Below, in pieces: positions 1 to 64,000 of a stretch of 64,000 nucleotides of DNA. The first letter of the stretch is position 1, and the number at the start of each line of letters is the position of its first letter. The DNA lies in NCBI GenBank assembly GCA_963848295.1, contig CAWKDB010000004.1, positions 128,001 through 192,000 on the forward strand, written 5' to 3'. The position numbers and the translations under genes are program-made. The DNA is from an uncultured delta proteobacterium. Its GTDB lineage: Bacteria; Myxococcota_A; Polyangia; Haliangiales; Haliangiaceae. The notes beneath the pieces are model-generated. The model saw only the letters and a list, made by a program, of their open reading frames with translations, had not been told where the DNA came from and did not search any database.

Positions 1-468
1 GAAGAAGTAGCGGAAGTTGACGAGCGTATCGATCCACGGGTTCGCGGCCTGCTCGAACGGCAGCTCGATGTTGCAGCCGATCGAGCGACCTTTCGCCTCG
101 CGCGCACCGCGGTTCGCCGCTTCCATGATACCCGGGCCACCGCCGGTGATGATCGCGTAGTCGGCGCGGGCGAGTAGCGTAGCCGTGCGCTGCGCCGCCT
201 TGTAGAACGGATCGCTGGGTGCGGTGCGCGCCGAACCGAAGATCGCGACCGCGCGCGTGACGTCACCCAGCGCATCGATGCCTTCGACGACCTCGCTCGT
301 GATCCGCATGACGCGCCACGAGTCGCTGCGCCGGAAGTCTTCAGGCAGTCGCGGGATGTCGAGGAGCCGCTGATCTTCGGTGATCGCCGGATCGCGAAGC
401 GCGTCGTCGATCTGCGGGCGGCCGGCGAGGCGATGCCCTTCATTCGTGCGCTCGACCGACTTGGCCAT
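1..468 (-). CDS. LOG family (TIGR00730-like) nucleotide phosphoribohydrolase, runs off window edge; start uncertain (frame open to ATG at 615)
   Basis: Manual minus-strand translation: WRVMRITSEVVEG..AIFGSAR..ITGGGPGIMEAANRGA..SIGCNIELPFEQAANP..FRYFF. Confidence 0.9.
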   Translation of the reverse strand, partial: MAKSVERTNEGHRLAGRPQIDDALRDPAITEDQRLLDIPRLPEDFRRSDSWRVMRITSEVVEGIDALGDVTRAVAIFGSARTAPSDPFYKAAQRTATLLARADYAIITGGGPGIMEAANRGAREAKGRSIGCNIELPFEQAANPWIDTLVNFRYFF

Positions 469-594
469 GGCGGCGATCTCTTTGCGGCGCAGCGCCGCGC
501 GATCGAGCCCGCCAGCTTGCTTCGGCGGCTTGGGCGGCTTTGGCGGCTTTCCGGCGTTGACGCGTGGACGATTGCTGGACGATCGTTGCGGACG

Positions 595-2046
595 ATGACG
601 AGATCCGGTGGCCATTCGATCGACATGGTGCAGGTTGCACGCCGCGTCCTGCAAGAGAATGGCTTCGATCCGGACTTCCCACCCGGGCTCGACGCCACGG
701 TGCCGGCGCGTGATCCGCTCGAGTCGGCGCGCGACATGCGCGATCTGGCGTGGTCGTCGATCGACAACGAAGACTCGCGCGATCTCGACCAGATCGAGGT
801 CGCCGAGCGCCTGGCCGACGGCGCGATCCGCGTGTTCGTCGGCATCGCCGACGTCGATGCGCTCGTACCGAAGGGCTCGCCGATCGACAAGCACGCGGCG
901 ATCAACACGACGTCGCTCTACACCGGTGTCCATACGTTCCCGATGCTGCCGCTGATGTTGTCGACGGGACGGACCTCGCTCCTCGAAGACGGCGCGCCGA
1001 GGCTGTCGATCGTGACCGAGTACGTGGTGCGCAGCGACGGCACGCTCGACGATGCCCAGACGAAGATCTACCCCGCGCTCGTGACGAATCGCGCGAAGCT
1101 CGTCTATGAACGCGTCGGCGCGTGGCTCGAAGGCAAGGGCGAGACGCCCCACGGCGGACCGCAGATCTCCGACCAGCTCCACTTGCAAGACGAGGTCGCG
1201 CAACGGCTGCGAGCGCTGCGCCACGAGCACGGCTCGTTACAGCTCGAGACGATCGAGCCGAGACCGGTCATGGACCACGGCGAGGTCGTGGCGCTCGAAG
1301 TGCAGGAGCAGAACCGTGCGCACGAGCTGATCGAGGACCTGATGGTCGCCGCGAACGGGGCGACCGCGCGTTATCTCGAGAAGCTCGGACGGTCGGCGGT
1401 GCGCCGCGTCGTCGTCAAGCCGAAGCGCTGGGATCGGATCGTCGAGCTCGCGAAGGCGCTCGGCACCTCGCTGCCACCCGGTCCGGATGCGAAGGCGTTG
1501 TCGGCTTTTCTCGAGCTGCGCCGCGCCGCCGATCCGTTGCGATTCCCGGATCTGTCACTGTCGGTGATCAAGTTGCTCGGTCCCGGCCAGTACGTGCTCC
1601 AGCGCGCCACCGACAAGGACCAGGGCCATTTCGGGCTCGCGGTCGACGACTATTCGCACTCGACTGCACCGAATCGCCGCTACCCCGACCTGATCACGCA
1701 GCGCCTGCTGAAGGCTGCGGCGGCGGACGTCGGCGCGCCGTACTCGGACGACGAGCTCGCCGCGCTCGCGAATCACTGCACCGAGCGTGAAGATGCGGCG
1801 CGCAAGGTCGAGCGGACGATGCGCAAGGTCGCGGCGGCGCAGTTGCTCTCGACGCGGATCGGCGACGAGTTCGACGCGATCGTGACCGGGGCGAGCGACA
1901 AGGGCGTGTACGTGCGATTGCTCCATCCGCCGGCCGAAGGCCGAGTCATGCGTGGCGAGCACGGGCTCGACGTCGGCGATCGCGTGCGGGTCAAGCTGAT
2001 CGATACCGACGCGTCGCGCGGCTTCATCGACTTCGCACGAGTCTAA
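595..2046 (+). CDS. RNB-domain exoribonuclease (RNase II/R family) with C-terminal S1-like domain
   Basis: SIDNEDSRDLDQ catalytic motif, IADV, HFGLA..YSHSTAPNRRYPDL; start trimmed to ATG 595. Confidence 0.92.
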   Translation: MTRSGGHSIDMVQVARRVLQENGFDPDFPPGLDATVPARDPLESARDMRDLAWSSIDNEDSRDLDQIEVAERLADGAIRVFVGIADVDALVPKGSPIDKHAAINTTSLYTGVHTFPMLPLMLSTGRTSLLEDGAPRLSIVTEYVVRSDGTLDDAQTKIYPALVTNRAKLVYERVGAWLEGKGETPHGGPQISDQLHLQDEVAQRLRALRHEHGSLQLETIEPRPVMDHGEVVALEVQEQNRAHELIEDLMVAANGATARYLEKLGRSAVRRVVVKPKRWDRIVELAKALGTSLPPGPDAKALSAFLELRRAADPLRFPDLSLSVIKLLGPGQYVLQRATDKDQGHFGLAVDDYSHSTAPNRRYPDLITQRLLKAAAADVGAPYSDDELAALANHCTEREDAARKVERTMRKVAAAQLLSTRIGDEFDAIVTGASDKGVYVRLLHPPAEGRVMRGEHGLDVGDRVRVKLIDTDASRGFIDFARV

Positions 2047-3197
2047 CAGCGACCGTTGTCATTGCAGTGCCCGGTCGCGCAGTCTTGGTCTTCGTTACAC
2101 AGCTCGCCGACGGGGCACGGGTCACAGCCGTTGCCGCAGTCGACGTCTGATTCGAAGCCATCGCGCACGCCATCGCTGCACGTCTCGGGTGCGCACGTGC
2201 CATCGGCGCAAACGTTGGTCTGGCAGTCGCCGTCGACCGCGCACTGGGCATTACCCGGACAAGACTGGCAGGCGCCGCCGCCGCAGTCGAGCGCGGTCTC
2301 GGTGCCGTCGAGGATCCGGTCGTGACACGAGTCGGTTTGCGGAGGGGGGCACGATCCGCTCGCGCACGGCGACAGGTGGATCGCGAAGCCGACCGACAGC
2401 GAGTCACCCGGCCTTGCGTCCGACGCGGGCGCCGGCGCATACACCCCGCCGTCGTACAGGCTCAGGTCCGGGGCCAGGTTCGCTTCGAGGTACGAACTGC
2501 TCGAGACCTCGGCGAGCGACAGCTGGCCGTCGTGGTTCGTGTCGACCTGATCCGCGAGCTCGACGTGCGTCGTCGGATCGCTCGCGATCATCTGAACGAT
2601 GCCAGCGGCCGCCGTGTCGAGTGCGATCGGCTCCGGGATGCCGCCGCCGACGAAGCCGTCGAAGCCGCCGCTGCCGTCGCTCGTCAGGTTCATTTCAAGC
2701 CCGTCGACCCGGAACACCGACGGGTCGGCGTCGACGAACACGGGCAAGACGACCGACGCGCTGCCCGGAACGGCGGTCGTCGCGGTGCGATTCGACACGA
2801 ACATGCCGCCGGCCAACGAACCCCCGATCGGAGTGGGCGTATCCCCCGCCGCTCCGAAATAGGTCACCTGCACGGTCGGGTCGTCGCTCAGATCGTCGGC
2901 GAGGATCTCGACGGTCGATGCGATCACGCCCGACGCCATCATCGCGGGCCCGGCGGTCGATAAGTCGTGGCTGTACGCGAGCAGCCCGGTCATGATCCCG
3001 AACTGATCGACCACGATGCCGTCGCCGGTGAGGTCATCCGCCTCCATTTGCGCCCCGTTGTCGTTGCCCGGCAGCCAGAACTGATCGACGACATAGCGAT
3101 AGGTCGTGCCGGTAAACGGACCGACGACGTCGGGAACGCCTTGCGACGAATCGTTACAGCCGACGAGGGCGAGCACGATCAAGACGGATGGTTTCAT
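2043..3197 (-). CDS. Lipoprotein with EF-hand-like loop and C-terminal Cys-rich repeats
   Basis: MKPSVLIVLALVGC lipobox; DTNHDGQLS loop; two C-x-D-x3-DG-x-E-x3-DCG repeats. Confidence 0.75.
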   Translation of the reverse strand: MKPSVLIVLALVGCNDSSQGVPDVVGPFTGTTYRYVVDQFWLPGNDNGAQMEADDLTGDGIVVDQFGIMTGLLAYSHDLSTAGPAMMASGVIASTVEILADDLSDDPTVQVTYFGAAGDTPTPIGGSLAGGMFVSNRTATTAVPGSASVVLPVFVDADPSVFRVDGLEMNLTSDGSGGFDGFVGGGIPEPIALDTAAAGIVQMIASDPTTHVELADQVDTNHDGQLSLAEVSSSSYLEANLAPDLSLYDGGVYAPAPASDARPGDSLSVGFAIHLSPCASGSCPPPQTDSCHDRILDGTETALDCGGGACQSCPGNAQCAVDGDCQTNVCADGTCAPETCSDGVRDGFESDVDCGNGCDPCPVGELCNEDQDCATGHCNDNGRC

Positions 3198-3378
3198 CAG
3201 CCGATCGAAGAGCAAGCGAGGTGCCATGGTCGGGGCACCGCTCCAGGTCGTCGCGATGCTTCGGTTTCCCGAGTCTTGCCAGCGCCGCTTCAACGACGAA
3301 GATGTCGCGATTCGGCCAACTGAAGTCTATTTGTCGTCGACGATCGCGACCCGTAAAGGTGTTTGCTACGTTTACGGC

Positions 3379-3876
3379 ATGACGCGACCGGAACGCAGCG
3401 ATCGCGTGCTCGTGGCGATCGGTCTGTTCAAGCTGGTCAAGTCGGTCACGCTGGTCGCGCTCGGCCTCTCCGTCGCGTTCGATCAACACAGCCTGGCGGC
3501 GCACCTCCGCGTGCTCGGCCACGCGTTCGGGATCCGGCCGAGGTACATCGACGAGGTCGTCGCGAAGATCGCGGCGACCAGCCCGCAGACGCTTGCGGCG
3601 CTCGGCGTCGGCGCGCTGATGTACGGCGCGCTGTTTGCGGTCGAGGGCTTCGGCCTCGTCCGCCGCCGGTTGTGGGCCGAGTACATGACGACCGTGATCA
3701 CGACCTCGTTCATCCCGATCGAGGTCTACGAGATGATCGCGTCGAGCAGCCTGCTCAAAGCCATCGTCATCCTGATGAACCTCGGGATCGTCGTGTACCT
3801 GCTGTGGCGTCTGCGCCGCGACCAGCACTGGCCGTTTGCGCCGCGGCCAAAGCCCGACGCGGTGGTGGAGAGCTGA
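3379..3876 (+). CDS. DUF2127-like membrane protein
   Basis: AIGLFKLVK, EGFGL..RRLWAEY..T..FIPIEVYE, NLGIVVYL; about 4 TM segments. Confidence 0.8.
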   Translation: MTRPERSDRVLVAIGLFKLVKSVTLVALGLSVAFDQHSLAAHLRVLGHAFGIRPRYIDEVVAKIAATSPQTLAALGVGALMYGALFAVEGFGLVRRRLWAEYMTTVITTSFIPIEVYEMIASSSLLKAIVILMNLGIVVYLLWRLRRDQHWPFAPRPKPDAVVES

Positions 3877-3937
3877 CACGCGCGCGCAATGAGCCCGCGG
3901 AGTTGGCGCTGGTACGGCGCTTGTACTTCGTCGCCGC

Positions 3938-4921
3938 ATGCCTCGCGCGCTGCAGATCGCCTGGGACCTGGCAAGAGCCGCCGCCGACCGAGATCGGCCG
4001 CTGATCACCCATCTCATCATCACGCGCCGCTGCAACCTGAGCTGCGGCTACTGCTTCGAGTACGACAAGGTCTCGCAGCCGGTACCGCTCGCCGTTCTCC
4101 GGCAGCGGATCGACCATCTGGCGCGTCTGAAGTCGGTGTTCGTCACGCTGACCGGCGGCGAGTCGCTGCTGCATCCGCAGGCGGCCGAGCTCGTCCGCTA
4201 CGTGCGCGAGCGCGGGATGACCCCCTTCCTCAACACGAATGGCTATCTACTCACGAAACGCATCATCGAAGACCTCGACGCCGCAGGCTTGTACGGCATG
4301 CAGCTCAGCATCGACAACGCGAAGCCGAACGACCTCTCGAAGAAGTCGCTCAAGCCGTTGCTGCCGAAGCTCCGGCTGCTCGCGCGCCACGCGAGGTTTC
4401 ACGTGCGGATCAACACCGTGCTCGGCGCCGGGCCGCCGGAGGAGGCGCTCGAGGTCGCGCGCACCGCGGTCGGCTTCGGGTTCGCCGCGAACTGCTCGCT
4501 CGTCCGTCACGAATCCGGCGCGATGATCGATCCGGATCCGCGGACGCGCGCGGTCTACGACGAGATCCGCACGCTCGGCAAGCGACTGCCGGCGCTGCTC
4601 GACGACGACTACACGAAGACGCTGCTCGAGCGCGGCACGATGAATTGGAAGTGTCGCGCCGGCGCTCGGACGTTCCTCGTCGACGAGCATGGCAACGTCC
4701 ACCTGTGTCAGCCGCGGGTCGGCAGCCCGGGCACGGCGCTCGCGAGCTACACGGTCGACGATATTCGCCGGGAGTTCGACGCGCCGAAACCATGCGCGCC
4801 GACGTGTCCGATCGCGTATGCCCACCACGCGAGCAAGCTCGACGAGTGGCGGCCGCAACGCGGCGAGCCGACGGTGGTGCGCACGGGTCGGCGCAGCCCG
4901 GCCCTCGCGGTCGTTGCATGA
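3938..4921 (+). CDS. Radical SAM protein with Cys-rich (SPASM/twitch-like) C-terminus
   Basis: CNLSCGYC, TGGESLL, NTNG, C-terminal CRAG..GNVHLC..CAPTC. Confidence 0.9.
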   Translation: MPRALQIAWDLARAAADRDRPLITHLIITRRCNLSCGYCFEYDKVSQPVPLAVLRQRIDHLARLKSVFVTLTGGESLLHPQAAELVRYVRERGMTPFLNTNGYLLTKRIIEDLDAAGLYGMQLSIDNAKPNDLSKKSLKPLLPKLRLLARHARFHVRINTVLGAGPPEEALEVARTAVGFGFAANCSLVRHESGAMIDPDPRTRAVYDEIRTLGKRLPALLDDDYTKTLLERGTMNWKCRAGARTFLVDEHGNVHLCQPRVGSPGTALASYTVDDIRREFDAPKPCAPTCPIAYAHHASKLDEWRPQRGEPTVVRTGRRSPALAVVA

Positions 4922-7473
4922 CCAAGGCGCGGCGTTACATCGCCTGGATCGAGCGGCGGACGACCGCGATCCTCGTCGCGAGCTCGTTGCTCGTCGCGAC
5001 CGCCGCTGCGCTCGTCGCGTTTCACCTGCCGCTCTACGCGGCATTCTCGTATCTGCTGCCGAGCGACGCGCCGAGCGTGCGCGCGATGGACGAGCTCGGC
5101 GAGCGGCTGCCAGCGCGCGATCGGATGGTGATGGTGATCGTCGCGCCCGATGCCGATCATCGTCGCGCTGCGGTCGACCGCGCGTTGACCGGGCTAGCGG
5201 CGATCTCGCGGGATCTCGTCGAGCGCGTCGAAGCGGACGATGTCGCGACGCGCGACTTCATCCGCGCGCACCGCGAGCTCTACGTGCCGCTCGCCGATCT
5301 GCGCGCGGCGCGCCAGGCGTTGCTCGACCAGATCGCGGCGGCCCAGCGGCGTGCAAACCCGTTGTTCGTCGATCTCGACGACCCGCCGGTCGCGAGCACG
5401 GCGATCGCCGACTTGCGCGCGAAGCAGCGCGACGCGACCGCGCGCCTCGACAAGTCCGCGTTCGTCAGCGCCGATGGCCGCAGCCAGGCGATCGTCGTGA
5501 ACACCTCGTTCGTGGCGACCGACGTCGACCGCGACCATCGCCTTCAGCGCCAGCTCGATGCGATCGCGGGCGCGATCCGCGCACACGACCCGACGATCCA
5601 GATCGGGTTCGCGGGCGGGGTACCCGTGACGGTCGCCGAACACCACGCGTTGGTCCGCGGCGTGATGCGGTCGACGCTGATCACCGTCGTGCTCGTCGCG
5701 CTCGTGCTGTTCGTTCATCTGCGGTCGAAGCGTCTGCTCGCGTTGCTCGTCGCAAACATCGCGGCAGCGACGCTCGTCGCGTTCGGGATCGCCGCGCTCA
5801 CCGTCGGCCACCTCAACTCGGCGACCGCGTTCCTCGGCGCGATCATCGCGGGCAACGGCGTCAACTACGGCATCCTGCTCGTCGCGCGGTTCGGCGAGCA
5901 GCGCCACGGCCGCGGCGATCCGCGCGATGCACTCGCGATCGCGCTCGCCGGCACGCTCCGGCCGACGCTCGTCGCATCGCTCGCCGCCGCGATCGCCTAC
6001 GGTGCGCTAGGCGCGACGCGCTTCAGAGGCTTCGCCGACTTCGCGCTGATCGGCAGCGTCGGCATGGTCGTGTGCTGGATCGCGTCGTTCGTGCTGCTGC
6101 CGGCGCTCGTGCTGCGGTTCGCGCCGGCGCCGCGGCGCGCGACGTCACCGCTGTTCGGCTCGATCGTCGCCCGCGTGTTCAGCTTTCGCCGCCCGGTCGC
6201 GACCGTGACGATCGCGAGCATGATGCTGGTCGGCGCGGCGGTCGTGGCATGGCGCTACCTCGAGTCCGACCCGTACGAATACGACATGGCCCAGCTGCGC
6301 TCGACCGGTCCCGACGCGGTCGCGGTGCGCGATTGGCTCCACTACTCCGACGTCACGTTCGGCCGCGGGCTCGCCGGGCTCGCGAGCCAGACGTATCTCG
6401 CGGTCGACGACGCGAACGACGTGGCGCCGGTCGTCGCGCGGCTGCACGCGATCGCGAAGCACGAGCCGATCATCGGCGAGATCAGCTCGGTGCTCGACGT
6501 GGTTCCGCCCGATCAGTCCACCAAGCTCGCGGTGCTCGCCGAGGTGCGGGGCTTGATCGATCGAGCCGCGCCCGACGATGATCCAGCAGCGCTGCGATCC
6601 GGCGGCGCGGCCGACCGGGCGCCACGCGACGAGCTGCTCGAGCTCCGTCCGCCCGACCGGCTCGCGCCGGTGACGACCGCCGATCTGCCGCCCGAGCTCC
6701 TCGCGAAGCTCCGCGAGCGCGACGGCCGCGTCGGCTACATCATCGCGGTCAAACCGGGCGCGACGTTCGACGAGTCCGATGGCCGCGACCTGATCGCGTT
6801 CGCCGCGGCGCTGCGCGAGGTCTCGGTGCACGGCCACGAGGTCACCGCCGCCGGCGGTAGCTTGCTGTTCGCCGACGTCCTGCTGCAGATCCAGCGCGAC
6901 GGCCCGCTCGTCACCGCGCTCGCCGCGCTCGGGCTCGTCGTGATGGTGGTGCTCGTCGTCGGTCGCAACCGTCGCGCCGTCGCGGTGTTGGTCGCGGCGG
7001 CGGCGGGCAGCCTCGGCATGGTCGCGGCGTGCGCGCTCGCGGGGTTGAAGATCAACTTCTTGGACTTCGTCGCGCTGCCGATCACGCTCGGGCTCGGCAT
7101 CGACTACGCGATCAACATGGCAGAGCGCGCGGGTGAAGGCACCGCTCGCTCGGCGCTGCGCTCCACCGGCGGCACCGTGCTCGTGTGCTCGCTGACGACG
7201 ATGATCGGCTACGCGTCGCTGTTCGCGAGCGATAACCTCGCGATCCGCGGCTTCGGGCTCGCTTCGTTCATCGGCGAGGTCACGTGCGTGATCGCCGCGC
7301 TCGCGATCGTGCCGGCAGTGATCGCGATCGGCCGTGCTCAATCCGGGCGCAACAACGCGACCGCGACGACGACCGAGCCGTCCGATCTGATCTCCGGCGG
7401 TGTGACTTGCTTGGCCCCGGTCCACGCGGCGTACGCCGCCGAGCTCCCGAGCTCGACGAGCGCGCGCTCGTAA
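4918..7473 (+). CDS. MMPL/RND-family lipid transporter
   Basis: ATGA overlap with the radical SAM stop; two TM bundles (IAGNGVNYGILL, LGLGIDYAI, SLTTMIGY); 3' end overlaps the convergent gene. Confidence 0.88.
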   Translation: MTKARRYIAWIERRTTAILVASSLLVATAAALVAFHLPLYAAFSYLLPSDAPSVRAMDELGERLPARDRMVMVIVAPDADHRRAAVDRALTGLAAISRDLVERVEADDVATRDFIRAHRELYVPLADLRAARQALLDQIAAAQRRANPLFVDLDDPPVASTAIADLRAKQRDATARLDKSAFVSADGRSQAIVVNTSFVATDVDRDHRLQRQLDAIAGAIRAHDPTIQIGFAGGVPVTVAEHHALVRGVMRSTLITVVLVALVLFVHLRSKRLLALLVANIAAATLVAFGIAALTVGHLNSATAFLGAIIAGNGVNYGILLVARFGEQRHGRGDPRDALAIALAGTLRPTLVASLAAAIAYGALGATRFRGFADFALIGSVGMVVCWIASFVLLPALVLRFAPAPRRATSPLFGSIVARVFSFRRPVATVTIASMMLVGAAVVAWRYLESDPYEYDMAQLRSTGPDAVAVRDWLHYSDVTFGRGLAGLASQTYLAVDDANDVAPVVARLHAIAKHEPIIGEISSVLDVVPPDQSTKLAVLAEVRGLIDRAAPDDDPAALRSGGAADRAPRDELLELRPPDRLAPVTTADLPPELLAKLRERDGRVGYIIAVKPGATFDESDGRDLIAFAAALREVSVHGHEVTAAGGSLLFADVLLQIQRDGPLVTALAALGLVVMVVLVVGRNRRAVAVLVAAAAGSLGMVAACALAGLKINFLDFVALPITLGLGIDYAINMAERAGEGTARSALRSTGGTVLVCSLTTMIGYASLFASDNLAIRGFGLASFIGEVTCVIAALAIVPAVIAIGRAQSGRNNATATTTEPSDLISGGVTCLAPVHAAYAAELPSSTSARS

Positions 7474-7880
7474 GCGTCGCGCGACGGGTACGTGATCGTC
7501 GCGATGCACCCGGCCATGTAGCAGCCGCGATCGGTCACCGCGCTCGAGCCCTGCGCGGCTGCATCGAGGATCGCGAGCCCGGTCTGGCTCCACGCCTCGT
7601 GCCCGGTCAGGTCGTCGTGAATGTGCGCGACGAGCTGCTCGCGCTCGCTCCGCGCGCCCGACATGGCGATAGGCGTAGGCGGTCCCTGCGCGTCGGGCGG
7701 TGGCGCTGCTGGCGGCCTCGGCGTCACCGACGGCAGGACGGGCGTCAGCGGCGCGCTCGCGACGGTCTGCGGTCCCGGTCCCGGCGCCTTGTCGACCACG
7801 AGATACAGCCGCACCACGAACGCCACGACCACGGCTCCCGCGACGAGCAGCACCACTTGCAGCGTGACTCGTCCCCTCAC
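7338..7880 (-). CDS. Hypothetical membrane-anchored protein with Pro-rich linker
   Basis: N-terminal TM helix, Pro-rich stretch, CYMAGC motif; 4 nt after the upstream gene. Confidence 0.6.
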   Translation of the reverse strand: MRGRVTLQVVLLVAGAVVVAFVVRLYLVVDKAPGPGPQTVASAPLTPVLPSVTPRPPAAPPPDAQGPPTPIAMSGARSEREQLVAHIHDDLTGHEAWSQTGLAILDAAAQGSSAVTDRGCYMAGCIATITYPSRDAYERALVELGSSAAYAAWTGAKQVTPPEIRSDGSVVVAVALLRPD

Positions 7881-7884
7881 GTCG

Positions 7885-8433
7885 CTAGCGCGCGACCACG
7901 ATGTCGACGTCGTGCGTGAGGTCCTTGCCCCACGAGATCTCCAGCCGCGCGGTCACGCTCCATTCGACCGGTCCAGCTTGTGGCGTCAGGACCGATGCGA
8001 CCGAGCGCACCGCATCCGCGATCGGATGACTGCCTGCCGCGGCCTGCTTGTCGAGCGCGTCCGGTGGTACGACGAGCTCGAAGTCGATCGTGCGGCTGTC
8101 GTACTGTTGCGCGCCGCCGAGCTCTTGATCGAAGTGGAAGATCGTCGTGCGCGATGACACCGGCGTGCGAACGCCGTCGCGGCGTTGAAACTCGACCGTG
8201 CGCTGCTGCGCGCGCAAGGTGACCACCAAGCGCTTGCCCGCGATCGGCTCCGGCAACGCGAGCGCGAGCTTGCCGGCGAGCGTGTCACCGGGCGCGATCT
8301 TCGTGCGCGCGAGCTCGAGGCGGACGTGACCCCGGCCGATCCCGGTGACCTGTTTCGTCGTCTGCTTGAGCGTGCTGCCGAGCTTCGTGAAGAACCCGCC
8401 GGCCTTGTTGATCAAGTCGTCCGCGTTCGCCAT
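7885..8433 (-). CDS. Spo0M/arrestin-N-like protein
   Basis: GIGRGHVRLEL..IAPGDTLAGKL resembles the Spo0M N-terminus; beta-strand pattern. Confidence 0.55.
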   Translation of the reverse strand: MANADDLINKAGGFFTKLGSTLKQTTKQVTGIGRGHVRLELARTKIAPGDTLAGKLALALPEPIAGKRLVVTLRAQQRTVEFQRRDGVRTPVSSRTTIFHFDQELGGAQQYDSRTIDFELVVPPDALDKQAAAGSHPIADAVRSVASVLTPQAGPVEWSVTARLEISWGKDLTHDVDIVVAR

Positions 8434-8452
8434 CGCCGGGACGATGCCACGG

Positions 8453-9031
8453 CTAGCGCACGGCGTCGACGATCATCAAGACGCCGACGCCGGCGAACAC
8501 GATCGCCGCGACCTTCTGAGTCACCTTCGGGTCGAGTAGCCTGCCTGCGCGGTTGCCGATGAACACCGCGATCGCCGCGACGCACCACAGCGCCGCGGTC
8601 GAGGCGCCCGCGATGACGAGCCACGAGTGGTACTTCGCCTGAAACGCGGCGGTGCCGATCTGGGTGAGATCTCCCCATTCGGCGACAAACACCACCGCGA
8701 GTGTCGTCCACAGCGGCTTCCAGAACCCGCCGCCGGCTGTATCGTCCGCTCGGTCGTCGGCTTCCTCTCGGCGGATCCACATCACGACCGCGCACACGAT
8801 GAACAGCGCGCCCGAGCCGAGCTTGACGTAGAACGCCGGCAGCTCGGCGAGCAGCGACCCCGCCCCGACCGCGATGACGCTCTGGATCGTGAGCGCGAAG
8901 CCGGTGCCGAGAAACACGGCTAGCGGCTTGTGGCGAGTCGCGAGCACGAACGCGGCCAGCGCGGTCTTGTCGGGAAGCTCGGCGAGAAAGATCACGCCGA
9001 ACACGGTCCCGAACAGCTCGAGCGGTTGCAC
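8453..9031 (-). CDS. TMEM165/GDT1 (UPF0016) Mn2+/Ca2+ transporter
   Basis: Duplicated motifs FLAELPDKT and FVAEWGDLTQ; GTG start after GGAGA. Confidence 0.9.
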   Translation of the reverse strand: MQPLELFGTVFGVIFLAELPDKTALAAFVLATRHKPLAVFLGTGFALTIQSVIAVGAGSLLAELPAFYVKLGSGALFIVCAVVMWIRREEADDRADDTAGGGFWKPLWTTLAVVFVAEWGDLTQIGTAAFQAKYHSWLVIAGASTAALWCVAAIAVFIGNRAGRLLDPKVTQKVAAIVFAGVGVLMIVDAVR

Positions 9032-9047
9032 GTCTCCGCGAAGCTTA

Positions 9048-9755
9048 CTAGGACGCGACCACGCCGAACAGCCGGCCGATGCCCGCCGTGATTCCCATCG
9101 CGACGAGGCCGCCGATCGTGACGCGAATCGCCGCACGCCATGGCGCCGCGCCGCCGAGGTAGCCACCGAGCGCACCGAGCGAGAACAGTCCGACCAGCGA
9201 TGCCGACGCGATCGCCGGGACCCGCCAGGAATCCGGCGCTAGCTCGAGTGCCGCGAGCGGGAGTAGCGCGAACGTGATGAAGCTCGCCGCCGACACCCAC
9301 GCCGCTTGGAACGGGTTCGACGGGTGGTCGCGCTCGATCCCGAGCTCGTCGCGCAGGTGTGCGCTCAAGCGATCGTGCGCCGACAGCTGTTCGGCGACGG
9401 TCAGCGCGAGCTCTGGCGTCAACCCGCGGCCAACGTAGATCCCCGCGAGCTCCTTGAGCTCGGCATCGGGAGCGGAGGCGAGCTCGCGCTGTTCCGTCGC
9501 GATATCGGCTTCTTCGGAGTCGCGCAGGGAGCTGACCGAGACGTATTCACCCGCGGCCATCGACATCGCGCCGCCGACCATGCCGGCGACCCCGGCGATC
9601 AGCACGCCGCGATGCGACGCCTCGGACGCGGCGACCCCGAGCATCAGGCTCGCGGTCGAGACGATCGCATCGTTCGAGCCGAGCACCGCCGCCCGGAGCC
9701 AGGCGCCGACCTCGCGGCTCGTGTGTCTCTCGCGATGGCGCCGCGGCTTGGTCAC
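9048..9755 (-). CDS. VIT1/CCC1 family Fe/Mn transporter
   Basis: WLRAAVLGSNDAIVS, GAMSMAAGEYVSVSS, HLRDELG. Confidence 0.93.
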   Translation of the reverse strand: MTKPRRHRERHTSREVGAWLRAAVLGSNDAIVSTASLMLGVAASEASHRGVLIAGVAGMVGGAMSMAAGEYVSVSSLRDSEEADIATEQRELASAPDAELKELAGIYVGRGLTPELALTVAEQLSAHDRLSAHLRDELGIERDHPSNPFQAAWVSAASFITFALLPLAALELAPDSWRVPAIASASLVGLFSLGALGGYLGGAAPWRAAIRVTIGGLVAMGITAGIGRLFGVVAS

Positions 9756-9845
9756 ACGTCACGCTAACACCGCCAAACCAAGCCCCGCCAGCCGTGTGCG
9801 AGCTATGCTCGGCTCGCGTCTAGTGCCACTACCCAGGAGCATGGA

Positions 9846-10859
9846 ATGAACAAGGTACGCGCCGAATACATCTGGATCGATGGACAGAAGCCCACCGCGA
9901 AGCTGCGCTCGAAGACGAAGATCGTCGACGGGCCGATCAAGACGGTCGACGCGCTTCCCGACTGGGGGTTCGATGGCTCGAGCTCGAGCCAGGCCGAAGG
10001 CCACTTCAGCGACTGCCAGCTCAAGCCGGTCAAGGTCATCGTCGATCCGCTGCACGACGAGCACGACGTGCTCGTCCTGTGCGAAGTGCTGAACGCCGAT
10101 GGCAGCGTGCACGTCAGCAACACCCGGGCGCGGCTGCGCGCGATCGCGGAGAAGTTCGCGGCGCACGAGACGTGGTTCGGCATCGAACAGGAGTACACGC
10201 TGTTCGACGGCAACAAGCCGCTCGGCTGGCCGGACCGCGGCTTCCCGGCGCCGCAAGGCGGCTATTACTGCGGCGTGGGCAGTGACGAGGTGTTCGGGCG
10301 AGACATGGTCGAGGCCCACACCGCGGCGTGCATCAAGTCCGGCCTCGCGATCGTCGGGACCAACGCCGAGGTGATGCCGGCCCAATGGGAGTTCCAGCTC
10401 GGCACGCTCGGCCCGCTGGACATGGGGGATCAACTCTGGCTCGCGCGCTGGTTGCTCTACAGGATCGGCGAGGACTTCGAGGTCAGCGCCACGTTGCATC
10501 CGAAGCCGATCAAGGGCGACTGGAACGGAGCGGGCGCTCACACGAACGTCAGCACGAAGGCGACGCGCGCAGAGGGCGGGCTCAAGGCGATCGAGGCCGC
10601 GTGTGAAAAGCTTCGCAAGCGGCACGACGAGCACATCGCCGTCTACGGTGCCTTCAACGAAGAACGCCTCACCGGCAAGCACGAGACGTGTGGCATCCAT
10701 CAGTTCCGGTACGGCGTCAGTGATCGCGGCGCTTCGATCCGGATCCCGATGGCGACTGCGAACGCGGGCAAGGGCTACTTCGAGGATCGCCGCCCGGCTG
10801 CGAACATGGATCCGTACGCGGTGTGCGCGATCTTGGTCGAGACCATCTGCTCGCCGTAG
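9846..10859 (+). CDS. glnII: Glutamine synthetase type II
   Basis: AEYIWIDG, LRSKTK, WGFDGSS, FGIEQEY, NAEVMPAQWEFQ, GDWNGAGAH, EDRRPAANMDPY; 337 aa. Confidence 0.95.
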   Translation: MNKVRAEYIWIDGQKPTAKLRSKTKIVDGPIKTVDALPDWGFDGSSSSQAEGHFSDCQLKPVKVIVDPLHDEHDVLVLCEVLNADGSVHVSNTRARLRAIAEKFAAHETWFGIEQEYTLFDGNKPLGWPDRGFPAPQGGYYCGVGSDEVFGRDMVEAHTAACIKSGLAIVGTNAEVMPAQWEFQLGTLGPLDMGDQLWLARWLLYRIGEDFEVSATLHPKPIKGDWNGAGAHTNVSTKATRAEGGLKAIEAACEKLRKRHDEHIAVYGAFNEERLTGKHETCGIHQFRYGVSDRGASIRIPMATANAGKGYFEDRRPAANMDPYAVCAILVETICSP

Positions 10860-10901
10860 CGCGTCGCTGTGATTCGTCACATCGTCGATGTGACGCGCGA
10901 G

Positions 10902-11585
10902 CTAGGCGCCGATCGGATCGGGGGCGGTGATGTCGATCGTCGGAAACCGCGTCGAGAAGGGCGCGTACGCCTCGCGCCGATCGGCCTGGAGCTCGTCGAG
11001 CAGCGCCACGACTTGGTCGGCTCGGTTGCCGGTCATCAGCCGCGCGTACAACGCGTCGACGACCTCGGCTTTGAGGTGTTGGATGTCGGAGACCATGATC
11101 GTTCCGCCGGTCTGGACCGTGTCGGGGATGAACTGGAGGAACGGATCGGGCGCCCTCCGCAGGAGGCCGACGAGCCGGGACGGATTCTCGCGACCACCCT
11201 CCATCGCGGGATGAAACGCGGCGTGGACGAGCGGGCGCCTCTGGTCATTGCGAAGCTTCGTCGAGACCTCGTGACCGAATCGCTCGAACGTGCGCGAGAT
11301 CTGCCGCGACGCGAGCGGATAGATGAGGTGGACGACTCGGCTCGGGGTGGAGAGCAGAGCGCGGATCGCCGTGTCGACATCGAGCGCTGGATCGAGGACG
11401 ACGAAGGTCGCGCCGAAGCCGCCCTTGACGTCGTGGAGGTGTGGGCACAGACCGTAGGCGGCGACGACCTCGCCGGCGTAGCGGCGCATCAGCGACACCA
11501 CCTCCGCGGCGAGGTCGGGCGCGCCATCTTCGCGTGCCCACGCACCAGCGATCGCGAATCGATCCGCGGACTGCACCGCCAGCAA
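10902..11585 (-). CDS. Hypothetical protein, DUF1415-like; start uncertain
   Basis: VVAAYGLCPH, AAFHP and RRAPDPFLQF parallel the DUF1415 LCPF/FHP/RSPYP motifs. Confidence 0.5.
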   Translation of the reverse strand: MLAVQSADRFAIAGAWAREDGAPDLAAEVVSLMRRYAGEVVAAYGLCPHLHDVKGGFGATFVVLDPALDVDTAIRALLSTPSRVVHLIYPLASRQISRTFERFGHEVSTKLRNDQRRPLVHAAFHPAMEGGRENPSRLVGLLRRAPDPFLQFIPDTVQTGGTIMVSDIQHLKAEVVDALYARLMTGNRADQVVALLDELQADRREAYAPFSTRFPTIDITAPDPIGA

Positions 11586-11678
11586 ATTACCCTAGGACTA
11601 TCGAGGCTTCGTCCCGGTGTTGTCAAGGATCGGGCCTTGACGAAGCCAAGAGGTCATGGCCAAGCTACTCCAAACTCG

Positions 11679-11733
11679 TTGGCGGTGGAGTCCGCCGCAA
11701 CCGTCGCGCCTCTGGCGACCAATGACTCCTACG
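11679..11733 (+). ncRNA. Fluoride riboswitch (crcB motif)
   Basis: GGCGGTGGAGTCCGCC..AACC GTCGC/GCGAC ..AATGACTCCTAC; GGAGT/ACTCC pseudoknot pairing; lies just upstream of crcB. Confidence 0.92.
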
Positions 11734-11751
11734 TCTCCGGAGAGGACACGT

Positions 11752-12141
11752 ATGGAGCGAATGCAGAACATCTTGGCCGTCGGAGTCGGGAGCTTCCTCG
11801 GCGGCGTCCTGCGCTACCTGGTCGCGCTGTGGACGCAGGCCAAGGGCTGGACCGCGTTCCCGTGGGCGACGCTGATCGTCAACGTGGTCGGCTGCTTTCT
11901 GATCACGCTCATCTTGACGATCGCGGCGGCGGCGACGATGCGGACCAACCTCCGGCTGTTCCTGACCACCGGGGTCATGGGCGGTCTGACGACGTATTCG
12001 ACGTTCGATTACGAGACAACGAAGTTCTTCCAGGACGGAGCGCCGATGTCTGCGCTCGCGAACATCGGTGCCACGGTCGTCGTGTGTCTCGTCGCCGGCT
12101 TGCTCGGCATCGCAGCGGCGCGGCTCGTAGTCGCTGAATGA
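11752..12141 (+). CDS. crcB: Fluoride channel Fluc/CrcB
   Basis: GSFLGGVLRY, FPWATLIVNVVGCF, TTGVMGGLTTYSTF; RBS GGAGAGG. Confidence 0.95.
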   Translation: MERMQNILAVGVGSFLGGVLRYLVALWTQAKGWTAFPWATLIVNVVGCFLITLILTIAAAATMRTNLRLFLTTGVMGGLTTYSTFDYETTKFFQDGAPMSALANIGATVVVCLVAGLLGIAAARLVVAE

Positions 12142-12151
12142 AAGGAATCCC

Positions 12152-12505
12152 ATGCGCGTACTCGACGGCGAACAGATCCTGGTCCGCATCTTCATCGGAG
12201 AGTCGGATCATTGGCATCACACGCCACTTCATCGTGCGTTGCTCGACCGACTACGCAAGGAAGGCTTCGCCGGCGCGACCGTGATCCATGGCATCGCGGG
12301 GTTTGGCGCGCGCAGCGTGATCCACACGACCCACATCCTCGACTTGTCCACCGACCTGCCGGTCGTGATCGAGGTGGTCGATGATCAAGCCCACGTCGAC
12401 AAGCTCACCGCGATCCTCGACGAGATGCTCGACGGCGGCATGGTGACGATGGAAAAGGTCCGCGTGCTGCGCTACGAGCCCGGCAAGCGGGCCAAAGCGC
12501 CCTGA
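12152..12505 (+). CDS. DUF190 PII-like protein
   Basis: RIFIGESD, AGATVIHGIAGFG, LSTDLPVVIEVVD; usual crcB neighbour. Confidence 0.92.
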   Translation: MRVLDGEQILVRIFIGESDHWHHTPLHRALLDRLRKEGFAGATVIHGIAGFGARSVIHTTHILDLSTDLPVVIEVVDDQAHVDKLTAILDEMLDGGMVTMEKVRVLRYEPGKRAKAP

Positions 12506-12527
12506 GCCCGCTCGCCTGCGGCTCGGA

Positions 12528-13487
12528 TCAGGGGTTCAGGAACTCCATCAGACTCGGAGTGGAGGTCACCGTCGGCAACCGCGGCATCCCGAAGAGATCC
12601 TCGACCGTCGCGAGATACGACGAGTGGGTGAACGCGGTCGCCGACGTCATGCCCGCCGTCTTGATTCGCGGCGAGACGACGATCATCGGCACTTGGTCCG
12701 GGTCGTCGCCGTTGCGGCCTTCCGCCTCGTCCCACGTGATGAACAAGACGCCACCGTTCTTGAACCCGTCGCTCGCGAGGATCGCGGGCACGTTATTCTT
12801 GAGCCACGTGTCGGTCGTCTCGAGCGCGCCGACCGGATCGGTCGAGGGATCGTGGCCATCGTCGGTCAGGTTCGGCGTGATCCACATGTAGCGGTACGTG
12901 TTCGTCGCGAGGTCCGCGGCGAAGTTCGTGTAGTCGACGTTCGTATTGGCGCACAGGTTGTTCGCGCCCATCTGCATGTCGGTGAAGTAGAGGAACGGGT
13001 CGTGGCGCGGGGCGTACGAGCCATCGTCGGTCAGCATGCACGGCGTCGCTTCGGTCTCTTGGTACGACCGCCACTTGAGGCCGGCCGCTTGGAGCTGCGT
13101 GCCGAGGTTCATGGCGGCCGACGGGAACAGGAACGGCGTCTGCGGCTCGACATCGAACAAGCCGAAATACTGATTGTCGCCACTGATCAGATTCAGATAG
13201 TTCGGCGTCGACGGATGGCCGGTGTCCTTGTAGTTCGTCGCGAGCCCGTAGTCCGCGATCAACGAGTTGATGTACGGCGCGTTCGACGACCCGACGATCT
13301 CGGCATAGTCGTGGTTCTCCAGAGGGATCGTGAAGATCGTCGTGAAGCCAGAATTCGCGGGCGAGTCGATGGAAATCGAGTCGCTGCCATTGTGAGAGGC
13401 GTCGGGTTGTTGCGTGTCGTCGCCGTTCGGATTCATCCCGTTCGAGCCGCACGCGGCCAGGCCGATCATGAGCGAGATCTTGCGCAT
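12528..13487 (-). CDS. Phosphoesterase/acid phosphatase family lipoprotein
   Basis: LAAC lipobox; ENHDY, HPSTPNY, RHDPF, TPNLTDDGHD, ITWDE, HSSYLATVE. Confidence 0.88.
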   Translation of the reverse strand: MRKISLMIGLAACGSNGMNPNGDDTQQPDASHNGSDSISIDSPANSGFTTIFTIPLENHDYAEIVGSSNAPYINSLIADYGLATNYKDTGHPSTPNYLNLISGDNQYFGLFDVEPQTPFLFPSAAMNLGTQLQAAGLKWRSYQETEATPCMLTDDGSYAPRHDPFLYFTDMQMGANNLCANTNVDYTNFAADLATNTYRYMWITPNLTDDGHDPSTDPVGALETTDTWLKNNVPAILASDGFKNGGVLFITWDEAEGRNGDDPDQVPMIVVSPRIKTAGMTSATAFTHSSYLATVEDLFGMPRLPTVTSTPSLMEFLNP

Positions 13488-13603
13488 CTATCCCTCCTCG
13501 TCGGGCGCCGTTGTAACGCGGGCGTTAGAAATTCGCGGAAAAAGTTATTCGCGATCACCTAAACGTTACTTCGCGCCGCGGTGCGCCATGCGACGGCGGC
13601 GCC

Positions 13604-14080
13604 TCAGAACTTCAGGTCGATGTTCTCGACGTCATCGCCACCACACTCGGTATTCGGAAACGTCAGCACCGATGCGGTGATCGCGAGCGAGCCGTGTAGC
13701 GGCTGAGCCATGTCGATTCTTAATGTGAAGCTGCCCTCCGGGACCGCCGTGGCGCCGGCGCGATAGACGCAGCCGCCGTCGCCGATGCGTTGCAGCGCGA
13801 CCGCGCTCCAATCCTCGACGGTCTCCGACGTCAGCTCCCCGGTCACCCCGGCGGGGAGCGCGATCGTCACCGCGAGCATCGTCTGCAGCTGCGCGATCGG
13901 GACGGAGAACTCGAGCGCCGTCCCGGCGAGCGTGGGGCAGTCTGCGACAGCGCTCGAGCTCTCGGCGAAGTTTCCGGAGAATTGCGCAGAACATTGCACG
14001 AACGCGTCGACCGCCGAGTCGGGGGCCGCGTCGTTGTCACCGCATCCGGCGAGCACGGCGAGCATGGTGAGCCACCGCAT
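13604..14080 (-). CDS. Small lipoprotein of unknown function (paralog of 29241-29720)
   Basis: MRWLTMLAVLAGCGDN; TGATG coupling; shared GNFAES..ADCPTL and RIGDGGCVY motifs. Confidence 0.8.
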   Translation of the reverse strand: MRWLTMLAVLAGCGDNDAAPDSAVDAFVQCSAQFSGNFAESSSAVADCPTLAGTALEFSVPIAQLQTMLAVTIALPAGVTGELTSETVEDWSAVALQRIGDGGCVYRAGATAVPEGSFTLRIDMAQPLHGSLAITASVLTFPNTECGGDDVENIDLKF

Positions 14081-16395
14081 CACGGCCTCGCGATGTGGAA
14101 AGTGATCGAGTCGGCGAGCGCGGCCGGAAGCTGCGCGTCGTCGATCTCGGGAACGCAATCGTGGTCGCGATCCGACGTCGGTGGGCCGCCGCCGCCTTGG
14201 TCTTTGAGCCGGCCGAGCTCGCCGGTGAGTGCGCGCTCCGCCATCTGCAAGCCGCCGCGCGGCAGGCCGTCGATCACGCTCGTGCATTCGCTCGGCCAGG
14301 CGACCTGCTTGTCGAGGTCGCGATCGTCCCAGCCATCGAGCACGAGCTTATCGAGCCGAGCGAGCCGATCTTCCATCACCAGCTCGAGCGCCTCTTCACC
14401 GGGCCTGGCCGCGACGAGCTCGTAGACATCGCGCAGCGCGCTCTGCAACAACGCGAACCGAAACGGCGTCAGCTCGACGTCATCGACCGGCGCCGGCGTC
14501 GCGGAGTAGACCCGCGCGGCCGGGTCGTAGAACACAGCTTCGACGCGATCGAACACCGCGATCGCTCGATCGCGATAGCGCACGTCGCCGGTCGCGAGGT
14601 AGGCCGCGAACAGGCCGCGGATCGCGGCGGTGTGAGCGTCGAGCGTGTCGGAGTCATCGACCGGTGCGCCCGCGGCGAGGTCCCAGCCGCTCCACGCGCG
14701 CCCCGTCGTGTCGGTGAGGTGATCGAGCAGTAAGCTCGCCTGCGCGCGCAGCAGTTGGTCGATGCGATCGGCGATCGCGAGCGACGGATCGCCGGGGAAG
14801 TTCAACGGCGCGATGTCGAGCGGCGTCGAACGAATCGCGGTGTCCGGTGTGTTGTTCGAGTACAGCTCGAGCTGCGAGCCGAGCGCGCGCAACGCGGTCC
14901 GTAGACCGATCACGGCGTAAGCCACCGACGTTGTCGACACCGTCGTGCCGCGGGCCGGCGCGGCGCCCGCCATCGCGACGTGATCGACGAGCACGCCGGT
15001 CGCAGGATCGGCGTGGATGCGATCGAGGTTGACGAGCGCGACCCGCAAGATCGCGAGCGCGCGATCGTGCAACGTCGCCTCGCCGTCGGCGAGTTGGTCG
15101 TCGGAAGGGAACGGATCGCCGTCGAAGTACGCGCGCGCGGGCTGGGCCCCGCCGACGTCGCGGTTCGCCGTGTCGGTCAACGCGTAGGCCGTCGCGTAGC
15201 CGAGCACGAGGCCGACCGCATCGAGCAGCTCGCTATCGCCGGAAGCGAGCGCGTAGCTCGGCCGGGGAAACCCGCTCGCATCGGCGGTCTCGGTCACCGC
15301 GACCGAAGGAAACCACGTCAGCGGTGCGGTGTAGTCGTAAGCGAGCGCGGCCGAAATGCTCGCGAAGCCGGTCAGCGTCACGCCGTCGCTCGTCGCGAAC
15401 GTGCGCAGCCAATCCTCGGCGCGGTTGTCGGCCTCGACGAGCAGCGTCGCGGCCTGGAAGCCCTCGATCTGGCTCGAGCCGAGGTACGTGCCAGGCGCGC
15501 TGGGCGCGCCGCTCGCGTCGACGCCGACGATCGTGTTGCCCGGGGTGCCGACCGCCGGTAGATCCATCTCGTCGACGCTCGCGACCGCGTTGCCGGTCGA
15601 GTCGTGCATGATCTCGAGGTAGTTCATCACCCACAGCGCCGACTTCCACGTCGCGAAGCCGTCGCCACCGACCGTGACCGTCGGATCGATCTGCGAGGCG
15701 CGATCGCGCAGGTGGAGCGTCGACGCATCGCACTCGTAGTCCGCGACGATCAGGTTTTCGCCTAGCTCGTTCGGGCTGTCGTCCGACGCGATCTGGCATT
15801 GCCGATCCGCGGTCGACGTCGGATCGCTCGCCGGATCGAAGCTCGCGAACACGTGCGCGACCGGCCAGATGCCGGGCCAGCCGAGCTGCTCGGTCGGGAA
15901 CACCCACGTGCCCGAGGCGTTGCTCTCGTCGGCAGCGTGCAGCAACGTCGGTGCGAGCGCCGCGATCGCGGCCGCTCCGGTCGCGCCACCGGGATTGACG
16001 AGCGGCCCGAACACGAGCGACGTGCCGGCGCCGTACTCGAACGCGAGCCCGTTCATCGGCTGCTTCGAGTATTCGTACGACTCGACCGCGGTCGAGAACC
16101 CGGCGAGATCGATCCAATAGAGGCCGTCGGACTCGGCGTAGATGTTCGTCGGCAGGAGGTCGCGGCTGTAGCCGCCGAGCTGACGCCCCATCGCGGTCGC
16201 CAGCGGCTCGCCCGAGATCTGCATCTCCGCGGCGGCGAGCATGTGCTCGCGCGTGACGAATCGCGTGCTCCCGACGGTCGACGTGATCGTCGGCGCCGGC
16301 CCGGCGGCGTCGGTCGCTGCATCACCGCCGGCGTCGTTCGCGATCGCCTGCGGCGTGTGACACGCGGCGAGCGCGAGCACGAGCATCCGGCTCAT
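14080..16395 (-). CDS. Large lipoprotein of unknown function, ~771 aa (paralog of 31654-34011)
   Basis: MSRMLVLALAAC lipobox; long blocks shared with the paralog; AIRGLFAAYLATGDVRYRDRA alpha/alpha-barrel-like helix pair. Confidence 0.85.
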   Translation of the reverse strand: MSRMLVLALAACHTPQAIANDAGGDAATDAAGPAPTITSTVGSTRFVTREHMLAAAEMQISGEPLATAMGRQLGGYSRDLLPTNIYAESDGLYWIDLAGFSTAVESYEYSKQPMNGLAFEYGAGTSLVFGPLVNPGGATGAAAIAALAPTLLHAADESNASGTWVFPTEQLGWPGIWPVAHVFASFDPASDPTSTADRQCQIASDDSPNELGENLIVADYECDASTLHLRDRASQIDPTVTVGGDGFATWKSALWVMNYLEIMHDSTGNAVASVDEMDLPAVGTPGNTIVGVDASGAPSAPGTYLGSSQIEGFQAATLLVEADNRAEDWLRTFATSDGVTLTGFASISAALAYDYTAPLTWFPSVAVTETADASGFPRPSYALASGDSELLDAVGLVLGYATAYALTDTANRDVGGAQPARAYFDGDPFPSDDQLADGEATLHDRALAILRVALVNLDRIHADPATGVLVDHVAMAGAAPARGTTVSTTSVAYAVIGLRTALRALGSQLELYSNNTPDTAIRSTPLDIAPLNFPGDPSLAIADRIDQLLRAQASLLLDHLTDTTGRAWSGWDLAAGAPVDDSDTLDAHTAAIRGLFAAYLATGDVRYRDRAIAVFDRVEAVFYDPAARVYSATPAPVDDVELTPFRFALLQSALRDVYELVAARPGEEALELVMEDRLARLDKLVLDGWDDRDLDKQVAWPSECTSVIDGLPRGGLQMAERALTGELGRLKDQGGGGPPTSDRDHDCVPEIDDAQLPAALADSITFHIARP

Positions 16396-16451
16396 CGCCT
16401 GACGTCGTAGCGCGAACTCGCCGGTGCAGACAACAACGAACTCGGTTGGAG

Positions 16452-17357
16452 CTAATTGTGCGTCAGGTCGGAGTCTTGCGTCGGTGAGATCTGCAAGTAG
16501 ACCTGACCATTCGTGTTGTACTCCGGTTCGACGATGCCGCTCACCGACGTGAACGTCTGCGTCGTGACCGGATTCGCACAGGTGTACGGCATCGCGACGC
16601 CGGTACACGGCAGACAGTACGTGACGTTGTCGTAGAACGTCAGGCCGATCGCGAGTGCCGAGGCGCCGCCGGTAGCCTCGAAGCCATCGTAGGTCGAGCC
16701 GGTCTGCGCCGGCATGCTCATGTCCGTGCACGTCGTCGTGAACTCGGTCGCCTTGATGCTCGACACCGGGAATGACGTGCCGGTGACGTGGACGTAGGAG
16801 CCCGCGTACGCGAGCGCTGCGGGCATCGCGAGCTGATCCTTGGCGATCACGGTGGGCGCGACATCGACGGTCGTGGCCGTCCCCATCTGACCGGACGCGG
16901 TGATCGTCGGTGCATCGAGCTCGAGGTTCGCTTGCGCGCCCGCCGGGGCCGTCCCGAGCAAGAAATTGTCGAACGAACCGGTGACGTTGACGACCGCGCC
17001 GATCGTGAGCCCGTCAATCTCCGCTTGGGTCATCGAGCAGTTCGGGCTCGTCCCGCCGTAGTCGCAGAACAATTGGATGCCGCTGTACTGGCCGCCGCCG
17101 GCGTCTTGCACCCAGACATGGCCGTACTTCTTCGACGAGACGTGCGCGGTAACGACCACGTTCTGCAACGTGACGACCGTCTCGTTCGCCGGCTGATTCA
17201 TGCGAATCGCTTTGATCGTCGTGACGTTCCCCGCGGTGTCGTGGGTGCTGCTGTCGGGACCATGGCCGCTGCTATCGGGCCCGGCATTGCTACCGCCGCC
17301 ACCGCAGGCGGCGAGAGCGAGAGTCGTGATGATGAACGTCTTGGCTGCGATGCGCAC
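16452..17357 (-). CDS. Lipoprotein with OB-fold-like repeats
   Basis: GGGAGG RBS and GTG start; LALAAC; VVTA..VWVQD..YSGIQLF..IGAVVNVTG OB-type pattern. Confidence 0.7.
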   Translation of the reverse strand: MRIAAKTFIITTLALAACGGGGSNAGPDSSGHGPDSSTHDTAGNVTTIKAIRMNQPANETVVTLQNVVVTAHVSSKKYGHVWVQDAGGGQYSGIQLFCDYGGTSPNCSMTQAEIDGLTIGAVVNVTGSFDNFLLGTAPAGAQANLELDAPTITASGQMGTATTVDVAPTVIAKDQLAMPAALAYAGSYVHVTGTSFPVSSIKATEFTTTCTDMSMPAQTGSTYDGFEATGGASALAIGLTFYDNVTYCLPCTGVAMPYTCANPVTTQTFTSVSGIVEPEYNTNGQVYLQISPTQDSDLTHN

Positions 17358-17545
17358 GTGAACCTCCCTGAGAGGTGCCGCGCGTATCACGAGGCGATCG
17401 AAACCGTCAGCACGGATCTCGCGTTCACCGGGGCGTTATGGGCCGAACGCGTTCGGTTTACCGTTTCTTTATCTTCGACGGAGAACGCCGAGACTACTGT
17501 GCGCGGCGATGTTCCCCACTGGCTCAGTCGTGCTCGCGATCGCTG

Positions 17546-18109
17546 ATGGCCCGCACTCGAGCTAAGATCGCGCTCGGCATCGCGCTCGTCGCTGGCTGTC
17601 GTCATCACGACCGGACCAGCGATGACGCCGTCGTGATCGCGGAGACCAAGACTCCGATCAAGATCGACGGTGAGCTGTCGGAGCCGGACTGGAACGAGGT
17701 CGGTGCGCCGCGGGTGTTCACCGCGAACGGCGGCGAGGCGCGCCCCTACTCGCAGGTTCGCTTGCTGCACGACGCGACCACTCTCTACGTCGGTTTGTAC
17801 GCCGCCGATCAGGATGTGCGCTCGACCGACAAGTTCGAGGTCGCCATAGGGCCACTCCAGCTCGCGGTCACCGCGGCCGGCATCGTGTCGCCCGCGGTGC
17901 CGGGAGTGCGCGCCGGCAAGGACCTCGACGGAACGATCGATCACCCCGACGACGAAGATGAAGAGTGGGTGATCGAGCTCGCGATTCCACTCGCGGCGGC
18001 GGGCCTGGCCAACCCGGATATCGCCGTGCCGTTTCGCGCGTCGCGCTGCGATACGCCAAAGGATGGAGTGGTGCGATGCGGCGAGTGGGCGGCGAACGTT
18101 CGATGGTGA
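17546..18109 (+). CDS. CBM9/DOMON-like sugar-binding lipoprotein
   Basis: LVAGC lipobox; PIKIDGELSEPDW, VRLLHD..LYVG, WVIELAIPL. Confidence 0.8.
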   Translation: MARTRAKIALGIALVAGCRHHDRTSDDAVVIAETKTPIKIDGELSEPDWNEVGAPRVFTANGGEARPYSQVRLLHDATTLYVGLYAADQDVRSTDKFEVAIGPLQLAVTAAGIVSPAVPGVRAGKDLDGTIDHPDDEDEEWVIELAIPLAAAGLANPDIAVPFRASRCDTPKDGVVRCGEWAANVRW

Positions 18110-18741
18110 AGCGTATCGCGCTCGCACTCGGCGCGCTAGCTGCGTGTCATCGCGACGGCGCGACCGCGCCGGATGCTGCGCTCGCGGCGGCCGATGCCAA
18201 CCGCGATGCGCCGATCTCGGACGCGGGCGTCGCGCTGATCGTCGTGCCGGCGACGACCGGGCCGATCGACATCGATGGTGACTGGACCGAGCCCGATTGG
18301 AACCAGCGCGCGGTCCAGCTCGTGTTTACCGACTCCCAGGGTCAGCAGGCCCGGCCGTATTCGGAGGTCCGGCTGCTCCACGACGATACGATGTTGTATC
18401 TCGGGATGTACGCCGCGGACGAAGACATCGAGCTGTCGGATTTCTTCCAGACGTCGCTCGCGTCGCTCGTGTTCCGGATCAACCCGCGCGGCACGGTCGA
18501 GGCGAGCTCCGACGTCGTGAATGCGGCTGCCGAGTACGACGGTACGCTCGACGATCCCGATGACTACGACGAGGAGTGGCTGCTCGAGGCCAGCGTTCCG
18601 CTGTCCGCGATCGGCTTGACCGGCGATGCAGCGATCTCGTTGATCGCGTCGCGCTGCGATGTCACGAAGGATGGCGAGCTGCACTGCGGCGGCGCGATGG
18701 CACCGATCGCGCTCGTCTCGATGACGGCGGGCACCCAGTAG
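18103..18741 (+). CDS. CBM9/DOMON-like sugar-binding lipoprotein (tandem paralog)
   Basis: LAAC lipobox; PIDIDGDWTEPDW, RPYSEVRLLHD, WLLEASVPL. Confidence 0.8.
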   Translation: MVKRIALALGALAACHRDGATAPDAALAAADANRDAPISDAGVALIVVPATTGPIDIDGDWTEPDWNQRAVQLVFTDSQGQQARPYSEVRLLHDDTMLYLGMYAADEDIELSDFFQTSLASLVFRINPRGTVEASSDVVNAAAEYDGTLDDPDDYDEEWLLEASVPLSAIGLTGDAAISLIASRCDVTKDGELHCGGAMAPIALVSMTAGTQ

Positions 18742-18746
18742 CCCCC

Positions 18747-19748
18747 TCAGGGCGTCGCGTCGCCGGTCACCGTCGCCGCGGGCGTTGCAGCGGCCGGCGC
18801 GGCGGCATGGACCGTCTCTGCATAGTGGCGCACGAAAGCGATCTGATCGATCAGCGATAGACCGAAGGTCTTGCCTTCCGCGATCGCAGCATCGGCCGTC
18901 CAGCCGTCGACCGCGATGCGATAACAGGCGACCGCCGTGCCGGTGCGGCCTTTGCCGGCCTCGCAATGGACGTACGTCGGCGGATGCGCCCGCGCGAACG
19001 AGATGAACTCGTTCATCTGCTCGACCGTCGGCGGGGCGTTGTCGAGGATCTCGCAGTTGTAGTGCTCGATTCCGTACTTATCGGCGAGCGCTTTGTCGTT
19101 CGTGTGCTCGAGGCACAGGCTCACGACGCCGCGTATGCCTTGCGCCTTGAGCGCCTTCATCCCGTCGTCGTCGAGACGCGAGCCGCGATACAGGCCACCA
19201 TCGACTCGCGCTTCGTACGCCTTCACCGGGTACTTGAGCCCGGCGAGCTCGGCGACGCCGAGGATCTCACCGCCGACTTCTTCGACTTGCTCGGCGGCAT
19301 CGAGCAAGCCGTGGCCGATGTCGCCGAAGACACCGCGCTTCTTGTCGTCGGTCGGGGCCGCGATTGGTTCCGTCGGCGCCGCTGTGGGTGCGGCGACAGC
19401 CGGCGCAGACGCCGACGCCGGTGGAGGAGTGGCTGCGGTCGCCGCGGGCATGGCTGCCGTTGCCGCGGGCGCCGTTGCAACGGGCGCGGCTGGCGCTTGC
19501 ATCGCGGCGACGACGGACTGCACGTACCCGTTGCCGAGCTTCTGTTGAAGCAGAAGCAGCAGCGCGTCATGGTCCGCAGGGAAGCTGTTGACGATCGACG
19601 CGGTGAGAGAGGGCTCGGGAAGGCCCGGATGCGTTCGCAAGAAGTAGCTCAGCACGGCCACGCCGGCTCCGACCTTGGGCTCGGGCGCGTGCTGTTGCAG
19701 CGAGTCGCCGACCGGTGCAGCTGTGGTCGCGACGTCGAGCGAGGACAT
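18747..19748 (-). CDS. Tyrosine/dual-specificity phosphatase with unnamed N-terminal domain and Ala/Pro linker
   Basis: LYRGS, HCEAGKGRTG (HCx5R) P-loop; no signal peptide. Confidence 0.9.
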   Translation of the reverse strand: MSSLDVATTAAPVGDSLQQHAPEPKVGAGVAVLSYFLRTHPGLPEPSLTASIVNSFPADHDALLLLLQQKLGNGYVQSVVAAMQAPAAPVATAPAATAAMPAATAATPPPASASAPAVAAPTAAPTEPIAAPTDDKKRGVFGDIGHGLLDAAEQVEEVGGEILGVAELAGLKYPVKAYEARVDGGLYRGSRLDDDGMKALKAQGIRGVVSLCLEHTNDKALADKYGIEHYNCEILDNAPPTVEQMNEFISFARAHPPTYVHCEAGKGRTGTAVACYRIAVDGWTADAAIAEGKTFGLSLIDQIAFVRHYAETVHAAAPAAATPAATVTGDATP

Positions 19749-19855
19749 GAGCGATCATAGGCGGTCCGAACTACGGATTGCACTGTGTTTATCGGTTTTT
19801 TACGAACCAGCGGTTGTGGGGCATCCGTAACGTCGCTGTGCTCGTGCTCGGGCTC

Positions 19856-21094
19856 ATGCGGTGGCTGCGATTGACGGTGAGGTTGCTAACGGTCGAGGCG
19901 TTGCGTTCCCTCGCGCGCAACAAGATGCGTGCGGCGTTGGCGATCATCGGAATCGCGAGCGGCGTCGCGACCGTGATCCTCGTCGTGGCGATCGGGACTG
20001 CCGGGAAGAACGCCGCGATCAGCGCGTTCGAGGCCCTCGGCGATAACCTGGTGTGGGTCGAGGCCGGATCGCGCAATGCGGCCGGGGTTCGAACCGGCAC
20101 GCACGGGATGACGACCTTGGTTCCGGCGGATGCCGCCGCGATCCGTGACCAAGCGCCGCTGATCGCCAAGGTTTCCGAGAACCTCGATGGTCACGTCCAG
20201 GTCGTGGGCGAGGCGGCCAACTGGAACACTCAGTTTCGCGGCGTCTCGCCGGACTACCCTGCGATCCGTCGTTGGGTCGTCGCACGCGGGGCGTTCTTCA
20301 CGACCGACGATGTCGAACGCGCGACCACCGTCGTGGTGATCGGCGACACCGTGAGGCGCGAAGTGTTCGGCTCGTTCGACCCGATCGGCGCGCGACTGCG
20401 AATCGCGTCGTCCTCGTTCACCGTGATCGGCGTGCTCGAGCCGAAGGGCTTCTCGGCGAGCGGCCAGGACCAAGACGACACGATCATGATGCCTTGGACG
20501 ACGGTTCGAAATCGCATCGTCGGCAAGTCGACCGTGTGGCTCGATGACATCTTGTGCTCGGCGGTGTCGACCGATCAGATCGTCGCGGCCGGCAGGCAGG
20601 TGGCCGAGCTCCTGCGCGACCGCCACCACATCGCAGTCGACGGTGACGACGACTTCAACATTCGTCACCCCGAGGAGCTGCTGCGCGCGAAGCTGTCCGC
20701 CGCGCAGACGCTCCAGCTGTTGTTGCTCCTGATCGCGTCACTCGCGTTGCTCGTCGGCGGTATCGGGATCATGAACGTGATGCTCGCATCGGTCGCGCAG
20801 CGGACGATGGAGATCGGGATCCGCATGGCGATCGGCGCTCGGCCATCGGCGATTCGAGCGCAGTTCCTCGGCGAAGCGGTGATGCTCTCGGTCGTCGGCG
20901 CCGCGCTCGGCTTGGTCGCAGGCATCTGGGCCACACCTCGCGTCGCGGCGGCGTTGGGTTGGCCGATCGCGATGTCGCCGCGCGCCGACGAGGTGGCATG
21001 CGCGTTCTCGCTCGCCGTCGGTGTGGCGTTCGGCCTCTACCCGGCGTCGCGCGCTGCGCGACTTGATCCGATCCATGCACTACGGCTCGAATAG
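19856..21094 (+). CDS. MacB/FtsX-type ABC transporter permease
   Basis: RNKMRAAL..IG, LLVGGIGIMNVMLASV..RTMEIGIRMAIGA, PASRAARLDPI. Confidence 0.92.
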   Translation: MRWLRLTVRLLTVEALRSLARNKMRAALAIIGIASGVATVILVVAIGTAGKNAAISAFEALGDNLVWVEAGSRNAAGVRTGTHGMTTLVPADAAAIRDQAPLIAKVSENLDGHVQVVGEAANWNTQFRGVSPDYPAIRRWVVARGAFFTTDDVERATTVVVIGDTVRREVFGSFDPIGARLRIASSSFTVIGVLEPKGFSASGQDQDDTIMMPWTTVRNRIVGKSTVWLDDILCSAVSTDQIVAAGRQVAELLRDRHHIAVDGDDDFNIRHPEELLRAKLSAAQTLQLLLLLIASLALLVGGIGIMNVMLASVAQRTMEIGIRMAIGARPSAIRAQFLGEAVMLSVVGAALGLVAGIWATPRVAAALGWPIAMSPRADEVACAFSLAVGVAFGLYPASRAARLDPIHALRLE

Positions 21095-21270
21095 TTGTCG
21101 CCAACTGTTGGTTCAGTCCTCACATGTAGGACAAGCGATTACCGGCGTGACCTATATATTGGTGTCTTTATCTTTGGTATTCGGTGACTTGTTAGTGACA
21201 GGTCAGTGGATTTGACTTGAACGATTCGATCGAGCGCGCCTAACGTGCGCCGGTCATGTCGTTCGATAAG

Positions 21271-22203
21271 ATGCACCGCTTGCTGATTCCGTGCTTACTC
21301 GCGGCTGCTTGCAGCTCGGCTCCGCATGGCGATGGGGTCGGCTCTGACGCGAAACCGCCGTCCGACGCCAAGGGCGACAGTGGTACGACGACATCGCCGA
21401 TGTTGTTCAAGTTCGGAATCGTCGGGGACACGCGGCCGGCCAACGAGGACGACACCCCGCACTATCCGACCACGATCATCACGAAGATCTGGGCCGACAT
21501 CGCCGCGGCGTCGTGCGACTTCGCGGTCAGCACCGGCGACTACCAGTTCTCGAGCCCGACTGGGAGTCAGGCAGGCGCGCAGCTCGATCTCTATGTCGCC
21601 GCCCGACAGCAATTCTCGAAACCACTGTATCCGGCGATGGGCAATCACGAGTGTACCGGCTATACCGACTCGAACTGCGGTACCGGCAACGCCGACGGCA
21701 TCACGAACAACTACACCGCGTTCACGTCGAGGCTGCTCGACCCGATCGGCCAGACCAAGCCGTATTACGTCGTGAGCTTCGCGGCTCCGGACCAATCGTG
21801 GACCGCGAAGCTCGTCGTCATCGCGGCGAACGCGTGGGACAGCGCGCAGTCTGCCTGGCTCGACACCGCGCTGTCACAGATGACGACGTATACGTTCATC
21901 GTGCGCCACGAGGATTCGTACGCGAACACCGCCCCGGGCGTGACGCCGTCCGACACGATCATCGCGAAGTACCCCTACACGCTGAAGATCTTCGGTCACA
22001 CGCATACGTACGCGCACTACCCGAGCGAACACGACGTGATCTGTGGCAACGGCGGCGCGCCGCTGACGTCGGGCACGAACTATGGCTACGGGATCGTCGA
22101 GTTGCTCGCGGACGGCAAGGTCCAGTTCACCGACTACGACTATTCGAACGACTCGGTCATTGACCAATTTCGCCTCAACGCTGACGGGTCTTCGGCGCCG
22201 TGA
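21271..22203 (+). CDS. Calcineurin-like metallophosphoesterase lipoprotein
   Basis: LAAAC lipobox; GDTR, TGDY, MGNHE, FGHTH. Confidence 0.88.
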   Translation: MHRLLIPCLLAAACSSAPHGDGVGSDAKPPSDAKGDSGTTTSPMLFKFGIVGDTRPANEDDTPHYPTTIITKIWADIAAASCDFAVSTGDYQFSSPTGSQAGAQLDLYVAARQQFSKPLYPAMGNHECTGYTDSNCGTGNADGITNNYTAFTSRLLDPIGQTKPYYVVSFAAPDQSWTAKLVVIAANAWDSAQSAWLDTALSQMTTYTFIVRHEDSYANTAPGVTPSDTIIAKYPYTLKIFGHTHTYAHYPSEHDVICGNGGAPLTSGTNYGYGIVELLADGKVQFTDYDYSNDSVIDQFRLNADGSSAP

Positions 22204-22289
22204 CCAAGACGCGGGCCGATCATAAAGAGTTGGCCAGCGTCGCGTTGCTACTCGACATCTCGAAGCCGATTCCTCTACGGTTCGCCGCG

Positions 22290-23141
22290 ATGGGGAAACT
22301 GCTGATCGTGATGTCGTTGTCGCTTGGAGCTGTCGCCGCGTGCGGACCGTCGTCGCGCGACGGCACGAGCCCGGACGCCGATACCCACGCGATCGATGCG
22401 CCGGGCGACGCGCCTGCCGGTGGTTACAACGTCTACGCGCATAGCGACGGCGTGCTCTATACGATCGACTTGCAAACCAAGGCGCTCGTCACGGTCGGCA
22501 ACTTCAACGCGCCTCCGCCGACGGGTAGCACGACACCCGACGTCATCACCGATCTCGCCGTCGCGCCGGACGGCACGATCTACGTCAACTCGGAGACGGC
22601 CCTCTACACCGCGAGCGCGATGGACGGCCACGTCACGCTCGTCGGCTCGCTCTCGACGTGCGGCACGAAAGCGGTTGCGCTCACCACCACGTCCGACGGT
22701 CGGCTGTGGATGGGCGACTACATGGGCGCGATCTGCCAGATCGACATCACGGTGTCGCCGCCGACGGTCGGCGCACCCGTGACGATGAGCAACGGCATGG
22801 CGCTCGCCGGCGACATGGTCGGCGTCGACGACGGCACCGTGTTCGGCACCGCGTACAGCCTGAATACGTCGTCGACCCAGAACGACAACTCGCTCGTCAA
22901 GATCGATGTCGCGACCGGAACCGTCACGATGATCGGCGCGAGCGGCTATCCGAAGCTGTTCGGCGTGTCGTTCGCGAACAATCAAGTGTTCGGGTTCACT
23001 CACGACGGCACCGGACGGGTCGTCACGATCGATACCGCGACGGGGGTCGGGACGATGTTCGGAACGTTCATGGACCCGATGACGAACAAGGGCATCTCGT
23101 TTGCGGGCGCCGGTGTTAACTCGCTCGTCGTGATCGAGTAG
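22290..23141 (+). CDS. Beta-propeller lipoprotein
   Basis: VAAC lipobox; repeated blades (DLAVAPDGTIY, KIDVATGTVT, TIDTATGVGT). Confidence 0.75.
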   Translation: MGKLLIVMSLSLGAVAACGPSSRDGTSPDADTHAIDAPGDAPAGGYNVYAHSDGVLYTIDLQTKALVTVGNFNAPPPTGSTTPDVITDLAVAPDGTIYVNSETALYTASAMDGHVTLVGSLSTCGTKAVALTTTSDGRLWMGDYMGAICQIDITVSPPTVGAPVTMSNGMALAGDMVGVDDGTVFGTAYSLNTSSTQNDNSLVKIDVATGTVTMIGASGYPKLFGVSFANNQVFGFTHDGTGRVVTIDTATGVGTMFGTFMDPMTNKGISFAGAGVNSLVVIE

Positions 23142-23158
23142 CTTCTGTCCTAGAAGCA

Positions 23159-23794
23159 ATGCGAACCCGGCGCGCGCTCGCGCTCATCGTCTGTGCTGGT
23201 TGCGCGGCCGCGACCTCGGCGAACGTCGACGCCGTGCATCGGTTGCGCGACGGCGCTACCGACACCGGTTCTGCCGGCAACGACGGCCCGCTCGGGAGCT
23301 GCGCGATGCCGTTCACCGGCGTGGTCGCGACCTGGGACTTGACCGCGCAGCCGGGCAACCAGGCCTCGACCCCGGCGTCGGCGACCGCGCCGGGCGGCAT
23401 GGCCGGAGACATCACGCGCGCGCCCGGTCTCGTCGCGATGACCGGCGCCGGGTCGATCAACTCGAACAGCTGGCCGACCGCCGCGACGCTCGATCTGACC
23501 GCGTACTACACGATCTCGGTGACACCGCCGAGCGGCTGTACGTTGTCGCTGACCGCGGCGGCGCTCGATGCCAAGGCGAGCGGCACCGGGCCGAAGTCGT
23601 GCGCGGTCGCGACGAGCGATGACAACTTCACCCAGACCGCGACCTGCTCGACGTCGGCGCCGAGCGTGCCCGTGCTCTCGGTCAGCGGCGCGAACGGCGC
23701 GGTCGAGGTCCGGATCTACGGCTACGCGGCGATGAGCGCCGCCGGCACGCTGCGCGTCGAGAACACGCTGTCGTTGTCCGGCAGCTTCGACTGA
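23159..23794 (+). CDS. Secreted/lipoprotein of unknown function, beta-sandwich-like
   Basis: CAGC N-terminus; YYTISVTP, ASGTGP, EVRIYGY. Confidence 0.65.
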   Translation: MRTRRALALIVCAGCAAATSANVDAVHRLRDGATDTGSAGNDGPLGSCAMPFTGVVATWDLTAQPGNQASTPASATAPGGMAGDITRAPGLVAMTGAGSINSNSWPTAATLDLTAYYTISVTPPSGCTLSLTAAALDAKASGTGPKSCAVATSDDNFTQTATCSTSAPSVPVLSVSGANGAVEVRIYGYAAMSAAGTLRVENTLSLSGSFD

Positions 23795-23848
23795 CTCGCT
23801 GCTCCCGGCGCTGCTCGCACTCTATCGACGACTTGCTATGGTGCCGTC

Positions 23849-24934
23849 ATGGCGACCAGCACCGGCTTGCGGCACGAGCGCGTCGTCGCATCCGCGCAGT
23901 TTCACGACGGTGCGTTTCACAACCCGGGCGGGATGCGCGAAGGCGTGCAGGGCGGAGCGCTGCCGATGCTCGGCGAGTGGTTCTTCGGCGGCCAGCAGCG
24001 CCGCCCGCCCGCGCCGTTGCCGCTCGAGCGCCCGCACGAGATCTGGGCGAAGCGTCCCGACACCGGCTTTCGCGCGACCTGGCTCGGCCACTCGACCGTG
24101 CTGCTCGAGCTCGATGGTCGGCGCGTGCTCACGGACCCGGTGTTCGGCAAGCGCGTCTCGCCGATCAGCTTCATGGGGCCGCGGCGGTTTCATCCCGTCC
24201 CGGCCGAGCTCGCCGAGCTGCCGCCGATCGATGTCGTATTGCTATCGCACGATCACCTCGATCATCTGTGTCGCGCGACGATGACCGCGCTCGCGAAGAC
24301 CGGCGTTCCGGTCGTGACCGCGCTCGGCGTCGGCGCGCACCTCGAGCACTACGGCTTCGCGCCCGAGCAGATCACCGAGCTCGATTGGCACGAGTCGACG
24401 CGCGTCGGCGGGATCGACTTCATCGCGACTCCAGCCCAGCACTTCTCCGGCCGTACGCTGACCGGCCGCAACAAGACGCTGTGGGCGTCGTGGGTGATCC
24501 GCTCCGAGCGGCGCAGCGTGTTCTTCTCGGGCGACACCGGCCTGACCCCGCAGTTTGTCGAGACCGGCAAGCACTACGGGCCCTTCGATCTCGTGATGCT
24601 CGAGATCGGCGCCTATCACCCGGCGTGGGGCACGATCCACCTCGGACCGGCCAATGCACTCGAAGCGTTTGCGATGCTCGGCGGCGGCACGCTGTTGCCG
24701 GTGCACTGGGGCACGTTCTCGCTCGGGTTCCATGCGTGGGATGCTCCGGGCGAAGAGCTGATCGCGCTCGCTCCCCAGCGCGGTGCGCGGATCATCACGC
24801 CGAAGCTCGGCGCCGCGTTCGAGCCCGAGCATGTCGCCGGTCCGAGCCCGTGGTGGCGCGAGGTTCCCGGCTGGCATCCGGCCGAGCCCGAGCCCGAGCC
24901 CGTTCAAGCGTCGACGGGTTCGTCGGGCAGCTGA
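23849..24934 (+). CDS. MBL-fold metallo-hydrolase (NAPE-PLD/RomA-like)
   Basis: TWLGHST, LTDPVF, SHDHLDH, PAQHFSGR, FFSGDTG, IGAY, PVHWGTF. Confidence 0.92.
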   Translation: MATSTGLRHERVVASAQFHDGAFHNPGGMREGVQGGALPMLGEWFFGGQQRRPPAPLPLERPHEIWAKRPDTGFRATWLGHSTVLLELDGRRVLTDPVFGKRVSPISFMGPRRFHPVPAELAELPPIDVVLLSHDHLDHLCRATMTALAKTGVPVVTALGVGAHLEHYGFAPEQITELDWHESTRVGGIDFIATPAQHFSGRTLTGRNKTLWASWVIRSERRSVFFSGDTGLTPQFVETGKHYGPFDLVMLEIGAYHPAWGTIHLGPANALEAFAMLGGGTLLPVHWGTFSLGFHAWDAPGEELIALAPQRGARIITPKLGAAFEPEHVAGPSPWWREVPGWHPAEPEPEPVQASTGSSGS

Positions 24935-25326
24935 TCGACATCGTCGGCGTGACGCGGGAAGTGCGCCGCGAGCTGCGCGCCGATCATCTCGATGCCCTGC
25001 ACGATCCCGCCGGTGAGATCACGCGCGCGAAACCGCTCGCCGATCGCCGCCGCCGCGGCATCCCAGAACGCCTGGCCGACCTTCGCGTGGATCGCGTCGT
25101 CACCGAGCACGACGAACCGCCGCCGGCGCGGACACACGAACAGCAACACGCCGTTGCGGTCGCGCGTGTGACCGATCCCGAGCTTCGCGAACGCGAAGTC
25201 CGCGGCCTTGTCGACACTGCCCCAGAACCACGGTGCGATCGACACGACGATCTCGCCGGAGGTCGAGCGCTCGGCCGCGAGGACCGCCGCCTTGACCGCG
25301 GCGCGATCGATCGAGCGAGGGCTCAC
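24904..25326 (-). CDS. TPM domain protein
   Basis: AERSTSGEIVV, TRDRNGVLLF, GD.AIHAKV, DQLPDE; GTGA coupling. Confidence 0.88.
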   Translation of the reverse strand: MSPRSIDRAAVKAAVLAAERSTSGEIVVSIAPWFWGSVDKAADFAFAKLGIGHTRDRNGVLLFVCPRRRRFVVLGDDAIHAKVGQAFWDAAAAAIGERFRARDLTGGIVQGIEMIGAQLAAHFPRHADDVDQLPDEPVDA

Positions 25327-26078
25327 CACGATCCGCTCGCTCCGCCGCCGCCGGATCGGCCACCGCCGCCCGAGAACCCGCCGCCACCACCGCCGCCCGA
25401 GTAGCCACCGCCCCCGCCGCCGCGGCCGAGCGACGAGATGACGTTCCACAGCAGGAACCACGCCATGCGCGGGTGTGTGATCGCGAGCGCGAGCAACAAC
25501 ACGCCGATGATCCCGCCGATGATCAGCGTGCCGAGGCCGACACCATCGCTCTCGTGCGGAGGTCCATCGCGCACCCGCTCGGCGTGGCCGTCGGGCACCG
25601 AGTCGAGTCGCTTCGTGATCTGGTCGATCGCGGCATTCAGGCCGGCGGCCGGGTGACCGGCCTGGAGCGCCGGCGCGAGCTGCTCGCGAATGATCCGCGA
25701 TGCATAGATATCGGGCAGGCGGTCTTCGACGCCGTAGCCGACTTCGATCCGCGCGAGGTGATCGCTCGCGAACAGGAACAGCGCGACGCCGTTATCGATC
25801 TTCTTCTCGCCGATGCCCCACGACGTGAACGCGCGCACCGACCAGTCTTCGATCGGCTCGCCGTCGAGCGTCGTGCCGATCCAGACGATGACTTGACGCC
25901 CGGTCGCGTGCTCGTACGCCTCGAGCCGCGCGTCGAGCTGATCGCGTTCCGCGGCCGAGAGCAAGCCGGCGTTATCGGTCACCCAACGCGTCGGCTTGGG
26001 CGGAACCGGAGGCGCTTTCGCGACGGCGACCGCGGTGAGCCCGACGAGCAGCGCGAGCGCGAGCGCGATGCCACGCAT
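25323..26078 (-). CDS. TPM domain protein with Gly-rich tail (YgcG-like)
   Basis: VTDNAGLL, WGIGEKKIDNG, RIEVGYGVE, FSGGGGRSGGGGASGSW. Confidence 0.92.
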   Translation of the reverse strand: MRGIALALALLVGLTAVAVAKAPPVPPKPTRWVTDNAGLLSAAERDQLDARLEAYEHATGRQVIVWIGTTLDGEPIEDWSVRAFTSWGIGEKKIDNGVALFLFASDHLARIEVGYGVEDRLPDIYASRIIREQLAPALQAGHPAAGLNAAIDQITKRLDSVPDGHAERVRDGPPHESDGVGLGTLIIGGIIGVLLLALAITHPRMAWFLLWNVISSLGRGGGGGGYSGGGGGGGFSGGGGRSGGGGASGSW

Positions 26079-26084
26079 GTGGCC

Positions 26085-26684
26085 TTAGAACTGCACCACG
26101 GGCACGTTCTCGGCGCCGGCCTTCGCGGAGAAGAACGCCTTGTCGTTGAACTTGGCGCCGAAGAATCCGGCGAGCATGTTCGTCGGGAAGCTGTTGCGCG
26201 CGGTGTTGAAGCCCTGCGCCGCCTCGTTGAACCTCATGCGCGCGACGCGGATGCGGTTGTCGATGCCGGATAATTGCGCCTGCAGGTCGGTGAACGCGCC
26301 GATCGATTTGAGCTCGGGGTACTGCTCGGCGACGGCCATGAGCCGCGACAGCGACGTTCCGAGGTTCGCCTGCGCTGCCTCGAACGCCTTGAGCTTCGCC
26401 GGATCGCTGAGATCGTCGGCCGACAGCTTGATGCTCGTAGCTTGCGACCGCGCCTCGATCACCTTCGTCAGCGTGTCTTGCTCGAAGCTCGACGCCTTCT
26501 TGACGATCGCGATCGCGTTGTTCGTCTGATCGGCGCGGCTCTGATAGTTGTTCTCGACCTCGGCCCAGGCGGATTGCACATCCTGATCGAGCCCGATCAA
26601 CTTATTGTACGTGTGAGCGCAAGACCCTCCGATGATCAGCGCGAGCAGAACGACCCCACCGAGGACGAACCATTTTGTCTGCAT
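26085..26684 (-). CDS. lemA: LemA family protein
   Basis: YNKL..WAEVENNYQSR, VAEQYPELKS, DNRIRVAR..FN, FPTN. Confidence 0.92.
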   Translation of the reverse strand: MQTKWFVLGGVVLLALIIGGSCAHTYNKLIGLDQDVQSAWAEVENNYQSRADQTNNAIAIVKKASSFEQDTLTKVIEARSQATSIKLSADDLSDPAKLKAFEAAQANLGTSLSRLMAVAEQYPELKSIGAFTDLQAQLSGIDNRIRVARMRFNEAAQGFNTARNSFPTNMLAGFFGAKFNDKAFFSAKAGAENVPVVQF

Positions 26685-26811
26685 GAGTGCCCAGTAACAT
26701 GGTCATGAACTGGCCGTGCACAAGCTGACCGCGATTTCGTCCGGCCTCACCGCGACTTCTGGGTCGCCGGCGATTGGTGGCCTCGCCGCGTAACGGCGGT
26801 AAAGTGCCAGT

Positions 26812-27522
26812 ATGTCAGCCAACCCAGCGCTGCGCGTCGATGTTTGGTCCGACATCGCCTGCCCGTGGTGTTACGTCGGCAAGCGCCACCTCGAGCAAGC
26901 GCTGGCGAGATTTCGGCACGCCGGCGACGTCCGCATCGTGTGGCGCGCGTTCGAGCTCGATCCGAAGGCGCCACGCGTCTCGGATTCGAAGGTGCCGCAC
27001 CTCGAGCGGATCGCGCGCAAGTACGGTATCTCGATCGCGCAGGCCCAGGAAAATCGCGACCGCCTCGTCGAGATCGGCGCGCGCGACGGCCTCGAGCTCG
27101 ACTTCGACAAGCTGCGGTCGGGCAACACGTTCGACGCGCACCGCCTGCTTCACCTGGCGCACGAACGCGGGGTGCAAGACGCGCTGAAGGAGCGGCTGAT
27201 GCACGCGTACTTCACCGAAGGGCGTACCGTCGGTGATCGCGGCGAGCTGCTCGAGCTCGCGGTCGAGGTCGGGCTCGGCGCCGACGAGGTGACCACCGTG
27301 CTCGAGACCGACAAGTACGCCGCCGAGGTGCGCGGCGATGAAGCGCTCGCCGAACAGCTCGGGATCTCGGGCGTGCCGTTCTTCGTGATGGCCGGCAAGC
27401 TCGGAGTCTCGGGAGCTCAGCCCGCCACCGTACTCCTGCAAGCGCTCGAGCAAGCGTGGGGCGAGGTCGCACCGGCGGCGATCGCCGAGGGCGCGGTGTG
27501 CGGCCCCGACGGCTGCGCTTGA
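26812..27522 (+). CDS. DsbA/FrnE family oxidoreductase
   Basis: WSDIACPWCYVG, NTFDAHRL, SGVPFF, SGAQP, C-terminal CGPDGC. Confidence 0.93.
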   Translation: MSANPALRVDVWSDIACPWCYVGKRHLEQALARFRHAGDVRIVWRAFELDPKAPRVSDSKVPHLERIARKYGISIAQAQENRDRLVEIGARDGLELDFDKLRSGNTFDAHRLLHLAHERGVQDALKERLMHAYFTEGRTVGDRGELLELAVEVGLGADEVTTVLETDKYAAEVRGDEALAEQLGISGVPFFVMAGKLGVSGAQPATVLLQALEQAWGEVAPAAIAEGAVCGPDGCA

Positions 27523-27592
27523 GTTAGCCGCGCCGCCGCGGCGCTCGCCACGCGAGGCGCGTGCAAGGTGATCGCCTCGGCGGCGGCTGCGC

Positions 27593-28123
27593 TCAGAGAC
27601 TACTATCGAGGAACTTGAACGAGCAGGTGCCCCAGTTCATCGCGTCGGGATGCGAGGTCACGGTGAGCACGCCGAACTTCAGCTTGAACAGCGGGCACTG
27701 ATCGTCGGACTTGCCCTTCGCATCGAACCGCACGACGACCCTCTTGATCGCCTTGACCTTCGCGATCCGCGCGGGATCCGGCTTGGCGTCGGTCAGGCAG
27801 TGCTGCATCAGCGAGCCGAACACCTCTTCGATCCCGGCATTCGCCGCCATCACGTGCTCCATGTTGTTGCGAATGAACGCATCCGCGACCGCGGCCGCCG
27901 GCGCATAGCCGCAGAAGTCGGCGGACTGCATCGTGTGGAAGAAGTGCAGATCGTCGGCGACGACGCTGCCCTTGCACTTCGCACCGGTCGGATCGGTTTC
28001 GGCAAAGCAGGCCTTGAGCGCGGTCGAGGCCGCGCGGACCTTGTCGGATGACACCGGAGCATCCGCAGCGCTCATCGAGGTGAGGGTGCCCAGGACAGCG
28101 AGGACGCAAAGACAGCGGATCAT
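27593..28123 (-). CDS. Secreted Cys-containing hypothetical protein
   Basis: Signal-peptide-like N-terminus; protein-like composition. Confidence 0.65.
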   Translation of the reverse strand: MIRCLCVLAVLGTLTSMSAADAPVSSDKVRAASTALKACFAETDPTGAKCKGSVVADDLHFFHTMQSADFCGYAPAAAVADAFIRNNMEHVMAANAGIEEVFGSLMQHCLTDAKPDPARIAKVKAIKRVVVRFDAKGKSDDQCPLFKLKFGVLTVTSHPDAMNWGTCSFKFLDSSL

Positions 28124-28142
28124 AGGCCGCGCAGTCTACCCC

Positions 28143-29174
28143 CTACGGTTGCATCCCGTCGACCAGCCGCGTGCGCCTCTGCCAGTCTTCCATCCAGCCC
28201 GGATACTCGGGCGGCAGGGCGCTGACCGCGTCGAGCTTCGCGAGGTCGTCGGCATCGAGCTTGATCTGAGTCGCGCCCAGGTTGTCGGCGAGTTGCTCGT
28301 CGGTGCGCGCGCCGATGATCACCGAGGTCACGCCCGGTTTGTGGAGCAAGTACGCCAGCGCGATCCGAGCGATCGAGGCATCGTGCTTCGCCGCGATCGG
28401 CCGCATCGCCTCGACGCACGCGAACGCGCGTGGCTTGTCGACGATCGGGAAGTCGAACGACGCGCGCCTGGACTCGGCGGGGGCCTTGCCGTCGGTGAAC
28501 TTGCCGGACAGCAAGCCGCCCGCGAGCGGCGACCACGGCATGATGCCGAGGCCTTCGTCGAGCGCCAGCGGCACGATCTCGCGTTCGATGTCGCGCGATG
28601 CGATCGTGTAGAACATCTGCGCCGACACGAACCTCGCCTTGCCGGCGCGGTCCGCGAGTCCGAGCATCTTCGTCGCGCGCCACGCCGGGAGGTTGCAGAA
28701 CCCGACGTAGCGGGCCTTGCCGGATCGCACGACCGTGTCGAGCGCGTCGATCGTCTCGTCCATCGGCGTGACCGGGTCGACACCGTGAATCTGGTAGAGG
28801 TCGACGTGATCGAGCTTGAGCCGGCGCAAGCTACCGTCGATCGAGTCGAGGATGTGCTTGCGCGATTGCCCGGCCGCGTTCGGCGCCTTGCCGGTCCGGC
28901 CGTGGACCTTCGTCGCGATCACGAGCTCGTCGCGTGGTGCCGCGAGCTTCGCGATCGCGTCGCCGAGCAACTTCTCGCTCTCGCCCTCGTGATAGACGTC
29001 CGCGGTGTCGAAGAAGTTGATGCCAGCGGCGAGCGCTTTCTTGAGTTGACCGGTGACGGCGTCGATGCCGAGCTTGCCGATGACCTCCCAGAAGCCTTTG
29101 CCTCCGTAGGTCATCGTCCCGAGGCAGAGCTCCGATACGTACAGGCCGGTGCGGCCGAGGCGGTTGTATTTCAT
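28143..29174 (-). CDS. Aldo/keto reductase
   Basis: LCLGTM, FFDTADVY, IATK, DLYQIH, WSPLAGGLLSGK, IIGART. Confidence 0.95.
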   Translation of the reverse strand: MKYNRLGRTGLYVSELCLGTMTYGGKGFWEVIGKLGIDAVTGQLKKALAAGINFFDTADVYHEGESEKLLGDAIAKLAAPRDELVIATKVHGRTGKAPNAAGQSRKHILDSIDGSLRRLKLDHVDLYQIHGVDPVTPMDETIDALDTVVRSGKARYVGFCNLPAWRATKMLGLADRAGKARFVSAQMFYTIASRDIEREIVPLALDEGLGIMPWSPLAGGLLSGKFTDGKAPAESRRASFDFPIVDKPRAFACVEAMRPIAAKHDASIARIALAYLLHKPGVTSVIIGARTDEQLADNLGATQIKLDADDLAKLDAVSALPPEYPGWMEDWQRRTRLVDGMQP

Positions 29175-29240
29175 GGCTTCGGGCTTGCCATGAAACGCGC
29201 GGGCTGGCGACGGGAGTGCCCAGCGGAAGCGACGGTCGGG

Positions 29241-29720
29241 CTAGAACACGACGGCGATCGTCTCGGTCGAGGCGGCGCCGCAATCGGTGCCGGCGAGCGC
29301 TTGCACGGTCTGCAGCACGTCGAGCGTACCGTGGGCGGGATCGATCGCGCTGAGCGAGAGCGAGAAGCTGCCGGTCGGCGTCGACTGATCGCCGGCGCTG
29401 TAGACGCACGCGCCATCGCCGATCGAGCGGGCGCCGATCGCATGCCAGCTCGGGACGGTCTCCGACGAGTAGTTGCCGGCCGGTGGGTTCGCGCCGAGGT
29501 CGAGCTCGATCATCACCTGCGCGCCCAGCAGCGGCGAGTCGATCGCGAAGTCGAGGCTGTCTCCGAGCGTCGGACAGTTGTCGGCGGACAGCGTCGACTC
29601 GGCGAAGTTGCCTGCGAACGTCACCGGGCATGCGCCGCCGCACACCGCCGCATCGGCGCAGGTCGGCATCGTGTTGTCGCCGCAAGCGGCGAGGACGAGG
29701 AGTAGGCCGAGCCACTTCAT
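29241..29720 (-). CDS. Small lipoprotein of unknown function (paralog of 13604-14080)
   Basis: MKWLGLLLVLAACGDN; ATGA coupling; FAGNFAES..CPTL, IGDGACVY, GSF. Confidence 0.8.
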   Translation of the reverse strand: MKWLGLLLVLAACGDNTMPTCADAAVCGGACPVTFAGNFAESTLSADNCPTLGDSLDFAIDSPLLGAQVMIELDLGANPPAGNYSSETVPSWHAIGARSIGDGACVYSAGDQSTPTGSFSLSLSAIDPAHGTLDVLQTVQALAGTDCGAASTETIAVVF

Positions 29721-31657
29721 AGCGATCTCAGGTACTCGACGAGCGCATCCTCGTCGTCGGCCGAGAGCGACGAGATGTCGCCCATCGTGCCGCGCGTCTG
29801 CTCGAGCACGTCGTGCAGCGTCGGCGCGCTCCCATCGTGGAGGTACGGCGGTGTGGCTGCGATGCCGGTCAGCGACGGCGTGTCGAACATGCACGCCGCG
29901 CGCGGGTCGCCGAGGATGTCGTCGTGGGCGACGTCGGGGTACGACCCGGTATTGCACGTGCCGACGTCGTGCAGGACGATCGAGCCGGTCAGATCGAGTG
30001 TCGGGTTGCCGCCACCCGAGTCGGTGAACCGCGGACCGCTGTGACAGTTGGCGCAGCCGACATCCGGGCGCATGAAGATCGTCTGGCCACGGGCGACCTT
30101 CGCCGGATCCGTCGTCGGTGGCCTCGGTGCGGGAATCGCGAAGTTGACGTACGCGGTGATCGCGTCGAGCTCGGTCGCCTGCGCGATCGGATCGAACGAC
30201 CCGCCTTGCTCGACGTTGATCGTGCGGTAGTAGTCCTGGACCGCGTTGCGATCGGCGGTGCGAAACAGGAAGCCGGTGCCGAGCATGCCGCCCGCGTTCG
30301 TCGGCGTGTCGCGTGGACCTTGCGCGAAGTCCCACGTCACGGCATCGCTGCGACCTTCCATGTGGCAGCTCGCACACGCGACCCAGTGGTTCTGCGTCAC
30401 CGGATATTGATCGCTGTTCGCCGAATAGAACAGCTGTTGGCCGAACCGCAACGACGCCGGCATCGGATCGCTCGCGATGCGCGAGATCGGTGCGCCATCG
30501 GCGGTCAACGTGATCCCGGTCGCGGTGTGCGCGATCGCGACGACCGCGATGTCGCCGGTGTTGCGCTCGTCGACGTATGCGGTCGAGTCATCCGGCGAGA
30601 TCACGATGCCTTCGGGCATGTGTCCGGGGAGCGGACGACCGAGCGCGGCTTCGACCCGGCCGACGCCGTCGATCGCGAGCACGTCTTCGCTGTTCTCGTC
30701 GGCGACCAGCGCGAGCGAGCCGTCGTGGGTCCAGGCGATCGCGTGCGGTCCCGAAACGACGTCGGCGAACGAGCCGTCGATCCCCGGGACGTCGAGCGCA
30801 TCGATCGACAGCGTCGTCTCGAACGCGCCGGCGCCGGCCGAGATCACCGAGACCGACGGGAACACCGTACTCTCGAAGTCGAGCGCCGGTTGCGGGGTGT
30901 CGATGCCGAGCAGGACGTGCGTGACCCACAGCTCGTCGGTGCCGGGCCGCGCCGCGACGTCGTACAACCCGCGCGGCACACCGTGAGCGAGCCGCTGATC
31001 GCCCCGCGGCGCGGTCGCCGGGATCGCCAGCGTCGCGCGAGTGGTGAGCGTGTCGGGATCGAGCGCGATGACGCCGCCGCCCGCGAATTGCGTGACGAGC
31101 AGCGAGCCATCGGTGGGGGACCAGCCGAGCGCCCACGGTGCGGCCGGGACCGTGCCGGTCGCGATGACTTGAAGATCCGCGGCGTCGACCTTCACGACGG
31201 TGTAGTCCTGCGACGACGCGACATAGATCGCGCTGCCGTCGGCCGCGACCGTCACCCCGACCGGTTCGCTGCCGACCGCGACCGACAGGATCGCGTGGCT
31301 CCCGAGATCGATCGCGTACAGCAGCCCGGAGCGTTGCCCGGTGACGTACAGCGTCGCGCCGTCGCTCGACAGCGCGAGCGCGCGCGGCATGACCGCGGGT
31401 GCGAAGTTGCCGCTGCCGTCGGCGGTCGGCGCTGGCCCGAGCGGGATCTCCGCGGTCGCGGTCCGCGACGCGGTGTCGACCACCGAGACCGAGTCGCTGT
31501 CGGCGTTGACGACGTAGAGCGTCGCGCCATCGCTCGACAGCGCGATCGAGCTCGAGTGCGCGACCGATCCGGGCGGTCCGCCGGTCGCATCGGGCGGCGC
31601 CGGCTTCGAGTAGCAAGCGGCGAGTGACAGCGCGGCTAACAGGGCGTGCTTCGTCAT
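29717..31657 (-). CDS. Lipoprotein: YVTN/YncE beta-propeller fused to a di-heme cytochrome c peroxidase/MauG-like domain
   Basis: LAAC lipobox; propeller blades (ALSSDGATLYV); CASCH and CANCH; RDTP, DTPSL, TPPYLHDG. Confidence 0.88.
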   Translation of the reverse strand: MTKHALLAALSLAACYSKPAPPDATGGPPGSVAHSSSIALSSDGATLYVVNADSDSVSVVDTASRTATAEIPLGPAPTADGSGNFAPAVMPRALALSSDGATLYVTGQRSGLLYAIDLGSHAILSVAVGSEPVGVTVAADGSAIYVASSQDYTVVKVDAADLQVIATGTVPAAPWALGWSPTDGSLLVTQFAGGGVIALDPDTLTTRATLAIPATAPRGDQRLAHGVPRGLYDVAARPGTDELWVTHVLLGIDTPQPALDFESTVFPSVSVISAGAGAFETTLSIDALDVPGIDGSFADVVSGPHAIAWTHDGSLALVADENSEDVLAIDGVGRVEAALGRPLPGHMPEGIVISPDDSTAYVDERNTGDIAVVAIAHTATGITLTADGAPISRIASDPMPASLRFGQQLFYSANSDQYPVTQNHWVACASCHMEGRSDAVTWDFAQGPRDTPTNAGGMLGTGFLFRTADRNAVQDYYRTINVEQGGSFDPIAQATELDAITAYVNFAIPAPRPPTTDPAKVARGQTIFMRPDVGCANCHSGPRFTDSGGGNPTLDLTGSIVLHDVGTCNTGSYPDVAHDDILGDPRAACMFDTPSLTGIAATPPYLHDGSAPTLHDVLEQTRGTMGDISSLSADDEDALVEYLRSL

Positions 31658-34011
31658 TGCGGCCTCGCGATGTGGAACGTGACCGAGTCCGCGAGCGCGG
31701 CGGGCAATTGCGCGTCGTCGATCTCGGGCACGCAGTCTTGTTCGCGATCCGAGGTCGGCTCCGGCTGTTGGCCCGGCAAGATGTGCTCCTGCAGCACGCC
31801 GATCTCGCCGGTCAGGGTCCGCTCGCCCATCTGCATCCCGCCGCGTGGCAAGCCGTCGACGACGTTCGTGCATTCGGCCGGCCAGTCGACGAGCCGGTTC
31901 GCGTTGCGATCGTCCCAGCCGTTGAGCACGAGCTTGTTGAGCCGGCCGAGCAGGTCTTCGAGCTGCGGCTCGAGCGCCTCGTTGCCGGGCCGGGTCGCGA
32001 CGAGCTCGTACATGTCGCGCAACGAGCTCTGGATCAGCGCGAACCGCAGCGGCGTGAACTCGACATCGTCGACCGGCGCCGCGGTGACCGAGTAGATCCG
32101 CGCGGCGCTGTCGTAGAACACCGCCTGCATCCGGTCGAACACGGCGATCGCGCGGTCGCGATAGCGAACATCGCCGGTCGCGAGGTACGCCGCGAACAGC
32201 CCGCGGATCGCCGCGGCGTGCGAATCGATGACGTCGCTGTCGTCGACGGCCGCGCCGGTCGCGACGTTCCAACCGGCGTACGCGCGGCCGGTGTCGTCGG
32301 TGAGGTGGTCGTACAGCAGGGTCGCTTGCGCGAGCAGCATCTGGTCGACGCGATTCGCGAACGTCAGCGTCGCGTCGCCGGGGTATGCGAGGGCCAAGCC
32401 GTCGAGCGCGGTCGCGATCCCCGCGCTGTCCGGCGTGTTGTTCGAGTACAGCTCGAGCTTCGAGCTCAGCGCGCGATGCACGGTGCGCAGGCCGATGAGC
32501 GCGTACGCGAGCGACGTCGTGGCGACCGTCGTGCCGCGGGTCGGCGTCGCCCCCGCGAACGTGACATCGTCGACCAGCACGCCCGACGCCGGATCGGTGT
32601 GCAGCCGATCGAGATCGACGATCGCGACGCGGATCATCGCGAGCGCGCGGTCGTGCAGCGTCGCCTCGCCGTCGGCGAGCCCGTTGTCGGCGGGGAACGG
32701 ATCGCCGTCGAAGAACACCGCCGCGGTCTGAGCGCCGCCGACATCGGCGTTGCGCGCATCGGTCAGCGCGAAGAACTCGGAGAACCCCATGGCGAGCCCG
32801 ATCTGATCGAGCAGCGAGCTATCCGCCGATGCCAGCGAGTACGCCGGCATCGGGAACACGCCGCCGTCGTCGCTCTCGGTCACCGCGATCTTGCCCGGGA
32901 ACCACCGCAGCGGCGAGCTGTACCCGTACGCGAGCGCATCCGCGATCGACGCGAAGCCCGACAGCGTCGTGCCGTTGGTCGTGGTCAACGACTTCAGCCA
33001 ATCCTCCGCGCGATTATCGGCCATCGCGACGAACATCTGCGATTGAAAGCCCTCGATGTCGCTCGAGCCGAGGTAGGTTCCGGCAGCGGTCGGCATGCCG
33101 GTGTCGTCGGCGCCTACGATCATGTTGCCGGCCGTGCCGACGGTGTCGAGGTCGCCGACATCGACTGCCGCGACCGCGGCCTCGGTCGAGTCGTGCATGA
33201 CTTGCAGGTAGTTCAACGTCCACAAGCCGTACTTCCACAGCGAGAAGCCATCAGCGCCGGGCGTGATCGTCGGATCGATCTGCTGCGCGCGATTCGGCAG
33301 CTGCAACGATCGGGCATCGCATTCGTAATCGGCGCAGCCTACCGCGCCGGTCGCACCTGGATCGTCGTCGGAGCTGATCGCACACTGCAGCGCGACCGTG
33401 CCGACCGGTGCGATCGCCGGGTCGAAGCTCGCGAACACGTGGTTCGTCGGCCAGATCCCGGGCCAGCCGATCGGGTTGTCGGCGGCGTGGCTGATCGCGA
33501 GCGGGTAGGTGCCGGCCGGGAACACGAACCGGCCGGTCGCGTTGCTGCCCGCGGCGAAGTGCTGGACCGTGTCGATCAGATGCGCCGTCGCGGCGGTGCC
33601 GTGCGCGGCGTCGGGGTTGACGAGTGGGCCGTACGCGAGCGAGGTCCCGGCGCCCGCCTCGAACGCCAAGTTGTTCATCGGCTGCTTCGAGTATTCGTAC
33701 GATTCGACCGCGGTCGAGAACCCGGCGAGATCGATCCACGCACCGGCCGACCACACCGACGTGTCGAAGTAGAGATCCGGCGGCAGGTGGTCGCGGCTGT
33801 AATTGCCGAGGTTGCGGCCCATCGCTTCAGCGAGTGGCTCGCCGGAGATCTGCATCTCGCCGGCGGCGATCATGTGCTCGCGCACGACGAACCGCGTGCT
33901 GCCGACGCTCGAGGTCACGACGATCGGTTGTGCGGCCGAGCCGGCGTCGGGGCCGGGCGGCGCCGGCGTCGAATGGCAAGCGGTGAGCGCGACGAGGGCC
34001 ACGCGCCGCAT
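31654..34011 (-). CDS. Large lipoprotein of unknown function, ~785 aa (paralog of 14080-16395)
   Basis: MRRVALVALTAC; coupled to both neighbours; conserved blocks with the paralog. Confidence 0.85.
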   Translation of the reverse strand: MRRVALVALTACHSTPAPPGPDAGSAAQPIVVTSSVGSTRFVVREHMIAAGEMQISGEPLAEAMGRNLGNYSRDHLPPDLYFDTSVWSAGAWIDLAGFSTAVESYEYSKQPMNNLAFEAGAGTSLAYGPLVNPDAAHGTAATAHLIDTVQHFAAGSNATGRFVFPAGTYPLAISHAADNPIGWPGIWPTNHVFASFDPAIAPVGTVALQCAISSDDDPGATGAVGCADYECDARSLQLPNRAQQIDPTITPGADGFSLWKYGLWTLNYLQVMHDSTEAAVAAVDVGDLDTVGTAGNMIVGADDTGMPTAAGTYLGSSDIEGFQSQMFVAMADNRAEDWLKSLTTTNGTTLSGFASIADALAYGYSSPLRWFPGKIAVTESDDGGVFPMPAYSLASADSSLLDQIGLAMGFSEFFALTDARNADVGGAQTAAVFFDGDPFPADNGLADGEATLHDRALAMIRVAIVDLDRLHTDPASGVLVDDVTFAGATPTRGTTVATTSLAYALIGLRTVHRALSSKLELYSNNTPDSAGIATALDGLALAYPGDATLTFANRVDQMLLAQATLLYDHLTDDTGRAYAGWNVATGAAVDDSDVIDSHAAAIRGLFAAYLATGDVRYRDRAIAVFDRMQAVFYDSAARIYSVTAAPVDDVEFTPLRFALIQSSLRDMYELVATRPGNEALEPQLEDLLGRLNKLVLNGWDDRNANRLVDWPAECTNVVDGLPRGGMQMGERTLTGEIGVLQEHILPGQQPEPTSDREQDCVPEIDDAQLPAALADSVTFHIARPQ

Positions 34012-34550
34012 CAGAAGCTCCCCAGCTGGAGCTCGGGCGAGCACACGTAGTCGTTGTAGTACCCGCAGCCGACGTGGCACGTGTTGCAGTCGCCGCTCGG
34101 GATGCCGCCGTACGACGTGCCCGACGGCGCCGCGGTGCCGCGCCACGTGATCGAGACCGCCTTCGAGTCGGGATCTTCGGCGAGCTCGAACCACTCCCAG
34201 TCGGCCGCGCCGCCGGAGTTGAAGTTACCACCGCGCTTGGCCCCCGCGAGGATCAGCATCTGCGCGTTCTCGCGCGCCTCGACGATCACCGTGCCGAGCG
34301 GGAACGTCTTCGAGCCCGACGGCGGTGCTTGGTTGATGTACTGCGTGCGCGGCCCGAGCACGACCGGCGGATACGTGCCGTCGTCGGTCGGTCCGAGGTC
34401 ATGGACCGACGGCCACTGGCGGAAATCGGCGAACGTGTCGACGAACGCGACGAACGTCTCGTTGCTGTCGGCGGGCGGGGGCGGTGCCACCGTCTTGTCG
34501 CAGGCCGCGAGCGCGGCCCCGACCAAACTGATACTGAAAACCAATTTCAC
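34011..34550 (-). CDS. Monoheme c lipoprotein, cytochrome P460/c'-beta-like fold
   Basis: LAAC lipobox; FRQW, FPLGTVIV, KRG..DWEWF, C-terminal CNTCH..DYV. Confidence 0.72.
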   Translation of the reverse strand: MKLVFSISLVGAALAACDKTVAPPPPADSNETFVAFVDTFADFRQWPSVHDLGPTDDGTYPPVVLGPRTQYINQAPPSGSKTFPLGTVIVEARENAQMLILAGAKRGGNFNSGGAADWEWFELAEDPDSKAVSITWRGTAAPSGTSYGGIPSGDCNTCHVGCGYYNDYVCSPELQLGSF

Positions 34551-34778
34551 TGCGCGCCAGTCTCCACCTCAAGCGAGGCGAGATCAAGCGCCAAGATTCC
34601 CCCAGTCGACGCCGCGGCGATGACGCTCGGTCTTCACCGACGAACGCTGGCGCGCGAACGCGAGCGCCCGTGGCGGTCTGCCACGCGCGACGGGCGCCTC
34701 TCTCCGGTCAGCGGGTGTTGGCCCGGCGCACGTCGATCTCGTTGGACACACAGCGTCGGCAATGGTGGTCTCGCTGCC

Positions 34779-35981
34779 ATGAGGATCTGGCTGTTACTCG
34801 GCCTCGTTACGGCCGCCTGTGGCGACAACCTGAAGGAAGCACCGGACGCGGGCGTTGCCGGGAGCGATGCGCCGGCCGGGTTCGTCGAAGCGACGCATGC
34901 GGCACCACCGCAGGTCGTGTCGGGTGGCGGCGCGGTGCTCGCGGCACCGACGGTCGTGCCGATCTTCTTCACCGGCGATGACACGACGCAAGCGCAAGTC
35001 GAAGACTTCCTCGGCATGTTGCCGGCGTCGCCCTACTGGACGACGACGGTCAGCGAGTACGGCGTCGGTGCGATCACGATCGCTCCGTCGATCGTCTCGA
35101 CCGATCCCGCGCCGACGACCGATGCCGACCTCGAGACCTGGCTGACGACGAACACCGATGGCACGCACGTGCCATGGCCGGTGGCGGACGCGAATACGAT
35201 CTACGCGGTGTTCTTGCCCGCGGGCGTCGTGTTGTCGGACGGTCCGGGCGACACCAGCTGCGTCGACTACGGCGGATACCACTCGGAAACGACGACGACG
35301 ACCGGGCAACCGCTCGTCTACGCGCTGCTGCCGCGTTGTGGCGCCTCGACGATCGGCACGACCCTCGACAACCTCACCGCCGCGCTGAGCCACGAGCTGA
35401 TCGAAGCGTCGACCGACCCGACGCCGTTCTCGAACCCCGCGTACACGCGCATCGACCCCGATCACTACATCTGGAGCCACACCCCGGGCGCCGAGATCGG
35501 CGACATGTGCGAGTACGTCGACGCCGCGTACCAGAAGCTGGTCGGTCCTTACCTCGTCCAGCGCACGTGGTCGAACGCGTCGGCCGCCGCCGGACACGAT
35601 CCATGCGTGCCGGTGATGGACACTCCGTACGTCGCCGCGATCCCGGAGTTACCGGACGACATCGCGGTGATGTCGCGCGGCGCCGCGACGACGACGAAGG
35701 GGCTCGCGGTCCCGGTCGGTGTGTCGAAGATGCTCGAGCTAGACCTGATCAGCGACGCCGAGACGATCGACTTCACGATCGGTGGCCAGGACGCCGCCGT
35801 GTTCACCGGCGGGCAGCGCACGCTCGATCTGCAATGGGGCACGGTGCTCGGCAATAACGGCACGAAGGCCCAAGTCCTGGTCACCCGCACGGTCGCGAAC
35901 ACGCGCGGCAACGAGCTCGAGATCACCGCGACGGTCGGCGGCAAGATCGTCGCCGTGTGGTGGGCGTTCATCGGCGACTGA
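34779..35981 (+). CDS. Lipoprotein with Phi-1/EXORDIUM-like (HExxE) domain
   Basis: TAACGDN lipobox; GGYHS, SHELIEASTDP, EIGDMC, YLVQRTWSN. Confidence 0.7.
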   Translation: MRIWLLLGLVTAACGDNLKEAPDAGVAGSDAPAGFVEATHAAPPQVVSGGGAVLAAPTVVPIFFTGDDTTQAQVEDFLGMLPASPYWTTTVSEYGVGAITIAPSIVSTDPAPTTDADLETWLTTNTDGTHVPWPVADANTIYAVFLPAGVVLSDGPGDTSCVDYGGYHSETTTTTGQPLVYALLPRCGASTIGTTLDNLTAALSHELIEASTDPTPFSNPAYTRIDPDHYIWSHTPGAEIGDMCEYVDAAYQKLVGPYLVQRTWSNASAAAGHDPCVPVMDTPYVAAIPELPDDIAVMSRGAATTTKGLAVPVGVSKMLELDLISDAETIDFTIGGQDAAVFTGGQRTLDLQWGTVLGNNGTKAQVLVTRTVANTRGNELEITATVGGKIVAVWWAFIGD

Positions 35982-35983
35982 AC

Positions 35984-37534
35984 TTAGAGCCCGAAGAACG
36001 TCTTGATCCCGGCCAAGATGCGCTCGCGCTCGCTGTCGTGACGGCTCGCGAGCATGGTCGCGTCGACGCCTTCGCGCACCGCCATCAACTGGATCCGGCG
36101 GGTCGCCATCTTCTCGGACATCTCGTTCGCGATCGCGGGGCGCGCGGCGAGTAGCGCCTCGAAAGGCTTGCGGCCGAGCCGGAAGCATTCGACCTCGGTC
36201 GTCGCGACCACGTCGGCGGTGCGCGGTTCGCCGGTCATCAGGCTCATCTCGCCGAAGAAATCGGGCGCGGCGAGCTTCGCGACCGCGACGCGTTGTTCCG
36301 GGATGCCGCCCGCGCCATCGGGATCGACGAGCATCCGGATCTCGGCGTCGCCAGCGGTCAGGATGTACAACCAGTGCGCGGTCGCGCCTTGCCGCGTGAT
36401 CGTCTCACCCGCGGCGTAGATCGCATGGCTCATGTCGCTCGCGAGCGTCCGGAGCTCTGCTTCGGTCATCGACTGGAACAGGTGAACGGTCTTGACCGCG
36501 TCGAGGTGGACATCGCCCTCGCGCGCGATCCGCTTGGCCTTGCGAACGTCGTCTTGGATCTCGACGAACGCGGTGTGCGCCGGCACCGCGAGCGGAATCC
36601 CCGCGCGCTTGAGCGCGGAGTAGATCCGCGTGCGAACGCGCGAGCTCGTCGGGTCATCGGCGGCGAGATCGACCAGCCAGTAGCGCACCGCATAGCTCGC
36701 GACGCTCTCGCGGCCTTCTTTGGTGAAGTCCATGCACACGCAGCTCGGCTTCGGATCGGGCGCGACGTTCTCGATCGGCGACGCGTTCACCCCCTGCAGC
36801 ACGACGTCGATCACGTGCGCGGGCGAGTAGCGATAGTCGACGTTGAACCACACCCACATGCGCAACGGCGCCGTCTCGCCTCCGCGCTTGCCGAGGATCG
36901 TGATGTTGTTAGCCAGGAGCTGCGCATTCGGCACGACGATCGTCGTCCAGTCGCGGGTCTCGACGATCGTATGGCGCCAGCGCACCGCGGTGACTCGGCC
37001 TTGCTTGCCGTTCTCGAGCTGGATCCAGTCGCCCTCGTGGATCGAGCCATCGAGCTGGAGCGCGACGCCACCGAGGATGTTGCCGAGCGTGCTCTGCAGC
37101 GAGATCGCGAGCACCGCGCTGACCACCGCGCCCGAGACCAACGCCCCGGTCGGGTCGACCCCGTGCGAGCTCAAGATCAAGAACGTGGCGACGATGTAGC
37201 CGAGGCCGACCGCCAGGTCGGTCGCGATCATCGGCAGCGTCACGCCGGTGATCGGCCAGAAGACCGTGAACACCAGCACCGCGCCGATATTGACGATGGC
37301 GAAGACGCGGACCAGCTCGGCGGCGATTCGCAGTCCCGCTTGTGCGGCCGGCTGACCCGCTTGTTGACCGATGTAGCTCGCGAACAGCGTCACCGCGTAC
37401 AGGACCGCGAGGATCGCGATCCGACGCAGCTGCGTGCGGTGCGCCGGCCTCAGCCGATTGACCAGCGCCGCGGTCAGGATCCAGCCCGCGAACAACCCGA
37501 GCGCCCACCACAATTCGCTCGCGTGTTCCGTCAT
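35984..37534 (-). CDS. MscS mechanosensitive channel with C-terminal cNMP-binding domain
   Basis: LQSTLGNILGG, GDWIQ, VVPNAQL; ITRQG..LYIL..G, FFGEMSLMTGEPRTADV. Confidence 0.92.
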   Translation of the reverse strand: MTEHASELWWALGLFAGWILTAALVNRLRPAHRTQLRRIAILAVLYAVTLFASYIGQQAGQPAAQAGLRIAAELVRVFAIVNIGAVLVFTVFWPITGVTLPMIATDLAVGLGYIVATFLILSSHGVDPTGALVSGAVVSAVLAISLQSTLGNILGGVALQLDGSIHEGDWIQLENGKQGRVTAVRWRHTIVETRDWTTIVVPNAQLLANNITILGKRGGETAPLRMWVWFNVDYRYSPAHVIDVVLQGVNASPIENVAPDPKPSCVCMDFTKEGRESVASYAVRYWLVDLAADDPTSSRVRTRIYSALKRAGIPLAVPAHTAFVEIQDDVRKAKRIAREGDVHLDAVKTVHLFQSMTEAELRTLASDMSHAIYAAGETITRQGATAHWLYILTAGDAEIRMLVDPDGAGGIPEQRVAVAKLAAPDFFGEMSLMTGEPRTADVVATTEVECFRLGRKPFEALLAARPAIANEMSEKMATRRIQLMAVREGVDATMLASRHDSERERILAGIKTFFGL

Positions 37535-37594
37535 CGGGTCGGCCTATAAAAATACCGCATTGTGCGGCGGGCCGTCCCGGGCCGGCGCGGTCGG

Positions 37595-38557
37595 TTACAG
37601 GTGACCGAAGCCGATCTGGTCGACGCCCCGCACCGTGCGGCCCACGTTCGGGCCCATCGTCCAGCTCGCGCCCGAGTCATCCGAGATCAACACCTCGCCG
37701 TTGTCGCCGGCCGCGAAGCCGGTCGCGTCGTCCGAGTCCGGGTCCGCGATGTGGATCGCGTGGAGATCCGCGGTGCCGACATGCTGGACGTCGACCGCGC
37801 CGTTGACGTCGATCGTCGCGATCGCGCCACCGGCTCCGACCGCGACCGCGCTGCCGTCTTCGGCGATGCGGACGTCATCGAACACGAGGCTCGGATCGAC
37901 CGCGAGCGACTGCCAGGTCGAGCCCGCGTTCGTGCTCCTGGAGATGCCGGCACCGACCGCGATCACGAGCTCGCCATCGGGAGACACCGCGACCGTGCGC
38001 AGCCCGGCGATCGCGATGAGCTCGACGAGCTTGGTGCCATCGTAGGACCACACGCCTCCGTCGTCGCTGATCGCGAGCGTGGTGGGCGCTTCTTGCGCGG
38101 CGCTCACCGACCGGAAGTTGGTCGAGCCGTCGCCCAGGCTCTCCCACGTCGCGCCCGAGTCGGGCGAGGTCAAGAAGGCGCCGTTGCCCGCGAGGAACAC
38201 CGGCCCGTAGTCCTGAGTCGCGACCGCGCGGAGGTCCGCGGTCGTCGGGATCACCTGCGCGGTCCACGTCGTGCCCGCGTCCTTGGTGTAGAGCAGCGTG
38301 CCGGACGCACCGACGACCCACGCTTCGCCCTGATAGCGGCACGCGATGCCGCTGAGCGAGACGTCCGAGCCGAGGTCGTAGCCGGCGCCGACCGCGCCGT
38401 CGTCGCCGACGTTCTCCATCAGGCCGGCTTCACCGACGAGCCAGCCGCCGCCACCACCTCCGCCGCCGCCACCGCCACCGCCACCGCCACCGCCACCAGT
38501 TTTCTTGCAGCCGGTTGCAGCGAGCGAGGCAAAGAGGACGATCAGAGACGTGCGCAT
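37595..38557 (-). CDS. YCF48/BNR-repeat beta-propeller lipoprotein with poly-Gly linker
   Basis: ATGC lipobox; Asp-box repeats TKDAGTTW, SPDSGATW, STNAGSTW, SDDSGASW. Confidence 0.85.
   Translation of the reverse strand: MRTSLIVLFASLAATGCKKTGGGGGGGGGGGGGGGGGGWLVGEAGLMENVGDDGAVGAGYDLGSDVSLSGIACRYQGEAWVVGASGTLLYTKDAGTTWTAQVIPTTADLRAVATQDYGPVFLAGNGAFLTSPDSGATWESLGDGSTNFRSVSAAQEAPTTLAISDDGGVWSYDGTKLVELIAIAGLRTVAVSPDGELVIAVGAGISRSTNAGSTWQSLAVDPSLVFDDVRIAEDGSAVAVGAGGAIATIDVNGAVDVQHVGTADLHAIHIADPDSDDATGFAAGDNGEVLISDDSGASWTMGPNVGRTVRGVDQIGFGHL
38444..38497 (-). repeat. Poly-Gly codon run (18 Gly; GGTGGC hexamer repeats)
   Basis: Seen directly; in frame just after the lipobox. Confidence 0.9.
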
Positions 38558-38652
38558 GGTGGGCTCCTGAAGGGTGATGCTACCGACCCTTCGAGGAGGA
38601 TGGGCGGGAGATGTCGCACGCGGACCTACGCGAATCTCGGAACATCGTGTTT

Positions 38653-39012
38653 TCAAACCGGTAGGACGCCTGGCAACGACGAGATCAGGACGTCGGCTCG
38701 ATCGATCGCCCGCTCGGCCCGGGCGACGACATCGGGTGGGGCGAGTCGCTTCAGCTTCGCGAGCTTGACCACGCGCTCGAGCTCGCGCACCGCGATCCAC
38801 GCTCGATGATGAGCGCGCGAGCGCAGGCGACTACCGGGTGGCGCGGCGAACCCGTGCGCGAGATCGCCGCACGCGATCGCGAGGCCACCGACCAGATCGG
38901 CGCCGGGCATCGCCGGGACGAGATCTGCGAGTGGCGGGCCCGCGGCGAGCACGGCGCGGAACGACGGATGATGATCGAGAGGATGAGGAGGACGGGCACG
39001 GCGAACGGGCAT
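38653..39012 (-). CDS. Divergent four-helix-bundle protein (23S rRNA IVP/bAvd-like)
   Basis: DLAHG..AVRELE..LAKLKRL spacing parallels the family pattern NIAEG..SL.ELE..LA..LGY. Confidence 0.45.
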   Translation of the reverse strand: MPVRRARPPHPLDHHPSFRAVLAAGPPLADLVPAMPGADLVGGLAIACGDLAHGFAAPPGSRLRSRAHHRAWIAVRELERVVKLAKLKRLAPPDVVARAERAIDRADVLISSLPGVLPV

Positions 39013-39150
39013 GCGTGCGGTTACTTCACGTGGTGCGCCACCCCGCGCTCGTGCGGACTCGCGGACTTGCGCGGCCAAGTGTCCGACATGGCCGGATTCC
39101 GGCCGGATCTCGGCCAAGCTCGGACACGGCTGCTACAGTCCGCGACCACC

Positions 39151-40962
39151 ATGCAGTATCGCATCGGCCGCGAGCTCGGCGCGGGCGCGCTCGGACGCGT
39201 CGTCGAGCTGATCGATGACGACGGCGCCGTGTGGGCCGGCAAGATCTTGCACGCGAGCCAACAAGGCGACGGCCGCGCGCGCCGCCGGTTCGAGCTCGAG
39301 GCCAAGCTCCTCGCCGGGATCCATCACCCGAACTTGATCGCGGTCGAGGGCCTGGTCGAGGTCCAAGGTCACTGCGCGCTGCTGATGGAGCTCGTGCCGG
39401 GCTCGGACCTCGCTCACCTGATCGCGGTCGAAGCGCCGCTGGCTCCGGATCGCGTGATCGCGCTCGGGGTCGGCATCGCGGCCGGGCTCGCCGAGGCGCA
39501 TCGCGCCGGCCTGGTCCATCGCGATCTCAAGCCCGCGAACATCTTGCTCGGCGCCGACGGCACGCCGAAGGTCGGCGACTTCGGGCTCGCGCGCGCGACG
39601 TCATTCGCCGCGAGCGATCCGGATGCGGTCGCGGTCGCCGGCACGCCGGATTACATGGCGCCGGAGTCGGTCGATCCGCTCGCGATCGACGGCCGCAGCG
39701 ATCTGTACGCGCTCGGCTGCATCTTGTGCGAGCTGGCGACCGGCGAGCCGCCGTATCACGGCGCCACCGCATTCGCCGTGCTCCAGGCGCATCGCACCGA
39801 GCCGATCCCCGCGCTCGAGGCCGTGCCCGCGGGCTTGCGCCGCGTGATCCGCTGGCTGCTCGCGAAGTCGCCGGCCGATCGGCCTCAGTCCGCCGGCGAG
39901 GCGCAAAGCGCGCTCGAGAGTCTCGGCGACACGCATGCGACCACCGCGCTCGCGACGCTCGGCGACCCCCGGGTCGCGGGCGGCCGGCGGTGCGCGAAGT
40001 GCGGCGCGATCGGTCCCGCGTTGGTCCACGTTTGCTTCGCGTGCGGCGAGGCGCAGCTCGAGATCAGCGACGGTCCGGCGAGCGTGTTCGTCACCGGGCC
40101 GGGCGAGCAAGCGGCCAAGCTCGACGCCGCGCTACGGCTCAAGCTGTTGGCGTGGCTCGCCGCGAATCCGGCGCTCGGGTTGCACTCGAAGACCCTCGCG
40201 AAAGAAGTGCCGCGGCTGCCGTTCACGCTGATGTCCGGCATCGACGACGTCTCCGCGATCGCGCTCGTCGCCGCGCTGCGTGGGCTCGGGCTCGAAGCCG
40301 AGTGGTTGGTCGGCGGCCGGTTTGCGTTGCCCGCGATTCGCGGCAAGGGCTGGACGCTCGCGAAGCGAGTCGCGCTGATCGGCGTGAGCGGCGTGTTCTT
40401 CACGATGCGCGGCTCGGTGATCGGCATGGCGGTGGGCGCGATCGGGATCGGCGTCGCCTCGCTGTGGCACGGCTTCGGCGCCGGGGCGCGACCGGTCGCG
40501 AAGCTCGCGAACGGACAGGCGCGGGTCGCGTTATCGTCGGCGCTCGATGCGGCGCTCGCGCGCGTCGCGGCCGTCATACCGGCGATGGTCGCCGCTCGCC
40601 ACCGCGATACGCTGCGCGGCGTCGTCGAACGCGCGCTCGCGTTGCGCGATGCCATCGACCCGGCGCAGCGCGGTTCGCTCGAGCCGCAGATCGCCGAGCT
40701 CGTCGATCACGCCGCGATCGCGGCATCTCGGCTCGACCAGCTCGAGGCGCAGTTGTCGCCCGACGATCTGCGCTCCGACGACGCGGGCAAGCGCGAGAGC
40801 TGGCACGTCCGCGACCGCTGGGCCGGCCGGTTGCTGCAAGTCACCGCGTTCCTCGATGCGATGCGCGCGCGTGCGGTGATGGCGAAGGCCCGCGGCGCGG
40901 CCCAAGGTGATCTCGACGAGCTGCGTTCGCACATCGCGGCGCTCGAAGAGGTGTCGGCGTGA
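39151..40962 (+). CDS. Ser/Thr protein kinase with zinc ribbon, two TM helices and helical C-terminus
   Basis: GAGALG, AGK, HRDLKPANIL, DFG, GTPDYMAPE, DLYALG; CAKC..CFAC. Confidence 0.93.
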   Translation: MQYRIGRELGAGALGRVVELIDDDGAVWAGKILHASQQGDGRARRRFELEAKLLAGIHHPNLIAVEGLVEVQGHCALLMELVPGSDLAHLIAVEAPLAPDRVIALGVGIAAGLAEAHRAGLVHRDLKPANILLGADGTPKVGDFGLARATSFAASDPDAVAVAGTPDYMAPESVDPLAIDGRSDLYALGCILCELATGEPPYHGATAFAVLQAHRTEPIPALEAVPAGLRRVIRWLLAKSPADRPQSAGEAQSALESLGDTHATTALATLGDPRVAGGRRCAKCGAIGPALVHVCFACGEAQLEISDGPASVFVTGPGEQAAKLDAALRLKLLAWLAANPALGLHSKTLAKEVPRLPFTLMSGIDDVSAIALVAALRGLGLEAEWLVGGRFALPAIRGKGWTLAKRVALIGVSGVFFTMRGSVIGMAVGAIGIGVASLWHGFGAGARPVAKLANGQARVALSSALDAALARVAAVIPAMVAARHRDTLRGVVERALALRDAIDPAQRGSLEPQIAELVDHAAIAASRLDQLEAQLSPDDLRSDDAGKRESWHVRDRWAGRLLQVTAFLDAMRARAVMAKARGAAQGDLDELRSHIAALEEVSA

Positions 40963-42897
40963 ACCCGCCTGCGGCGATCGCCGGGCAACGCGTCGTCAGC
41001 GAGCCCCGGCGGTTGCGCCACGAGCTCGCGTGGTCGATCGAGCTGCCCGATGGCCGGCGCGCGGTGCTCGCCCAGCTCGTGCCCGAGCTCGCCGCCGAGC
41101 CGACTCTGCGCCGGCGCTGGGTCGTCGACATGGAGCGGATCGCCGCGTTGCCGGCAGGGCGGATCGCGGCGACGATCGCGATCGGCCCGCAACCGGATCC
41201 GCGCGCGGTCGATGCCGAGCCGCCGTGGCGGGTCCGGCTCGATCCGCCGGGCCAGACGCTCGACACCGTGCTGCGGCGCGCACCGCTGCCGATCGACGAG
41301 GTGATCGACCTCGGCGCGCGCCTCGCCGACGCGGTGCAGTCGCTCCACGCCGCGGGTGCGATCCTGCGCGACCTCGATCCGCGCAGCATCGTGGTCGGCG
41401 ACGACGGCGAGCTGTGGTTCACCGACGTCGGTCACGCGCGGCTCGCGATCTCTGTCGTCGCGCACGGCGTCGAGCCTCTTGCTCGAGAGCTCGCCGTACA
41501 TCGCCGCCGAAGCGTTGCTCGGCACCGTGATCGATGCGCGCGCCGACGTCTACAGCCTCGGCGTGGTGCTGTGGCGCGCGCTGACCGGCCGCGTGCCGTT
41601 CGAGGCCGCCTTGCTCGCGTCGCGCACCGAGCTGCCGAAGCTCGCGAGCGTGCGCCCCGACGTGCCGGCCGCGCTCGCCGCATTGGTGACGCGGTGCCTC
41701 GCGCACGAGCCCGAGGCGCGTCCGCCCACCGCGCGCGACGTCGCCGAGGCCCTGCGCGGTCGCGGCACCGACGTCGCGCTCGTCGTGACTCGCACGACCT
41801 GCCAGGCGTGCGGTGCGGTGATGCGGGCCGGCCTCCGCCTGTGCCTGACCTGCGGCAAGCAAGCGGTGCGGTTCCATCACACCGCGCCGGGTGACCTCGA
41901 CGGTGTCGCGATCGTGCTCGACAAGGCATCCGACGACGCGAAGTTCGTCGCGACGCTCACCGACTTCTTCGAGACCGTCGGCACCCGCGTGCCGAAGCTC
42001 AACTTCGTCGTCGGCGATCGCCGGATGTACAGCAAGGCCGAGCTCGCGCAGCGCCACGCATTGCCGGCCAAGCTCGTCGCGGATCTCGAGCCCGACACGA
42101 GCGTCGCGCTGGTCAAGCGCCTGCGCGACGCCGGCGTCAAGGTCCGCACGTCGACCCCGCGCGCGGAACGCAAGCGGCGGCGCCGCGTCCTCGGTGCGAA
42201 GGTGGCGGGCGCGCTCAGCACGGTCGGCGGCATCGCGGTGCTCGCGACCGGTGGTCACGCGGTGGTCGCGGCAGGCACGTTGCTGGTCCTCGTCGGTCTG
42301 TTCGCCGTGATGATCGGCGTGATGGGCGGTCGCCGGCTTCGGGGCAACGCGAAGCGCCCGGCGATCGGCGCGTTGCGTGCGGCGCCCGCCGCGTTGCCCG
42401 CGGGCGATGTCCACGTCGCCGCGATCGCGGGGGTGCTCGCCTCGGCAAAGGCCGCCGACGTCCGGCCACGGCTCGAGGAGCTCGCGGTCCTCGTGCAACG
42501 GCTGTGCGACGCCAAGGTCGCGGTCGCCGGTAACGCCGCCGATGCGGCCGAGCTCGAGCACCTCGCCGCGCCGGTCAAGCCGCTCGTCGATCTCGCGCGA
42601 ACGACGGTCGAGGCGATCGACGCGATCGATCATCAGCTCGCGACGCTCGACGAAGGCGCGATGGTGCGTGCGCTCGCGCGGTCCGAGGCCCGCCACGAAG
42701 CGGCGGCGTTGCGCGTCGACCTGCTCGCCGGGCTCGATACGCTGCGCGAGCTCGAGGACCAACGCGCCGTGCTGTTCGGCCGGTTGCTCGAGATCACGTC
42801 GCTCGTCCGCAGCGCGGTCGAGCTCGGGCTCGGTCACGCCGCCGCGGTACGGTCCGACGACCTCGAAGTCGCACACGCGCTCGCGGGCCTCGCGTGA
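40959..42897 (+). pseudogene. Degenerate kinase paralog with the same architecture; +1 frameshift near 41451 (may be an assembly error)
   Basis: LRDLDPRSI and TDVG in frame 40959; PYIAAE, DVYSLG, CQAC..CLTC in frame 41356; removing one T gives LAILSSRTASS. Confidence 0.75.
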
Positions 42898-43958
42898 CCC
42901 GGTGCTTCGTGATCGGCGACCCGCAAGGGCCGTTCGCGAAGGTGCTCGACGTGCTCGATCGCCACGGCGCGCTCGCCGGCGATCGCTTGGCCGGCGATGT
43001 CGTGCTGGTCTCGATCGGCGACCACTTCGACTACGACCATCGCGACCCGGCGTCCGCGCGGCGCGAGGGCGTGGCGTTGCTGCGCTGGTTGGCGAGCCAC
43101 GATCGAGACCAAGTCGTGCTGCTGTTCGGCAACCACGATGCGGCGCGCGTGATGGAGCTCGCGGCTCTCGACGACGGCGAGTTCGCGCGCGCGCAGCAGC
43201 TCGCCGGCAGCGACGTCGTGCGCTATCGCGCAGAGTTCCCGAGCCTACCGCCGCCGGGAGTCGTCGCGCGCGACTACGCGTCGTTCTCGGTCGAGCAGCG
43301 CGAGCTCGTGCAGGCGTTGCTGTTGTCCGGCCGGTTCCAGCTCGCCGCGACCTGCGAGCTCGACGACGGTCGCGTCGCATTGCTCACGCACGCCGGGGTG
43401 ACGCTCGGCGAGCTGACGCTGCTCGCCCTGACCGAACCGCACGACCCGCGCGCGATCGCTCGTGCGCTGAACGCGCAGCTCGCGCACGAGGTCGACGCCG
43501 TACGCACCGCGTGGCGAGCCGGACGCCCGGTCGCCCTGTCGCTCGAGCCGTGGCACGCCGCCGGCGGCGACGGGCGCGAAGGCGGCGGCTTGCTCTATCA
43601 CCGGCCGAGCAACCCGGCGCGCTACGACGACGCGCGCTACTCCGAGCTGTTCTCGGTGACCCGCGCCCGCCGGTTCGCGCCGCATCAGCTGCCGCGCTCG
43701 CTCGTCCAGGTCTGTGGCCACAGCGGGCACTCGAAGTGTCGCGAAGAGCTGGGTGCGTGGTGCACTCCAGCGGCCACCGCGCGCCAGCATGGCGGATTGC
43801 GCACGTTGCGGGTCGTCGGCGACACCGTGACCTACGACGTCGGCGTGCTCGCCCCGATCACCGATGCGGCCGATCTGATCCTGATCGACGGGGAGCTCCG
43901 CCGGGTGCCCGCGGCCGAGGTCGAGCTGCTGGGCGTCCGCGCCGTGCTCAGCGCTTGA
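42894..43958 (+). CDS. Calcineurin-like metallophosphoesterase
   Basis: IGDPQG, IGDHFD, GNHD, THAG, GHS; GTGA coupling. Confidence 0.85.
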   Translation: MTRCFVIGDPQGPFAKVLDVLDRHGALAGDRLAGDVVLVSIGDHFDYDHRDPASARREGVALLRWLASHDRDQVVLLFGNHDAARVMELAALDDGEFARAQQLAGSDVVRYRAEFPSLPPPGVVARDYASFSVEQRELVQALLLSGRFQLAATCELDDGRVALLTHAGVTLGELTLLALTEPHDPRAIARALNAQLAHEVDAVRTAWRAGRPVALSLEPWHAAGGDGREGGGLLYHRPSNPARYDDARYSELFSVTRARRFAPHQLPRSLVQVCGHSGHSKCREELGAWCTPAATARQHGGLRTLRVVGDTVTYDVGVLAPITDAADLILIDGELRRVPAAEVELLGVRAVLSA

Positions 43959-44193
43959 CCACCGCGGCGCCCCAACCGTCGTACGTCGCCGCGTGCTCGG
44001 TCGCGAGCTCCTCGAGGTCGCACGCGAGGTTCGTCAGCTGAAAGATCGCGAGGCTCGCGGGCTTCGACATCGTGAGCGCGCCGGGCTTCGCGTCGCTGCG
44101 GCGGAACCCTTGTTCGGCGAGCACGTGCTCGATCGCGGCGAGGCGATCGGGCTTGCCCCGGAACGCGACCTCGCGCAGCCGCATGTCACCCAT
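43948..44193 (-). CDS. Small RraB-like protein
   Basis: C-terminal LEELA..YDGWGA motif typical of RraB-type domains. Confidence 0.6.
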   Translation of the reverse strand: MGDMRLREVAFRGKPDRLAAIEHVLAEQGFRRSDAKPGALTMSKPASLAIFQLTNLACDLEELATEHAATYDGWGAAVVKR

Positions 44194-44278
44194 CGCGCAG
44201 GTTGTACCTCGTCGGCACGTAACAACCGTGCGACAGCGTGCTACGCCGAGCATGGGCGTTACGTCGATCAATTTGAAG

Positions 44279-46123
44279 ATGAGGACCATAGCCGCGTTCG
44301 CGTGCGTCGCTGCGCTTGCGGTGCGAGCTCGGGGAGCGCCCGCCGAGGCGAGCGCGCGCGCCGATGCGATCCGGGCCCACGAGGCGGCGCAGGCGGCCGA
44401 CCCCGGGCATTGCGAGGCGCCTGGATGCAGTCCGCAGCTGATCGCCGCATACGAACGAGCGGTCGCCGCGTATGACGCCTATCTCACGAGCTTCGCGAGC
44501 TTGGTGGGTGCGATCCAGCTTCGATTCTCCCGGGCACAGATTCTCTACTTCAAGCTCGGCCGGTACGAGCAAGCGGGCGACGACTACGCGATCGTCGGCA
44601 AGTCGGCCGGCCCGCTGCAGCGCGTTGCGTTGCTCGCCGCGATGGACGCGTTCGATCGTGCGCGCGGCAAGACGCCGAACACCATCGACGCGAAGTTGAC
44701 CGCCGTGGCCGAGGCCTACCTCGCTGCATTCGCAGGCGGACCCGATGCCGATGCGGCGATGTTTCACGTCGCGAAGCTCGCGCTCGATCGTGGCAAGGTC
44801 GGCAAGGCCGTCGATCTGTTCCGCGCCATCGTGACCCGCTATCCTCGCAGCAGGAACGCAGGGCCGGCCGGGGACGCATGGCTCGCTGCGCTCGACGAGA
44901 AGCGCGACTTCGCGGCGCTCGCGGCCACGGCGCGGACGCTGCGTGCGGCGCCCGCGTTCGCAGCCAAGGACCGGCAGGAGCGTCTGACCGGCCTGATCGT
45001 CCAAGCGAGCGAGCGCCAAGCGGCACTCGAGGCCCAGCCCGCGCGCGCGGCCGAGTGGTATCTGGCCGCGGCGGCCGAGCTCACCGGCGATCGCGCCACG
45101 AAAGACGAGATGAATGCCGCGCAGCTGTTCGCGAAGGCGAACGCGCTCGACCGGGCGCTGGACACCTACGTCGCCCTGGCGGCGCGGTTCCCGAGCGATC
45201 CGACCGCGGCTAAGGCGTTGTCCAGCGCTGCCGCGACCGCGGACCAGCTCGCGCAGTTCAGTCGCGCGGCCGAGCTCGCGGAGCAGCTCGCGGACATGTA
45301 CCCGAGGGATCCGTCCGCGCCCGACGCGCTCTTCAACGCGATGATGTGGCGGCGCGCGACCGGAGCACGCGATCGCGCGATCAGCGATGGCGAGCGGTAC
45401 GTTCACCTCGGCACCGGCCGCCGCGACACGGCCGACGTGATGATCGAGATCGCGCGCTGGCACGCGGAGGCGGGCGATCACGCGAAGGCCGAAGCCGAGC
45501 TCGCCGCGGTGGCGCACCAGTTCTCGAGCAGTCGCCAGGCATCGGTCGCTGCGATCGCCGCGGCGCGCGAGGCGATCGAACAGAGCAAGCTCGATGCCGC
45601 GAGCAAGTACCTCGCCGCGGTGACCGCGCCGCCGTTGCGCGGCGAAGCGCGGCTGGTGCAAGGCGAGATCGCCGCGCGCAAAGCCGCCGACCTCCACCTC
45701 GCCGGCCCGATGCCGCGACTCGGAGCCACGCTCGCCGCGAAGATCGCCGCGATGCGCGCCGCGCAGGCGATCTTCGCCGAGGTCGCCAAGGGGAGCGACC
45801 CGGCCCTGGTCGTCGCCGCGCTGGTGCGCAATGCCGCTGTGGCGGAGGGTCTCGCCAAGGAGATCGCCGCGTTCCGGGTGGCGCCGAGCGATCTCGGAGG
45901 CGGTGATCCGAGCGTCGCCGCCGCCGTGGCGAACCTCGTCACCGAGGCGACCACCCTGGACAAGGCCGCCTACGCGAAAGCGCTCGAGCTCGGTGTCTAC
46001 AGCGAAGACACGTTCGCGGCGCGAGCGGCGCTCGTGCGGCTCGGCGCTGCAGCCGCGGATCGCGAAGCGCGGACGAGCGACGATGCGCTGCCGCCGGATC
46101 CGCCGGTGATCGAGCGTCACTGA
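44279..46123 (+). CDS. Secreted TPR protein
   Basis: Signal peptide; repeated helical hairpins with YPRS/FPSD/YPRD turns. Confidence 0.8.
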   Translation: MRTIAAFACVAALAVRARGAPAEASARADAIRAHEAAQAADPGHCEAPGCSPQLIAAYERAVAAYDAYLTSFASLVGAIQLRFSRAQILYFKLGRYEQAGDDYAIVGKSAGPLQRVALLAAMDAFDRARGKTPNTIDAKLTAVAEAYLAAFAGGPDADAAMFHVAKLALDRGKVGKAVDLFRAIVTRYPRSRNAGPAGDAWLAALDEKRDFAALAATARTLRAAPAFAAKDRQERLTGLIVQASERQAALEAQPARAAEWYLAAAAELTGDRATKDEMNAAQLFAKANALDRALDTYVALAARFPSDPTAAKALSSAAATADQLAQFSRAAELAEQLADMYPRDPSAPDALFNAMMWRRATGARDRAISDGERYVHLGTGRRDTADVMIEIARWHAEAGDHAKAEAELAAVAHQFSSSRQASVAAIAAAREAIEQSKLDAASKYLAAVTAPPLRGEARLVQGEIAARKAADLHLAGPMPRLGATLAAKIAAMRAAQAIFAEVAKGSDPALVVAALVRNAAVAEGLAKEIAAFRVAPSDLGGGDPSVAAAVANLVTEATTLDKAAYAKALELGVYSEDTFAARAALVRLGAAAADREARTSDDALPPDPPVIERH

Positions 46124-46146
46124 GACACACATGACACGAGCACGAG

Positions 46147-47769
<1,623 letters not shown>

Positions 47770-47822
47770 CTCTATTCGTTTACCATGGGAAATCTCGGAA
47801 CGGATCTATGCGTTTGCCTGCC

Positions 47823-48464
47823 ATGGTTCGCACCGCCTTCATCATCTTGGCCCTGCTCGCGAGTCGCGCCTACGCCGGGCTTGACTGTGACGATGCGACG
47901 GCGATCAAACAGCTCGAAGCGTTCGCCGCGGACAAGACGAAGGCCGACGCGATGGTGCACGACTACACGTGGATCTGTGTGGACGGGCTCGACCAGCGGT
48001 TCAAGCCGCGGCTCGAGAAGGCGTGCCGCAAGATCCTCGATCGCGACGGCGACGGCAGCGAGTGCGTGACCGCGGTGGCGGCCGTCGGCATCGGCAAGCT
48101 CGGCGACCACGATATCTTCACGCTCGTCACCCAGCTGCCGGAGAATCCGATCGAAGCCTCGGGTGGCATCGGCTACTACAAGGCAGCGCTGCTCGCGCGG
48201 ATCGGCGATCCGCGGGGTGCGCAGGTGCTCGTCGATATCTGGAAGGCGACGATTGCGAAAGCCGATGCCCGCGAGAAGAAGCACTGGGAGATGGCGAGCT
48301 GGAGCGGCTGGCGGCAATACACCGCCGAGGCGCTGGGCAAGCTCGGCGACGCCGACACCAAGACATTTCTCGAAGAGCAGGCCAAGGCGACGAAGGACAC
48401 GCACGTCCGCGACGCCTGCAACGACGCGGCCGCCGCGATCGCGAAGCGGCTCGCGAAGCCATAG
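47823..48464 (+). CDS. Secreted HEAT-repeat protein
   Basis: Signal peptide; AALLARIGDPRG and AEALGKLGD repeats. Confidence 0.75.
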   Translation: MVRTAFIILALLASRAYAGLDCDDATAIKQLEAFAADKTKADAMVHDYTWICVDGLDQRFKPRLEKACRKILDRDGDGSECVTAVAAVGIGKLGDHDIFTLVTQLPENPIEASGGIGYYKAALLARIGDPRGAQVLVDIWKATIAKADAREKKHWEMASWSGWRQYTAEALGKLGDADTKTFLEEQAKATKDTHVRDACNDAAAAIAKRLAKP

Positions 48465-48487
48465 AGGTTGCGTGTTATCAACGGCGC

Positions 48488-49780
48488 GTGATCGGCGCCG
48501 CGCCTCCTCGCGACCGCAAGCGTCGGTTCGTCAACTGGGCGCGCACCGTGCGCACGCCGCCGGTGACGTGGCGCGAGCCGACCAGCGAGGACGAGGTCAT
48601 CGCGGCGGTGCGCGAGCGACCGGGCAAGCTGCGGGTCGTCGGCGCCGGGCATTCGTGGTCCGCGATCGCCGCGCCCGAGCAAGTCGCGATGACGCTCGCG
48701 CGACTCGCCGGCGTGCTCGCGGTCGGCGACGGCACGGTCACCGTGCACGGCGGCACGCAGCTCGCCGCGCTCGCCGACGCGCTCGCGGCGCGCGGGCTCG
48801 CGCTGCCGATCGTCGGCTCGATCGCGCAGCAATCGGTCGCCGGCGCGATCGCGACCGGGACGCACGGCTCGAGCCTGGTCCACGGCAACCTCGCGAGCAA
48901 CGTGCGCGGCATGCGCCTCGTCACCGGCACCGGCGACGTGGTCGAGCTCGCGGCCGGCGATCCGCGGCTCGCGGCGGCGCGCGTCCACCTCGGCGCGCTC
49001 GGCGTGATCACGCAGGTGACGCTCGGAGTCGAGCCGGCGTTTCGCCTCGCCGAGACGATCGAGCAAGTCGCGATCGCGGACGTGCCGGCGGCGGTCCAGA
49101 CGATCGCGGCGAGCGCCGAGTACGTGAAGATCTGGTGGCTGCCGCACACGCGAGCGGCGAGCGTGTTTCGCTATGCGCGCACTACCGCAGCGGAGGCGAC
49201 GCCCGGCGCGGCGGCGCGCTGGCTCGACGAACACGTGGTGAATGGCCTCGTGTTCGCGGCGGTGCTCGGCGTCACGCGCCAGCGCCGCGAGTGGATCCCC
49301 GCGATCAACCGCGCGGTAGCGAGGGTCTACTTGAATCGCGCGCAGCGGATCGGTCGCAGCGATCGCATGTTGATGACCGCGATGCCGCCGCGCCACCGCG
49401 AGACCGAGGCGGTCGTGCCGATGGCGCGAGCCGGCGAGGCGATCGCTCGGACGGTCGCGCTGATCGATCGCGAGCGGGTGCGCGTGAACTTCCCGCTCGA
49501 GGTTCGGTTCGTGGGCGGCGACGATGGTTGGCTGTCACCCGCGGCCGGCGGCGACGTGTGCCAGCTCGGCGCGTACATCGGCGAGACCTCCGACACCGAG
49601 CGGTTCTTCGCCGCGTTCTGGCGCGAGCTGCGCGAGCTGCATGCGCGACCACATTGGGGCAAGGAATTCGACCATGCGCCCGCCGAGCTACGCGCGCTGT
49701 ACCCGCGGTGGGATGACTTCGCGGCGCTGCGCCGCGAGCTCGATCCGCGCGGGATGTTCACGCCGCGTTGCCTCGGGTAG
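48488..49780 (+). CDS. FAD-linked oxidase (arabinono-lactone oxidase family)
   Basis: NWA, VGAGHSWS, ATGTHG, LGALGVI, FPLEVRF, RPHWGK, DPRGMF. Confidence 0.9.
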   Translation: MIGAAPPRDRKRRFVNWARTVRTPPVTWREPTSEDEVIAAVRERPGKLRVVGAGHSWSAIAAPEQVAMTLARLAGVLAVGDGTVTVHGGTQLAALADALAARGLALPIVGSIAQQSVAGAIATGTHGSSLVHGNLASNVRGMRLVTGTGDVVELAAGDPRLAAARVHLGALGVITQVTLGVEPAFRLAETIEQVAIADVPAAVQTIAASAEYVKIWWLPHTRAASVFRYARTTAAEATPGAAARWLDEHVVNGLVFAAVLGVTRQRREWIPAINRAVARVYLNRAQRIGRSDRMLMTAMPPRHRETEAVVPMARAGEAIARTVALIDRERVRVNFPLEVRFVGGDDGWLSPAAGGDVCQLGAYIGETSDTERFFAAFWRELRELHARPHWGKEFDHAPAELRALYPRWDDFAALRRELDPRGMFTPRCLG

Positions 49781-49878
49781 CGTCGGTCCGCGCTCCGTTC
49801 GGCCTCGAGCCGACTACGCTCCGGTGGTGGTTCAAGCCGGGTGAAGCGCCCATCGCAGCTGTGCTAGATCGAGGAAGC

Positions 49879-50655
49879 ATGGCTTTTCACCTGCACGAGG
49901 TCGTCGGTTATCTCGATGCGACGCTCGAGATCGAGCGGTTTCGCGATTTCGCGCCGAACGGGCTGCAGGTCGAGGGCGTGCTCGAGGTCGAGCGCGTGGT
50001 CACCGGCGTCTCGGCTTCGGCCGAGCTGATCTCGCGCGCGGTCGAGCAGCACGCCGATCTGATCGTCGTGCACCACGGGCTGGTGTGGGGCGGCGGCATC
50101 GTCAAGATCGCCGGGCCGATGGCGCGGCGGCTGAAGCTGTTGCTCGGCAACGACGTGTCGCTCGCGGCGTATCACCTGCCACTCGACAAGCACGCCCGGC
50201 TCGGCAACAACGTCGGGCTCGCCGATGCGCTCGCGCTAGGGCCGGCGCGCGACAGCTTCGGCGACGTTCGCGGCACCGCGCTCGGGCTCGCCGGGTCGTG
50301 GCCGCAGCCGCTGTCGCGCGATGACGCCGTCGGCCGGATCGCAGGCGGGGTGTGCAAAGGCCGCGCGCCGCGGTTCGTGTTTCCGTTCGGGCCGGCGACC
50401 GTGCGCAAGGTCGGGCTGTGCACCGGCGCGGCGTCGGATCTGATCGAGGCGGCGGCGGCTGCCGGATGCGACCTGTTCTTGACGGGCGAGCTCGCGGAGC
50501 GCGCCGGCGATCTCGCGCGAGAGCTGCAGATCACGTTGGTCGCCGCGGGCCACGTCGCGACCGAGGTGTTCGGCCCGATGCGCCTCGCCGACGAGCTGCG
50601 CATGCGGTTCCCCGGCCTCGAAGCGCAGTTCGTCGACATCGCGAGCCCGCTGTGA
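49879..50655 (+). CDS. Nif3-like dinuclear metal centre protein
   Basis: DFAPNGLQVEG, VHHGL, YHLPLD.H..GNN, TGE, AGHVATE. Confidence 0.93.
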   Translation: MAFHLHEVVGYLDATLEIERFRDFAPNGLQVEGVLEVERVVTGVSASAELISRAVEQHADLIVVHHGLVWGGGIVKIAGPMARRLKLLLGNDVSLAAYHLPLDKHARLGNNVGLADALALGPARDSFGDVRGTALGLAGSWPQPLSRDDAVGRIAGGVCKGRAPRFVFPFGPATVRKVGLCTGAASDLIEAAAAAGCDLFLTGELAERAGDLARELQITLVAAGHVATEVFGPMRLADELRMRFPGLEAQFVDIASPL

Positions 50656-51903
50656 CCGCGCCGCCGATCCGCTTGCCTTCGGGGGTGCGCGATTTCTTGC
50701 CGCGCGCCGCCGCCCGCCGGCGGGCGCTCGCCGAGGGCGTGATGACCGTGTTCGAAGCGTGGGGGTTCGCGCGGATCATCACGCCGGTGTTCGAGGTCGC
50801 CGACGTCCTCGAGCGCGGGCTCGGCGCGAGCGCGCGAGCAGATGCGATCCGGTTCGTCGAGCCCGGCACCGGCGAGATCGTCGCGCTCCGGCCCGACATC
50901 ACGCCGCAGATCGCGCGCATCGTCGCGACCCGGATGGCCGACGTGGCCGGGCCGATCCGGCTCTGCTACGAAGGCGCGGTGTTCCGACTCGCCGGCGAGC
51001 TCGGTCAGCGCGAGGTCTTGCAGGCCGGGGTCGAGCTCGTCGGGGCGCCCGCGGCGACCGGCGATGCCGAGCTGATCGCGGTGGCGAGCGCGGCGCTCGC
51101 GGAGCTCGGCCTGGCCGGTGCACGGCTCGATCTCGGCCACGTCATGCCGGCGAACCACGTGCTCGCGGCGGCGCCGGATGCCGACAGTCGCGCTCGGCTC
51201 GCTGCGGCGATCTCGCGCAAGGATCGCGCGGGCGTCCGGATCGCCGCGCGTGCGCTGCCGCCCGCGATCGCGCAGCTCGCGGAGGCGCTCGTCGAGCTGT
51301 GGGGGCCGGCGCGCGCGACGCTGGGCCGCGCGCTCGCGCTGCCCTGGCCAGCCCCGGTGTCGGCGGCGCTGCGCGCGCTCGATGCGACGCTCACCGCGGC
51401 GGCCGCTCATGTCGGCGCGACCGAGCTCGATGCGACGGTCGATCTCGGCGACCTCCACGGCTTCGAGTACTACACGGGCGTGAAGCTCGCCGCGTACGCC
51501 AGCGGCGCGCCCGGTGCGATGCTGCGCGGCGGTCGCTACGACGAGCTGCTCGGCCGCTACGGCAAGCCGGCGGCGAGCGACCGGGTTCGCGATCGATCTC
51601 GAAGCCGCCGCGCAAGCGCAGCGCGCCGCGGGAGTCGCGCCACCTCGAACCGCGCTCGGGGTCGCCGTGGCCGGCGAGCATGCGGTCGCGATCGCGGGTG
51701 CGCTGCGCGCCGCGGGTTTGCGCGCGGTCGTCGAGGTCACGGACCGGTCTCTGGAAGCCCTGCGCGAGGTCGGGCTCGATGCCGCGATCGCGGGCGACAC
51801 GGTGATCACCGCGACCGGCGCGCGCCGGCCGGCGGCGGCTGCGATCGAAGCGGCGCGGGCAGGGGACACCGACCCGCTGATCGCGATACTAAGGATGCCG
51901 TAA
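50652..51903 (+). CDS. hisZ: ATP phosphoribosyltransferase regulatory subunit with apparent +1 frameshift near 51570-51576
   Basis: LPSGVRDFL, LRPDITPQIAR, RLCYEG.VFR, QAGVEL, YYTG, GGRYDELL, then ATGFAID in the next frame; TAATG coupling to purA. Confidence 0.85.
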
Positions 51904-53204
51904 TGTCTGTCGTCATCGTCGTCGGCGCACAATGGGGCGATGAAGGCAAAGGCAAGGTCGTCGACCTGTTCACCGAGCGCGCCGATGTCGTCGTGCGCTA
52001 CGGCGGCGGTGCGAACGCCGGCCACACCCTCGTCATCGACGGCGTGAAGCTCGTCACCCACCTCGTGCCGTCCGGCGTCTGCCATCCCGGCAAGAGCTGC
52101 GTGCTCGGCGACGGCATGGTGATCGATCCGCAGACGCTGCTCGAGGAGATCGCCGAGTGCCAAGCGCGCGGCCTGTTGATGCGCGACGAGCTGCTCGTCG
52201 GGCTCGGCGCCCATGTCATCCTGCCGTACCACAAGCTGATCGACGGCCTGCGCGAGGACTACGGCGCGAAGCGCGGGCGCGCGATCGGCACGACTCGACG
52301 CGGCATCGGGCCGGCGTACGAAGCCAAGGCCGGACGGCGCGGCGTGCGGATGCGAGATCTCTTGCGCCCGGAGCGGTTGCGCGCGCTCGTCGCCGCGAAC
52401 CTCGACGAGCTGTCGCCGGTGATCGAGCACCTCGGCGGCAAGCGCCCCGACGCCGCCGAGCTCGCGCGATGGAGCGACGACGCGCTCGCCGCCGGCGACA
52501 AGCTGCGCAAGTACACCGGCGACGCCGGTCGCCACGTCGCGCGCGCGATCGGCGAAGGCCATCACGTGTTGTTCGAGGGCGCGCAGGGCTGCCTGCTCGA
52601 TCTCGATCACGGCACGTATCCGTACGTGACCTCGTCCTCGACGATCGCGGCCGGCGCCTGCCAGAGCGCCGGCATCGGACCGACCCAGATCGACTCGGTC
52701 GTCGGCATCACGAAGGCCTACGCGACGCGCGTCGGCGAGGGCCCGTTCCCGACCGAGCTCCACGGCGAGGTCGGCGAGAAATTGCGCAAGGCGGGCGGCG
52801 AATACGGCGCGACGACCGGCCGGCCGCGGCGCTGTGGCTGGCTCGATCTACCTGCGCTGCGCATGGGCGCGCGGCTGTCCGGCATGCAATCGCTCGCGCT
52901 GACCAAGCTCGACGTGCTCGCCGGCATGCCCGAGATCGCCGTGTGCGTCGCGTACAAGCTCGACGGCAAGGAGCTCGACGAGCCGCCGATCGACCCCGAA
53001 GATCTCGTACGCGCCGAGCCGGTCTACGCCCGGTTGCCCGGCTGGGACAAGCTCCCGGCCGATGCCCACGACGTCACCGACCTGCCCGCGACCGCCCGCG
53101 CGTACGTCGAGACGATCGAGCGGATGGCGGGGGTGCCGTTCTGCTTGGTCTCGGTCGGGCCCGACCGCAGCGAGACGATTCGACTCCACGACCCATTCGC
53201 GTAG
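51903..53204 (+). CDS. purA: Adenylosuccinate synthetase
   Basis: GAQWGDEGKGK, GGANAGHT, FEGAQG, GTYPYVTSS, TRVGEGPFPTE, EYGATTGRPRRCGW. Confidence 0.97.
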   Translation: MSVVIVVGAQWGDEGKGKVVDLFTERADVVVRYGGGANAGHTLVIDGVKLVTHLVPSGVCHPGKSCVLGDGMVIDPQTLLEEIAECQARGLLMRDELLVGLGAHVILPYHKLIDGLREDYGAKRGRAIGTTRRGIGPAYEAKAGRRGVRMRDLLRPERLRALVAANLDELSPVIEHLGGKRPDAAELARWSDDALAAGDKLRKYTGDAGRHVARAIGEGHHVLFEGAQGCLLDLDHGTYPYVTSSSTIAAGACQSAGIGPTQIDSVVGITKAYATRVGEGPFPTELHGEVGEKLRKAGGEYGATTGRPRRCGWLDLPALRMGARLSGMQSLALTKLDVLAGMPEIAVCVAYKLDGKELDEPPIDPEDLVRAEPVYARLPGWDKLPADAHDVTDLPATARAYVETIERMAGVPFCLVSVGPDRSETIRLHDPFA

Positions 53205-53314
53205 GCCAGAAACGAGCGAACTGCTCGGACCGTGATACTATTTTTCTCCAAAGCCGAGGGGCACCTGGGGGTCACAGGTCCCAGAGCGCCAACTCGCGCA
53301 CGTAGGAATCGCCC

Positions 53315-55042
53315 ATGAAGATCGTCTGCGATGCTTGCCAGGCCAAGTACTCGATCTCTGATGACAAGGTCCAAGGCAAGGTCTTCAAGATCCGCTGTAA
53401 GAAGTGCAGCAACATCATCGTCGTTCGCGGCGGTGCTGGTGCTGAACAGGCGCCAGCACCGGTCCAAGAGAAAGAGACCCGCGTCTACGACTACGGCTAC
53501 GAAGGCGGTGAGCAGCCGGCCGATGATGCGGTCTGGCACGTCGTGATCAACTCGGACCAAGTCGGCCCGATGTCGGCCGGCGAGGTCCAGCAGCGGTTCT
53601 CCGCCGGCGAGATCGACGCCGAGACTTACATCTGGCGCGAAGGTTTTGCCGACTGGCTGCCGCTCGTGCAGGTCGACGTGTTCGCCGCGCTGGCGGCAGG
53701 CGGCGGCGGAGGTGGGGGGCATCAGGCCGTCGCATCGATGTTCGGCGGCGGCGGTGAAGAGATGGGCACCGTTCGCAGCGATCCAGGCGACTTGTTCGCA
53801 TCGGCCGGTGGCGCCGCGCGCCATCACGAAGAAGATGACGGCGGTGACCTGTTCGGAGCGAAGCCCGCACAAGCGCAACAGCAAGCCGCGGCGGGGAACG
53901 CGAAGCTGCGCGGCGAGCGCAACGAGAACTCGGTGCTGTTCTCGCTCAACAACCTCGCCCAGCTCGCGAGCGACAAGCCGGCGCCGGTGCAGTCCGCGCC
54001 GTCCGGTCACGCGACAGGCGCGGCGGGTGGCGAAGGCTCGGGCCTGATCGACATCCGGTCGATGGCGAGCGCATACCTCGGGGGCAGCGGCGCGCCCGCG
54101 TCGAAGGCCGCGACGTCGTCGGCGATCGGATCGATCGACGACCTGCCGGTGTTCGGCGGCGGCGGATTCTCCGAGCCCGCGGTGATCGTCCCGAGCGCCT
54201 CGCGCGGTCGCGATAACAAGATGCTCTACATCATGATCGCGGCCGTCGGCATGCTCGCGGTCGTCGCGGTCATCCTCATCGTCGTGCTGCTCAAGGGCAA
54301 CAAGACTCCTCCGCCGACCCTCGCGACCAACGAAAAGCCCACGGCCTCCGCCGACACCGCGACCGGCAGCGACAAACCCGCGACGCCGGAGACCGGCAGC
54401 GCCGCGACGCCACCGCCGGCGACGGGCAGCGCCGAGCCGCCGGCGACGGGCAGCGCCACCGTGGTCGCGTCGAACACGCCCCCGACGAACCACACCGCGG
54501 CACCCACTCCGGCGGAGAACACGCCACCGAAGGAGACGCCGCCGAGGAATACCCCGCCGCCGTCCCACCGGGAGCCGACGGTCGCCAGGGCGCCGTCCCA
54601 CAGGGAGCCGGTCGCAAGAAATACGACCCCGAAGGAATCGGCGCCGAAAGACACGGGCGGTAGCTGTGACGAGGTGTCGTGCGTGCTGAACAACTACGAA
54701 GGCGCGTGCTGCGCGAAGTTCAAGAAGGGCGGCGGCCCGTCGAGGTCGCCGACCACGGCGAGGAGCGGCGGCGGCGATCTCCCGGACGCACTCGATCGCC
54801 AGATGATCTCGGACGGCATCGCGAGGGTGAAAGGGCGCGCGCTCGCGTGCGGCGACAGGTCGTCCGCGAAGGGCAGGGTCAAGGTGCACGTCAAGGTCGA
54901 CGGCAACGGTCGCGTGTCGAACGTCAGCGTCGAGAGCTCGCCGGATCCGGGCCTCGGCGCGTGCGTCGCCGGCGCGGTCAGAGGCGCGTCGTTCGCCAAG
55001 ACCCAGAACGGCGGCTCGTTCGGCTACCCGTTCATGTTCTGA
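53315..55042 (+). CDS. GltJ/AgmX-like protein: zinc ribbon, GYF_2 domain, TM, Pro-rich linker, TonB-like C-terminus
   Basis: CDAC..CKKC; QVGP..YIWREGFADW; GERNENSVLFSL; C-terminal FGYPFMF. Confidence 0.85.
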   Translation: MKIVCDACQAKYSISDDKVQGKVFKIRCKKCSNIIVVRGGAGAEQAPAPVQEKETRVYDYGYEGGEQPADDAVWHVVINSDQVGPMSAGEVQQRFSAGEIDAETYIWREGFADWLPLVQVDVFAALAAGGGGGGGHQAVASMFGGGGEEMGTVRSDPGDLFASAGGAARHHEEDDGGDLFGAKPAQAQQQAAAGNAKLRGERNENSVLFSLNNLAQLASDKPAPVQSAPSGHATGAAGGEGSGLIDIRSMASAYLGGSGAPASKAATSSAIGSIDDLPVFGGGGFSEPAVIVPSASRGRDNKMLYIMIAAVGMLAVVAVILIVVLLKGNKTPPPTLATNEKPTASADTATGSDKPATPETGSAATPPPATGSAEPPATGSATVVASNTPPTNHTAAPTPAENTPPKETPPRNTPPPSHREPTVARAPSHREPVARNTTPKESAPKDTGGSCDEVSCVLNNYEGACCAKFKKGGGPSRSPTTARSGGGDLPDALDRQMISDGIARVKGRALACGDRSSAKGRVKVHVKVDGNGRVSNVSVESSPDPGLGACVAGAVRGASFAKTQNGGSFGYPFMF

Positions 55043-55092
55043 GCTCCGGCGAAAGCTCAAAAGCAGGTGCCGCTTCGCGGGTCACAAGATCC

Positions 55093-55884
55093 ATGAAGCT
55101 GAACCACGCTGTTGAAGGCTCCGGCCGATCGGTCGTTCAGGTCGCCGCAGCGATCGAACCCCCGAGCTTTGCGGCGCCGGCGGTCATCGTACCGACGGCG
55201 GCCATCGCGCGCCCGAGGCGCGCCGTCGTGGTGCTCGCTGGAGTCGCGGCGCTCGAGCTCGTCGTGATCGCGACGTGCTCGGTGTTGATCGCAACGCGCG
55301 AGACGGCGGGCTACGCGCGCAGCACGATCGCGAAGGTCGTCGAACCGATGCCGCCCGCCGTGGCTACCGCACCACCGCGACCGAGTGCGGCGCCGGTCGC
55401 CATCGCCGCAGCGCCCGAACCGCCGCCGCCCGAGCCGATCGCGGGGCCTCCGCCGAGCAAGGCGGTGCCGAGCAAAGCGTCACCGCTCGTCAGGCACTCA
55501 CCTTCCATCAAGCTCGCCGAGCCCGCAGCGCCGAGTCCCGCTCGCGCCGCGTGCGATGAGATCTCGTGCATCGCGGACGCGACGGGATGGTGCTGCCCGC
55601 GCTTGCTCGCGACACCGGCCGCGCCGAGCACGATCGATGCGCACGCGGTCGGCACCGCGATGGCGCAGATCCGCGACCGCGCGATGGCATGCCGCGCGAT
55701 GTCCGGAGCCAAGGGCAAGGTCCGCGTCCACCTCACCGTCGATCCCGACGGCCACATCGCGAACGCCGCGATCGAGAGCACCCCCGACGCGGCGCTCGGC
55801 GAGTGTGTCCTGCATGCGGCGCACGCCGCGCGGTTCAAGCGCACCGACCGCGGCGGCTCGTTCGCCTACTCCTTCGTGTTCTGA
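55093..55884 (+). CDS. Membrane-anchored protein with TonB-like/AgmX C-terminal domain (paralog of the preceding C-terminus)
   Basis: TM, Pro-rich linker, CDEISC..CC, AKGKVRVH..LGECV..GGSFAYSFVF. Confidence 0.75.
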   Translation: MKLNHAVEGSGRSVVQVAAAIEPPSFAAPAVIVPTAAIARPRRAVVVLAGVAALELVVIATCSVLIATRETAGYARSTIAKVVEPMPPAVATAPPRPSAAPVAIAAAPEPPPPEPIAGPPPSKAVPSKASPLVRHSPSIKLAEPAAPSPARAACDEISCIADATGWCCPRLLATPAAPSTIDAHAVGTAMAQIRDRAMACRAMSGAKGKVRVHLTVDPDGHIANAAIESTPDAALGECVLHAAHAARFKRTDRGGSFAYSFVF

Positions 55885-55971
55885 GCCCCGAGGCTGGCAA
55901 GTCGGGTTGCCACGACGTCGATTGTCTCCACCGCGGACCGCCGCCGCGACCCGATTTTCGAGGGTGACGGA

Positions 55972-55987
55972 TGGCACGCGACACGCA
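55972..55987 (+). promoter_or_regulatory. Candidate sigma54 -24/-12 promoter
   Basis: TGGCACG-CGAC-ACGCA: exact GG-N10-GC spacing with consensus -24 box. Confidence 0.5.
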
Positions 55988-56033
55988 CTAGCGTTTGTCC
56001 GCGCGAGGCCCCTGCTAGCCAGGCTCCTCCTTC

Positions 56034-56067
56034 GAGCGGCGTCCCCCGAGGACGCCGTTCAACTTTT
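56034..56067 (+). terminator. Intrinsic terminator-like hairpin
   Basis: 11-bp stem GAGCGGCGTCC/GGACGCCGTTC (one G-U), loop CCCGA, followed by AACTTTT. Confidence 0.7.
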
Positions 56068-56092
56068 CGGCGCGGGCCCGATCGCGGGCGCC

Positions 56093-56728
56093 CTACGGAG
56101 CCTCGTAATCGGTGACGCCGGGCGCCCAGTTGCCGACCAACTCGATCACACCCCTGGTCGGCGACAGGCACAGCGTGCCATCGCACGTGTCGGGGCACTC
56201 TCCGGCACCGGGCTCGGGTCCTTGGCCGAGGCACACCGTGCCGTCGTCGTTGACCTGGAGGTATCGGCCCTCGTTGAGCTTGGTGCCTTCGTACGGCTTC
56301 GGCGGATCGGAGCGCGACGGCTTGCCTTGGAGCATCTTCGCGACCTTGGCGTCGTCTTGCTCGGCCCACAGAATGTAGAGCCCGGCCGGCGTGACCGCGA
56401 CTTGCGTGTACCGGCCGTTTGCGTTGTCGCCGACATCGGTCTTCGTGCCATCGGCTCGGATCAGCGTCCACCGCAAGCGCGCGACCTCGGCGGCGCCGAC
56501 CTTGCGCACGTCGTAGGTCTCGACCGTGATCGTGCTCGGTTTCAGGGTCGGGTCGTAGCTCGTCTGCTCTTCGAGCACCCACTTCGCGTGCGGCTGGACA
56601 AGGATCTTCCAGAACCCCTTCGCCGCGGCGCTCTGCACCGTCTTCTTCTTCGTCCGCTTCGGCTTCTCGGCGAGCGCCGACGACGCGAGGAACAACGCGA
56701 TGACTAGCCCGGGCCAGACCTTGCGCAT
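56093..56728 (-). CDS. Secreted hypothetical protein
   Basis: MRKVWPGLVIALFLASSALA signal peptide; C-terminal C..CPDTC..C. Confidence 0.7.
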   Translation of the reverse strand: MRKVWPGLVIALFLASSALAEKPKRTKKKTVQSAAAKGFWKILVQPHAKWVLEEQTSYDPTLKPSTITVETYDVRKVGAAEVARLRWTLIRADGTKTDVGDNANGRYTQVAVTPAGLYILWAEQDDAKVAKMLQGKPSRSDPPKPYEGTKLNEGRYLQVNDDGTVCLGQGPEPGAGECPDTCDGTLCLSPTRGVIELVGNWAPGVTDYEAP

Positions 56729-56762
56729 GGCACCGAGCGTAACACCTGGGTATGGTGCGCTC

Positions 56763-58304
56763 GTGCTGCTCGCCGAGCTCGTCGCGACAAGCGCCGCGGT
56801 GACCGAGATGTCGGGCCGGCTCGCGAAGATCGATCGCATCGCCGCGCTGCTGCGCGCGTTGCCGCCCGAGGAGCGCGCGATCGGTGCGCGTTACCTGGCG
56901 GGCGAGGTCATGCACAAGACCGGCATCGGCTGGGCGATCGTCGCCGAGGCCGGCAAAGCGATCTCGCCGGCGCGCGAGCCGTCGCTGTCACTCGCCGAGG
57001 TCGATGCGCGACTCGCCGCGATCGCGAAGCTCGGCGGTGCCGGCTCGGCCGGCGCTCGGCGCGATCAGCTCGGCGCGATGTTCGCGCGCGCGACCGAGGC
57101 CGAGCAGCAGTTCCTCACCGCACTGGTCAGCGCCGGGCTGCGGCAGGGCGCGCTCGACGGCATCGTCGTCGAAGCGATCGCCCGCGCGGCGGCGGTGCCT
57201 GCTGCAGACGTCCGGCGTGCGTACATGCTCGCCGGCGAGCTCGGGGCGGTCGCCGCGGCTGCACTTGGCGAAGGCGCGCCGGGCCTGGCGAAGTTCGGGC
57301 TCACGTTGTTCCGGCCGATCTTGCCGATGCTCGCCCAGACCGCCGACGATCCCGACGCCGCGCTCGCGAGCTTCGGCGGCAGCGCCGCGGCACTCGAGCT
57401 CAAGCTCGACGGGTTCCGCGCGCAGATCCACAAAGACGGCGATGACGTCCGGCTGTTCTCGCGCGGGCTCAACGACGTCTCGGCGTACGCGCCGGAGCTC
57501 GTCGCGGCGGTGCGCGCGTTGCCCGCACGGCGGCTGATCCTCGACGGTGAAGCGATCGCGATGGACGGCACGCGCCCGCGACCGTTCCAGCACACGATGC
57601 GCCGGTTCGGCCGAAACGAAAAGACTGGCGCCGCGCTGCAGGCCGAGCTGCCGCTGTCGCTCGCGGCGTTCGATGTGCTGCTGATCGACGATCAGGCGAT
57701 GTTGTCGGCCCCGGCGCGCGACCGGTTCGTCGCGCTCGGCGAGGTCGCTCCGGCGCTCGCGGTGCCGAGGCTCGTCACCGCCGATCCGGCCACCGCGAGT
57801 GCGTTCTACGACGACGCGATCGCCCGCGGCCACGAGGGCGTGATGGCCAAGGCGCTCGATGCGCCGTACGACGCCGGCAGTCGCGGCTCCGCGTGGCTCA
57901 AGATCAAGCGCGTCCATCGCCTCGATCTCGTCGTGCTCGCGGCCGAGTGGGGGAGTGGGCGGCGCAAGGGCTGGCTGTCGAACATCCACCTCGGCGCGCG
58001 CGACGGCGATGGGTGGGTCATGCTCGGCAAGACGTTCAAAGGCATGACCGACGACATGCTGCGCTGGCAGACCGCCGCGTTCCTCGCGCGCGAGGAGGAT
58101 CGCGACGGGCACATCGTCTACATCCGCCCGGAGATCGTCGCCGAGGTCGCGTTCAACGACGTGCAACGGTCGTCGCGCTATCCCGGCAGCCTCGCGCTGC
58201 GGCTCGCTCGGGTCGTGCGCTATCGCGACGACAAGACCGCGGCCGAAGCCGACACGATCGATGCGGTGCGCGCGATCGCGATCGCCGCCGGCGTCATCGA
58301 CTGA
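56763..58304 (+). CDS. ATP-dependent DNA ligase (LigB-like)
   Basis: PMLAQ, ELKLDG.RAQ, ILDGE, FDVL, EGVMAK, WLKIK, LDLVV, GKTFKG. Confidence 0.93.
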   Translation: MLLAELVATSAAVTEMSGRLAKIDRIAALLRALPPEERAIGARYLAGEVMHKTGIGWAIVAEAGKAISPAREPSLSLAEVDARLAAIAKLGGAGSAGARRDQLGAMFARATEAEQQFLTALVSAGLRQGALDGIVVEAIARAAAVPAADVRRAYMLAGELGAVAAAALGEGAPGLAKFGLTLFRPILPMLAQTADDPDAALASFGGSAAALELKLDGFRAQIHKDGDDVRLFSRGLNDVSAYAPELVAAVRALPARRLILDGEAIAMDGTRPRPFQHTMRRFGRNEKTGAALQAELPLSLAAFDVLLIDDQAMLSAPARDRFVALGEVAPALAVPRLVTADPATASAFYDDAIARGHEGVMAKALDAPYDAGSRGSAWLKIKRVHRLDLVVLAAEWGSGRRKGWLSNIHLGARDGDGWVMLGKTFKGMTDDMLRWQTAAFLAREEDRDGHIVYIRPEIVAEVAFNDVQRSSRYPGSLALRLARVVRYRDDKTAAEADTIDAVRAIAIAAGVID

Positions 58305-58710
58305 GCGCGAGAGGATCGACCAGCGCCACACCGCTGTGCCGATAGTCTGCGGTGTTGCGCGTCGCGACCGCGAGGCCGTGTTGGAGCGCGGTAGCTGCGA
58401 TCAGACTGTCCTTGATAGGCATCGCGCGCCCGCGCTTCTTCAGCGAAGCGAGCAGCTTGGCCCACGTCGAAGCAGTCGCAGCGTCGATCTCGAGGGAACG
58501 GACGCGTTGCACGCCTAGCTCGAACCACGCTTCGAGCCGCGCGCGTCGTTTGCCAGCCGAGAGCAGCTGGATGCCGTACTCGATCTCCCCCAGCACGATC
58601 GGATTCACCGCCAGCTCGGATTCGTTTGCACGCAGCCAAGCGATCACCGAGGCGTTCGGAATCGGCTTGGTCGGCTCGCTCAAGACGTCGGCATCGACGA
58701 GGAACTTCAC
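58294..58710 (-). CDS. vapC: PIN-domain toxin
   Basis: FLVDADVLSE, GEIEYG, DSLIAATA..H, TRNTADY; GTGA coupling. Confidence 0.9.
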   Translation of the reverse strand: MKFLVDADVLSEPTKPIPNASVIAWLRANESELAVNPIVLGEIEYGIQLLSAGKRRARLEAWFELGVQRVRSLEIDAATASTWAKLLASLKKRGRAMPIKDSLIAATALQHGLAVATRNTADYRHSGVALVDPLALSR

Positions 58711-58937
58711 AGCGTGTCGGTCGACTCGGACGCGATCGGGACGAACCAGTCTTTGTCGGGGCACGCGAGCAGCCAATCGACGAGGCCCTCGTTGTCGCCA
58801 GTCGGTTGCTTGGTCAACAAGTAGCGACCGGCCTCGAGCCTCTCGACTTCGAAGCGTTGGCCCGTGCGGATCCGATCGCGCTGGCGCAGCTCCGCTGGCA
58901 AGACGATCTGGCCTTTGCTCGAGACGACAGTCTTCAT
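58707..58937 (-). CDS. AbrB/MazE/SpoVT-type antitoxin
   Basis: VSSKGQIVLPAELR. Confidence 0.9.
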   Translation of the reverse strand: MKTVVSSKGQIVLPAELRQRDRIRTGQRFEVERLEAGRYLLTKQPTGDNEGLVDWLLACPDKDWFVPIASESTDTL

Positions 58938-58946
58938 GGCGTTCAG

Positions 58947-58977
58947 GTAAGATACCGTCTTACTGCTATCGCGTCAA
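58947..58977 (-). promoter_or_regulatory. Sigma70 promoter with overlapping palindromic operator of the TA operon
   Basis: TTGACG-N17-TATCTT on the minus strand; inverted repeat GTAAGA-N5-TCTTAC at 58947-58963. Confidence 0.75.
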
Positions 58978-58979
58978 CC

Positions 58980-59999
58980 TCAACCCGCCGCCGCGCGCTC
59001 GATCTCGCCGATGATCATCATCCGCTCTGCCTCGGGCAAGAACGCTGCATGCGCCGCGTTCTCGCACAGCTTGACGATCTCGTGGGCGGTCAGCTTGAGC
59101 GCCTCCGCGGTCTGCCGGAAGTTCTCCGCGATGTAGCCGCCGAAGTACGCCGGGTCGTCGCTGTTGATCGTGACGTGCACGCCCTTGCGGAGCAGGCGCG
59201 CGAGGTTGTGCTCGGTGAGGCTCTTGATGACGCGCAGCTTGAGGTTCGACAGCGGGCAGACGGTGAGCGCGATCCGCTTGCGTGCGAGCTCGTCGACCAG
59301 CGACGGATCCTCTTCGCACCGAACGCCGTGGTCGATGCGCTCGACGTGGAGCTGATCGATCGCTTCGCGGATGTACGACGCCGGGCCTTCTTCGCCCGCG
59401 TGCGCGACGAGGTGGAGGCCGTGCTCGCGCGCCTTCGCGAACACGCGCGCGAACTGGCTCGGCGGATGGCCGCGCTCGCCGGAGTCGAGGCCGACGCCGA
59501 TGAATTCGCTGCGATACGGCAGCGCGGCCTCGAGCGTATCGAACGCGTCTTGCTCGGACAGGTGGCGCAGGAAGCACAGGATCAGATTCGACGTGATGCC
59601 GTACTGCTTGTGGGCGTCGTGCATCGCATCGCGCAGTCCGCCGATCACGACCTCGAGCGAGATGTTGCGCGCGGTGTGCGTCTGCGGGTCGAAGAACAGC
59701 TCCGCGTGCACGACGCCGTCGGCGTGCGCGTGTTTGAAGTACGCCGCCGCGAGCGCCTTGAAGTCGCTGCGATCGCGCAACACGTCGCAGCCGGCGTAGT
59801 ACAGGTCCAAGAACGATTGCAGATCCGCGAAGTCATACGCGGCGCGGACCGCCGCGACCGATTCATACGGCAGCTTCGCTCCGTGCTTGGCCGCGAGCTC
59901 GAACATCAGCTCGGGCTCGAGCGTGCCTTCGATGTGGAGATGGAGCTCGACCTTCGGCAGACGGCGGATCAAGGCTTCGCGGGCGGGGTCGAGCGGCAT
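58980..59999 (-). CDS. Adenosine/adenine deaminase
   Basis: PKVELHLHIEGTLEP, AHAGEEG, RIDHG, TVCPLSN, NSDDPAYFGG. Confidence 0.95.
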   Translation of the reverse strand: MPLDPAREALIRRLPKVELHLHIEGTLEPELMFELAAKHGAKLPYESVAAVRAAYDFADLQSFLDLYYAGCDVLRDRSDFKALAAAYFKHAHADGVVHAELFFDPQTHTARNISLEVVIGGLRDAMHDAHKQYGITSNLILCFLRHLSEQDAFDTLEAALPYRSEFIGVGLDSGERGHPPSQFARVFAKAREHGLHLVAHAGEEGPASYIREAIDQLHVERIDHGVRCEEDPSLVDELARKRIALTVCPLSNLKLRVIKSLTEHNLARLLRKGVHVTINSDDPAYFGGYIAENFRQTAEALKLTAHEIVKLCENAAHAAFLPEAERMMIIGEIERAAAG

Positions 60000-60085
60000 G
60001 TAGAGGAGGCTACTACCCCGCTACCCGCTACGACCACCGTCCTACGATGGTTCGTCGCGGACCAAAGGTATAGGCTCGAGTCTGG

Positions 60086-62707
60086 ATGGGGGTTGGGGAG
60101 AAGATTGGCGCTGGCGCTGGACCATCCGGCGCGGAGCGGTCAGGTCATCCGGAGGGCGCCGCATCCGACGGCACCACCGTAGCAGCGGTGAGCGCGTTGC
60201 TCGCACGCAACGGCTCGCCGATGGAGGTCGCCGACATTCTGTCGAGCCATCCGCAGGATCAAAGCGCGGTGATGCTGCTGCTCCACACCACGCGCGGGAA
60301 CAGCTACGTCCAGCAGGTCACGACCGCGATGGGGAGCTCGAAGCGCACCTCGTCCGCTCATGATCCGATCGACGGGAGCCCAGCCGCGCAGCTCGCGCTC
60401 GATCGTCCGCCGCGATCGCCGAACGAACGGAAGCACGAGCACGTCGCTCTCGCCGAGCATTCGATCGAGGCGCTGCGACGATCAGTCACCGGTACGCTCG
60501 GCACGCTGATCCCGGGGTACGTCGCGGCACGCAACAACCTCGATACCGCGTCGGTCGCCGAGCTTGGAGGCCGACTGCTCGGCGCCTTCAATGTCATGCA
60601 CGGCGCCAAGTGCGCGTTCGACAAGCTCGCGCCCGCGCAACAGAGTGTCCCCGGTGGAACTGCGGAGAGCGATCTCGCAGCCGCAGGGCGTGAAACGTCG
60701 TTGCACGCGAACGCCGATGCGATCGCGAACCTGATCGGTCCGACGGACATCGCGATCGCCAGGACGCTCACTCCGCACGTGTTTCGCGGCACTGAAGTCG
60801 CGGGCCACGAGGTCAGCGTTCAGCTCGTAGGCGACATGGGCACCGACACCGCGAAGCTCGCGGGCGAGCTCGAGCGCACGATCGACATGCTGTCACTCGT
60901 CGAGGAGCTGAGCGCGTCGCTGAAAGGCAAAGGTGGTCTCGAGCGTTCGAAGCTGGATGCCGGGCGCTACAAGATCGCCGCGTGGGCCGGGCGCCCGCTC
61001 GATATCGCGTTTCTTCGGGCCGCGCTCGGTCGCGTGTGGGACGTCTACGACGCAACGGCGGAGGGGCCGATGTTGGAGAAACCCAGCGATGCGCTCGAGG
61101 AGGCGACCAAGCACGCCGCGCATACCGGATGGCTCGCCGACACGGGGCGGTTCGACCTCAATACGGCGTGCACGATGATCGAGGGCGGCATGGCCGAGGC
61201 CGCGCTCGGCGATCTCTACACCGCAGATCCGGACACGCGCGCGAGACTGCTGATCGAGATCCAGCAGCGCGGGCTGTTCGACAAGTTCTGCGACGCGTTC
61301 GGATGGCAAGAGCTCAAGCAGCTGCACGACAGCCTCGGCTACGGCTTCTCCGACCTCCGGCACGCGCTCCAGGCGAAGTTCACAGGCAAGGGCAAGTTCG
61401 GACCGACGTACGACAGCGAGTGGGAGAACCATGACAGCTCGCTGCACCATCTCGTCGGGAGCGTTCCCGGTGTCGGCGGTGCCCTGAACTTCGCGCTCGA
61501 TGTCGGCACGTTCGGGTTCAACTCGAGCTACGGCAAGGCGCTCGATGACGAGTCGGAAGGGCTCATCTCGTCCGACGAAGCGCGTGCCGAGCGCCACAAT
61601 GCGTGGGCGCGGATGGCTGCCGTCGCCATGGTCTCGACGATCACCGGTGGCGTCGCCGACAAGTTCGTCCGCGGCGGAGCCGCGACGGTCTCGACCGCTC
61701 GGGCGATCGCCGGCGGCGCGGCCGCGGGCGGCTTCGTCGGGACGAGCGCACTGCTTGCGTCGGACACTTACAACGTCTACGGGGCCGGCACGCAAAGCTC
61801 GCTGTCATCGCCATCGGCCTACGTCGAGACCGCGCTGATCGGCGGCTTGGTCGGCGGCGCGATCGGTGGGGTGACGAGCGGCTTGAGTCGCCGAGCCGCC
61901 GAATACACCTCCAACTCCGAGGTCGGCGCTCGGCCGGACGTCGCAACGGCAGCGCCATCGGTCGGAGCCGAACCGGTTGTGGTTGAACCACGGATCTCGG
62001 CCGCCGCGCGAGCCTCGGGCCTCGACCTCGGTGCCCTCACGCCCGTTCAGCGCACGCTGCTCGAGGCCGCGGACGGAGCGCTCGAGCGCGGCAACATCTC
62101 CGAGAGCGCGAAGCTGTTCGACGAGCTAGCGAACGGGGGTGTTCCGAAGGAGACCGTTGCCACGCTAGAGAACGAACTTGCGCGAACGCTAGGCAAGACG
62201 CCGCCGAGCGTGTACCGGGATCCCAAAGCAACGCTCCCGAACGGCGCGGAGGTTCCGCCGTCGGTTTGGGGCGGCGTCAAATACTACGGGACCAGCGAGA
62301 TTCCTCCAGAGATCGCCTTTGCCGACGGATTTCCGGGGCGAGGCAGCGACACCGATCTCTTGCAGCATTCCCAAGGAGCTCTAGACCGGGCATTCCGCGG
62401 CACCACCGAATACCTTGTCAGTCCCGATGGACAAGCTGGCGCGGGCGCGTGGGCGGAGGAGGGCGGCTGGGTCTACAAGATCGACGGAACGCCGAGCTGG
62501 GACCTGAACGCAGAGCTCGAAGGCCGCGTGCCACAGTCTGACGGGAGCTTTGGCGGGAATCGAATGCACGGCGAACACGAGCATTCAGTTCTTGCGAACA
62601 TCCCGAAGGAACGCATCATCGGAGCGTTCAAGATGACTGTCGATGCGAATGGGACCCTCAGACCCGGCCCGATGATTTCGAATCCGAACTACGTACCGAT
62701 AACGTAA
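60086..62707 (+). CDS. Polymorphic-toxin-like protein: unnamed N-terminal domain, Gly-zipper hydrophobic helices, C-terminal scabin/pertussis-like ADP-ribosyltransferase
   Basis: C-terminus PPEIAFADGF..FRGTT..GWVYKID..DLN..GEHEHSV..IPKERIIG..NPNY; GxxxG helices at ~61450-61890. Confidence 0.7.
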   Translation: MGVGEKIGAGAGPSGAERSGHPEGAASDGTTVAAVSALLARNGSPMEVADILSSHPQDQSAVMLLLHTTRGNSYVQQVTTAMGSSKRTSSAHDPIDGSPAAQLALDRPPRSPNERKHEHVALAEHSIEALRRSVTGTLGTLIPGYVAARNNLDTASVAELGGRLLGAFNVMHGAKCAFDKLAPAQQSVPGGTAESDLAAAGRETSLHANADAIANLIGPTDIAIARTLTPHVFRGTEVAGHEVSVQLVGDMGTDTAKLAGELERTIDMLSLVEELSASLKGKGGLERSKLDAGRYKIAAWAGRPLDIAFLRAALGRVWDVYDATAEGPMLEKPSDALEEATKHAAHTGWLADTGRFDLNTACTMIEGGMAEAALGDLYTADPDTRARLLIEIQQRGLFDKFCDAFGWQELKQLHDSLGYGFSDLRHALQAKFTGKGKFGPTYDSEWENHDSSLHHLVGSVPGVGGALNFALDVGTFGFNSSYGKALDDESEGLISSDEARAERHNAWARMAAVAMVSTITGGVADKFVRGGAATVSTARAIAGGAAAGGFVGTSALLASDTYNVYGAGTQSSLSSPSAYVETALIGGLVGGAIGGVTSGLSRRAAEYTSNSEVGARPDVATAAPSVGAEPVVVEPRISAAARASGLDLGALTPVQRTLLEAADGALERGNISESAKLFDELANGGVPKETVATLENELARTLGKTPPSVYRDPKATLPNGAEVPPSVWGGVKYYGTSEIPPEIAFADGFPGRGSDTDLLQHSQGALDRAFRGTTEYLVSPDGQAGAGAWAEEGGWVYKIDGTPSWDLNAELEGRVPQSDGSFGGNRMHGEHEHSVLANIPKERIIGAFKMTVDANGTLRPGPMISNPNYVPIT

Positions 62708-62709
62708 CC

Positions 62710-63348
62710 ATGGCATCCGCCGACGACCTACTCGCTGAGGCTGCCGAGATCAATGCGAGCGATCCTGATCGAGCGCTAGCGCTTCGCCGTCAAGTCGCGG
62801 CTGGGAATCCCAGTATCGCCTGGTCGAAAGCGCACATGGATCTTGCGTCGAAAGACTTCGACAACGGTGATTATGCCGGTGTGATCGCGCACGCGAAAGC
62901 GGTCCTTAGTGCTCCTGCTTCGGCCGTAGATCCGGGCGCGCAGGCCGTTGCTGGGGTGATGTTGTGTGGCGAGCTTTCGAGCGGAGGCCAGGCGGTCGAC
63001 GAGGCGCTACTCGCAGCAAGCACGACAGCTGCTGAAGCTAACAATCTTCCTTATTACGCGGGGCTTGGATTCAATCACATCGCGCGACTCCATCTCGCCC
63101 GTGGCGAACGCGACGACGCGCGTTCTGCGTTGGAACGCGCTGCCGATTTGTTCGAACGCGCGCGATCGCTGAGTGCGGCAAGTGTGTTGTTGCGGCTCGC
63201 GGAGCTCGATCTCGAGGACAGCAACCGGGAAGACGCGCGCAGCCACCTCGACCGTGGTCTCGCATGGCTGTCGTCGTTTCCGGTTAGCGGCAAGAGCCTC
63301 CGGTTACTGCGCGACAAACTTCAGAAGCTGAGCGCACAGGTTCCGTAG
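62710..63348 (+). CDS. TPR-like helical protein, candidate immunity protein
   Basis: Starts 2 nt after the toxin stop; ARSALERAADLF and ARSHLDRGL TPR helices; more A/T-ending codons than neighbours. Confidence 0.65.
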   Translation: MASADDLLAEAAEINASDPDRALALRRQVAAGNPSIAWSKAHMDLASKDFDNGDYAGVIAHAKAVLSAPASAVDPGAQAVAGVMLCGELSSGGQAVDEALLAASTTAAEANNLPYYAGLGFNHIARLHLARGERDDARSALERAADLFERARSLSAASVLLRLAELDLEDSNREDARSHLDRGLAWLSSFPVSGKSLRLLRDKLQKLSAQVP

Positions 63349-63446
63349 ATGTTCGCGCTCACGGGCGCCAACGGTAAGAGCTTCGAGGTCGTCGCCGCGA
63401 CCGGATCGATCGGCCGTCGCGACCCGCGGATGGTATCGCGCTCGGT

Positions 63447-63694
63447 TCACCGTCCAGCGTCGCATAGCTCTGTACGCAGCTCTCCGTGCGCATCGTCGGC
63501 GTCGATCAACTCGACGCGGTTATCGGTGACGTCTTTCATGTGCCGCTCGATTTGCTTCGACCACTCGCGCTCCCATTCCGGATCGAGCGATTCATCGACG
63601 AGGCTCTCGTAGAGCTCGTTGGCCAGCTCTTGCCGCTCCTCAGGAGGAGCGTCAACTCTTCGCGCCGAAGCTCGGGCCCGATCGGCATCATCAT
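63447..63694 (-). pseudogene. Addiction-module antitoxin (TIGR02574-like), frameshifted near 63645-63650
   Basis: Manual translation: MMMPIGPELRREELTL / PPEERQELANELYESL..DPEWEREWSKQIERH..VELID. Confidence 0.65.
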
Positions 63695-63843
63695 CAGAGT
63701 ACCCGATACCAGAGCCAGGCGATGCAGACGTACTCAGCGCGTCCGCGCGCGGACCGCGTCGACAGCCGCGACGGAAGTGATGCGGCGAGGGCCACTTGTG
63801 CCTTGCCCGGCGCGCGCAGCGCGGCTAGGGTCGCCAATCGCAC

Positions 63844-64000
63844 ATGACCGACGCCGCTCCCGCCCCCGTCTCGTTCGATCCGGTGCCCGCGCTCGTCCGC
63901 GAGCTCGGCTTGCCCGCGCACGGCGTGGCCGCGGTGGTGGCGATGCTGGACGAGGGCAACACGGTCCCGTTCATCGCGCGCTATCGCAAGGAGCGTACCG
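63844..64000 (+). CDS. tex: Tex-like RNA-binding transcription accessory protein, 5' part
   Basis: MLDEGNTVPFIARYRKERT. Confidence 0.92.
   Translation, partial: MTDAAPAPVSFDPVPALVRELGLPAHGVAAVVAMLDEGNTVPFIARYRKERT

Follow-up and report, generated by a model that had tools for sequence, protein, structure and literature searches.

The window analysed here, a stretch of 64,000 nt, encodes on opposite strands a phosphatase and a polymorphic-toxin-like protein (hereafter the 60086 protein, after the start of its gene) that open with the same small domain (Table 1). Two secreted-looking phosphoesterase genes (Phosphoesterase, Metallophos; window positions 12528-13487 and 21256-22203) are found within 7 kb of the phosphatase gene.

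Table 1. Coordinates, in the window, of the two genes sharing an N-terminal domain and of their features.
Feature	Position	Strand	Remarks
Whole phosphatase gene, 333 aa	18747..19748	-	leader, domain, Ala/Pro linker, enzyme
DSP/PTP phosphatase domain (aa ~181-309)	18822..19208	-	Pfam Tc-R-P, PTP-NADK, PTP-SAK above cut-off
Phosphatase catalytic loop HCEAGKGR (HCx5R)	18945-18968	-	
Shared N-terminal domain, copy 1 (phosphatase aa 28-86)	19491..19667	-	four helices predicted
17/34-identity core of domain copy 1	19500-19601	-	
Polar, low-complexity leader of phosphatase (aa 1-27)	19668..19748	-	no hydrophobic signal stretch; from sequence
TATGAT, -10-like hexamer	19754..19759	-	5 nt before phosphatase ATG, no Shine-Dalgarno
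Polymorphic-toxin-like gene, 873 aa	60086..62707	+	leader, domain, conserved body (aa ~120-500), swappable tip
Shared N-terminal domain, copy 2 (60086 protein aa 29-85)	60170..60340	+	
ADP-ribosyltransferase-like tip (aa 728-871)	62267..62698	+	Scabin/ArtA-like
TPR-like gene, candidate immunity protein	62710..63348	+	3 nt past toxin stop; from position

The original prediction had aligned the two N-termini by hand, and the alignment was reproduced: aa 50-83 of the phosphatase and aa 49-82 of the 60086-62707 protein are identical at 17/34 positions without gaps, and the helix preceding this 34-aa core aligns as claimed. BLASTP detected the pair at E 2e-7 and found no further significant similarity, so that the two proteins are indeed otherwise unrelated, and neither leader holds a hydrophobic stretch, as read from the sequence, in line with the claimed absence of signal peptides. 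The phosphatase assignment likewise stood, as both the HCx5R loop (HCEAGKGR, aa 261-268) and a DSP/PTP family profile above the Pfam cut-off are present. That of an ADP-ribosyltransferase (ART) held in a weaker form: the tip of the 60086 protein is ART-like (E 6e-5 to ArtA, 4z9d), and a tip 57% identical to it passes the Scabin-like ART cut-off, but the 60086 tip itself has no Pfam ART match. A structure model of this tip was too poor to use (pLDDT 38) and was discarded. The TPR-like gene that follows is by its position a candidate for an immunity gene; no immunity-like gene was evident in the neighbourhood of the phosphatase.

Across the host genome, this ~60-aa domain, ending in L[HQ]xxxGNx[YF]VQxV, opens 10 dispersed proteins that include the phosphatase and the 60086 protein. 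Their genes lie on contigs C4 (2), C10 (6), C9 (1, interrupted in the assembly) and C11 (1), with the domain near the N-terminus in all. The domain copies are 21-47% identical to each other, and beyond the domain just one pair among the 10 proteins is related. To avoid circularity, the genome was also searched with a profile built from 142 sequences of other origin, which regained the same 10 members at 53.9-85.2 bits among 80,544 six-frame ORFs. The next score was 19.5 bits, and the best reversed-sequence decoy reached 18.5 bits. Since the outside profile finds exactly 10 of 80,544 ORFs, clear of the decoys, the match between the window proteins is not a chance one. An eleventh match in this genome (C2:1149374), internal to its ORF, was rejected because its 19.5 bits are at decoy level.

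A TAnnnT hexamer occurs 4-9 nt before the start codon in 8/10 members as compared with 20/112 background genes (crudely called), and in relatives in 18/26 cases as compared with 2/13 off-frame controls. Its position just before the starts supports the chosen start codons and suggests leaderless transcripts, such as is likely for the phosphatase gene. Upstream of the members, no common motif or sigma-54 site other than this -10-like hexamer was found.

In public data, 338 protein clusters match the profile at E<=0.001, of which the best 150 were examined. Three repeat proteins with stretches of 8-10 bits (P0008, P0009 and P0055) were dropped. The domain begins within 70 aa of the N-terminus in 144 of the best 150 matches, and the stretch between the start of the protein and the first conserved Gly measures 26-34 aa (10th-90th percentile, 132 proteins). 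This leader is polar and rich in A/P/Q/G/E, and by composition and hydropathy just 3/159 leaders hold a hydrophobic window. The most conserved positions of the domain are the G (99%) and N (96%) of the motif, the next V (95%) and the preceding L (91%). An AlphaFold2 model of the domain has four helices (pLDDT 85). As had been predicted, no known domain matches the segment: searches of Pfam and NCBIfam gave no significant match, PDB sequences gave chance or repeat matches only, and Foldseek with the domain model returned nothing at E<=0.001. The best VIA-align result (Z 5.5, rmsd 2.7, 61 aligned) reflects a common helical arrangement, with the middle domain of FliG among the tied weak rows. The ESM Atlas gave unnamed clusters at 0.93-0.95; an eCIS_core cluster at 0.79 is a lead only. 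We found neither domain nor motif described in the open-access literature, and the supplementary alignments of Zhang 2012, Geller 2021 and Danov 2024 may show the GN helix.

The proteins carrying the domain differ widely in what follows it. The C-terminal parts of 151 proteins fall into 47 clusters, whose kinds include phosphatase, ART-like, nuclease, PLD, peptidase and Fic, so that the expectation of many N-terminal matches with diverse, often toxin-like C-termini was borne out. For a Pfam scan we took 115 of the best 150 matches, leaving out 5 from the host genome itself, 3 artefacts and 27 short fragments. No housekeeping protein was among these 115, again as anticipated. Matches were obtained in 24/115, among others to PLD, CHAP, M35 and M15 peptidases, lipases, Fic, WHH nuclease, SH3, peptidoglycan-binding and DSP phosphatase domains. 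Because the remaining 91/115 have no Pfam domain, most homologues are to be called putative effectors. A constant N-terminal part joined to an exchangeable C-terminal toxin, the mark of polymorphic toxins, was found in the 60086 family and in member L005. Among 17 homologues of the body of the 60086 protein, the tips are exchanged (ART-like in 5, Ntox28 in 4, others in the rest), and the N-termini are swapped too, the domain being present in 3/17. Member L005 stands at the head of an array in which a toxin whose tip weakly matches Tox-MPTase4 (E 0.01) is followed by a small gene, an orphan Ntox28 tip, a HEAT gene, an N-truncated duplicate with Ntox28 and a second HEAT gene. Neither the HEAT-repeat genes nor the TPR-like gene behind the 60086 toxin, both candidate immunity genes, matched a named Imm family. 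Taken together, the domain is real and not yet catalogued, and it marks the N-termini of a dispersed and in part polymorphic repertoire of putative effectors.

Two fusions stand somewhat apart. One homologue (L063, G305:C53) combines the domain with DUF4157 and a ubiquitin C-terminal hydrolase, which suggests a eukaryotic target for some cargo. In the P0020 family (24 proteins), the domain precedes a beta-rich region of ~450 aa, in some members ending in a hydrophobic/aromatic residue, that looks like an outer-membrane barrel yet has no signal peptide; its atlas score against porins (0.77) is a lead only.

DUF4157, an eCIS marker found downstream of the domain in 7/115 Pfam-scanned homologues, connects the domain to the cargo of extracellular contractile injection systems (eCIS). 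P0095, one of these seven, is part of a 455-protein family with source labels from archaea, Chloroflexi and Proteobacteria, and DUF4157 is present in 116 of the 120 members listed. As the first query region from P0095 held a downstream QAKL motif, the profile was rebuilt without QAKL. HHalign matched the N-terminal module of P0095 to the domain (97.1%, E 4.9e-11, 41 columns), the domain profile scored at least 20 bits on 115/120 listed members of the P0095 family, and a profile from the P0095 module alone placed 5 of the 10 host proteins at ranks 1-5 among 80,544 ORFs. The originally proposed resemblance to the LQ-x3-GN helix of eCIS cargo is thus upheld for one DUF4157 family. None of the three profiles reached 10 bits on a Methanosarcinales DUF4157 protein (L163) with the common short form, LQxTAGNxAV, and the link to the short form is therefore by motif only. 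The genome of this archaeon (G356) has a sheath gene, and FHIPEP was not found in it.

Within the host genome, none of the 10 proteins carries DUF4157 or has it in the next gene, and all three DUF4157 ORFs lack the domain. In relatives, 40 top DUF4157 genes, from 20 domain-negative and 20 domain-positive genomes (1.7 kb windows), were scored with both profiles: 0/40 matched either, and the LQxxxGN motif occurred in one. This cargo (L121-L160) often has an APG(K/R)xT/S leader and QRK-like repeats, and such leaders are candidates for a second tag family; leaders of the GKxTL type were not found in the host genome. DUF4157 copies range from 0 to 78 per genome.

The host genome encodes the sheath, tube, spike, baseplate, terminator and AAA ATPase expected of an eCIS, in a cluster at C2:~902-934 kb with Pvc16_N, two sheaths, tubes, spike, gp25, baseplate J and FHA proteins. 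None of the 10 member genes is on this contig (C4, C9, C10 and C11 versus C2). At the end of the locus (L009, C2:901825-906412), an AAA ATPase, presumably Ycf46-like and unlike Pvc15, lies beside DUF1257 and a stand-alone DUF4157 gene, the latter conserved in 39/47 genomes. Some baseplate genes, at C2:913500-917300, are frameshifted in the assembly, through either sequencing error or decay. Orphan tube-like genes with doubled gp19 are found outside the locus (C10:71986-72921 and C10:1532808-1533716), and most genomes of the genus have three such paralogues. In this assembly (85% complete), we detected neither a VipB sheath nor Hcp of a T6SS, and neither of two Tad markers. SctR/S/U-like genes of a non-flagellar type III gate lie at C11:512114-516014, beside a ribosomal protein operon, and a SctV-like gene, near-universal in the genus, stands alone at C10:4726400-4728300, apart from the flagellar genes. 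A full-looking flagellar cluster in a myxobacterium (L072 and L073, C10:3355000-3387000: flagellin, hook, rod, rings, FlhA/B, FliF/G) was read from ORF starts, with FlhA and FliQ alone confirmed by profile.

Co-occurrence, which had been put forward as a way to find the apparatus, did not single one out, because eCIS and type III gate genes are both near-universal in the genus. The domain is present in 20/36 genomes of the same genus and 2/2 of the sister family, and with a wider profile in 27/51 near relatives (G010 counting as one domain-negative row); a draw across the phylum gave 4/301, at low sensitivity because only 17 candidates per genome were scored. One homologue is source-labelled Kofleriaceae. 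Pvc16_N was found in 23/23 domain-positive genomes and 35/36 genomes of the genus, a DUF4157 match in 27/27 domain-positive genomes (wider profile), and FHIPEP in 25/27 domain-positive genomes and 47/51 overall. The co-occurrence of eCIS with the domain thus looks necessary and is not discriminating. Neither the stand-alone DUF4157 gene nor the orphan tube genes were discriminating, and the presence of the domain was unclustered on a tree (30 rows) of the DUF4157 protein from the locus (8 changes vs 9.0 when shuffled).

With moderate confidence, we propose that this portable N-terminal domain, predicted to form four helices, tags proteins as cargo for the host eCIS; fusion and homology tie it to such cargo, and it would be a putative loading signal. 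The chances appear to us evenly balanced that leader and domain together are read by an eCIS loading factor. According to this model, whose recognition, loading and injection steps are inferences, each member gene would have a transcript of its own, in most cases from a leaderless promoter, and the gene products would remain in the cytoplasm, where the conserved GN turn, its flanking helices and the disordered leader would be recognised by the loading factor. Candidates for this factor are the AAA ATPase of the locus and the conserved, stand-alone DUF4157 protein with which the locus ends, and recognition in trans would allow cargo without DUF4157 in cis to be loaded. The cargo, unfolded, would then enter the tube and be delivered by injection to a neighbouring cell, in which the tip would act; tips that could harm the producer would be accompanied by an immunity gene downstream.

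The domain may be accessory in this process, because published loading signals are disordered leaders. It is possible, if rather unlikely, that the proteins are eCIS cargo loaded by the leader alone, the helical domain binding a chaperone, setting the point at which unfolding starts, or anchoring or refolding the cargo in the target cell. Loading of AlgoCIS requires a disordered NTD while DUF4157 is dispensable (bioRxiv 10.64898/2026.05.27.728243, accessible text), and 20 aa of Afp18 are enough, with no consensus found in the accessible part of that report (10.1101/2023.11.13.566157). Toxin bodies that occur with or without the domain, and its tandem copies in P0003, P0037 and P0095, fit such an accessory role. 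Both the tightly held length of the leader and the near-invariance of the GN pair (96-99%) across unrelated cargo are instead what is expected of a recognition surface.

The SctR/S/U-like and SctV-like genes outside the flagellar cluster raise a further alternative, improbable in our view, in which the domain would direct its proteins to an export gate of type III, needleless (T3SS*-like) or flagellar, by binding a chaperone behind an unstructured secretion signal. Type III effectors likewise have a leader followed by a domain at aa 25-90, a layout shared with the proteins described here. Such a gate would be at hand in nearly all domain-positive genomes, judging by FHIPEP, yet no FHIPEP match was obtained in two of them (G032 and G247, each with one weak copy of the domain). 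The homologous module also precedes DUF4157 in proteins that include archaeal-labelled ones, and archaea are not known to have type III systems, in keeping with the FHIPEP result for G356. T3SS* operates in prey killing by Myxococcus (PMC12075869, accessible text); the toxin-immunity arrays, for their part, fit interbacterial delivery by other routes, and the two Tad markers searched were not found in the host assembly.

Least probable of all is a non-secretory module (for self-association, or membrane or vesicle targeting) shuffled within one lineage, with proteins that leave by lysis or vesicles or work intracellularly: the restriction to near relatives, the conserved non-toxin look of the 24-member beta-rich family and of a 23-member 440-aa family, proteins of 1,400-1,560 aa, a near-stand-alone 110-aa copy and the phosphatase without an immunity-like neighbour would suit it, whereas strict N-terminal placement, fusion to DUF4157, the presence of lipases and cell-wall hydrolases that have no signal peptide, the exchange of toxin tips and the arrays with immunity genes would not.

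If the domain is an address tag, as we favour, it offers a new way to spot the cargo of injection particles, the prediction of which now relies mainly on DUF4157 or on proximity to the operon. With its clear separation of scores, a 60-aa profile yields 10 candidates in the host genome as compared with 3 DUF4157 ORFs, and hundreds of further clusters, about four fifths of those scanned being without a Pfam domain, offer new candidates for antibacterial enzymes. Being compact and mutable, the element also lends itself to loading studies that compare leader, helices and GN turn, and a role of eCIS in the predation of soil myxobacteria appears possible.

MIX and FIX are N-terminal marker domains of polymorphic toxins of the T6SS. 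These, TANFOR (PMC7073777, accessible text) and LXG/WXG likewise mark unrelated toxins at the N-terminus and follow the same logic of discovery; the present domain differs in length and motif and has no Pfam match, and, unlike in the MIX/FIX setting, no T6SS sheath or Hcp was found in the host genome. Closer are the eCIS loading sequences (PVC Pnf/Pdp1, Afp18 NtSP, AlgoCIS Cgo1/2 NTD), which also occupy the polar, disordered first 25-35 residues of unrelated kinds of cargo and have no Sec signal. These published signals have been shown experimentally and are disordered, without an alignable consensus, whereas here an alignable, predicted-folded domain, known from sequence, follows the leader. 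The accessible text of PMC11297309 states that no conserved eCIS signal sequence was detected, and the leader properties given there match the polar leaders of the domain proteins; that of the AlgoCIS report (bioRxiv 10.64898/2026.05.27.728243) describes the required sequence as unconserved between systems and provides a precedent for AAA-driven loading.

DUF4157/eCIS_core/PVC-metallopeptidase cargo (PF13699; PMC3482391 and PMC8213781, accessible text) shares the constant N-terminal module and variable C-terminal toxin, and its genes too are dispersed in eCIS-positive genomes, with some proteins bearing both modules. Unlike such cargo, none of the 10 proteins has an HExxH domain; the common part here is a small helical domain outside PF13699, which most sampled DUF4157 cargo of relatives lacks. 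In the CIS of Streptomyces lividans, a cargo without DUF4157 binds a stand-alone DUF4157 protein through its N-terminal region (Sle1/Sle2; PMC13277306, accessible text). Sle1 differs in being a 440-aa coiled coil encoded beside its partner, as compared with a 60-aa domain in genes far from the locus. The host locus ends in a stand-alone DUF4157 gene, which by analogy with Sle2, a precedent for a DUF4157 adaptor acting in trans, might have a similar function.
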